A stretch of DNA of 50,000 nt from Chiloscyllium plagiosum. Taxonomy: Eukaryota. Positions 1 through 50,000 of the stretch are shown here, in pieces. The stretch's first letter is position 1, and every line of letters begins with the position of its first letter. The stretch is taken from NCBI RefSeq assembly GCF_004010195.1, contig NW_025214729.1, forward strand, positions 1-50,000, given 5' to 3'. Position numbers and translations under genes: made by a program. The notes below the pieces were generated by a model. That model was given only the letters and a program-made list of their open reading frames with translations. It was not told the origin of the DNA and did no database searches.

Positions 1-1388
1 AAATTTTGGTTTTAGGACTTTACAGGACTGCTGCTGTTAACTCAATTGTGAAAATTTGTAAATACAAGGAATCTGAAATGTTAGCATGCATAAAAGCAAG
101 GGCAAGTTCCAGTTGTTAAGTCTTTGTCAGAGTAGCTGTTGAATAGAAACCTTTAGCCCCTAAAGCATAATGTGCTAGACAACTTTAAGAGGTGAGTATG
201 GAACATAGCAATGAATTGTGCTAGTATTCAGTTGCAGCTTGCATGGGCTGTGGTTATGCAAATTATATTAGGTATTAGGTTCACATATGAACACTTCTGA
301 TAGTCTCCCCAAATTCAGATTCCGCAGGCTGACATTAAAAGTAATTAAAAACGAGCATTTTAAGTTAGCTATACAAACCTCGATTCACTGGACATGTTTG
401 TGCTGCATAATGAACACTATATAGCGTTAAGTTTAGAATAAAGGTATGAGGATATTGTTCAAGATTTGGGCTTTACGTCTTAATAAGGAACTCTCGAAAT
501 AATTGTCTTCAAGGCAATGAACTAAAGTTCAGAATTAAAAACGGTGACATCTTTAAAAAGGGATTGTTTTGATTTGCAGAACAATATTCGTAAAACAGTA
601 TTTTAACTGGGTTCTATTTCTTCGTGGTTACACGGTTATATCTACTTAAAAAAAGGCTGTCAAAAAAAGTTAATTTAAAACCGTCCCAAGGTAAGGCTCA
701 CAGATTCAAACAATAATTCTGGTTGTAGTTACATAAATTACCGATTAATCTGCATATATTTATGTACACAGGAAGCAGTTCTAAATAATTTACTAATCCT
801 GGAATCTGGAGAAGTTAAAGGTTGAGTCTAGACGGTTAAAACTCGCTTTGATTGTGCACAGGATGGCTCAAGCTTTTTCTCTGTGTTTGGACGGAAGTCT
901 GATACGGTTAAGATCTCAAACGCTTTAGCAAACTGGGAAACGCCACTGCTTCCCGGGTATCTTCCTGAATGAGTTGCAATTTGGAGAATCAGGTCCATCT
1001 TAATGGAAAACTACTGTACTGCACATCACGTGCGTGCAAACCGGTTTCGATCAGTTCCAAACTGTTGCGTTTCTCGTTCTCTTATTCACACAAGGGAGCC
1101 TTAAAAGGGGAGCTAAATGTGTTCCGCCACACAAGAAAGTATTAGAGCATTGCGAATAATGAATGAGTTTTTGTGCAGCTCTATTCTGGACTCAGTCCGT
1201 CTCCGCGCGTTGTATTTTTACCTGAAGCACATGCTTTGCGCTGCATGCGCTTTTGTTCATGAGTTGGGAATTTACAACATTGATTTCAAAACCAAGTAAT
1301 CAGGATCGGATTTTCTGCAGATCTCCAGTTAACTCTGTATGAACCTTCTTCTTTTCAGCGCCCGAGGGATTGGGTGTGCGGTGGCGGC

Positions 1389-1443
1389 TGGGGGGGAGGA
1401 GGGAGGAGGTGCTGACGGGGGAGGGGGGGGGGGTGGTGGGAGG
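1389..1443 (+). repeat. G-rich low-complexity tract (potential G-quadruplex)
   Basis: At least five runs of three or more G, including a long homopolymer. Confidence 0.6.
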
Positions 1444-2126
1444 TAGATATTGTTAAAGCAGAAAATTTACTTTTGAAATAAGCATCGACAACACGCTGAC
1501 TACTGAGCGAAAATAACTAGAGAGAACAAAAACGTAACATGCAGGAAGCTCAAGCACTACATAAAATGAATGCACCAGGAGAAAGGAGTAAGAGTTAAAC
1601 AATAGGATTGTGTTTAGTGTTTGTTTGGAGTGAATGCTGTACTCCGTCCCAGGTTTTCACAGCAGCCACCGAGCAGGGGGAATGCCGCCCTCGCCCGGAA
1701 TAGCATAAGGGGAGGGGGTTTTAGAAACTCCCGGGCGCACTGTTTCGAGGCTCCCCCCTTGTCGATGTATCTGAACCGCCGACCAATCAGCGCAGCCGGT
1801 CTCTGTAACCAAACTGGCCAGTCACTCCGGCGGGAAGCTCCCGCCCATCCGCCCACCTCCGATTGGCGGAACCGGGAGCAAGCGGCGGCTGACTGACAGG
1901 CCGTCCTAGGTGGCAGTAGGTCTGAGAGGATGATTGACGCAGGGCGGCGGTCGCCGGTTGGCCCATGCCCCTGTCACTTGGGTTGGTTGGAAGGGGGGGC
2001 GGGGCCCGCGGCCGCCCTTTCCGCTGCCGGGGCTGGGCTGCGTGCGCGGACGCGGCGATGGGGTCGCCCCGGGTTTGATGGTTTGACAGGTGCCCGACTG
2101 CCAGGCAGCTCCTTCCCCAAAAAAGC

Positions 2127-2182
2127 ATGTTCGCCAAAAGCAAAGGTTCGGCGGTGCCCTCGGACGGGCAAGCTCGAGAAAA
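2127..2182 (+). CDS. SSBP3: SSBP3 (single-stranded DNA-binding protein 3, LDB1 cofactor) coding exon 1: MFAKSKGSAVPSDGQAREK
   Basis: ATG at 2127 (aagcATGt). Translation matches the SSBP3 N-terminus as I recall it (MFAKGKGSAVPSDGQAREK) with one G>S change. Canonical donor AA|gtaagt at 2183; 56 coding nt. Confidence 0.95.
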
Positions 2183-2518
2183 GTAAGTTTAATTTTTGTT
2201 ATAACAAAGATAAGGAATTTGCTCACCGTTTAACTGGCTCCCCGGGGCCAGACAGCGGCCGCTGCAGATCGCGGGGATTAAATCTCTTTTCATTATTATT
2301 ATCATTAGTATTTATGTTTGACTCGCACGCTGTGGGTTTCCGCTTCTCCAAAGAAACTGAATGAAACATTGTGTCCGGCGGGGCTGCCTGGGTGTAGTGC
2401 CGCTCGCTGACAAACCCCCCAGCTCCTCTCTTGCTCTCTCCCTCTTTCCCTCTCTGCATTCCCGTGTAATAAATAGAAAGCCTTGTAACCGGCTCCTTTG
2501 TGTCTCCTTCGCCCGCAG

Positions 2519-2591
2519 GTTGGCTCTGTACGTGTACGAATATCTGCTTCATGTCGGGGCACAGAAATCCGCACAGACCTTCCTCTCAGAG
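2519..2591 (+). CDS. SSBP3: SSBP3 exon 2 (LisH motif): (K)[24 protein letters not shown]
   Basis: Polypyrimidine tract and cgcag acceptor, 73 nt, donor GAG|gtaact. Phase is consistent with exon 1. Confidence 0.97.
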
Positions 2592-2817
2592 GTAACTGCA
2601 TGTCTCCATCACTCCGCTTTAGCCTTTGTTTCTCAGGCGGACAATCTCGCCTCCATTTTGAATTGTGTTAACCTTTTGCCATTTATTGTGGCTACAAAAC
2701 AAAAAAAATCCATTCAGCTGACTAGTTCTCAATGCAGCCTGCCCTCGCTCCCTTCTTACCACCTCCCCTCCCCGTTTCCTTCCGTACTTACTCTGAGTTT
2801 TTTTTTAAATTTTGCAG

Positions 2818-2879
2818 ATACGATGGGAGAAAAATATCACATTAGGGGAACCTCCTGGGTTTTTACACTCCTGGTGGTG
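2818..2879 (+). CDS. SSBP3: SSBP3 exon 3: [20 protein letters not shown](C)
   Basis: ttttgcag acceptor, 62 nt, donor TG|gtaagt. In frame; LUFS-domain sequence. Confidence 0.97.
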
Positions 2880-3644
2880 GTAAGTAGATAATTTTAAGTG
2901 TCCCACATTGGGCTTGTGTAGAGTTTCCATCATCGCTCCAAGTAATAAATACAGATACTTTTATTCTGTTTTCTTTTGGAACTTTTTGGCAACATTGTAT
3001 CAAAAATACTGATACTGGGGTCCATACAAAGGGCTTTACTAGCAACAGGCATCTCTTGTTAAAAATCGGAAGTTTTGGTGCTGATTAAACGCCTTTTCGT
3101 TAACGAGTTTATAATTTATGGTCTTTTTAAATCCAGCTTACACAAATTGTTTTCATGATGCGTTTTGAGCCATGCAGCTTTATGCTAGGGTTTCGAGAGT
3201 ACATGAGATCATTTCACAAGGATCGCAGAGACAGAAAATGTTACCTGTATTCTCCCTCCCCTCCCCCCAAGTTACTGTACTGCGCAGCGTTTACAAACTC
3301 GAGTTGCTTTGCTCTTGATTTGGAACTTTCGGGTGCAGTGTATAGTAACTGTTTACTATGTAGATTTAAAATGCAAAACGACTGCTCTCGGACCCTCTTG
3401 TTACTTTGTTAACACCGATAGGAAACCTGACTATTTTTGATCGGTTATTGTTGTTGGTTCAGTGCAAAACTGCACCTTTTGAAGGTTGAATCCCATCCTG
3501 GCTTGCAACTTTTGTCCCCTTTTATTGAGCATTTCAGCTTTTGCTCGATGTGGTTCCACGGGTGGGAGCAGTTTTTCCAGCTCCTCATCCAAGTAGTCAA
3601 TGATTAATCTGGTAATACAGGCAAGTTTGATTGGGTTCTTCACT

Positions 3645-3878
3645 AAACAGAAAAAAAGTGGATGCTGGAAATCAGAAGAAAAAAACGAATTGCTGGGACA
3701 GCTGAGCAGGTCTGGCAGCATCTTTGGAGAGAAAGCAGAGTTAACATTTTGGTCCAGTGACTCTTCAGGAGTGAAGAAGCAAAGTTCTGAAGAAAGTTCA
3801 CTGAACCTGAAATGTTAACTCTGCTTTCTCTCCACAAATGCTGCCAGATCTGCTAAGTTTTCCCAGCAATTTCTTTTT
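3645..3878. mobile_element. Fold-back PLE-derived element (family A) with a decayed hammerhead motif
   Basis: Arms ~3687-3768 and ~3787-3873 are reverse complements. The right arm begins CTGAAGA-AAGTTCACTGAACCT-GAAATGTTA. Confidence 0.7.
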
Positions 3879-4790
3879 TAAATTGGACGTTGGGCAAGAA
3901 CCCATGTACGTCCATTTGCGATAGTACTTGGAATGTTGAATGGGTACCGTGGCTAGTTAACTAACAGCTTCAAACCCATTACTCCCGAAAACATTGTCAT
4001 TGTGCCATCGTGCTGGATCAGATCAACCAAAGACAAATTGGAGACTGGAACTTGGAATCTCTGCATACTGTGGCTCAGCTTTACAGCAGAATTACTTTAT
4101 TGGCATCACTTTTACTGTTGGCTATTTGTTTAGGGTCATGTGGTGGTTCTCTGCTTTGAGGGCAGAAGGGTGAGCTAATATTGCTCTCACTCAATACGAT
4201 ATTCAACGTCCTAGGTGCAATTAAGCATCTTAGTGAAAAATTGAGGAGTCCCCACAGTGGTATTCCTTCTATTAACTGATTATAGTGATGCTGATTGCAG
4301 CTATGTAGCCACCCACACAGTCCTGTTGAAACTAAAAGAGGAAATGGCAGCTGCTTGGGAATATATGGGGGTGGGAAAGATCCAAGAGAATTTCATACTG
4401 GACATATTTAGTGAATTGGGAGTTCTATTGCCATATAAGTGATATGTATATATGATCAGACTGAGATTTGTACAGCTGTCATCTTAACAAGCAGATTTTT
4501 AATATTGAACAATTTGTAATATGTCAGATAATTAACATGTTGGTAAACATTTATTTGTATGCTTATTTGTACATTTGTGTAGCATTTTGGGCAACCTTAA
4601 TTGGCAGTAATTAGTCTTTTTGCATCATTTACTGTGGGCTGGATGCCAAGATGCCCAAATTAAGTTTCGGGATTTTTTGCCAATGTTTTCCATCCTCCCT
4701 GCACCCTCATTCAATTTCCCATGATGGGAAGGACAGCCACTTTTGCTGGATAGCCTCAGACAGTACCATTTATTATTGACTGTTAAACAA

Positions 4791-5092
4791 AGTGGTTAGC
4801 ACTGCTGCCTCAGCGCCAGAGACCCGGGTTCAATTCCCGCCTCAGGCGACTGACTGTGTGGAGTTTGCACATTCTCCCCGTGTCTGCGTGGGTTTCCTCC
4901 GGGTGCTCTGGTTTCCTCCCACAGTCCAAAAATGTGCAGGTTAGGTGAATTGGCCATGCGAAATTGCCTGTAGTGTTAGGTGAAGGGGTAAATGTAGGGG
5001 AATGGGTCTTGGTGGGTCACGCTTCGGCGGGTCGGTGTGGACTTGTTGGACTGAAGGGCCTGTTTCCACACTGTGTAAGTAATCTAAATCTA
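4791..5092 (+). mobile_element. HE1 / V-SINE (tRNA-derived), slightly 5'-truncated
   Basis: B-box GGTTCAATTCC, V-domain GTGGAGTTTGCACATTCTCCCCGTGTCTGCGTGGGTTTCC, CR1-like 3' end GAAGGGCCTGTTTCCACACTG and an AATCT-type tail. Confidence 0.9.
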
Positions 5093-5104
5093 CAAAATCA
5101 AACT

Positions 5105-5205
5105 TGTTCTGAAGTGTCGCTAGATTGGAACATTAACTCTGCTTTTCTCTACAGATGCTGCCAGACATGCTGAGTTTCTCTAGCAAATTTCTGTTTTATT
5201 TCAAA
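5105..5205 (+). mobile_element. Single arm of a family A PLE-derived element
   Basis: TTAACTCTGCTTTTCTCTACAGATGCTGCCAGAC matches the right arm at 3815-3873. Confidence 0.6.
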
Positions 5206-5389
5206 TCAAACTTGGGGCCCATATCTTCCTAGGGTTTGATTTGCTAGTATTACATATGAAGGATTAATTGCTTCAGCGATTAAGTGTACATAAGAATATT
5301 ATAAGCCATCCAAAATCCCTCTACGCACGAGTTACTAAACTGAAGTCAGTGGTGGACTCATACCTCTTCTACCAACCCTCCCCTCCCCA

Positions 5390-6065
5390 ATCAGGGATGA
5401 CTTACTTAGACTCTGGTTGAAAGAGTTCTGAGATGGCTTATCAGCTCAATGTGATCTGCAAACTTTGTTGCACACTACTCTGGTGTTGCTTGAAGGGTTG
5501 AGCAGATGAGTTATTTTGGAGGTTTGTGTTCTCACTCCTTGGCTTCACACGTGCACAATTCTAAGCCCCACAATGCTTTCAGTGCCTTCCTGGATGAGCC
5601 GTATCAATTTTAATTGGTCAAGAGTCAGGGTCTCCAAGGAATTGGGGTATGATTTACCTCTTTGGGGTGTTCTGGGAATATTCTTAAAGCACTTTTGCTA
5701 TCTTCGTGGGAATCTCCTGGGACCAAGTTCTAATTAGAGCTGTCACTTTGGAAATCCAGTATTTGCAGACAAATGGCATGTTGCCCAGCAGAACTGGTTT
5801 TGAATAATTTGTGCCTTGATGCTGGGTAAGCTGACTTTGGGGAGGATGCTGCTGTTGGAGTTCCTTTCTGGCCACTGAATTTGAAGGATCTTGTTGAGCT
5901 CTTCCACTGCTTTTGAGATACTTGTTGTAGGTTGTCCATATCTCAGTGAATGGAGTGCTGATATCACCATTTCTTGATACACTATGACATTAGTCTTTTG
6001 TGCATTAACCTTGTTCTCAAAAACTCTTTCCCCAGTTGGCTGAAGATTGACCCGGCACATGTTAC
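5390..6065 (-). mobile_element. Decayed RTE-clade LINE 3' fragment
   Basis: ORF 5743-6060(-) reads VFENK...KILQIQW...SLPSI...IQNQFCWA, resembling the RTE C-terminal region LRKILxIxW...LPSI...QLRWAGH. Confidence 0.7.
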
Positions 6066-6458
6066 TTATTAGACTGAGAATCCCACGATCTAAATTCTGT
6101 TTTAATCTAAGTTTTTAATTTTCAGTAATCTTCACTAAAATACCTTTGTAACCAAGAGGCACAAACAATTATGTGAATGTGCAAAGTGCATCATTTTATT
6201 ATTGCTCTCTTGGTAACTTGATCAGCTGTTGTTTATCTTGTTTTTGGGAAAGTCTGATATATTGTTGAATATATCAGACAGTCAGTGGTTTTCTTGGGTC
6301 CTTGTATGTTTTGTTAAAAATATTAGGGAATCTGAAGCCACCTTGAAAATGTAACTTAAAAGGAGTCCTCACCTTTACATATTAAAGAGCCTAAACCATT
6401 ATATCCCATCCTAAAAGATGCAAGACTTGGTCTGAAGAAGGTTTGTTTAATATATCAT

Positions 6459-6748
6459 GGGCGGCACGGTGGCACAGTGGTTAGCACTGCTGCCTCACAG
6501 CGCCAGAGACCTGGGTTCAATTCCCGCCCAGGCGACTGACTTGTGGAGTTTGCACATTCTCCCCGTGTCTGCGTGGGTTTCCTCCCACAGTCCAAAGATG
6601 TGCAGGTCAGGTGAATTGGCCATGCGAAATTGCCCGTTGTGTTAGGTAAGGGGTAAATGTAGGGTATGGGTGGTTTGCGCTTCGGCGGGGTGGTGTGGAC
6701 TTGTTGGGCCGAAGGGCCTGTTTCCACACTGTAAAGTAATCTAATCTA
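6459..6748 (+). mobile_element. Full-length HE1 / V-SINE with 7-bp TSD ATATCAT
   Basis: Starts GGGCGGCACGGTGGCACAGTGGTTAGC; has A/B boxes, V-domain and (AATCT)n tail. ATATCAT at 6452-6458 and 6749-6755. Confidence 0.92.
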
Positions 6749-6814
6749 ATATCATTACAACTAAGTGACACTGTAACCCTTTTGTTCTAAATTCTTCTGG
6801 TCCTGTTGCACCAC

Positions 6815-6849
6815 CACCTGATGAAGAGGCAGTGCCTCGAAAGCTAGTG
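6815..6849 (+). ncRNA. Minimal type I hammerhead ribozyme motif (PLE type)
   Basis: CAC-CTGATGA-A-GAGGC-agt-GCCTC-GAAAGCTA-GTG: stem I CAC/GTG, perfect 5-bp stem II, palindromic AGCT stem III, predicted cut after UA (6846). Activity is not shown by sequence alone. Confidence 0.75.
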
Positions 6850-7524
6850 CTTCCAAATAAACCTGATGGACTAGAAACTGGTATTGTGATCTTTAACTTT
6901 GTCCATGCCAGTCCAACACCAGCACCTCCAAATCATTGTTAAAAATGAATCTTCAAAGGGACAGTGATTGCAAAAAATGGCAGTTAAGTTGTTTTTGTTC
7001 ATTTGCACTCGAGTATTTTGGGTTCCTTTATTGATGAAAGCCAAAAGATGATGTATTCACTTGTTTTGCTTTTCAGACTTTGCTACTGATTATTTGTTTT
7101 ACATTTTTATGCTGAAAATTATCTGTATGCAATCCCAGTGGAACGCTGATGTTTGGAACTTTATGTACTTCTGTAGAGATTTTAACATTTCTTTGGGCTT
7201 TGTCTGACTATGTGAACCAATGTGTCATAATTGTGTGAATCACATGACTATATTTAAGCTGTTGGTTGTTTACCAAAAAAAATTATCATGTTAAACACTC
7301 AAAGTGGAAAAGTAGCACAGAACATGCAGCTGCTCTGGACTGCCTCCACATTGTTATGGGGAGGTCTTGCGTAAAGGTAGTAGGGTTTACCTAATGACCT
7401 AAGATCTATGTGTAGGCCGAGAAGCAGCATTGGCTGGTGGCAAATGCTGTTAGCAGAGCAATGTTCTAATATTTTTCACTGAATTAATACTTCGAACTTT
7501 CCTGGCAGTTGCTTGGGCTAGATA

Positions 7525-7700
7525 CATTGTGTGAGATTTGAATCATATAGATCAGGTTCAATCTATGCTTTTGCTAATCTCTGCCTTGATAGTGGGGTGC
7601 CAAAGGTGTCCTCCATGACCCCAGGCTAGGGAGGGAAGGACCAGCTAGATTTACTGATTATTATGCATGAACTCCTGTTGGAAGGGTGTGTTGAATGGAG
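7525..7700 (+). mobile_element. Old unclassified SINE-like repeat
   Basis: B-box-like GGTTCAATC followed by CCAGGCTAGGGAGGGAAG. Similar decayed sequence at ~12945-13080 (+) and ~33760-33895 (-). Confidence 0.4.
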
Positions 7701-8866
7701 GCGGATTCAAGGGAATATTCATTTCAGCAAAATACCAATAAAAAAAAGTTAATAGTTGAACCACAGTAGACGGACTGAAACATAAACTTAATGTAACAGA
7801 AGTCATTCTGAACCAATGTCACTTAGCATCTCGCACAAAGTAATTAGAATTGCCTTTCAACTGAGTCTTGGTGGCAACTGCTTGGGAGCCATTCAAGAGG
7901 AAGTTGTATGGGAGATTCAAAGTTGTATAGTTGAACTAAATTATGCAGTGAGCTTTTGTGTTTTGTGAGGTGGATAAAGGTAGGATGAGGGTTTATTAAG
8001 AATAAGAGGCTATGACACGGCTCTGGTGGAATAGCTTGCTGTTACCATTTAGATGGACAGTCTTGTCTTTTAGCAGATGATAATGCCTGTGAAATTGAAC
8101 CTCCTTATGAATATGTGCTTTCTGAAGAAGGTTGGGACTTTTGATAAAAAGTAGGGTTAGGAAATTGGTTTTTATCATATTTTCAATAACTTGCCCTTAA
8201 TTACTAGAAATTAAGAACCCTTACAAGTAGGTCTGGATTTCAGTTTGATGGCTGTGAATTGTGTGTAGTACAATTTGGAGAGCTGTCAATGGGACCCTAA
8301 TTATATAAAATAATGATTTGACTAGTTTGCAAATTTATGGGCTCAGTCAGGTAAGTGTTTTAGTTGAACATCTGCAGGTAGAGGCCTGTGGTGGAACCTG
8401 GGGATTTGTGAAGTGCAGCACACACTATGAATGGGACTAAGCAGATGCCTTCACAGGGACTGAGAAGTTGGAATTGTAATTGTTTTCTAGCAGCTAGTAT
8501 TTACAGTCTAAGTTGGGATCTTGAATTATTTGGTTATTACTGAAACAGAATACTATTACCAATTTTAACTCCTGTCATTTGATGTAAATATACAGCTGTA
8601 TACTCTTTAGTCAGTTGCTTTTTAAACCTGAGAGTTTATTAACTACTACTTAAAGTTGTGACTGCTTTTGTGGTTTTGATGCCAGTATACACCTTATATT
8701 TATATAGCTTATCATTGAAAGCTGTGTTTTCCTGAGCATAGTGTATTGCAGCACAATGAGCTATGCTAACAAACAGTATCAAATGTTTTTTGCATGTGCA
8801 TGCCTGGAGTATACTTTTGTTTTGCTGAGAAAGAAATAGTAACAGATCTTTTTTCCTTCCCTATAG

Positions 8867-8951
8867 TGTATTTTGGGACCTTTACTGTGCAGCTCCAGAA
8901 AGGCGAGACACGTGTGAACATTCAAGTGAAGCGAAAGCCTTCCATGATTAT
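8867..8951 (+). CDS. SSBP3: SSBP3 exon 4: (C)[28 protein letters not shown]
   Basis: ttttttccttccctatag acceptor, 85 nt, donor TAT|gtgagt. Completes the 92-aa N-terminal region in frame. Confidence 0.97.
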
Positions 8952-10074
8952 GTGAGTTTCAAAAATTCCTGTGAATAATTGTAGGCTCTCAATAATTCTG
9001 TGTGCAGGGTATGCCAAATGGAATGCCAGTTTTGAAATCAGATGCTTTTCTTTGCAGGAAACTATTTCTGTGCTGTGAAATTTGAGATACAATCTCATAA
9101 TTTATTGGTGTGTAGTCTGAAAATGGTTGATTGTGGTTTTCTGGCCTGAAATGGTAATGGTTGATTAGGAAACAATTTTGGTTTTGAGAATACTGTCTAA
9201 TTGTGTGATCACTACTTTTATTACATGAAGCAAGTGAAAAAGCATTTGAGGACAACAATTATACAAATGTGGACCTTGTGTTTTAAAAGTTCACTTCAAA
9301 GGAATTTGCGTTACTTTGGGTTTGCTGTGGATTTACATGAGCCTTGCCTTCAAATCTGTTTAAGTGGAGGTTATTTGCCACTTGCCTTTTGGAGATTGTG
9401 TACTGGTGCATGTAACTTTTGGTAGTTGCCTGGAGCACATCAGTACAGTGAAAAGTCCAGTGAAATAAACATGCATTGTTTCCAAAATCTAGAATTGAAA
9501 CTTTCAGCATTGATTATTGGAGATTTAGCTATCATTTAAGAATAAGCTATGGAAATGTTTGACACAGACTGGAACTGATTTTTGTGCAAGATCAAGAATA
9601 AAATAAACCTTGTGATGGAAAAGGAAAGTGGAAGCTTCTATAAATTGACATCTCGATAGATTTTAATATAAGCATTTTTGAAGTTACTTAGTGATTGTGC
9701 ACAGAGTGCAAATGAAATACATAATGGAGTAGAGTTTGTCGCAGATTTTTAGTTTACTTTGTTTTCTTTCCTTCTGGTGAGTGGCAGTGGCATGTCCGTG
9801 TTAGTGAATGGTGAATAGTGCAAACTGCTTCCTTAGTGTAAAGCTTGTACTACAAAAGTAAGCTGCCTTTCTGGGATTCACTTATTTTGGAAAATGTTGT
9901 CATGTGTTTTAAGGCTTTTTCAATAATTCATTTCTTTCACTTTACAGCTGTGTTTCAAATTAGACAGTTGGGTCTGAATGGTTGCTTATCTGTAGACTGT
10001 TTTTAAGCATAACCGTCATGAATCTTGAAATATACAGGATATCTGTTAACATTTATGCAATGGTGTTTTCTTTT

Positions 10075-10700
10075 AATACTCTTGGGATGCGGGCATTGTT
10101 GGTTGGCCAGCCTTTATGGCCCATCCCGAGTTGCCCTTGAGAAGGTGATGGTGAGCTGCCACCTTGACCTGTTCAAAGTCCACAGTCTGAAGGTAAACCC
10201 AAAATGCCACTAAGAAGGAAATTCCAGGATTTCAACCCAATGACAGTGAAGGAACTGTGTTGTATTCCCAAGTAAGAACAGAGTGGCTTGGAGGGACCTT
10301 GCAGGTAGTGGTGGTCCTATGTATTTGCTGCCCTTGTCCTTCTGGATGAAAGTAGTCGTGGGTCTGGGAGGTGTTGTCTAAGGATCTTTGGTAAATCTCT
10401 GCAGTGCATCTTCCATATAATACATATTAATCCTGGATGTTTGTGAATGTGGTGCAAGACAAGCAGACTACTTTGCCCTGGTTGTTGTCAAGTTTCCTGA
10501 ATGTTGTTGGATCTGCTGTTGTTCAGGCAGGTATTCCATCACACTTCTGACTTGTCTAGTAGATGGTGGACAGGTTTTGGACAGTCAGGACATGAGTACA
10601 TGCACAGTATTCATAACTTCTGACTTCCTCTTGTAGCTGCTGTATTTATATGGCAAGTCCAGTTCAGTGTTTGGCCAATGGTATCCCCAGGATGTTGACA
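10075..10700 (-). mobile_element. Old CR1/L2-like LINE 3' fragment
   Basis: GGCCAGCCTTTATGGCCCATCCC...GCCCTTGAGAAGGTG is shared with copies at 19785, 26020 and 42205. Confidence 0.65.
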
Positions 10701-11654
10701 GTTTAGCAGGATAGTTGTGCTAACTTTACTGCACAACTATTTAGTGTGCTGTTTATTTTAAAGTTAATTGGTATGCCTCTCTGGTTCAACTAAGTTGGAC
10801 CTTTCTGTCATCTGCTTGCTAATGGAACCTGAAATAGAGTTAGTGTGCTTGTATAAGAGTGAGAGCTGCATCTTCTCAGCGTTGTTGTGCTAGAGACTAG
10901 AAAATTTATAACCCGAGCACGAGGTTTTATTTGTTGACCAGGTGACAACAACCTGTTGATGATTAACTGAACTTGTAGGTAGGACTGAATGATTGGAGCC
11001 AGGCTAGAGCACCCGATTGAGTATCAATAGTTTGAGAAACCAGTTTGAAAAGGTGTTGTTGAAGTGTACTTGTCACATAACATTGCGTATATTCTGCACA
11101 CATTAATATGCAATGTCAAACTGCAAGTTTAGTATTCTTGTTTTTAGTTTTGCAGGTAGCCTCTAAGTGGAATGATATTATGTATTTTTTTTGTTTGTTA
11201 AACATTTGATTTACTTTATCTAAAAGTGTAAAATGAATATAGAACTTCAGGTTTTACGGACTTTCAGAACATTCGTTGCTAAACTTAAGAAAATCACAAC
11301 TGCAAATGTTGTCGAGTACTGTGTCTAGTTTTCAGTAAATATTGGTTTATAATGTACAGCTGTCTTGGAAAGTTATTTCTTTGCCATATAATAGCATCTG
11401 AGGTGACAAATTTTGAATGCAAAAGTTGATAAATATGGACAAGGCTTGACAGTATTGAGCTAAAAAGTACATGATTAATCAAAGCTTGCTTGAGATTTAA
11501 CAACTTAATGCCTGACTGCATTGTTTTTGTGGTTTTAAAGGATTAAAAACATGGGTGATGTTGCTATCAATCCTCTTGATAAGTTAGCTGTTTGTCCAGC
11601 AGAACTACAATTATGGTGCTTTAGTTGTCCTTGATACTCCTTGGAAATCTTAAG

Positions 11655-12570
11655 TGTAGTGTGTCAAAGTTTTCAGATGACACTAAAATGAGTGGTAGTG
11701 CAAAGTCTGCAGAGGGCTCAAAATCTAGAGAGGGGTATAGATAGGTTAAGTGAGTGGGTAAGGATCTGGCACATGGCGTATAATGTTGGTAAGTGGAGAA
11801 TTATCCATTTTGGTAGGAATAACAGCAAAATGGACTATTAATTGTGAAAAATTGCAGCATGCTGCTATGCATAGAGACCTGGGTGTCCTTGTGCATGAAT
11901 CACAAAAAGTTGGTTTGTAGGTGCAGCAGGTCATTAAGAAGGCAGATGGAATATTGCCCTTCATTACTAGAGGGATGGAGTTTAAAAATAGGGAGATTAT
12001 GCTGCAGTTATGCATGGCACTGGTAAGGCCACCCCTGGAGTACTGTGTATAGTTTTGATCTCCTTACTTGAGAAAGGACATACTGGCACTGGAGGGGCTG
12101 CAGAGGAGGTTCACTAGGTTGATTCATGTAGTTGAGAGGGCTGGCTTATGAGGAGGGATTGAGTGAGTAGACTGGGACTGTACACATTGGAATTAAGAAT
12201 AATGAGGAGAGATCTTATAGAAACATAAAACTAAGAAGGGAATAGGTAAAAGCAGGGAAGTTGTTTCCACTGATGGGTGAGACTAGAACTAGGGGGCATA
12301 GCTTGAAAATAAGGGGGAGAACTTTTAGGATTCAGTTGAGGAGGAACAACTTCACAAAAAGGGTTGTGAATCTATGGAATTTCTTGCCTAGTGAAGCAGT
12401 TGAGGCAGTTGAATGGTTTTAAGGCAAAGACAGATGTTTGAACCCCAAAGGAATTAAGGATAATGGTGAGCAGGTGGGTAATTGAAGCTGAGTCCACAAA
12501 AAGATCAGCCGTGATCTTATTGTGGCGCAACCTCGATGGGTCAAATGGCTTTCTCCTGCTCCTATTTGTG
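11655..12570 (+). mobile_element. CR1 LINE 3' fragment (RT C-terminus and 3' UTR), decayed
   Basis: SKFSDDTK (FADD-like), RDLGVLV and LVRPPLEYCV motifs; CR1-type end GATGGGTCAAATGGCTTTCTCCTGCTCCTA. Confidence 0.88.
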
Positions 12571-12627
12571 TTTTTGCTTGTTAAATGGCTGTGAAGTTAA
12601 GTTGCTACCTGGTAAGGTGTGATCCAA

Positions 12628-12735
12628 GGGTCTTATGGTGCAGTGACATTGTCACTACCTCTGGGCCAAAAGGTCTGGGATGAAATCCCAACTCTGATAA
12701 GATGGCCAGTATATTCAGTGAAACATGGATGATCG
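12628..12735 (+). mobile_element. Short old tRNA-derived SINE (antisense relatives at ~16350-16440, 25050-25148, 40590-40692, 40945-41030)
   Basis: TGGTGCAGTG A-box-like start and GGGATGAAATCCC B-box-like motif. The antisense copies show GGGA(C/T)TTGAACC...ACTACCA. Confidence 0.5.
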
Positions 12736-13729
12736 AGGAACTCCGGTACCAGTTGAGCTGTGTACCATTGATGTCACTGCTGACAAATGAGAGCAAAAAT
12801 AGCCTTTACCCAAATCAGATTTTCCCTTTTTGTAAAGCAAGCTTGTGCACAGTCAGAACCCAAAGGTTGCTAATCCTGACCTTTCTTGAGACTTGGTTTT
12901 TGAATTGAATCCTTGCTTGGTGTGGCTCAAAAGCAAACTGAGTTCCAGGTTTAGTCATGGTCTGATCTGGGTTAACTGTTCTTAATTGAGGTTGAAGTTA
13001 GGGTATTAAAATTTGGCTGCCCACCTCTTGAGTGGATAGCATAGTACCAGCTACTCGTATAACGATTCCTACTGGAAATTGAACATTTGATTAGAGCAGA
13101 ATTGGGCTAATCTCTGACACTGCCTTGATAACTGCATTAAGAATGGCCATTTAGTTGACTGCAAAAGGGAGAGAATTTTGGCAAGTAATAGGCCACTCCC
13201 AGAATTGAAATAGCACTGCTTATCCCCATTGTCCATTGCTGACAGCATTCTTAATAAGCGTTTGTAGAATGTTGCTGTGGTCATTTTCACAGCCATTTGG
13301 CCAGTGATTCTGTAGGAAGGCCAGAAGACATCTCCACATTGGCACAGTCAGGATCATCTTTAGGAAATCATTCTAATGCAGGCTAACTGGAAGTTGGAGC
13401 CCTGACATTCTTCTGGAACACATGATTCAATGGCAACTTGCCAGATCCATAAAATGTGGTTTTTCAAATTATTCTGAATGTTTATGGACTGGATACTTTC
13501 TAAAAAAGACTACAATTAAGACTGCCCCTTAAGGCATAACGTTCACGTTACTGTGCCTGAAGGAATTATGGATTTGCATCTTGCATGTCTGTGTGTAGGT
13601 GCTTTTGTCGTAGAGGATCTATGCCCAGAGTTGAATAAACTGCTTGCCTTCTCTCCTGAGATTTTTCCATGATTTGAGAGCAAAGTGCTGAAAACTTGAC
13701 ATAAGAACAGAAAATGCGAGAATTACTTT

Positions 13730-14883
13730 GGCTTTGTGAGTGGGAAATCATGTCTTGCAAACTTGATTGAGTTTTTTGAAGAAGTAACAGAGGATTGAGG
13801 GCAGAGCGTTAGCCGTGATCTATGTAGACTTCAATAAGGTTAGATCTCACGGAATGCAGGATACAGAACTGGCTTGAAGGTAGAAGACAAAGGGTGGTGG
13901 TGGAGGGATATATTTCAGAGTGGAGGCCTGTGACCAGTGGAGTGCCGCAAAGATTGGTGCTGGGTCCACTACATTTCATTTACAGAAAAGATTTGGAAAT
14001 GAACAAAGGTATAGTTAGTATGTTTGCAGGTGACACCAAAATTGGATGTATAATGGACAGCGAAGAAGGTTACCTCAGATTACAACGGGATCTTGATCAG
14101 ATGGACCAGTGGGCTGAGAAGTGGCAGATGGAGTTTAATTTAGATAAATACGAGGTGCTGCATTTTGGGAAAGCAAATCTTAGCAGACTTCTACACTTAA
14201 TGGTAAGGTCCTGGGGAGTGTTGCTGAACAAAGAGACCTTGGAGTGGAGGTTCATAGCTCCTTGAAAGTGGAGTTGCAGGTAGATAGGATAGTGAAGAAG
14301 GCGTTTGGTATGCTTTCCTTTATTGGTCAAGATTATTGAGTACAGGAGTTGGGAGGTCACGTTGCGGCTATGCAGGACATTGGTTAGGCCACTTTTGGAA
14401 TATTGCATGCAATTCTGGTCTCCTTCCTGTCTGAACCTGAAAGGGTTCAGAAAAGATTTACAAGGATTTGAGCTATAAGGAGAAGTTGAATAGGCTGGGG
14501 CTGTTTTTCCCGGAGCGTCGGAGGCTGAGGGGTGACCGTAAAGAGGTTATAAATCATGAGGGATATGGATAAGGTAAATAGGCAAAGTCTTTTCCCTGGG
14601 GTGGGGGAGTCCAGAACTAGAGGGCATAGGTTTAGGGTGTGAGGGGAAAGATATAGAAGAGACCTAAGGGGCAACGCTTCCACGCAGCGGGTGGTGCTTG
14701 TGTGGAATGGGCTGCCACAGGAAATGCTGGAGGCTAGTACAGTTGCAGCATTTAAAAGGCATTTGGATGGGTTTATGAATAGGAAGGGTTTGGAGGGATA
14801 TGGGCCAGGTGCTGGAAGGTGGGACTAGATTTGGTGGGATCTCTGGTGGGTTGGACCGAAGGGTCTGTTTCCATTCTGTACAT
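13730..14883 (+). mobile_element. HER1/CR1 LINE 3' part (RT domain), frameshifted
   Basis: GKSCLANLIEFFEEVT, SGVPQRLVLGP, FAGDTKI, LQRDLDQMDQWAEKWQMEFN. The 3' end GGACCGAAGGGTCTGTTTCC is shared with the HE1 tails. Confidence 0.92.
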
Positions 14884-15155
14884 GAGGAGAAAGTGAGGAC
14901 TGCAGATGCTGGAGATCAGAGCTGAAAATGTGTTGCTGAAATGTGTTCCCCACTCCGGCCTATCACCGTCACCTTGACCTCCCTCCACCTATCGCAATTC
15001 CAACGCCCCTCCCCCAAGTCCCTCCTCCCTACCTTCTATCTTAGCCTGCTGGACACACTTTCCTCATTCCTGAAGAAGGGCTTATGCCCGAAACGTCGAT
15101 TCTCCTGTTCCTTGGATGCTGCCTGACTTGCGCTTTTCCAGCAACACATTTTCAT
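14884..15155 (+). mobile_element. PLE 3' fragment (family C) with an inverted terminal piece and hammerhead motif at 15066-15101
   Basis: 14884-14940 is the reverse complement and extension of the element's own 3' end. Motif CTGAAGA-AGGGC-ttat-GCCC-GAAACGTC. Inserted into the CR1 tail (ctgtacat|...|ctctatgac). Confidence 0.8.
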
Positions 15156-15165
15156 CTCTATGACC

Positions 15166-15322
15166 AAGTCAGGCATCTCTGTGGAGAGAAATAGTTAAAA
15201 GCTTCAGACCTGCAACTTTCTGTGAATAGTTCTGGTGAAAGATCGCAGGCATGATTCTATGACTTTCTTCCACAGATACTGCCTGAGCTGCTGAGTGCTT
15301 TGTCTATGTCTGTTTTTATTTC
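15166..15322. mobile_element. Degraded family A-like fold-back element
   Basis: AGGCATCTCTGTGGAGAG ... CTTCCACAGATACTGCCT inverted arms. Confidence 0.5.
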
Positions 15323-16925
15323 TGTTGCTTGTTTTAAGCAACCAGAGCCTTTACTGTAAAATCTCATCTTGCTACTCACCTAGTAGTTAAAATATGGTCG
15401 AGCTATTATCAAAATAAGCACCAAGTAAATGTTTTATGTAAATTTACAATGATTTGTATACGTCTTGTGAATTGATGGTGTAACTTGTGTACCAAATTTC
15501 CGTTGCTAGCAATTTCCTGTTTTGCTTTCTCTCAGACCTCAAAGTTGGGACCCACATGCAGCTCCAGCTTAAAGGGTTTCACGCATCAGAAGTCAGCACT
15601 TTATCCAGTTGCTTGCTCGTGTTTGTGTTGATGGGCAGTTTGGCTCTGGGCACAGCAGTAAAGTTTGTTTTCACCTAATGTACGTAAACACTTTTCTGGC
15701 AGGGATCACTGGATATAAGAACCTTTCTTAAAACTGTCTCTTTTTTTTAATTTCTAGCCTGGGAACATAAAACTAATTATTCTAATTGCAGCAACAGAGA
15801 TAACCTGACTGATATTTGGATTTGATACCCTTTAGATTGCCCAATAGGATACTATAGGACCCAATGTGTTTAATTGCCAAGCCATTGAAATAGATGCATT
15901 TAGCTGAGGCTTATCACCATTTTGCTCTGTTTTCAGTAATTCAATGCAACTGTCCATGTTTTAGCACGATGCAGCTATTTGTGATGCATGTGACGTAATC
16001 TAACTTCACTGTTCTGCTGTGTGTGTTGATTACAATGGTGAGAATTGGGGTTAATTACCAGTTTAATCAGAGCAATCGTTTGGTTCAAAATTGAAATGCA
16101 CAATTATCAGTAGTTTTTTGCTGCCAGACCCAAAGCTATTGACTTGAGCTCGGGCATAACTATACAGCTGCCAGATTTGGGTGTATATGTGAGCTATGAT
16201 CATAGGCTACAGGACAACAAAACTGCAGTGGTTAAACCTAAGCCGAGCTTGCTCATTATCTCCTTGCAATCTCTTCCTGGTTGTCACTGGCTCCGGAATG
16301 TGGATTTTCTTTCTTGCTCTCTGAGGCAGTTCTAAGTATTTTTGAATCGATCTGTTCAGACATGTTATAGTACATCTCCAGAGCTGGTGGGACCTGAACT
16401 TGGGACTTCTGGCTCAAAGATAGGGATACTACCATTGTGCAGCAAGTGTCTCTGAGGCAGCTCTACACGTAAAAGTGTCATGTCGAGGACCCATCTGAGA
16501 TCAGATAGTCAGGATTTTAGTTTATCAAATTATAGCCCTCCCAGGTGTTTTACTTTGGGTGTATTCACCAACAACTCAACATTACAGAATTCTAGTTTGC
16601 CTTGAACATTATGTTCTGAGTTCTGTGAAGTTCATTGCAACCACTTGTCTGGTGTAATTTATTCTGTAACATGCACCAACTATACCATTATTCATGTGAG
16701 GAGTGTGTAATTGTATGTTTGAATTTCTGAGGTTTGAACTTCATTTTGTGAAAGAGCTTTTTAACCATAATGACGAGAAATGGAGCAGTTACTACAGTTT
16801 AATTTGTCATGGGTTTTCGCTGGAGTGAGTCAATGAGGTGATAGGTGACTGCCATATTGAGTTTTTGTTGATTTCAATTGTTGGACATGGTTAAAAAGAG
16901 TTATTTCAAAAGGGCGCTAATCTTT

Positions 16926-17247
16926 GAGGCGGCATGGTGGCTCAGCGGTTAGCACTGCTGCCTCACTGCGACAGTGACCCAGGTTCGATTCCAGCCTCTG
17001 GTGACTCTGGAGTTTGCACATTGCTCCCTGTATCTGCATGGGCTTCCTCTGGGTGCTCCAGTTTTCTCCCACAATCCAAAGATGTGCAGGCCAAGCGAAT
17101 TGGCAATGCTAAATTGCCCATAGTGTTAGGTGCATTACTCAGCGGTAAATGTAGGGGAGTGAGTCTGGGTGGGTTATTCTTTGGAGGATCGGTATGGCCT
17201 TGTTGGGCTGAATGGCCTGTTTCCACACTCTCTAAGGAATCTAATCT
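16926..17247 (+). mobile_element. HE1 / V-SINE, more diverged copy
   Basis: tRNA head (GGTTCGATTCC), V-domain, CR1-like tail with AATCT. Confidence 0.88.
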
Positions 17248-18282
17248 TTAAAATAAAAAGTGAAAATTATGAACCATCTTGATGTTTGTCACTCACCCTT
17301 TTATTGTGTTAATGTACAATATGATCAAAATACTCTGCGATGTTTATAAGTTTTCTATAATTTGCTCAACTGGAGTTTTAATTTAAAAACAAACTGTGTA
17401 GAGTGACCAAGAGTGCATTTTGTTTTGAATGTGAAATTGTAGTATTTTAAAATTTGCCACTATTAGTTATTAGCTTCCTGCAATTTATTCAGTGTTCAAA
17501 CTGCAGATGCCCCAGGGTTAAGAGGGTAGAACTTCATTGCTTTCCATTTCAGTTCCTGTTCAGTCCCACAAATGACAGAAGCAATTACCTACCTATCAAA
17601 CTGTCTCTCTCTCTCTCTCTCGATATTATTGGAAGGCTTTTTGACTCTGGAAGTTACTCCATTTGAATCTTTGGTAGTTATTCTAGTATCACAAGCACTT
17701 TCCAGTCATGGTTGTTTCCTTTTCTGACTGTATTGCTGATGCCAATTATAGCAACTGTTATCACCCTGACTGAGTGCAGCTAGCTCAAAATGAATGTGGG
17801 AGTTAACATGGGTGCTCCTGTTTTGTACTTCATTGCTTATATCTGGGCCACTGAATGAGCTTTGAAATGTATTTTTAAAGAGTTCTGTTGTGAAAACTTC
17901 AGAAATCTCTAGTATAGGAAACAGACTAAGTAGGTGTGTACAGGGATTATTGAAACACTCAATAATATAACCAGGGATAGCACTTTGCCCACATCCTGTG
18001 CAACATGGGAAGGAACTGAGAGCAAACGGAGAAGAATCCACCCTTTGCTTTTCTTAAGAATGTATTTAAGTGGACTGAATTCTTGACTGAACAGCATTAA
18101 TTACACATCAGATTATTTTGGCTTGTATATTTGCAGTCTTCAGTAAAAAATAATACAAAGGAATCATGAAGTTAATGTGTCGACCACTGGAACTGTGTAA
18201 TGGGTTAATTAGTGTTGGAAAGAGTGGGAGCAGGTTAATATTTTAACTTGGAGGACTGACTTGGGGTTACAGTGCAGCATCA

Positions 18283-18492
18283 GAGCAAACACAATGCTGG
18301 AGAAACCCAACAGGTATGGCAGTATTTGTGGGGAGAGAGAGAAAAACTGCATTCATGTTTTGAGTTCAGTATGTTTCTGGGTTTTTGAAGAAAAGTCATA
18401 ATAGATTCAAAATGTTAACTGTGCTTCTCTTTGTACACATCTGCTAAATTTCTCCATTATCATTTAGATTTCTACCATCCACAGTATTTTGC
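18283..18492. mobile_element. Degraded family A fold-back element
   Basis: TGCTGGAGAAACCCAACAGG...TTGAAGAAAAGTCA...AAAATGTTAACTGTGCTTCTCT resembles 3645-3878. Confidence 0.5.
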
Positions 18493-19368
18493 CTTATTGT
18501 AACATCAGCATTGTGTTATGTTGTCCACTTTTCTGACTACATGAGCTAAAATGTGAAGGTTGGGTGGTGCTGATATAAAAGACAATGAATGACCAACTGT
18601 TCCAGGCAACTGACCGTGTTTGTACTCCTGGTCTCTTGGAAATGGTTTCAATGATGCAGGTAAACACTTGATACGGCATTGTATGGCTGTTAGGCATGCA
18701 ACAGATGGTTCAATGCATTAATTATTTTATTACAACTTCTCCCAATAGCTCTACAAGTAGCTGAGCTTAGTTTAATTTTCGTGCTGATGGTTGGATTCAG
18801 CTGCATTTGTAAAGGCAGGGAAGAAGAGGCAATAAAATTGGCCAAATTTTCATTTAAGTTAGAAGATGCAAGGTGTTTTGATTCTTATGAGTCTTGCTGG
18901 AAAGTGCATTTTGTGTGGATTGGTGAGTACTTAATCTGAGCCCATTTTGGTTCCCTGACTTTGGCAACAGCTATCCATGATGAATGCCTGTTTGGGCAAA
19001 ATACCCAAGAACATTGTGGAACTGGGACCCAGTAATGAGCCATCAACTTCAAAAAATATGGTGCAGGGAACGTTGGAAATAGAGGGGGGGGGGGAAAAAA
19101 AGATTTGGCTGAAGTAGTCTGCCACTGCAGTCGCTTTCTATTTTGTTTAAACTGAATCTTTAAAGGAAATGTATCTTAGTTTGGGAACAAATCTTTTTCA
19201 TATTTGTCCTCTGAGAAATTTTTAAACAGATCTGTGCACAGTGTTCCTCAGCTGTGCAAATGTTAAGGAATAGCTCATGTTGGGTTGAAGTAGAGTGTCA
19301 GTTTATTGGGATTTTGGTGCAAGTTGTTTAAAACCTTTTTATGTAATCAACTTAATTAAAATTAAAAT

Positions 19369-19654
19369 GGGCGGCACAGTGGTTAGCACTGCTGCCTCAC
19401 AGCGCAAGAGACCCGGGTTCAATTCCTGCCTCAGGCGACTCTGTGTGGAGTTTGCACGTTCTCCCCGTGACTCCGTGGGTTTCCTCCCATAATCCAAAAA
19501 TGTGCGGATTAGGTGAATTGGCCATGCTAAATTGCCCGTAGTGTTAGGTGAAGGGGTAAATGTAGGGGCATGGGTCTGGGTGGGTTGTGCTTCGGCGGGT
19601 CGGTGTGGACTTGTTGGGCTGAAGGGCCTGTTTCCACACTGAAATAAAAAAAAA
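19369..19654 (+). mobile_element. HE1 / V-SINE with A-rich tail
   Basis: Same head, V-domain and tail as the 4791 and 6459 copies. Confidence 0.9.
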
Positions 19655-19784
19655 GTCATGAATTTGTGGATGAATGGATTTGATTGTATGAAGGAAGTAC
19701 TGCTAGATTTTATAAGAAAAATTGTTAATGGCCTGCTAACAGTGCAGAGAAGCTGACTTGGGTGTAACTTTTTAAAATTCATTT

Positions 19785-20340
19785 GCAGTATGTGGGCGTC
19801 ACTGGCTGGACCAGCATTTATTGCTCACCACTTTTGTTATCGTTACATTAATATAAAAATATTGCTACTTGGGAGTTCCAGGATTTTTATCCACTGACTA
19901 TTGCTAATTCTTCACATAGTTCCAAGTTAGAATGATATTTGGCTTGGAGATGAGCTTACAAGTAGTTGTGATAAGATAGGAGAAAGTGAGGTCTGCAGAT
20001 GCTGGAGATCAGAGCTGAAAATGTGTTGCTGGAAAAGCGCAGCAGGTCAGGCTGCATCCAGGGAACAGGAGAATCGACGTTTCGGGCATAAGCTCTTCTT
20101 CAGGAATGTGATAAGATATATCTGCTACTCTTGCCCTTTCTTGATAGAGTTTGCAGATTTTGAAAATGCAGTCTAAATATCCTTGGTGAGTTGTTGTAGC
20201 GGATCTTGTCAATGGGACATGATGCTACGACTGGTATTGGTAGAGAGATTGAATGTTGGTGTTAGATGGGGTGCCATCAAATGGGTTATTTTAATTTAGG
20301 TGGTGTAGCACAACAAGTGTTGTTACAGCTCCACTCATCA
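19785..20340 (-). mobile_element. Old CR1/L2-like 3' fragment, interrupted by a PLE insertion
   Basis: GTGGGCGTCACTGGCTGGACCAGCATTTATTGC is homologous to the 10075 copy. Confidence 0.6.
19979..20106 (-). mobile_element. 128-bp PLE family C terminal fragment with hammerhead motif and 12-bp TSD
   Basis: TGTGATAAGATA at 19967-19978 and 20107-20118. The minus strand reads CTGAAGAAGAGCTTATGCCCGAAACGTC. Confidence 0.8.
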
Positions 20341-20689
20341 TTCTGATAAGTGCATTCAGATGTCAGCAAAATGAAGACGTTCTGTTTTTCACAGACTTAT
20401 TATAATTGGGATATGTTAAATTTGCACAATATGTAACATCTTGTCAACATTCTGGTTTACCTCATTCTTTTTTCCACCTCACCATATGGTTTCTGACACT
20501 TAAAATGCCTGTTGTCACAAATCTATGAACGTCCTAACATTATTGTTTCTGACTTCCGCGAGTTTCTCGAGGAGCTTTAGTAGCCATGGGTTCCCTTTCC
20601 TCAAGGAGCATCTCCTCAAAATGGTATTGTTACCAAAAGAGTTGTTTGTCATCTCACATTTTAAAGGGGCATAATTTCACATTCATTAA

Positions 20690-21022
20690 TTTGGAAGTGC
20701 ATTGGTAATAGAGCACCATTATCTGAACAAGAATCCACAAACAACCATGAGATGATATGCCCATTAGTTTCTGTGATAGAGATTTAGAAACTATAAGGAA
20801 ATTAACTAATTTCAACATTTACTTTAACCATTGGAGCTGGTAACCAACTGGTACTTCGTTTAATCCTGCATCTAAAGGATAGCAGGGCCACACATCTCAT
20901 GATACAGTACTTCCTCAATGCTGCAATAGGGTGTCATCTTGATTATGAGCCAAGTCCTGGTGTGTTGCATGAATCCATAATTTTCTGATTTTGGAAGTGA
21001 GATCGGTAATTAACTGAGCTTA
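20690..21022 (-). mobile_element. DeuSINE (SacSINE1/AmnSINE-like) relic
   Basis: CAGTACTTCCTCAATGCTGCA...TGTCATCTTGATTATGAGCCAAGTCCTGG...AACTGAGC is homologous to the 38095 copy. Confidence 0.55.
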
Positions 21023-22570
21023 ATAGATGCCCAGGTGGTTACGATATGTTGATAATTGTACAGACAGCAAAATACAACTTATACTGTGCATCATATGCAA
21101 TTAATATTATATATTGGTAATTATTGAAATTGGAAACATTTTCTGTCAATTATCACCAATCCTCCTCCCCACGACAGAGTGATCTGTTGGAATCTCGTTC
21201 CACAAGGACCTCCTGCTACACATCAAAGTGACAATTCATTTTATTGTCTTACTATGTTGTGTGTGTCAGCTATCTAATTGACTGTAGCATAATGGGAGAA
21301 GCTGATCTGATACTCATTCTGTAGGTGTACTAGCTATGACCTGGAGGAGATACCTTGCTTTGTACTTTGCCTCTTTTTGCTGAAGGGCACTGAGGCCACA
21401 GGTAGTGTTTCAACTACTACCACAGGTTAGATTGAACACATTGACTTGCAGTGCTTATTTTGTACTACAGTTAATGAATCAAAATCTTTTTTGAAGCTTT
21501 AAGAACTCATGTAGATGTCAGCATTCAAGCTAAAAATTAACTGTTAGTAGAATGAACAAAAATAGTGAATATTCTGTGTTCTTAGAATTGATGCTTTATA
21601 AGGCAAAAAAGAATGTTGTTCAGCTCAACAAACTTGTCAGTTTTTTTTTTTCCCCAGCCAGCTTCTATAGCCCCATACTTTCCATTCTCATTAATAGCCC
21701 TTCCTCAAACAACTATTCCATTTTCTTTTGAAAGAAGAAATGAACTCTGGTTCATAGAGTGAAACGTGGAAATGTCCCAGTAATGCAAAGCTTTAGCATG
21801 ACTTTAGCATGAGGGAAATGGCTTAATTCTCTGTATCTTTTTAAAAGTGGCACTCAAACTGCACACCTAGTTGTCAAATGCAAGGACCAATGGTATTGAG
21901 TCATTCAGTGAAATGGATAGGGTGTGCAGTAAATTATAGAATGAATTGTAACAATTGAAAATGAGCATATTGTCGAGTTCCTCCATCATTCTTAAAAAAA
22001 AAAGTTCTTGCCGACACTTTTTCATTTTGAGGCCTTCCATTTTGGAGCCTTTAAATCTATTCCCCTTTGCCATAAAATGATATAACTGGAATGTAATAGC
22101 AATTCAATTTGAGCTCAACGGTGACAATTTATAAAAGGAACCTTTTTTTTTAAGAGCTAAGAGAATATTTGAGCTCCTGCCCCAGCCAGGACAAAGATTA
22201 TATCTTCTGTACAGATTGTTGCGTGGCTTGAGATTTAAGTCACCTGTCCTCAGACATAAGGCTGTGAGATTCAAGATGTGCGGAGCGGATGCACTGGTAC
22301 GTCAACAGCCAAGGGTTACTTTCAGCTCGCTCCTCCACGACCCTGGAATGTTTATCAGTGTTTAGAGACGCGCCTTGGCAGTGATTCTCATGTTTTTTCA
22401 TCCTTCCTTCCCTGGTTTACCTGAATGTTAGCAGATTTTTCACACTAAGAAACGCATCTGAGAAGTTTCTAGCCTTATTGGTTGAAGTGAAATGTTTGCA
22501 GGATCCAGCATTATCAAACAATTGTTTAAAAACAGTGACAACATGTTCAGATGGGCTTCCTGCAAGGGGA

Positions 22571-22571
<1 letters not shown>

Positions 22572-22620
<49 letters not shown>
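22572..22620 (+). repeat. (CA)n microsatellite, about 24 units
   Basis: Perfect CA dinucleotide run. Confidence 0.98.
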
Positions 22621-22622
<2 letters not shown>

Positions 22623-22743
22623 CGAACAGCCTTGGGGTAGTAGCATTGTTTATCAGGGCAGTGTAGCAACTAGTTTTGAATCCAGTGCTTGATTTGTGTT
22701 TCCTCCCACTGGTTTAAAATATTGCAAGTAGGAGCAAGAACTA

Positions 22744-22822
22744 CCCCCCCCCCCCCCACCTCCCGTCTGTCTGTCCGTCTCTCTCTCTCTCCTTCCCCCC
22801 TCCCACCCCACCCCACCCCACC
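22744..22822 (+). repeat. C-rich low-complexity tract: polyC, (CT)n, (CCCCA)n
   Basis: Seen directly. G4-forming potential on the minus strand. Confidence 0.85.
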
Positions 22823-25524
22823 AAACAACTAACCAACCTTGAGCTGAGAGAATGTTTGTTTTTCATGTCTGCAGAGCTTGGCGTAGCTGATGCCCACTGC
22901 AAGCTGCCTTTTGTTTGTAGAATGTTGCTCATTGTGTGCTCCCAGGATGACATGGCCACGTCTAATAGGGGCCAGCGCTTGGATGAATCTTTGTGTAAAT
23001 TTGGGGCAGTTATTGCTTTTTAATTTGTACTCTGAGCTGTCTAACTCCCTCCTGGGAGAATAGGGTGGGGTTTTGGAGGGTGGGGTCAGCAGCCTTGGGG
23101 TTTAAAAAAATCCTAATAACAAATTTGTAGCTTTAGATGGTGTTTGGGCCTCCATCCAATTCTTTCCACGATCTCTGTTTCTACAGGACAAAAGGAAGAC
23201 AAAAGAGGGAAATTTGCAATTCGTATTGGGGGCTGCAGCATGATTTGCTTTGTGAAACAACAAAAAAAAGCTTGAGTTATTTAGACTCTTCCATTCAAAT
23301 CAGGCATCTGCCCCTTATGTGCTCTTGGTGAAACATCGTAAACTCTTTGCTTGCTTTCAAAATTAGTGGTGTATCTCGATTGATTTTTCTTTAGTTTGGA
23401 GTTTAGAATGTCGGGGGAGGGTTGGTTAGCCACGATCCTGCTGAGATTTCTAGTGAGCACTCAGCGTTAAACCCTGGTGCACCGTGGGCTGGTTGTGTGG
23501 GGGAGGGGGCTTCGTTAAGGCACATCTTACCTCCAGGATTTTGCAATCTTCCACTGATTGGGTTTGTTCAAGGTCTTGTGAAATATTTACTTATTGGTTC
23601 AAGCAGAGAACTGCTTCAGCAAGTAACTACTGCAGTGAAGTTTTTTGCGATACTGACTCAACTATCCTTTGTGTCATGCTATTCAATTGCATTGTGTATC
23701 CCCACATTGAACATCATCTCCAAGTACAGGCTGACGTGGTTTTAAAGTTACCTTAAATTTAAAACCCATTTTTTCTAAGGCAAATGGGCTGTGTTTGCCA
23801 CTAAAATGCCAAATTTAACCGAGGGGACCTAAGCAAATGTCACCTGATAAACCATACTGCAATTAAAGTGGATTTTGATCTCTCCTAATATGCCTTTTCC
23901 AACTGATATCATCAGCGAATGGTTGTTTTTTACCCTTTGCCTGTCTGCCCTGTAGTCCCCAATCTTTCCAGATTAAGCCATTGAGATCATGTGGAGTGCC
24001 CCCACTATTGCCTGAGCTAAACTAACACAGCAGATCATACAATTTTTGTAGCCTACTCTGTTGCACAGTACTGTAAATAGGAGGAGGTAATTATCTACTA
24101 AATCTAACATTGGCCAGGTTTTTGTAGCTGACTTTTGAAAAGTGCTAAATAAATTAAATTGTAGAGTCCCTGTGACCTGTTTTTATAATCCCAGCAAGCC
24201 TAAACATATTCTTGTTGTTTGAAACCCCTTGTTAAGTGGTGTCTTGAAAAGTGCCTGGCCTTACGCCTGCGTTGTGAAATTTGGCATTCTTTATCATTTG
24301 AGCGATTTCTGTAGGAAGAGAACCACGTTTTTAAAATTCTGAGCTTCCCCAGATGTTAAGGATTTATCGCACAGTGCTGCCTGGTTGGTCAGCACATACT
24401 AAAAGCTCTTCATCAGATCTTAACTTTTGTAAGTGCCTTTAGCACAGTTTAGTCCTGACCCTAAACTCTGTTTACATCTCTGTAGAAGAGGATATTCCTT
24501 CATTCCAGATTCTTGCCTAACCTGACTAGTGACTTCCTTTTGTCTGTTCATTATGGAATTCACTTGGGACTGCACTGCTCTATCAGGCAGACTGTCGATA
24601 GATATTGTAGTCTAGCACAAGCCTCTCAACTCGCCTGAAGATCTGAAATATTTCATTTGCATTTAATTATTGAATTCCAGGTTTTTTTATAATTCTATAA
24701 ATGCGTTCTATTTTTGACCTGAAGGCATTATCAACGTTTTGCAACTTACCTATTTCTGAAAAATTTCTCTTCACTGAGTCTATTATTTAAATTAGCCACT
24801 ACCTCACCTCCATATTTACTGTTCTTATTCCATAATTTATTTTCTCGGCTACCAACTGTCCACTTAAACATCTCCCTCACCCCTCTAGCAATACAAGTCA
24901 TCTGTTTACTGAGGCAGGAATCTGTCTGCTTGCACAGTCGTTAATTTGCATTTCATCATTAAATACAAACTTCAGTTTGTCCTCTTCTTCCTAATCGACA
25001 CTTTTTACTGGGGAAACGAACAGCATTTTTAGAAAATATTTTCTTATCGACCTATTCAGGGATGTTATTATATACCTTTTGAAGCATGTGGGATTTGAAC
25101 CAGGATTCTCTCTCTGAGGTAAAAATTTTATCTTGCACCACAAAGAGCCTCAAAAATTGGCCATTTAAAATTTATTGGATATGGGCATAACTGGCTATAG
25201 CAGTATTTATTGTCCATCCTTAATTGCTGAGGGGGCAGGTAAGAGCCAACCCATGCAGCTGTATATCTGAAGGCCCATGTAGTCCAGAGCAGGTAATGAC
25301 AACAGATTTCATTTTGATCTCTTTGTCTTTATTATCACTTCATAATCCTTCTGCCATTTTGCTAAACCGTGTCTGAAATCCAGTCCTGTCTGAGTCACGG
25401 CTTCCTCCAATTAAGTATTGGGAAGATGGAGGACATTGCCTTTTGCTCCTACCACAAACAATGCTGTTGCTGATAATTCCATATCCTCCTCCTTTTATTG
25501 TCAGGTTATATTACATGTCCGAAA

Positions 25525-25738
25525 AGTGAGTTGCTGGAAAAGCACAGCAAGTCAGGCAGCTTCCAAGGTGCAGGAGAATCGACGTTTTGGGCATAAGCCC
25601 TTCAGAAATGTGATGGTGAAGGGCTTATGCCCGAAACGTCTATTCTCCTGCTCCTTGGATGCTGCCTGACCTGCTGTGCTTTTCCAGCACCACTCTCTTC
25701 GAAACTGACCTCCAGCATCTGCAGTCCTCATTTTCACC
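25525..25738. mobile_element. Fold-back PLE family C element
   Basis: Arms ~25532-25604 and ~25617-25689 are near-perfect reverse complements; GAAGGGCTTATGCCCGAAACGTC is in the right arm. Confidence 0.8.
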
Positions 25739-26441
25739 TGTATTAGACTGTTCACAAATACTACCATTCTAATTAGTTTCTTGACCTGCCTGCTCTGTTA
25801 CCATTAAAATGTGTGTTCTGTCCCATTCACTTATCACTCCTGCTTCTCTGTCTGACTTTAGCTGCTTGGTCTCAGATCTCCAACTTAAAATTCTTATTCT
25901 TGTGTTCGCATCTCCTTTTAACTCTCCCCTTCCAAATTTGTATTCTTATGACCTCTCTCTCCACTGCTTCCAATAAATCTTTATTTCTCAGTCCAGATTA
26001 ATTTGGTTAATATAAATTCATGACATGTGAGCACTGTTCCCTGGATCAGTATTTATTGCCAATCTGTAGTTATCCTTGAAGTTGTGCTGGACTGCCTTCT
26101 TGAACCACAGCAGTCCATTTGATGAAGGTGCACCCACGATGCTGTTAGGGAGGGGATTCCATGATTTTGATCCAGTGACAGTGAAAGAATGGTGATGTAT
26201 CTCCAAGTCAGTTAATGAGCGGCTTGGAGGAGAACTTGCAGATGGTGGTGTTTCCAAGTATCTGCTGTCCTTGTCCTTCCAGTGGTAATGGTTGTGTGCT
26301 TGGAAGGTGCTGTCTAAGGAACTTTAAATTTCTGCAGTGCATTTTAGAAATAGTTGCTACTGACTATTGGTGCTGGAGGGAGTGAATATTTGTGACTGTT
26401 GTGCCAATCAAAATAAGCTGCTTTGTCCTAGGTAGTGTCTA

Positions 26442-26601
26442 AGTGTGTGGTGCTGGGAAAGCACAGCCAGTCAGGCAGCATCCAAGGAGCAGGAGAATCG
26501 ATGTTTTGACCAAAAGCCCCTCATCAGGAATGAGGGCATTGCTTTTCTAGCACCATGCTGTTTGACTCTGATCTCCAGTGTCTGCAGTCCTCAATTTCTC
26601 C
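26442..26601. mobile_element. PLE family C asymmetric fold-back fragment
   Basis: Same arm sequence as 19979, 25525 and 35359. The minus strand has CTGATGAGGGGCTTTTGGTCAAAACATC (decayed motif). Confidence 0.75.
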
Positions 26602-26613
26602 TTGTCCTAGATA

Positions 26614-27088
26614 TAGATGTATAGCATGGAAACAGACCCTTCGGTCCAACTCATCCATACCGACCAGCTGTGCTCACCTAATATAGTCCCATTTGCCAGC
26701 ATTTGGCCCATATCCCCCTCAACCCTTCCTATTCATATACCCATCCCAGATACCTTTTAAATGTTGTAAATGTACCAGCCTGCGCCACTTCCTCTGGCAG
26801 CTCACTCCATACACACAGCACCCTTTGCATGAAAAAGTTGCCCCTTAGGTCTCGATCATATCTTTCCCCTCTAGTTCTGGACTCCCCCACCCCAGGGAAA
26901 TGTCTATTAATCCTGTCCATGCCCCACATGATTTTAAACCTCTATAAGGTCACCCCTCAGCCTCTCCTGACGCTCTAGTGAAAATAGCCCCAGCTTATTC
27001 AACCTCTCCCTATCGCTCAGATCCTTCAACCCTGGCAACATCCTTGTAAATCTTTTCTGAACCCTTTCAAGTTTCACAGCATCCTTCT
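26614..27088 (-). mobile_element. HER1/CR1 LINE 3' end
   Basis: Reverse complement of 14440-14883-type sequence; ORF FPGVGESRTRG...RDLRGNFFMQRV...W. Confidence 0.9.
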
Positions 27089-27811
27089 GATAGTGTCAAG
27101 TTTCTTGTGTTGTTGGAGTTCAGGCAGGTGGGGGAATATTCCATCACACTCCTGATTTGTTCCTTTTTTAAATGGACAGCCTTTGGGGAAGTTGAGGGAT
27201 GATTACTTGCTGCAGGATTCCTGGCCTTTGACTTATTCTTGTAGCCACTGTATTTATATGGCTAGTCAAAGTTAAGTTCTGGCCAATGGTGACCCCCATC
27301 ATGTTGGTCGTGGGGTATTCAGCAATGACAATGCCATTGAATGACAAGGCAATGGTTAGATTCCATCTTGGTCATTGCCTGGCTCTGGGTGCAAATGCTA
27401 CTTGTCAAACTCGGGTATTGTCCAGGTCTTGTTGCACATCGGCACAGACTGCTTCAGTATGTGAAAAGTCATGTGTAAGGCTAAACATTGTGCAATTGTT
27501 CAGCAAATGTCTGCACTTCTGACCAACTGGCAGAGGGATGGTCATTGATGAGGCTGCTCACATTGATTGGCCTTAGAATACTACCCAGAGATGTCTTGGA
27601 GCTGAGATGACTGACATCCAACAACCACAGACATCTTTATCTTATAGACTATGGCTCTATCTTTCTTTGTGCTCGGCATGACTCTAAACAATAGAAAGCT
27701 TAACCCCAGTTCCTAATGAGTCTAGTTTTGCTCGGGCTGTTCAATGCTGTACTCTTGTCAAGCCTTGATGTCAAAGACATTCTCACACTCCTCTGGAATT
27801 CAGTTCTTTAG

Positions 27812-28290
27812 AGTAACTCACTACATAGCTGTCCAAATGTTCTGCCATTTCAAGGCACGAGTCAGGAGTGTGTTACGATCAATGCAGCTTCAAGAACATT
27901 AAATAAACTTGACCTCACCAGGTCAAAGCAGCTCTTTCAATTGGTGACCCATCTACCACCCTCAAAAGTCATTCCCTCCATCCTGATGTACAGTGACAGC
28001 TGCGTGGAGCATATACAAGATGTACTACAGCCACTCACCAAGACTTAGAATTTCCCAAACTTGCAACCTCTGCTAGCTAGAAGAGTAAAGGCAGCAGTTG
28101 CCCCCAAGTTCCTCTCCAACAACTCACCGAGCTAACCTAGAACTATAACATCATTTCTTCACTGTCAAAAATCAGACTTTTCCTTCCAACTTTGGGCATA
28201 ACTAGAGCACACTGCAGCAACTCAGCAACATCTTGTCTATGGCATTTAGAGATGGACAACAAATTCTAGCCTAGTCAGTGAAAGCTGCAT
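27812..28290 (+). mobile_element. Old CR1/L2-like 3' fragment in the opposite orientation
   Basis: CAAGGCACGAGTCAGGAGTGTG...GGCATTTAGAGATGGACAACAAATTCTAGCC is the sense version of the 26020/10075 family. Confidence 0.6.
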
Positions 28291-30026
28291 GCTATGAAAG
28301 AATAAGAGTTGACCAGACTTATTTCCTTCCTGACCTACTTAAAAATCCTTCTCTGAACAAGACTTTTGATACCTTTCCTTGAAATGTTTCCTCATTTGGT
28401 TGGACATCTATTTGTGTGTCTGTGAAATAACGTTTGCTTCGTGAATTGAAGGTAAGAATGCTTATTCCAAACTGTTTTTAAAAGAAAATGCAGAGTAAAT
28501 ATTCAAGTATATAAGATACCTAACCATCCCGCAAAAATGCTTAAAATTGTTTTGGATTTACTATAGGGCTGAATGTATGTAGTTCTAATAATTGATTTCT
28601 AATTTGATGGTCACCTGTGAGAAATCAAAGAAATAAGTGAAAGGACCAGCTTTTGTGTCAAACATATTCCGTATCATCATGGTGTACTTAAGACATGCCA
28701 TGAATGCCAGTTTTATAAAAGTAATTTTTTTTAATAAGCCAGCCTAAAAAGGTGCAGCAGCAAGGGAACTTGCTTGTATCCCTGCTTGTTTTTCATCTTT
28801 GAGTGAAGCCATTGGACCTCTGCTTTTTTACAAAGATATCTGCCGTTGTTAATTTGGATGAACTGTGTAAGTGTTTTTCCTCTCTGTAGTAAATGTTGAG
28901 CGTTCTTCTCAATTTCAGACTTGTCTAGAATGTGCTAAACTTGAAATTGCTGCAAACAATTACACCTATTATGATTCTGAATCTAGAGATTAATGTTCCC
29001 ACCTTTCCTGTCAAGGTACTTGTTGTTTCAGTCTGCCTTCTCAGTGTGAATGGTACATCTTATATCATTACAGTGGAATTTTTTTGGTCAATCTTTGCTG
29101 GAGGAAGGGCAAGGTGGAAAGGACACAGCTAATGAATTGTGTGTGTACTGACAGTTTGTAAAAATGGTTGGTTTTCCAAGCTTGAGAAGCTCATTTAGCA
29201 AGTTTTCTGTTTCTTGTTGACAATAAGTATTGTGTGAAGAGAGAAAAATAAGACTCCAAAGAGATCAGATATTTGGTTTCCCTTTCGGCTACAAAGGAGA
29301 GAAGGAATACCATATAAATGATTTCCCTTCTGTTTATCCCATAGATCTATTAACTGAGAAATTGGCAGCAACATTTCGTCAGCAGATGTACTGCTGTTAA
29401 CTTATTTGGGGAGGTGGTGAAAACTAGAAATGTCCATGTAGGATTGGATCTGATGTTTACTTATAGAGAATACAATGATTTGTGATGTTTGAGAGAGGAG
29501 AAAATACATGGTGAAAAATTAAGCAGCATTGCAAAATGATTTTAATTACTTTGTTTAAAAAAACACTGGTTCCTAAAGTGGTGGTATTTGTTTTTAAGCT
29601 GATCCCAAAAATAAAATGTAAATGATCCTTAATATTCCTTGATGGGGACCAGGCCCTTGAAAATTAAGTGGTTTCTTTGTATTCATGGTGAAGTGCTGAT
29701 GGAATTGTGGACAGGAAGCTTTGCCATGTATAAACAGTCTGGTAAATCGGAAGCCTTAAACAAAAGCAAAAAGCGTCCATCTAAGTGAAAAGCTTTAATG
29801 TTTCAAGGAGAGAATCTTGTCAGACATGCAATGTTTTCTTGGCTTAATATTCTACATGACTGCATAAAGTCACTTAATATTTTAGTGAAAATGTTTCACA
29901 GGATAAATGTAGATTGTTGTCTTCCTTAATCTACTAACAGATTGCTGGTAAAGCAGGGATCCTGATTTGTTGCTTGTATTTGGTTCATGTAGCATACAAA
30001 ATGAGGTTGGTTAGTCTAGTTTGAAT

Positions 30027-30487
30027 AGGCAAAAGTGAGGACTGCAGATGCTGGAAACCAGAGTTTAGATCAGAGTGGTGCTGGACATCCACCAATGTCA
30101 TTGTATCCGTTGCTTCCGATGCGGTCTCATCTACACTGGGGAGACTGAATGCCTCCTTGCAGAGCGCTTCAGGGAACATTCTGGGACACCTGCACCAATC
30201 AACCCCACTATCCTGTGGCCCAACATTTCAACTCCCCCTCCCACTCTGCCGAGGACATGCAGGTCCTGGGCCGCCTCCACCGCTGCTCCCTTACCACCCG
30301 ACGCCTGGAGGAAGAATGCCTCATCTTCCGCCTCGGAACACTTCAACCCCAGGGCATCAGCGTGGACTTCACCAGTTTCCTCGTTTCCTCCCCCTCCACC
30401 TTTCCTCAGTTCCAACCTTCCAGCTCAGCACTGTCCTCGTGACCTGTCCTACCTGCCAATCTCCCTTCCCACCTATCTCTGACCTAA
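30027..30487 (+). mobile_element. Penelope-like retroelement fragment: GIY-YIG endonuclease coding relic plus inverted family C terminal piece, with 14-bp TSD
   Basis: CIRCFRCGLIYTGET..LAERFREH (frameshift) ..PVAQHFNSPSHS..RRLEEECLIFRLGTLQPQGISVDF, typical of the PLE GIY-YIG domain. AGTCTAGTTT(G/A)AAT at 30013-30026 and 30488-30501. Confidence 0.88.
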
Positions 30488-33400
30488 AGTCTAGTTTAAA
30501 TGCCAAGAGTACTTGAATTTAGCAAAATGGAAGTGACCTTGTACTCAGAACCAAGTTTGCTGCAATCATATCTATTGCCAACTTGTTTGAATGGGACAAA
30601 GTGATGTATTTGTCTGGAGCTGTTATGATTTGGATGTAACTGCTTTTTTATGGACAATGCACAGCTTTGTTATTTATTCCTTATTTTTGTTTTTCTTGTC
30701 TTGCTGTCTGCCTGACTCTTGCTGTTCTGAAGGTATTCAAGTATGTGGTTTCTTGACACTAGTACCTTGCCTAAATTTGCTTTTCTTCACCTGTAACCTT
30801 TTGCGGAGTATCAGAAGGCTATTTAACAGGGGAATGCAGCAACCCAGTTGCATTTTGTCCTCAAGTGATGTTGCCATGTGTACTTTACAGGGTTCACTGC
30901 ATAGTAGTGAGGAATGGGAATTTGGACATTTTTGTTGCAAATCTCCTGTCTTCACCCACACTTTGCTTGGGGACATTGTAACAGTACTTGCTGTTCATTT
31001 GCCTTTACTGAAGCCAGGTAACACAACAGGCATGGAAAATTGGACATTTCTGCACACTTGACTCAGTCCTGTGTCCCGCAGTATCATTCAGGGAAAGTAC
31101 ACTTTCTAAATGTTGTGGGAATCCTTTGGCTATCTCCTAAAAATATTCTGAAATGAATTCATTGGGTATATGTAATTTGAATGGCAGAAGGCTACAGACA
31201 TGGTTGTTTCATAAAGATAACATTATAAATTAACATAGTTATTTTCTTGAAGTTCGACATGATTTCACTCATACATTTTTTTTCAATGTTTTGGTAAAGC
31301 ACTTGCATGTCGGATTGTTGATCCACACAGGACCCTTCAATTAAACTTTTATGAAGGATTGCGTGGTGAAGCAGTAGTGGTACCAGCCTTTCCAATCTTT
31401 CTAGTCAAACTCAAACCAAATCCTGGGATGAAAATCTCAATTGGTTACAAAATGAGCAATGATTCCCAATGTGTACTGACGCAACATAATACTGTCCGAA
31501 GTTGGGCATATACTGATCAGCTTACTCAGACTATTGGCCTAAGCATGAGGATATATTTGCTGCTTCTGATTACCATTTGTAGAACTGAGGGAAAACAGCT
31601 GTTCCTTCATTGAAGATCAGATGCTTCGAATAAAGTGTACAGAATGTACACTCTTTTCCACAGATTTTATGTTTTTCAAGTGTATAGCTTTAATTTTCAT
31701 AATTGTGCCCCAGCAGTGAAATTCCAGACAGCATGAGGGTCATGGGTAGAAGGAAACGATGGCTGGAGGGAACTTGTTGGGGTGATCTGGCCTGTCTAAA
31801 ATTTAGTTGAACAGACTGCCTAACCAGAGTAATGTGCTACTTGTGATGTTCAATGGACAGATGGATGTATATCCTCATATTTCTGAGGTCTCTTGAAATT
31901 TACAGATTTGTATTGCAATGACTCAACCTTTTATCTATAGCCTCAATGCAACATTAAAGTCTATGAAGACCCTTGGCATTTTTATTGAAGGATTTGCATG
32001 AATACAAGAAATTGTTCCTGAAGACATTTATTCGATTTAGTTGTGCATCCAGCATGATTTTCATATATGTTCATGACTAAAGTACTTGGTTTAAATGGAA
32101 TCTGATGTCTATGTATTGCCACTACTTGCATCTACAAGATCTTTATGCACTTTTAAAAGTTAATATGTAGTCCATTAAGATTGATTGCCCTCTTTGTAGA
32201 AAAATGTATGTCTTGTCTGCATCCGTTTTGGCTAGTCATTTCTTTCGTGAAGGTGTCCAAAGGTCTGCAGAAATGTGCTAAATGTATTAATTACGCTGAT
32301 AGTGGGTGTTGCAGCAAAGAATGCTCAGTCTAGTGTGCTTTCTGTCTCTGGATAGCTCCACACTTGTCATGGGCACTAACCACTGCCTCTGCTTTCATGC
32401 TTAAATGTTTTTCTCATGACAGGAGCACTTAAATATATCTGTTGCATTGATCCAATGAGGTTTTGGGAAATTTGCAATCTGAATTATTGTGTGCAAGCCA
32501 TTAGCAATTTTGTATAACTCGCTTGATTCTAACAGTAGGGCACAAATATTCCAAACTGGTTATAATTGTGGGAAGATTGTTTTGCTAAAGTTAATTATAC
32601 TTTAGGTTCACGGAGGCATTTTGATGTCTACTGAATTGAAGTATTTGTGCAAACACAGACTCCCTCAAACTAGATGAAGGGAGTGTGCCTCGCTTTGGGG
32701 GTGTGGATCATGGCTGGCTTAAGTTACAGGTCAAGTTCATACAGAAACTGCATTGTTGAAACAATGTGCATCTTTCGCAAGTTGTTCGCAAGTTAATAGT
32801 AATATTAGTCTGAAACATGCAGTCATCTGTAAATTTGCCCTTCGTTCCCCTGAGCGAGGGAGGGAATAGTTGGCTGTGGTTCTGGCCCACAGACAGAACT
32901 GGCTTGGCTCTGCTGCCCTCATTGGGCAAAATCTTTCTTGGCACCTTTTGCAAAAGGAATGTAACATCTACAAGGACATGAATGTCTGCCAGTGGAACAA
33001 CTGTACATTGCATGAAAGACCTTCAGTGCATGCCAGCACTTCAGATCACATTGGCCAGTACAATTGGAATTTGATCCTGCAGCACCTTGGGTGTGGTTGG
33101 ATCTCTGTGTATGACATGTTTGCATTTTTAAATTTCACATCTCTTCCTTGTATTTTCGCCAAAATATCTAGAACCCTCCCCAAAATGTATGGACCTATGA
33201 TGATATAGGTATCTGTAGTGGATTGGAACATTGTTCAAGTGGATACATTTCCCCCCCGCCCCATCTGCCAGCTCTCTGTTGCCCCACCCACCGAGTTTAA
33301 TGATTTGAAAGGGTATGGTTATCCATGACAGCCCATTGCTTTCTGGTGTTTTTCCCCAATGCACTTTCTCTTATGAGTTTAAATAATGAGGATTTGCAAC

Positions 33401-35358
33401 CTACTGGTTATAGAAAATAACATCAGAACCAAACGAAATCCAGTCAAAGAGGAGTGCACATGCAGATCACCAAATAAGTTGCTTAATAGCAACAAGAAGA
33501 GGGTGCCTGGGACAATTGTAATACCCCCTCCTGTCACTTCAGGCAAGAATTGCTCATTTGGAGTAGATTAGAAAAGAAGAATGACTCTTTCGAGGTTCAT
33601 TGAATAGTTGTTGGTTACAATCATTGTTGACCTGTTACATAGCAAAGCTACTTCATTGCTGAGTATGAGCGTTGACAGTGATCATTGACAGGTTACGCAA
33701 CCTGGGAGCCATGTCAAATTGGCCTTATTCTACCCTCCTTTAGTGTTCCCATGTGTGTGCTTAACAACCAAGTTTTTAGATAGCAATCAGGAGGAATTAT
33801 AATTGTTCCCAACTTAGAAACATGTACAGCAGTTGTACTCTGTGCCATCGCCTTGGCCAAGAATTGGTGAGCTTGGCCAGGACCAGGGATAGACTACGAG
33901 GTTGACCAGAAACAAATACCCATGCAGATGGGGCAGGGTGCTGACAAATCTGAAACAATGTTTATACATAATATGGACAAGAAACTTCGTGCTGGGAAGT
34001 CTAAATGTTTTAGAAAATCTTATGTTCTTACCCTGCAGTTAATCTTCCAAAGTAAAGTAGGATCCTACCTGTGTTTTTTTTTTGTTTGGTTAAAATTAGC
34101 AGTAAAATATATTCAGTTGTGAGGGCTAATATGCATCTTGTCCACTTCATTGTCTGCTGCAGGGGTCCAGTGTGTCTCCAGTTTGGAAGGATACCATTTG
34201 CTCAGTGTGATTGGGTTTGTGGGGCTAAGGGCAAGTGACATCTCTGGGTGGGTGGATGGGCAGCATGAAAGGGAAGATGGGTATTGTTATTGGTATATAT
34301 GGTTGTGCTGGTGAATGAGGGTATTTTCAGGGAGATGGTGAGTGGTGATACTAAGCCACTTTCCTGATGTGTGGCCATTGGGACCGTTCTGTGGGATGTT
34401 CATGTCATCCTATTGACACATGCAGCTACTTGATATGTTTTTTGGTTCTGCTGTTGCTAAAATGCATGAGCATAGCCATAGAGGTTGCCAAGGGAATTGA
34501 CTAAAAAACACTTCACAATGTGTTTTATTTTAACACCAACTTTGCAGCCTCAAGTGCTGTCAATAAAGCTGAAAGAATGTCACCTGTCCTCAAAAAAATT
34601 GAGGATCCAGCCTTGAAAGGTTTTTAAGTGAGAAATAATTTTGAATATTGATAACAAATTTCCTGTTAATTGTGTATACAGATTTTGAGATTTTTCATGT
34701 AAATGCATTTATTTTTGGAAGGGAAGTACTTGAGTGTGATCTCGTTGAACATATCTGTCTGTTGATTTTTCTTTGAGTACAGCTTGCATGGAAAAAAATG
34801 GCAGCAAATATTTACTTATGATGCACATTGCTTCCCGTTCTCCCTTCCCTTCCCCATCTGCCCTTCCCCTTCCAACTTGATAGTTATATTACAATGCATT
34901 ACTAATGTTTTAAATTTCTAGGACATGTATTGAGAATCTGCAAAGTATGGCTGGTGGTGAGCCACATAAATTATTTCATACCGTGTTGTTTATAACATTT
35001 AACCATCTTAGTCTTATTTCATTCTGTAAAGATGCTCTTAGTGTTAAGTTCCTTTGCCACAGGTAGGATCTTGATGTATTTGTTATATTGTGATTTGTTG
35101 AATGCATGTGGTTTGAAGTTATAGATAAATAATTTTAGTGAAAAACAAATAAAGTCAAGTAGCTGGACTTGAATACCAAAATGGTTGTAATTTAACAGAT
35201 GTATGATGTGTACGTTGGTGAATATCTTGCAGGCAGGGATGGGAAAGTGACAAATCTTGCATTCAATGAGCAATGGACTGGATGTGAGTTCATCCACTCT
35301 CTTGTAAAATGAGTTGCTCACAATTGAAACCCAACATTGTGCATATACTCTCATCCTG

Positions 35359-35570
35359 GAAAAAGTGAGGACTGCAGTTGCTGGAGACCAGAGTTGAAAA
35401 ATGTGATGCTGGAAAAACACAGCAGGCCAGGCAGCATCCAAGGGGCAGGAGAATCGACGTTTCGGGCATAAGCCCTTCCTGAAAAAGGTCTTATGCCCGA
35501 AACGTCAATTCGCCTGCTCCTTGGATGCTGCCTGGCCTGCTGTGTTTTTCCAGCATCATATTTTTCAACA
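35359..35570. mobile_element. Fold-back PLE family C element with perfect 16-bp TSD
   Basis: ATATACTCTCATCCTG at 35343-35358 and 35571-35586. Arms ~35393-35477 and ~35485-35569 are reverse complements. Confidence 0.85.
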
Positions 35571-37182
35571 ATATACTCTCATCCTGTCCAGTTGGGCTAA
35601 ATTCAGATTCACTTGCTTGTTGGGCATTGCATTCAGAAGGCAGATACTCATTCCTTACGATGAATGAGTAAGTTACAGATGTGGAGGGGAGGCAACTGTG
35701 AGTAATTTGGGTGAATTGGTAAGCACTGTGAGGTGGAATACAATTAATGAAGCCCTGATTATACTGGCAGACAGATTCCTGCCCTCTAGAGTTGGAATGA
35801 AATAGGTCTGATTTGTCCAATTGAGGTTGTATCATGTAAATGTGTGAAACATATGCTTCAGCCAATTCCAGTTTTCCTAACGTAAGATGTTTTGAATGTG
35901 CACATGCATGCATTGTTCACAGCCCAGTAAATAAATGGACTGTGGTATGGCCATGTATTATAAAGGTCAGAGGAACGTCTTATGTAGCAAGTGCCTCATC
36001 AGCATTTGAGAGTGGGGGATGGGGTGGGGGAAGCTCGGATGAGGAAAGGTAGACCCTGAGCTAATTCCACCCTCCTAAGAATGGGTAGAAGGATGCAGTG
36101 ATGTGATCCAAGGTGGATATGAAAGGATAATTGTGGAAGAGGTCCAGTTGGAAGATGCAGGATAGGGTGCTCTTGTGAAAGAACCAGCTAAGTTTCTTCT
36201 TCCTGGTCTGGAGATCTGCTTTGGAAGAAGTCTGTTTCTGGATGTTGGTTTATGACTTGATACAACTTAGTTGTATTTGCCCTATGTTTTCACCTTGCTC
36301 AAATTGAATTGCTGTCTCTTTCCTGACTGCGATTTTACAAACTTTTGTTATGTTCTATATTACAGCTAAAATGCAATATAACATTAAAAGACAATTATAA
36401 TTGTCATTGTGGTGCAAAGGTCTCAGTTTCCATCTTAACTGGGGATAGTTGAAGCATCACATGTTGATCAAACATACTACATTCTACTGGTTAGATCAGT
36501 TTGTAATATTAGCCCAGAAAATTAAGTGCTTGTGATGGTAATACCTATGTATACTTGGATCTATAATGAATGTCTGTTAAATCTACTGTGTTGCTCATGT
36601 TTAGTTCTTGTGGGAATTGATTGAAGTTTTGTTTCATCAGGTACAAATAACCCTACAAAGGCAAAAGCTCACATGACAGATCACCTTTAGAATAAACCTA
36701 TAAGCAAACCTCTGCAGAATTAATTTGCTTACACGACTTTGATTTTGCATTTCTATCAAAGTACAAGTTTCTGTGAGCTTTGGTAATGTGCAGTCACTTC
36801 ATTATCAATATGGAAGGATGCATTATAAGTATAAGATTATATTACATGAGTTTGTGGCAGGTGACTAGAAGACTGGCAAAAAAATTATTTATTTCACCAT
36901 TTTCTTGTTTGGTCAGTCAATTTCAAAACTGAAGTTTCTGCTCAAAGGATTTTCTCTTGCTTGCTTTTGTCCTTGGTGTCTTTTCTTTTCATAATGAGCA
37001 CTGTTTCTCATCTGGTATCTAAAATTGATTTGAATAGATCTGCCATCCTGTTTTACATGAAAACCTACCAAAGTTATTTAAAAATCCCTCATTGAAATGT
37101 TGTGTGATCACAATGATAAGTGAGACACAGGGGACCTTAATACTGTGTATTGGCCTTTGTCTGACAGCCAGGTTTACTGCAA

Positions 37183-37272
37183 CAAAAAACAGAAGCTGCT
37201 GGAGAAACGCAACAGGTCTGGTGGTGCCTGTAGAGAGTTAATGTTTTGAGTTGGATGACCCTCTTTCAGAAT
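37183..37272 (-). mobile_element. Family A single arm, decayed
   Basis: GCTGGAGAAACGCAACAGGTCTGG...GAGAGTTAATGTTTTGAG...TTTCAGAA. Confidence 0.5.
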
Positions 37273-38094
37273 AAACTGCTTCCAGATGGTGTACTTCACA
37301 ATTGTCCTCAACTTATTAGGGAGCCAACTCCCTATTGGTATCGTTTTAATGTGAACTTAGAATATAGGATTTTGCTGTGTTCTTGAATCTGAAGTGCATC
37401 TAATTGCTGGTTGTTTTTCTTTACTTTGTTATATTCAGTTCTTTCCAAATTGAGTGTTTCTCATTTTAGAAATTCATCAATAGAATTGTCCTTATTGGCA
37501 ACTTGTCAGTAGGACCAAACCCATTTACTGGTAAGCTTGGTGCTGAAATAGGGCGCATCAAAGCTATCACAATCAGATTATTTCTTGCTGTATATCATAC
37601 AAGCTTGTGAATGGTCTAAGGCTGTCACTGTCGGTCCTGAACAGTGCCCAGTCTACCTCAAATTTCCTGAAACAGTAATGTGCCTCGAAGATTTGAGTAA
37701 AAGGTCAAGTCAGCAAACCAGTTGAGAATTTCTAGACCTCTGATTATTATCTGGCTTAAAGCAGTTTCCTTAATTTATCTTTTACGTTTTCCAATACCAC
37801 TCATTTTAAAAAGAAAACTTGTGTTACCCTGTTTAAAAAGGACCTGATTCCAAATCAGAAGGCATTTTTCTTTCCCTAAATTTTCGCAGATCATGAATTT
37901 ACGTAGACGGATACATATAAACTGTGATTATTAATGGAAGTCCTGACATTAGTTCATTGATTTGTATACAATAGGCTGCTTACAAAGTTGTAGAGTATGT
38001 TAAAGGGGTCCTTGGGTGATGAGATGTTTGGATTATACAACTTTTGTGTTAACATTCAATTTTGTTTTAGTTTTAAATTTTCTTCAATGCTACA

Positions 38095-38485
38095 AAAAAA
38101 TTGCATTTTCATTGTACCGTTTGTGACAATGGCATATCTGAGTGTTTTTCTGTTAATTAATTCACTGTTGCAATGCAAGAACTCTGGCAAGCAGATTGTT
38201 CAACAATTTGTGATAATGGCCAGATGTATTTTGTGATTTTTTTTGAGAAATAAATATTGACCAGAAAATAGCAGGGAGATTGTCATGCCCTTCAAAATGG
38301 AAACGCAAGATCCCTTACACCCATCTGAGAAGCAATTGGTTTCTCATCTGAAAGGTAACATTTTGATAGTGTAGCACTCCCTCATTATTATCCTGGAATG
38401 TCAGCCTAGATTGTGCTTCAGTTTCTGGAAAAGGATTTGAATGTCTTGTTTCAAAGAATGCTAGCATTGAACCAAAGCTGACAAA
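38095..38485 (-). mobile_element. DeuSINE (SacSINE1/AmnSINE1-like) relic
   Basis: TCTCATCTGAAAG...AGTGTAGCACTCCCTCA...GGAATGTCAGCCTAGATT matches the reverse complement of the Deu-domain SINE consensus as I recall it. Confidence 0.65.
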
Positions 38486-38619
38486 TGTTAGGTCCAAAAA
38501 TGTTTTCTTCAGATGATGCAGTAATGCAGAAGGTTTGTATATCTTGGAATGTGCAATGATTACCTATTTGGTTTAAATGTGCTGCAGTTAAATTATTTTC
38601 CATTGCTGTACTGTGTTGG

Positions 38620-38835
38620 GAGGGCAGTCAGCTAATTTGGCTGTACAGCTGGTTTGCAATGCGAAATGCTATCGATATGGGTTCAATTCCCACTCTGGTT
38701 GAGGTAACCATGAAGGAATCTCCTTTTTCACCTTTCCCTTTGCCTGATGTGTGGTGACTCTTGGGTTAAACCACCACTGGTGTTATGTCTCTTTGAGAGA
38801 GCACTCCTGTGATGGTAAGAGTATGGTGACTTTAC
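38620..38835 (+). mobile_element. Unclassified tRNA-derived SINE-like repeat
   Basis: B-box GGGTTCAATTCCC at ~38679 preceded by an A-box-like CAGCTAATTTGG. Confidence 0.5.
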
Positions 38836-40082
38836 TGTATTTAGCGTTGGTGTGAATTTTATTTGTTAATGCTATGCAGTATGGAGGAAGGTCCTATTGG
38901 TTAATTGAAACTGACAAGTGTTTAAATTGCTGTCAGCTTGCACGAAAGCAGTTCTGTTTGGGTTGGTTACTCAAGATCATGCAACAAATTATTGTACATC
39001 TGCATTTGTGGATTTTTTTTTTGCCCTTGTATAATCTTTCTCTTCTGTACTGAGGTGAATTTTGGTCCTTGAATACACCCGAATTTGCTTTGTAACTAAA
39101 ATAATTAGAACTGGTCAAGTGAGTATCTCTATTGATTTATGTGGGCTGCTGTTGGAAGTTGGCTAAGAGATGTTGGTGTTTTTATGGTTTTGGATGCAGG
39201 GTGTTTTGATGTATTATAACTTTCGACTGCAATTGATGCACATTTGGTTTATTGAAAGGTGAAAATGAATGGTTAAAAATTGAGTTTGTGTTAAATGGAG
39301 ACAAATTTAACAGGAAAGCCTTGCATTATCCCAGAACTCTGCTCTTTGCCATTTTGCAGTGTATTTAAATCTGGTTACAGTTTACATTGTGCTTTGCTGC
39401 TTGGTTGTATTGTTTTACACTGAGAAGCCTTGTGTGAGAGCTTACTCCATTTGAACTGTGAAATGATTACAGTGAATTGAATGGTGACTCATCTTAGAAG
39501 TTAATGTGTTCTGAGCAGTGAATATAATGAACGCAAGAACAGGCCGAGGCCAACTTAGCCCCTTGAGCCCATTCTGCCATGCAATGAGATCATGGTTGAT
39601 CTGCAACCTATATATATCCTTCTTTGCCCAGTATCTGTACAATTGCATATTATATATTAAACACAAATAAGAATGCATTTACTGCATATTCAAATCCAGT
39701 TTTTGTAAATGAGTCATTAGGTTTTGTTACCCAAAGATATTTTTTCTATAACGCTCTCATTTGTGATCTAATATCAGCTATTGACAGTTCAAACTTGCAT
39801 AGAACACCGATACAGGCACTTCGTGCCCTGTGCTTTTTTTTTAAGGTGGAGATATCTTTCCTAAATTCAATTCTGAAATGTCTGGTTCTGATTTTTAGAC
39901 TACTCCTGGAACTAAATGCTCTCCATCTACTCCATCAGTTCCCCTTAACATGTTGAGAACTTAGAGAAAGTTCTATATTTCAGGGTATGCAACTCTTCAT
40001 ATAATGTAATTTAACCCTTTTGAGCTAGATATGCAAGAAGATAACAAGTGATAGGAGTAAGAATAGTCACTGAATCCATTAT

Positions 40083-40339
40083 CAAAGTGTACTGCTGGAA
40101 AAGCACAACTGGTCAGGCAGCATCCGAGGAGCAGGAGAGTCGACATTTCGAGCGTAAGCTCTTGAGTAGGAACATGGGGGGAGGCCCATGGGCACTTAGG
40201 CCTCCCCCACACTCCTGATGAAGAACTTGTTCGAAACATTGATCGTCCTGCTCCTCGGGTGCTGCCTGACCAGCTGTGCTTTTCCAGCAGTACACTTTTT
40301 GACTCTGATCTCCAGCATCTACAGTCCTCGCTTTCTCCT
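40083..40339. mobile_element. Fold-back PLE family C element with an internal second hairpin
   Basis: Arms ~40085-40165 and ~40215-40297; CTGATGAAGAACTTGTTCGAAACATT at 40215; spacer GGGGGAGGCC...GGCCTCCCCC. Confidence 0.78.
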
Positions 40340-41689
40340 AGTGAAATCCATTGAGCCTACTCATCCATTTATTACAATTGTGGCTGATCTTGGACTTCAA
40401 GTCCATTTTCTTACTGCCTCCATATTCCTTGAAACACTAAACATTGGTCTACCTCAACCTAAATGCAGTCTGAGAAAACATGAAAATTCAATCTGAATGA
40501 ATGACACTCAGTGCACAAACCCTGGAGTGGTCCCATCTGAACTGCTCAGGCTTCTGATAAAGCTTTCCTCAAGGTCAGTATGTCCTTCCAGAACAGGTGT
40601 GGGCTATTTTCTAATCGAGCGTTATCTCAGTAGGACTCGAACCCAGGCCTCCTGGACCAAAGCTTGGGACACTAACATAGCATCATAAGAGACCTAAAAG
40701 TTTGTTTTAACCAGGGTTTATTATAGGTGAAACATGTCCTTTACCCTCTAGATGGCTAGGTGCTCTAGGTCCCCTGCATTATTAGGATTTTAGGATGAAG
40801 CCCATCAGGACCAAGCCGCCTGTCAGCATGCATTTCTAATAATATGTTCAATATCACTTCTCTGTGATTATAGTTTTCATGAATTCCTTCCTTCCTTTCC
40901 ATTTCCTGATTTACAGCTATCACTGAAATGCTACTAATCAGCCTGGTCAGATGTGTTATGACTCCTCTACCTGGTGGGATTGAACCTGGGCCTCCTGTCT
41001 CAGATATAGGGGCACTACCACTGCATCACATGAGCAACCACCCTGTATCTTTTCTAGTGATGGACAATACCTGTTCAATTATTTTCTGTTACCTTATTTT
41101 CTATTATTAATTCGTTAGACTCACCTACAGGACTAATGTTCACTTTGATGACTTTTAACCATCTGTAGAAACTCTGATTGCTTTTATATTTCGATCCAGC
41201 TTTCTCTTGTGCTCATTTTTCATTATTCAGATCAATTATCTGACTTGCCACTCACCTTTGGACAAAAGTATGTTTTTTTTTTCAAAGTTTGATGTTATCC
41301 TTTAACTATTTTTAATTAACCATCCATGTCTTGTGAAACGAACTCTGCATTGAACTGATCTGTGTTTAACTTCATCCACTTGCATTTAGCTCATTATCCA
41401 TTTCACATTGACAGATTTTGGCTACTTAATCTCTGGTTTAGCATCATTATTATTTGGCAAGCAATTACTGTTTTTTGTAGTAGGGTTTTCTGTATTTTCA
41501 CTCTTTGCATACAAAAGTATGCCTTGGCTTCTCTCGTGAATGGCTTTCCTTTAACCTTAAGGACATCCTCCGTCCTAGACCATGCACATTTTATTCCCCC
41601 CCTCTTTTCTCCATTCTCCAATAGAATGTGTTTCCCTACCAACCCTATTAGTTCTGTTTGAAAATTCTTAATCAAATTATCACTTTTCT

Positions 41690-41965
41690 AGGAAATGCAA
41701 AGCCAATTTGTTCAATCTTGCTCACTTGTGCGCGCACACGTGCAAACACATAATGTGGCTGTTGGAGCCCTGATAATATTCTGGTGAATCTGCACTACAC
41801 CCCTTTCAAGACCAACATATCCTTTTTAAGGTATGGTGGCCAGAGCTGTACACTGCTCCGGATGTGGTCTGTCTAAGGCTTTGTATAGTTGCAGCAAAAC
41901 TTCCTTCCTTTTATATTCCCATCTCTTCATAATGATTAAAAATTCCATTAGCCTTTTTGACTTCT
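41690..41965 (-). mobile_element. CR1 fragment
   Basis: CTGGTGAATCTGCACTACACC...CCAGAGCTGTACAC...TGTGGTCT is the antisense of the CR1 RPHLEYCVQFW region. Confidence 0.6.
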
Positions 41966-42619
41966 GTTTTGTACTTGAATACATGTTTGTGATCTGTGTT
42001 TGTAGAGCTTGAAGTCTGCTTGATTCCCCACTGATTCTATTTTATGCCATTTTAAATAAGGGCACCCTCGTGTTCTTGCATTCACATGCATCCACCACAA
42101 GTTTGCTCACTCAATTGATCAATCAGTGGTCCCTTATAATTTTATATTCTCCTCTACACTGTCTGGTTTGTCACCCCGAACATCCAGCTCTTACTTCAAT
42201 TTGGATAATTCTAGCATTTATTGCCTCAAAAAGTGGTGTTGAGCCACCTTTGTGAACTGCTGCATTTCTGTGTATCAGAGCTTGCAAGTCACTTTTAACT
42301 ATTCCAGGATTTTAAGCCACTGATCATGAAGGGGCAGCAATATATTTCCAAGTCAGAATAGGGTGTGACTTGCAAGTAGTGGTGTTCACATGCATCTGCA
42401 ACTGCTACTTTAGGTGTATAAAGTTCAGTTAGTAGTTGAGGCCCCAGCACAAATCCTGATAGGACACCACCAGTCACATTCTTACAATTTAGATACATAC
42501 TTTTTATCTTATCCCGTGTGTCCGGCAGCTCTCTAATCTCCTCACCATGTTGTCAGTTCCATGTTAATTGTTATGTCGCTTATGTGAAACCTAGGGTAGC
42601 CTTGTCTGAAGCTTAGAGT

Positions 42620-43140
42620 AAACAATGATCTGACTGAAGTTAATGAGACCCTAAATAAGCTTGGTCAAGTGGATGTGGAAAAGATGGTTCCTCTTCTGGG
42701 TGAGGTCAGAACTAGGGGAGTTGCATGGTTTTTGATCTCTATGCCTAATAAGGTGGAGGCAGGGTCAATGAATATTTTGAAATTTGGTAGTGTGAATCTA
42801 TGGACCAGGTTCCCAGATTGGTTCTAAACAAAATGCCATTTGAAAATCAAATCTTAAATCAAAGCGTGTGTGATCTTTTTTGTAAACACCTTGGCCTATC
42901 TGGGAATGGCTGAGTTCACCTCTCTGGTTACAGCCACAGAACATACTGAATAACTGAGCATCCACGTTCCTCTGGAGTAGAAAATTCCAAAGGTTTGCCA
43001 CCCTCAAAATGAAGAAGGTTTCCCTCATCTTAGTCTGAAATAGTAATTCCTTTACCCTGAAGCTGTGCTCCCTAGCTGTAGACTTGGTCAGGGAAGCAAC
43101 CTTCTGTGTATACCTGTTGAAACTCTTTTAGATCTTGTGC
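42620..43140. mobile_element. Two decayed CR1 3' fragments (+ at ~42620-42785, - at ~42930-43140)
   Basis: GTCAGAACTAGGGG on +; MRETFFILRVANLWN on -. Confidence 0.55.
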
Positions 43141-43163
43141 TTCAAATAATTTATTTCATGGTT

Positions 43164-43553
43164 TGGAGATGCTGGTGTAGGACTGGGGTGTACAAAATTA
43201 AAAATGACAGCATCAGGTTATAGTCCAACAGATTTAATTGGAAGCACTAGCTTTTGGAGCGCTGCTCCTTCAGGTGGTTGTGGAGTATAAGATTGTAAGA
43301 CACAGAATTTATTGCAAAAGTTTACAGTGTGATGTAACTGAAATTATATATTGAAAAATACCTTGATTGTTTGTTAAGTCTCTCACCTGTTAGAATTCTT
43401 TATAATTTCAGCTACATCACACTGTAAACTTTTGCTATAAATTGTGTCTTACAATCTTCTAGTCCACAACCACCTGATGAAGGAGCAGCGCTCCGAAAGC
43501 TAGTGCTTCCAATTAAATCTGTTGGACTAGAACCTGATGTTGTAATTTTTAAC
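43164..43553. mobile_element. Large fold-back PLE family B element with 14-bp TSD
   Basis: Arms ~43195-43348 and ~43401-43553 are reverse complements. TTTATTTCATGGTT at 43150-43163 and 43554-43567. Confidence 0.85.
43471..43505 (+). ncRNA. Minimal type I hammerhead ribozyme motif (PLE type)
   Basis: CAC-CTGATGA-A-GGAGC-agc-GCTCC-GAAAGCTA-GTG; predicted cut after 43502. Confidence 0.75.
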
Positions 43554-44019
43554 TTTATTTCATGGTTCAGGCTTGCTTTCAGCAGGTATGAGAACCATAT
43601 CTGATTTTTTTTCATTTTCTTTTTTTTTGGGGAATACTCTATAGTCCTTAATTATCAATGAAATTGACTTAGGTGTATTTCGCGAGATTGCGCATCTGGA
43701 AATTATCTTCAAAATAGAATATGCAAAGAAAGGAGCTACATATAGATATGGGCCAGTGGATCATAATCACTCAGATTTGTTAATCCCACATCATACTAGG
43801 TAGATTATGAGTACTTGAATAATAGAGCACAAAAATAAGCCATTTCACCCTTCTTTCCAATTGTATTGGTTTGTGATTGTTCTGATTTTTCACAAGCTTG
43901 ACATCTCTTGTTTGCTGGATTCATTTTTCTTTAAATGTACAATTTCAAAGCATGTTTTGTGAAAGTCAAGGAGAGTATGCCTTGAATACACCAGTAATAG
44001 AACTCTAGAAAATTGGAGC

Positions 44020-44175
44020 AGTGAATGGGGATAAAGGGTTCACTTCCAGGTTGGTGATCGTGATGAGTGGGACTTCACAGTGATCAGAGCTGGGACTGCA
44101 ACTTTTTGCAATATGTATTAATGACTTGGAAGAAGGAAGTTAATGTACTGTAGTCAGGTTGTAAAATGATTACAA
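44020..44175 (+). mobile_element. CR1 RT fragment, decayed
   Basis: Resembles the SGVPQGSVLG..F.IYINDLEEG region. Confidence 0.55.
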
Positions 44176-44177
44176 AC

Positions 44178-44801
44178 ACACAACCTGCACATCTTTAGAC
44201 TGTGGGAGGAAACCTGGGTGCTCACATTCTGTGTATGTTGAGGGGGTGGCTAGAGCTCGGTGTAGTCCAGAAACCTCTTGAGACTGAGCTCAACAGTAGT
44301 GTGCTGCATCACCTAGATAGTGGTTAGCATTGCTGCCTCACATGGCCAGATACCCGGGTTCAATTCCCGCCTCAGGCGACTGTGTGGAGTTTGCACATTC
44401 TCCCCGTGTCTGCGTGGGTTTCCTCCGGGTGCTCCGGTTTCCTCCCACAGTCCAAACATGTGCAGGTTAGGTGAATTGGCCATGCTAAATTGCCCGTGGC
44501 ATTAGGTGAATGGGTAAATAGAGGGGAATGGGTCTTGGTGGGTTGCGCTTTGGTGGGTCGGTGTGGACTTGTTGGGCCGAATGGCCTGTTTCCACACTAA
44601 GTAATCTAATCTAATAATGGAATTGTTTTTGCAGTACTTTTTAATTCTTACAAGACAAAAGAAGTGTAGGAAGCTAGAAACCAATGCAGACATGGGGAGA
44701 ATGTGCAAACTCCACAGAGACAGCCACCCAAGGGTGGAATCAAACCCAGGTTCCCGGTGCTGAAAGGCAGCAGAGCTAACTACTGAGCCACCGTGCTACC
44801 C
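44178..44801 (-). mobile_element. Antisense HE1 SINE split in two (44178-44215 and 44676-44801)
   Basis: CAACCTGCACATCTTTAGACTGTGGGAGGAAACC ... GCAGACATGGGGAGAATGTGCAAACTCCAC...CTGAGCCACCGTGCTACCC. Confidence 0.8.
44319..44613 (+). mobile_element. Young HE1 / V-SINE
   Basis: Close match to the 4791 copy; (AATCT)n tail. Confidence 0.92.
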
Positions 44802-44804
44802 ACT

Positions 44805-45570
44805 CTAATCCTCTTGCCATGAAAGCCAACATGTCATTGGCTGCCTTCACCACCTGCTGCGACTAGTGTGCAAAGACACCCAAGTTGCGTTGCACATGCA
44901 CGTTTTACTTCATCTGCCACATGTTTTCTTGCTCACTAAACATGTCCAAACCACACTGAAGCATTTCTACATCCTCCTCTCAATTCACCCTCCCACCCAG
45001 CTTTGAATCATTTGCAAACTTGGGGATGTTATATTTATCCTCTTATCTAAACTGTAAATATATATTGTGAATAGCTGGAGTCCAAACATTGATCCCTGTT
45101 GTACGCCACTAGTTATTGCCTCCACTCAGGAAGAGTCTCATTTATTCTTACTGTCTGCCAACCAGTTTGCTGTTCATGTCAGTGCACTACCCCCTCATAT
45201 CATGCATTTTCATTTTGCATGCTAATCTCCATGTGGGACCTTATCGAAAACTTTCTGATTATCCAAATACATTACATCCACTAGCTTCCCCCCCACCATC
45301 TTTACTAATTACATCCTGGAATGTCTAGGAGATTGTCAATCATGATTTCCATTTCTTAAATCCATGCTGATTCTGTCTGATCCTGCCACTGTTCAAGTGC
45401 TCTGCTATTGAATAATTTATAGTGTGCTCCAGCCTCTTTCCCCATGTCCGATGTCAGGATAGTCTGTATGTAATTCCCTGTTCTCACCCCTCCTTTTTTT
45501 AAAAAAAAAGCGATTACATCAAATACCCTCCAATCCTTAGGAGCTGTTCCAGACTCCACAGAACCTTGAA
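44805..45570 (-). mobile_element. CR1 RT fragment with internal deletions
   Basis: Minus-strand peptides PKDWR...GNY and DNQKVFDKVPH (DFQKAFDKVPH-like). Confidence 0.7.
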
Positions 45571-46549
45571 AAGAAACTGTACAGACTCTGGACCTGTTTA
45601 TTTGGAATTCATGGAATAAATTGGAAATTTAAGAAAATGCATTTCTCATATCTGACGAATATGCAGAATGATTGCAAACAAATACTTCAAATTAAAATAT
45701 ACTTTCATTAAAAACCGGAAGTAGTAGGGCCTTGTGTCAGCTGTGCTCTGTTATTGAGAATTTTGGTCTTTGTTTAGAATTGCATGATTTTTCACAAATG
45801 ACAGATGGAATTTGCTTGCTGCTTGGCTGATATGTAATCGCTAGACTGTTGAGCAATGCCAATGCTGAAAAGTTATTTTAAATTTCTGGTGGGGGCCGCG
45901 GATGAGCAGTCTGGGTAATCCGCACACGAGCGTGTAAGCTTTTTGTGTGGGTGTGCGACTCTGAGCTCAATTTGAAATTATGGTTATAATAATAGAACTG
46001 ATTATTAGCCAATGATCAATTTTTTGACAAAGTATACTTGTAGCAAGCTATTTTCTAATTCTGAATATGCTATTTAGGAGCCATATTTGACACTTGTATG
46101 TAGTTTTGTTTCTCTGTTTCAGCGAGTATATTGTTCTTCATTTTATAGTATGAAGCAGAGTTGTTTTCAATGTTGCACTTGTCCGGACAGCCCATTTCTA
46201 ATTTCAAAATTAGTATTTGAAATGGAGTGCTGTCCAGAGCTTTGCATGAGGGGTCAACCATTGTCATTACCTTTTCCATGGAGTACTGCCTCTGTTTGAA
46301 GATTGCAGCTGAGACCAGGATCCATTATTTAGAAAATTTGGAATTCAGGAGCAGGATAACATCCTACATATGTTGAGGGTGTGGCTAGAACAAAGTCATC
46401 CAGAAACCACCACCACCTGAGACCAAGCTCAACAGTAGTGTGCTGCATTATCTCGATAGTGGAATTGTATTCGCAGCACTAGTAATCTTTTTAATTGTTA
46501 CATGGCAAAAAAAGTGTAGGGGCTAGAAATCCCAGGTGGTTGTCTTCTG

Positions 46550-49500
46550 AGTTTGGTTTTATATAAAAATTTTCTCTTTTACCAAAACAAACCAAAAGTT
46601 ATAAAAGTACAGAAAAGTAGAAATAATACTGTGCTATTATATTATGTTGCAGTAACATTTACAATAAACTGCCTTCTATTCTTCAAGATGCCATTGTCTC
46701 ATATTTTCTTAACCCAAGTTAGCATAAATTCAAATTAAATAAAATAACTAAGTTACAATCCACTAAAATTAAATTACATTGCATTGTACTGTATTACATT
46801 ACTCCAGTCACTGCGCCTCCATCAAGACTCCAGTCCATGGGAGCAACAGTTATTATTGTACCTGTATCCCCGGACCACCACATACGGCCCTCGTAGCTAT
46901 ATAAAGGCCCGAGTCAGTACTGCCGACAGATCCATGTCTATGTAATTTAGAAAGGGCTGCCATGTCTTATAAAATTGCTCTCTTCTGTGGCGAACCATAC
47001 TCCTCAGGTAATCTTGAGGGACGTGCTCCATCACAAGTCTGTGCCACCCTGCAAGATCAGGAAACTTTTCTGATATCCAGTTCAGTAGATGTTCTTCCTC
47101 CCGCAGTATGTAGGAATATTGAATAACCTTTTCCTGTGCTCACCCAAAGAGGAAAGTTTCAGTAGTCCCAAAAGGAGGGACGCAGGTCCTCCTTAACTTC
47201 CATTCACAGGATCCTCTCCAGCTCATTCATTGTGGCCCCCCCAGTACCCGTGGATCTTGTAACAGGACCAAAGCAATGCGTAAGGGTGCCAACGCGGTTT
47301 TTACATTTGGGACATTTCAGGAAAGATCCTTTCTTAAACTTTGCTAACCTCTCTGACGCCATATGAACCCTGTGGTGGATCTTCAATTGAATCAGTATGC
47401 CTTATTCCATATTGAAGTTTTCTTTACATTCCTCCAAATGTCCTCCCATGTTTCAGATGAGATTTCTTTCCCCTAATTCCTGATTCCAAATCTCATGGAG
47501 TCTCTCCATATCCCCCAGGGCATTCCCTCTCTGCAGATGATATGTGGTACTAACAGAGAGCGCCCTCACACCAGAGCACTCTTTGTTCTGTATTTGACTT
47601 GTAGGGCTGGGCCAAGAGCATGGTCACTTTCTGTTTGTAATCCCTAACCTGAAAATATCAGAAAACGTCTCTATTATGAATTCCGTATTTCTGACCTAAT
47701 TGGCTGAAAGGCGTCCAAGACCTCTCCCTCAAATAACTCTCCCACATAGGTGATCCCTTTACCCTCCCATGCTCTGAAGCTGGAGTCCATTGACCCCAGT
47801 CTAAATCCTGGGGCTCCCACTAACTGGGTGAACGGCGAAGTCTTAAGCAAATTGCCCTCACCCTGCCACATTATTCTCCATGCCTTTTATAATAATTTGG
47901 ATTCTCTGTGCTCAACTGCAGATCTCATCTTATCCAATGAACAGTAAGTTTATGAGGGGACATCTCATCTGCGAGGCCTCCACATCAAGCCATATCGACT
48001 TCGAGTCATTCCACACCCACTCGTCTACATATGACAACAGGGTGCCTATTTGGTATCTCTTCAGATCTGGTAGGACCACAACAGGCCCCCCAACACCCCT
48101 GCACCCCCCTTAATATCCTGTGGAAGTTGCACCATGGTAAATTTAATTTGGGGGCACCTACGGCACCAAATAAATGATCCAAGCTATCCCGCAAACCTCC
48201 GCGGCACCTGTTTGTGTAATAACAACAGGAGCTTCCTTTATAGGATATAACAGCCGAGGAAGAACATTCGTCTTAATCAAGGCTATACGGCCGAGCTATG
48301 AAATGGGTAGTCCCTCCCATTACTGCAATCCTGCTTTATTCTCTCAAACAGCTGCACAAAGTTAGCTCCGTACACCTGTGGAAAGTAAGGGGTAATAAAA
48401 ATTCACAGATAGCGAAAACCTTCCTGTGACCATCTCAAAGGAAACTCCATTCCATCCTCCAGCTTCGGTACTTCCACCAATCTCCTCACGGGCATGACTT
48501 TGGGTTTTGTGAAATTTATCCTGTATCCCAAAAAGCAACCAAATAATTTAATTTTTTTGTATTAGCCAGGGTATGGACTTTTCAGGGTTGTCAAAAAAAC
48601 AGAAAGACATCGTCTGCATAGAGTGACTTTGTGTTCCCCAACTCCCACCTTTGGTGCCATTATTTCAGGGTCCTTTCGGATAGCCTCCACCAGTGGACTT
48701 TTCAGGGTTGTCAAAAAAACAGAAAGACATCGTCTGCATAGTGACTTTGTGTTCCCCAACTCCCACCTTTGGTGCCATTATTTCAGGGTCCTTTCGGATA
48801 GCCTCCACCAGTGGTTCAAGTACCAAGGCAAACAGCAGCGGTGACAGGGGACATCCCTGTTGGCTGCACCACCTCACTGCTTGAGTTAACCCCATTCGTG
48901 ATAACCGCTGCCTTGGTGTCTTTGTATAACACTGCCACTAACCTGGTGAAGGCCTCTCCCAGGCCAAAATAATCTAGAGCAGCAAAGAGATATGATCATT
49001 CCAACCAATCAAAAGCCTTTTCTGCATCCAGGGAGACCACCAAACCAGGAATCATTCTCTACTGACATATTTGCACTAATTCAACACCAGCCTGATATTG
49101 TTGGAGGAGCTGCGGCCCTTGATTAAAAACCCATCTGGTCCTTTTTTTATAATAATGTACAACACCTTCTCCAACCTCAGAGCCAACACCTTTGATTGGA
49201 TTTTCAAATCCACATTCAGTAATGAGATGAGCCTTTATAATGTGCAATCCTTGGGGTCTTTCCCTCTCTTTTAAAATAAGGGAGATATTATCCTCCCTTT
49301 GAGAGGGTGGAAAGCAGCCCTGGCTAAACATCACCAGCAGTGGATCAGCCAACATGTGTATGAACTCCTTGTAAACTCGGGAACCCGTCTGGACCGGGTG
49401 TCCTTACCACCTTGGAGCTGCCTTACTGCCTCTTACACCTCCTGTACTGTCAGAGGTGCATTTAAAAGGGAGGCGTGAGCTGCGTTTATACTGGGGAAGT

Positions 49501-50000
49501 CCAAGTTTTCAAAAACGGATTCCATTCTCGATTCTCCATCCCCACAGCCCTCCGACTGGTATAACTCTGCATAGAACACTCAGAATCTGGCATTGATCTT
49601 TCTCAAGTTCATTGTGACATTGTCAGTTCTCTCCCTGATAGATGCAATGGACTGCGGAGCACTTTTCTTCCGGGCCAGGTATCTACATGGCTTATCCCCA
49701 TATTCAAACAGCCTTTGCTTTGCAAAGGAGACCCCTCTCTTCATCACTTGGGTGAGCACTGAGTCCAGAGCAGCCCAGAGAGCCATGACCCATTGTAATT
49801 TGACCACGGGTGGTCTTGTGTAATATGCCGATTCAGCTGCCTTCAGTCAGGCCTCAAGCATCCGCTGCTGCTCTTCTCTCTGCCCACTCCTCCTCGTTGT
49901 TGAGTATGAAATAATTATACCTCTTAAAAATGCTTTGGTGGTTCTCCCAGAGCACTAATGGACATACCCCAATTGATGTCTCAAAAAATCCCTGAGCTCC
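46550..50000 (-). mobile_element. L1-clade LINE: decayed ORF2 (RT and Cys-rich C-terminus) plus 3' UTR, antisense to SSBP3, extending past the window end
   Basis: Minus-strand motifs RLFEYGDKP, SLDAEKAFD, QGCPLSPLLFALVLEPL, YADD, CPKC...GTLTHCF and FYKTWQPFLNY, with the stop at 46897-46899. Many frameshifts. Confidence 0.9.

Follow-up and report, generated by a model that had tools for sequence, protein, structure and literature searches.

A minimal hammerhead motif in an SSBP-family intron of Chiloscyllium plagiosum is probably an inert passenger of an old Penelope-like element

We analyzed a 50,000-nucleotide stretch of Chiloscyllium plagiosum DNA (contig NW_025214729.1; hereafter the window) and find on its forward strand, at 6815-6849, a minimal type I hammerhead motif, recognized from the sequence, its fold in isolation, and a motif scan. 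With a probability of roughly 0.87, we consider it the terminal-repeat hammerhead of an old, 5'-truncated copy of a Penelope-like element (PLE) lying in an intron of an SSBP-family gene, where it is an inert passenger that does not cut the pre-mRNA.

The 5' part of the motif consists of CAC (6815-6817) and CTGATGA (6818-6824) with an extra A (6825) after A9. Stem II pairs GAGGC (6826-6830) with GCCTC (6834-6838) around the loop AGT (6831-6833), and the 3' part continues through GAAA (6839-6842), GC, T (6845), A (6846), and GTG (6847-6849), with the predicted cut site of the 35-nt motif at 6846|6847. Stem I has 3 bp and stem II has 5 bp, while the palindrome AGCU at 6842-6845 replaces helix III. 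Minimal hammerheads of this kind have been described in the pseudo-LTRs of metazoan PLEs by Cervera and de la Pena 2014 (PMC4209133), and, as far as its letters go, the window motif satisfies all the sequence features of that published form: the core CUGANGA...GAAA...UH is present, helix II is closed by G10.1-C11.1 (here G6826-C6838) with the extra A6825 after A9, helix I is short, and helix III is absent or minimal and palindromic. It differs by its stem I of 3 bp and stem II of 5 bp, the Schistosoma minimal motifs in that paper having 4-5 bp in stem I. The initial annotation had claimed an intact minimal hammerhead with a full core, stems I and II, and AGCU in place of stem III, and the letters agree, with a stem I of only 3 bp. 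The hammerhead search it proposed gave a divided answer: an Rfam scan of the window at E<=1 returned seven matches, none to a hammerhead family and the top six to miRNA models on fold-back repeats, while a minimal-hammerhead motif scan of 770 kb of the genome was positive, with 19 motifs.

The host gene is defined by exons at 2127-2182, 2519-2591, 2818-2879, and 8867-8951, with GT donors throughout, AG acceptors on the last three, and a single reading frame; exons 2 and 4 match human SSBP2 structures (E 1e-10 and 8e-16, respectively). The four exons spliced in one frame, together with the SSBP2 matches, therefore place the motif in sense orientation in intron 3 (2880-8866, forward strand) of an SSBP-family gene, probably the paralogue SSBP3 named in the initial annotation. 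Its cut site is 2,021 nt upstream of exon 4, confirming the position originally proposed (intron 3, sense, about 2 kb before exon 4). The claim that the motif has no antisense arm is also borne out, the longest complements across intron 3 being just 8 nt; but 15 of 27 sampled genomic copies are likewise solo, with no other copy within 1 kb, so being solo is common. The contig (G000:C101324) is high-numbered and not chromosome-scale, and a DNA search gave no second near-identical locus. At 48574-48814, on the reverse strand, the window also holds an exact tandem duplication of about 120 nt that may be recent or an assembly artefact, and that lies inside what are presumably LINE-like ORF remnants.

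Around the motif, we find the 3' end of a 5'-truncated Neptune-type PLE (6321-6935) that was later split by a SINE. The upstream piece, from the pseudo-LTR region of the terminus (6321-6458, forward strand), has 70-86% matches to many genomic copies, whose coverage starts at about 6321, and the downstream piece (6756-6935, forward strand) ends at the family's common 3' end; in uninterrupted genomic copies the two pieces are contiguous and collinear. The intervening tRNA-type SINE (6459-6748, forward strand), probably of the HE1/V-SINE kind, is identified by repeat families D2, D3, and D5 and by its junctions, and is flanked by a target duplication of 7 bp (6452-6458 and 6749-6755). Because the SINE splits the Penelope fragment, the PLE must be the older of the two. 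This nesting is usable as a relative-dating marker, and four further copies of the SINE lie in the window, near 4800, 16940, 19370, and 44310. A related organism (organism B), whose flank differs by about 2.5% (17/686), has contigs that run from the unique intron into the same 3' end of the element, and the insertion therefore predates the split from that organism; these contigs stop at 6911-6915, short of the motif, in whose 35 nt about 0.9 changes would be expected at this divergence.

The 3' ends of PLE copies in this genome are bimodal: 13 of 30 copies stop at 6931-6936 and another 12 at 6897-6905, about 33 nt earlier, which defines an optional tail of about 33 nt (6901-6935 on the forward strand of the window). 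Such a tail, 30-40 bp long, has been described for PLEs (PMC8557442, PMC11167929). A fold-back pair of the same family, located by repeat and motif scans in intron 4 (43158-43556, one arm on each strand), has a tail-less forward arm with an intact motif (43471-43505) and a tailed reverse arm with a 3-nt core deletion and a change of G12. The genome thus has both the optional tail and the inverted truncated copies of Neptune-type elements.

We further looked for the protein-coding part of the element. In a copy of the motif's own subfamily (L021/L171), a frame with a CxxC linker and a GIY-YIG-like motif lies upstream on the same strand, and a search with this fragment turned up 27,829 first-look candidates; 150 of them were scored, and 20 loci were returned. 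The terminus lies downstream on the same strand in 14 of these 20, is present only inverted and upstream in 4, and is missing from 2. In one locus (L195), a 620-codon frame lies some 750 nt upstream of the terminus and contains the motifs DKG, YIDD, and CxxC together with one like GIY-YIG; this is the only real long frame among the fetched loci, the others being mostly runs of N. The CX2-5CxxC linker before the endonuclease can be read by eye in L021 and L191-L195. In the Atlas clusters closest to the L192 frame (score 0.97), 45-76% of the members have HTH_animal and 22-35% have GIY-YIG. Pfam searches with the frames of L021, L192, and L195 and with the window frame at 30149 gave no families, and a PDB search with the L195 frame gave no matches, so we base the clade call on the Atlas clusters and on motifs recognized by eye. 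The window frame belongs to a decayed stretch (30069-30482) that looks like the C-terminal portion of an endonuclease of Penelope type and has many relatives among the loci retrieved.

This layout fits Neptune as defined by Craig et al. 2021 (PMC8557442): Neptune PLEs have an RT, a CX2-5CxxC linker, and, at the C terminus, a GIY-YIG, as in the related loci here; they also have a hammerhead in the pseudo-LTR, copies that are inverted and 5'-truncated, and a tail of 30-40 bp, as in this genome. The window copy itself has no ORF left, and a terminal repeat downstream of an RT and GIY-YIG ORF is seen in related copies only (the 14 of 20 loci, L192, and L195); the assignment is made by layout, without an RT tree, and Nematis also has the linker motif. 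The proposed Penelope origin and dimer-type minimal hammerhead are supported by the endonuclease linkage, the Atlas clusters, and the published consensus features.

Copies of the motif are very numerous. The core and stem I pattern has 25,389 matches in the 3.56-Gb genome and none in a reversed control, and a pattern with a paired-type stem II has 12,970 matches, one per 274 kb; 14 genomic 35-mers are identical to the window motif, and one sister variant alone has 1,563 matches. In a sample of 80 stretches of 10 kb at even spacing (770 kb after leaving out N), we find 55 fragments of the window copy's Penelope family; the 19 motifs of this sample come from several families, against 0, 0, and 1 for the three shuffled versions. 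Between subfamily variants, two pairs of stem II are exchanged on both sides, an apparently compensatory pattern. These counts exceed the 4,000 of coelacanth and 9,000 of Xenopus given in PMC4209133, although the counting method differs. The word "shark" and three cartilaginous-fish genus names are absent from one supplement file of that paper, while a shark family may stand in its File 1; a literature search on hammerhead ribozymes, sharks, and Penelope returned a single match, which uses "shark" for the shape of the motif. Most of the 19 sampled motifs come from a second repeat family with a CUGAAGA/CUGAUGA-type core and a 4-bp stem II, which also occurs in the window (15067-15131, 25520-25747, 35349-35571, and 40084-40340), mostly as fold-backs, and is the source of the spurious Rfam miRNA matches.

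Folding predictions argue against cleavage by the window motif on its own. The isolated 35-mer folds with stems I and II (-9.1 kcal/mol, z -1.99), and the predicted pairing probability of stem I is about 0.87 in the 35-mer, 0.13 in 76 nt, and 0.02 in contexts of 184-501 nt, that of stem II being 0.65-1.0 overall and 0.65-0.89 in context; the software used ignores tertiary contacts and co-transcriptional folding. Self-duplexes of the AGCU palindrome are predicted at -4.5 to -6.4 kcal/mol. The nearest intact motif found on the same strand is the one in the intron 4 fold-back, 36.6 kb downstream, so the single window motif differs from a retrozyme, with its tandem units and at least two complete hammerheads. 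It also lacks the stable monomer fold with full helices I and III that domesticated intronic hammerheads have; the intronic ribozymes of RECK, CTCL, DTNB, and CPEB3 are sense-oriented and single-locus, with full stems and loop contacts. The RECK, CTCL, and DTNB hammerheads of amniotes (review accounts in PMC6155905 and PMC6765202) and the HDV-like ribozyme of CPEB3 lie, as the window motif does, in introns upstream of an exon, but they are conserved across host lineages, whereas the window motif is a high-copy minimal repeat with no conservation shown.

Published cleavage assays on related motifs bear on this question. In PMC4209133, a single Schistosoma minimal motif did not cleave, and dimers and trimers cleaved little. 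For Anolis, Frangieh et al. 2024 (PMC11167929) report that single-motif RNA of the Poseidon element PAc, at 500 nM and together with the protein of the element, was cleaved in vitro in a core-dependent way, which allows for cleavage in trans. For the window motif, pairing in trans with the RNA of another copy might occur in principle, and would be slow against splicing. Non-LTR retrozymes (Li et al., bioRxiv 10.64898/2026.07.22.740005), reported there in one chondrichthyan and with 42-44% of Xenopus copies in introns, are Penelope-derived type I hammerhead repeats, as here, but are built of at least two motifs in tandem, whereas the window copy is single. Elsewhere in the genome, two identical intact motifs lie 355 nt apart on the same strand in a retrozyme-like tandem (L041/L042, G000:C1:17711310-17711699); real dimer cleavage is more plausible for this tandem than for the window copy. 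The initial annotation's further claim, that the motif cuts the intron co-transcriptionally, is not supported, given the missing helix III, the stem I probability of 0.02 in context, and the partner 36.6 kb away; core decay and the RNA reads described below count further against it.

To follow the fate of the motif after insertion, we counted differences against the commonest letter in copies picked without regard to the motif. In 28 of 30 subfamily copies, selected solely on their upstream DNA, the core differs at 32/308 positions (10.4%) and the downstream flank at 126/1331 (9.5%), and a smaller count on 20 copies gives 10.5% and 10.4%, respectively. The 80 evenly spaced stretches yield 27 motif-covering copies out of 50, with 34/297 differences in the core (11.4%) versus 95/968 in the flank (9.8%), the latter biased low because these copies were anchored on that downstream flank. 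Ten of the 27 have an intact core, and 4 are fully intact; this could rise to 5 or 6, as a 2-nt insertion may have led to misalignment of two copies. Counted as subfamily copies, only 2 of the 27 are fully intact. The AATAAA downstream of the motif shows decay close to that of the flank (13/168; 7.7%). Genome-wide, 359 subfamily copies keep the 5' half of the motif, 123 the 3' half, and 21 both, where independent neutral decay predicts 19-28 perfect copies; the half-match counts are approximate, as some may belong to a sister subfamily. The catalytic core is therefore not preserved after insertion and decays at the rate of its flank.

The window copy itself has no changes in the 35 nt of the motif and 14 in the 146 positions outside it (about 10% divergence), with a Fisher p of 0.043 before allowing for its having been picked as intact; the chance of no change in its 30 constrained sites, 0.049, is likewise uncorrected for selection on intactness. 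Within a subfamily of some 1,600-2,300 copies, this copy ranks among the best-kept 1-2%; it was flagged because it is intact, and the total of perfect survivors shows no excess. As the core decays like the flank, an intact sequence is not by itself enough to identify a functional intronic ribozyme in this genome.

Ten nucleotides after the predicted cut site, the element has a poly(A) signal, AATAAA (6856-6861, forward strand), followed by a GT/T-rich stretch. We examined about 2% of one poly(A) single-cell RNA run (X21) with the same species label and find 340 reads on 6755-7600, all partial. Most are only 90-95% alike (294), one reaches at least 99%, and 319 of the 326 reads covering 6866 lack the window copy's private letter there; this sample has no read in the unique flank (6958-7600). 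The low identity and the empty unique flank indicate that the reads derive from other copies. A-runs begin at 6871, 6873, or 6877, 10-16 nt after AATAAA, in 254 of the 340, mostly with the first mate on the reverse strand, as oligo-dT priming predicts, and 275 extend upstream into the 5' half of the motif. At least 189 reads must therefore have the 5' half as well as a poly(A) tail and run across the cut site. In the genome, an exact-pattern search, which variant copies could escape, gives no match for an A-run after the commonest flank. With tails that this search does not match and that start 10-16 nt after AATAAA, the termini of this Penelope family are likely real poly(A) sites of uncut RNAs, as seen on the transcripts of other copies. 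Loose-end summaries suggest that G12 and the G-C pair are both intact in only about 55 of the 275 reads; most seem to come from imperfect copies. Read starts and ends show no pile-ups, but 3'-tag reads cannot show a cut product of about 30 nt. No cleavage rate follows from these data, because the products are too short to map and the reads seem to be mostly of imperfect copies.

Poseidon PAc of Anolis (PMC11167929) offers a close parallel, a vertebrate Penelope hammerhead with a tail and uncut RNA in RNA-seq, as here; it differs in belonging to another clade, in an ORF that starts within the motif, and in having demonstrated in vitro cleavage. Its catalytic mutants still inserted in vitro, and the anole RNA-seq reported there has no read ends at the cut site. 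Among the listings and passages searched, which are those outside subscription journals, no publication connects the Penelope hammerhead with a poly(A) signal, so such a link may be in print.

These observations can be brought together as follows. In an active tandem element, two motifs may pair through the AGCU palindrome and so make the missing helix III, and the paired motifs would then cut 10 nt before the poly(A) signal. Selection would have kept the motif in master elements, as the compensatory stem II variants suggest, and not in scattered copies, of which the window copy is likely among the 1-2% staying perfect by chance. On its own in intron 3, it would pair stem II but only rarely stem I, and the intron would be spliced out uncut.

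A chance resemblance to the hammerhead, at best barely conceivable, could appeal to the Rfam result, to a fold z of only -2, and to the bare core pattern, which has 4 matches in the window against 1.5 expected, a weak excess. We reject it: 25,389 genomic matches against none in the reversed control, 19 sampled motifs against 0, 0, and 1 in shuffles, two-sided compensatory variation in stem II, and agreement with the published consensus leave no place for it. It is very unlikely that the motif works as a ribozyme, whether domesticated or active by accident, and cuts intron 3 co-transcriptionally, by itself or in trans, so as to tune SSBP splicing in the manner of CPEB3. Amniote intronic hammerheads and CPEB3 are precedents for such a role, and the copy has an intact core and stems in sense orientation, no complementary arm, and a motif kept better than its flank (nominal p 0.04); its palindrome could form a self-duplex, and family RNAs exist as possible partners in trans. 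Weighing more heavily are the missing helix III, the 3-bp stem I that hardly forms in context, the failure to find a partner within 36 kb, the lack of a genome-wide excess of perfect copies, and the at least 189 of 340 family reads that seem to span the cut site, mostly from imperfect copies.

A different function for the same insertion is that the poly(A) signal, not the ribozyme, is the working part, with AATAAA at 6856-6861 occasionally ending SSBP transcripts in intron 3 to give a short RNA of exons 1-3. The A-runs in 254 of 340 reads, with no genomic A-run after the commonest flank, and the retention of both AATAAA and the GT/T-rich stretch in the window copy speak for it. We nonetheless hold it to be quite unlikely for this locus, as the reads come from other copies by their identity, their lack of the private letter, and their absence from 6958-7600, and as the window copy is altered just after AATAAA at 6866, 6874, 6877, and 6883, the signal itself decaying about like the flank. 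An old, inert terminal-repeat hammerhead remains our preferred reading of the motif.

The single locus matters little: roughly 13,000 motifs are similarly intact, and their class was described in 2014. The poly(A)-site behavior of the Penelope family is the one lead worth following: polyadenylated RNAs that end uncut just past the motif bear on the in vivo role of Penelope hammerheads, and premature intronic polyadenylation is a better-grounded candidate host effect than cleavage. An unlikely proposal, poly(A) use having been seen for other copies, is that in this genome the Penelope terminus serves as a functional poly(A) site right after a hammerhead that needs a dimer to cut. If true, dimer cleavage 10 nt before AATAAA in tandem elements would strip off the poly(A) signal and switch between polyadenylated and cut RNA forms, and tens of thousands of scattered termini would be cryptic transcript ends, of which those lying sense in introns could truncate host RNAs, as for SSBP after exon 3.
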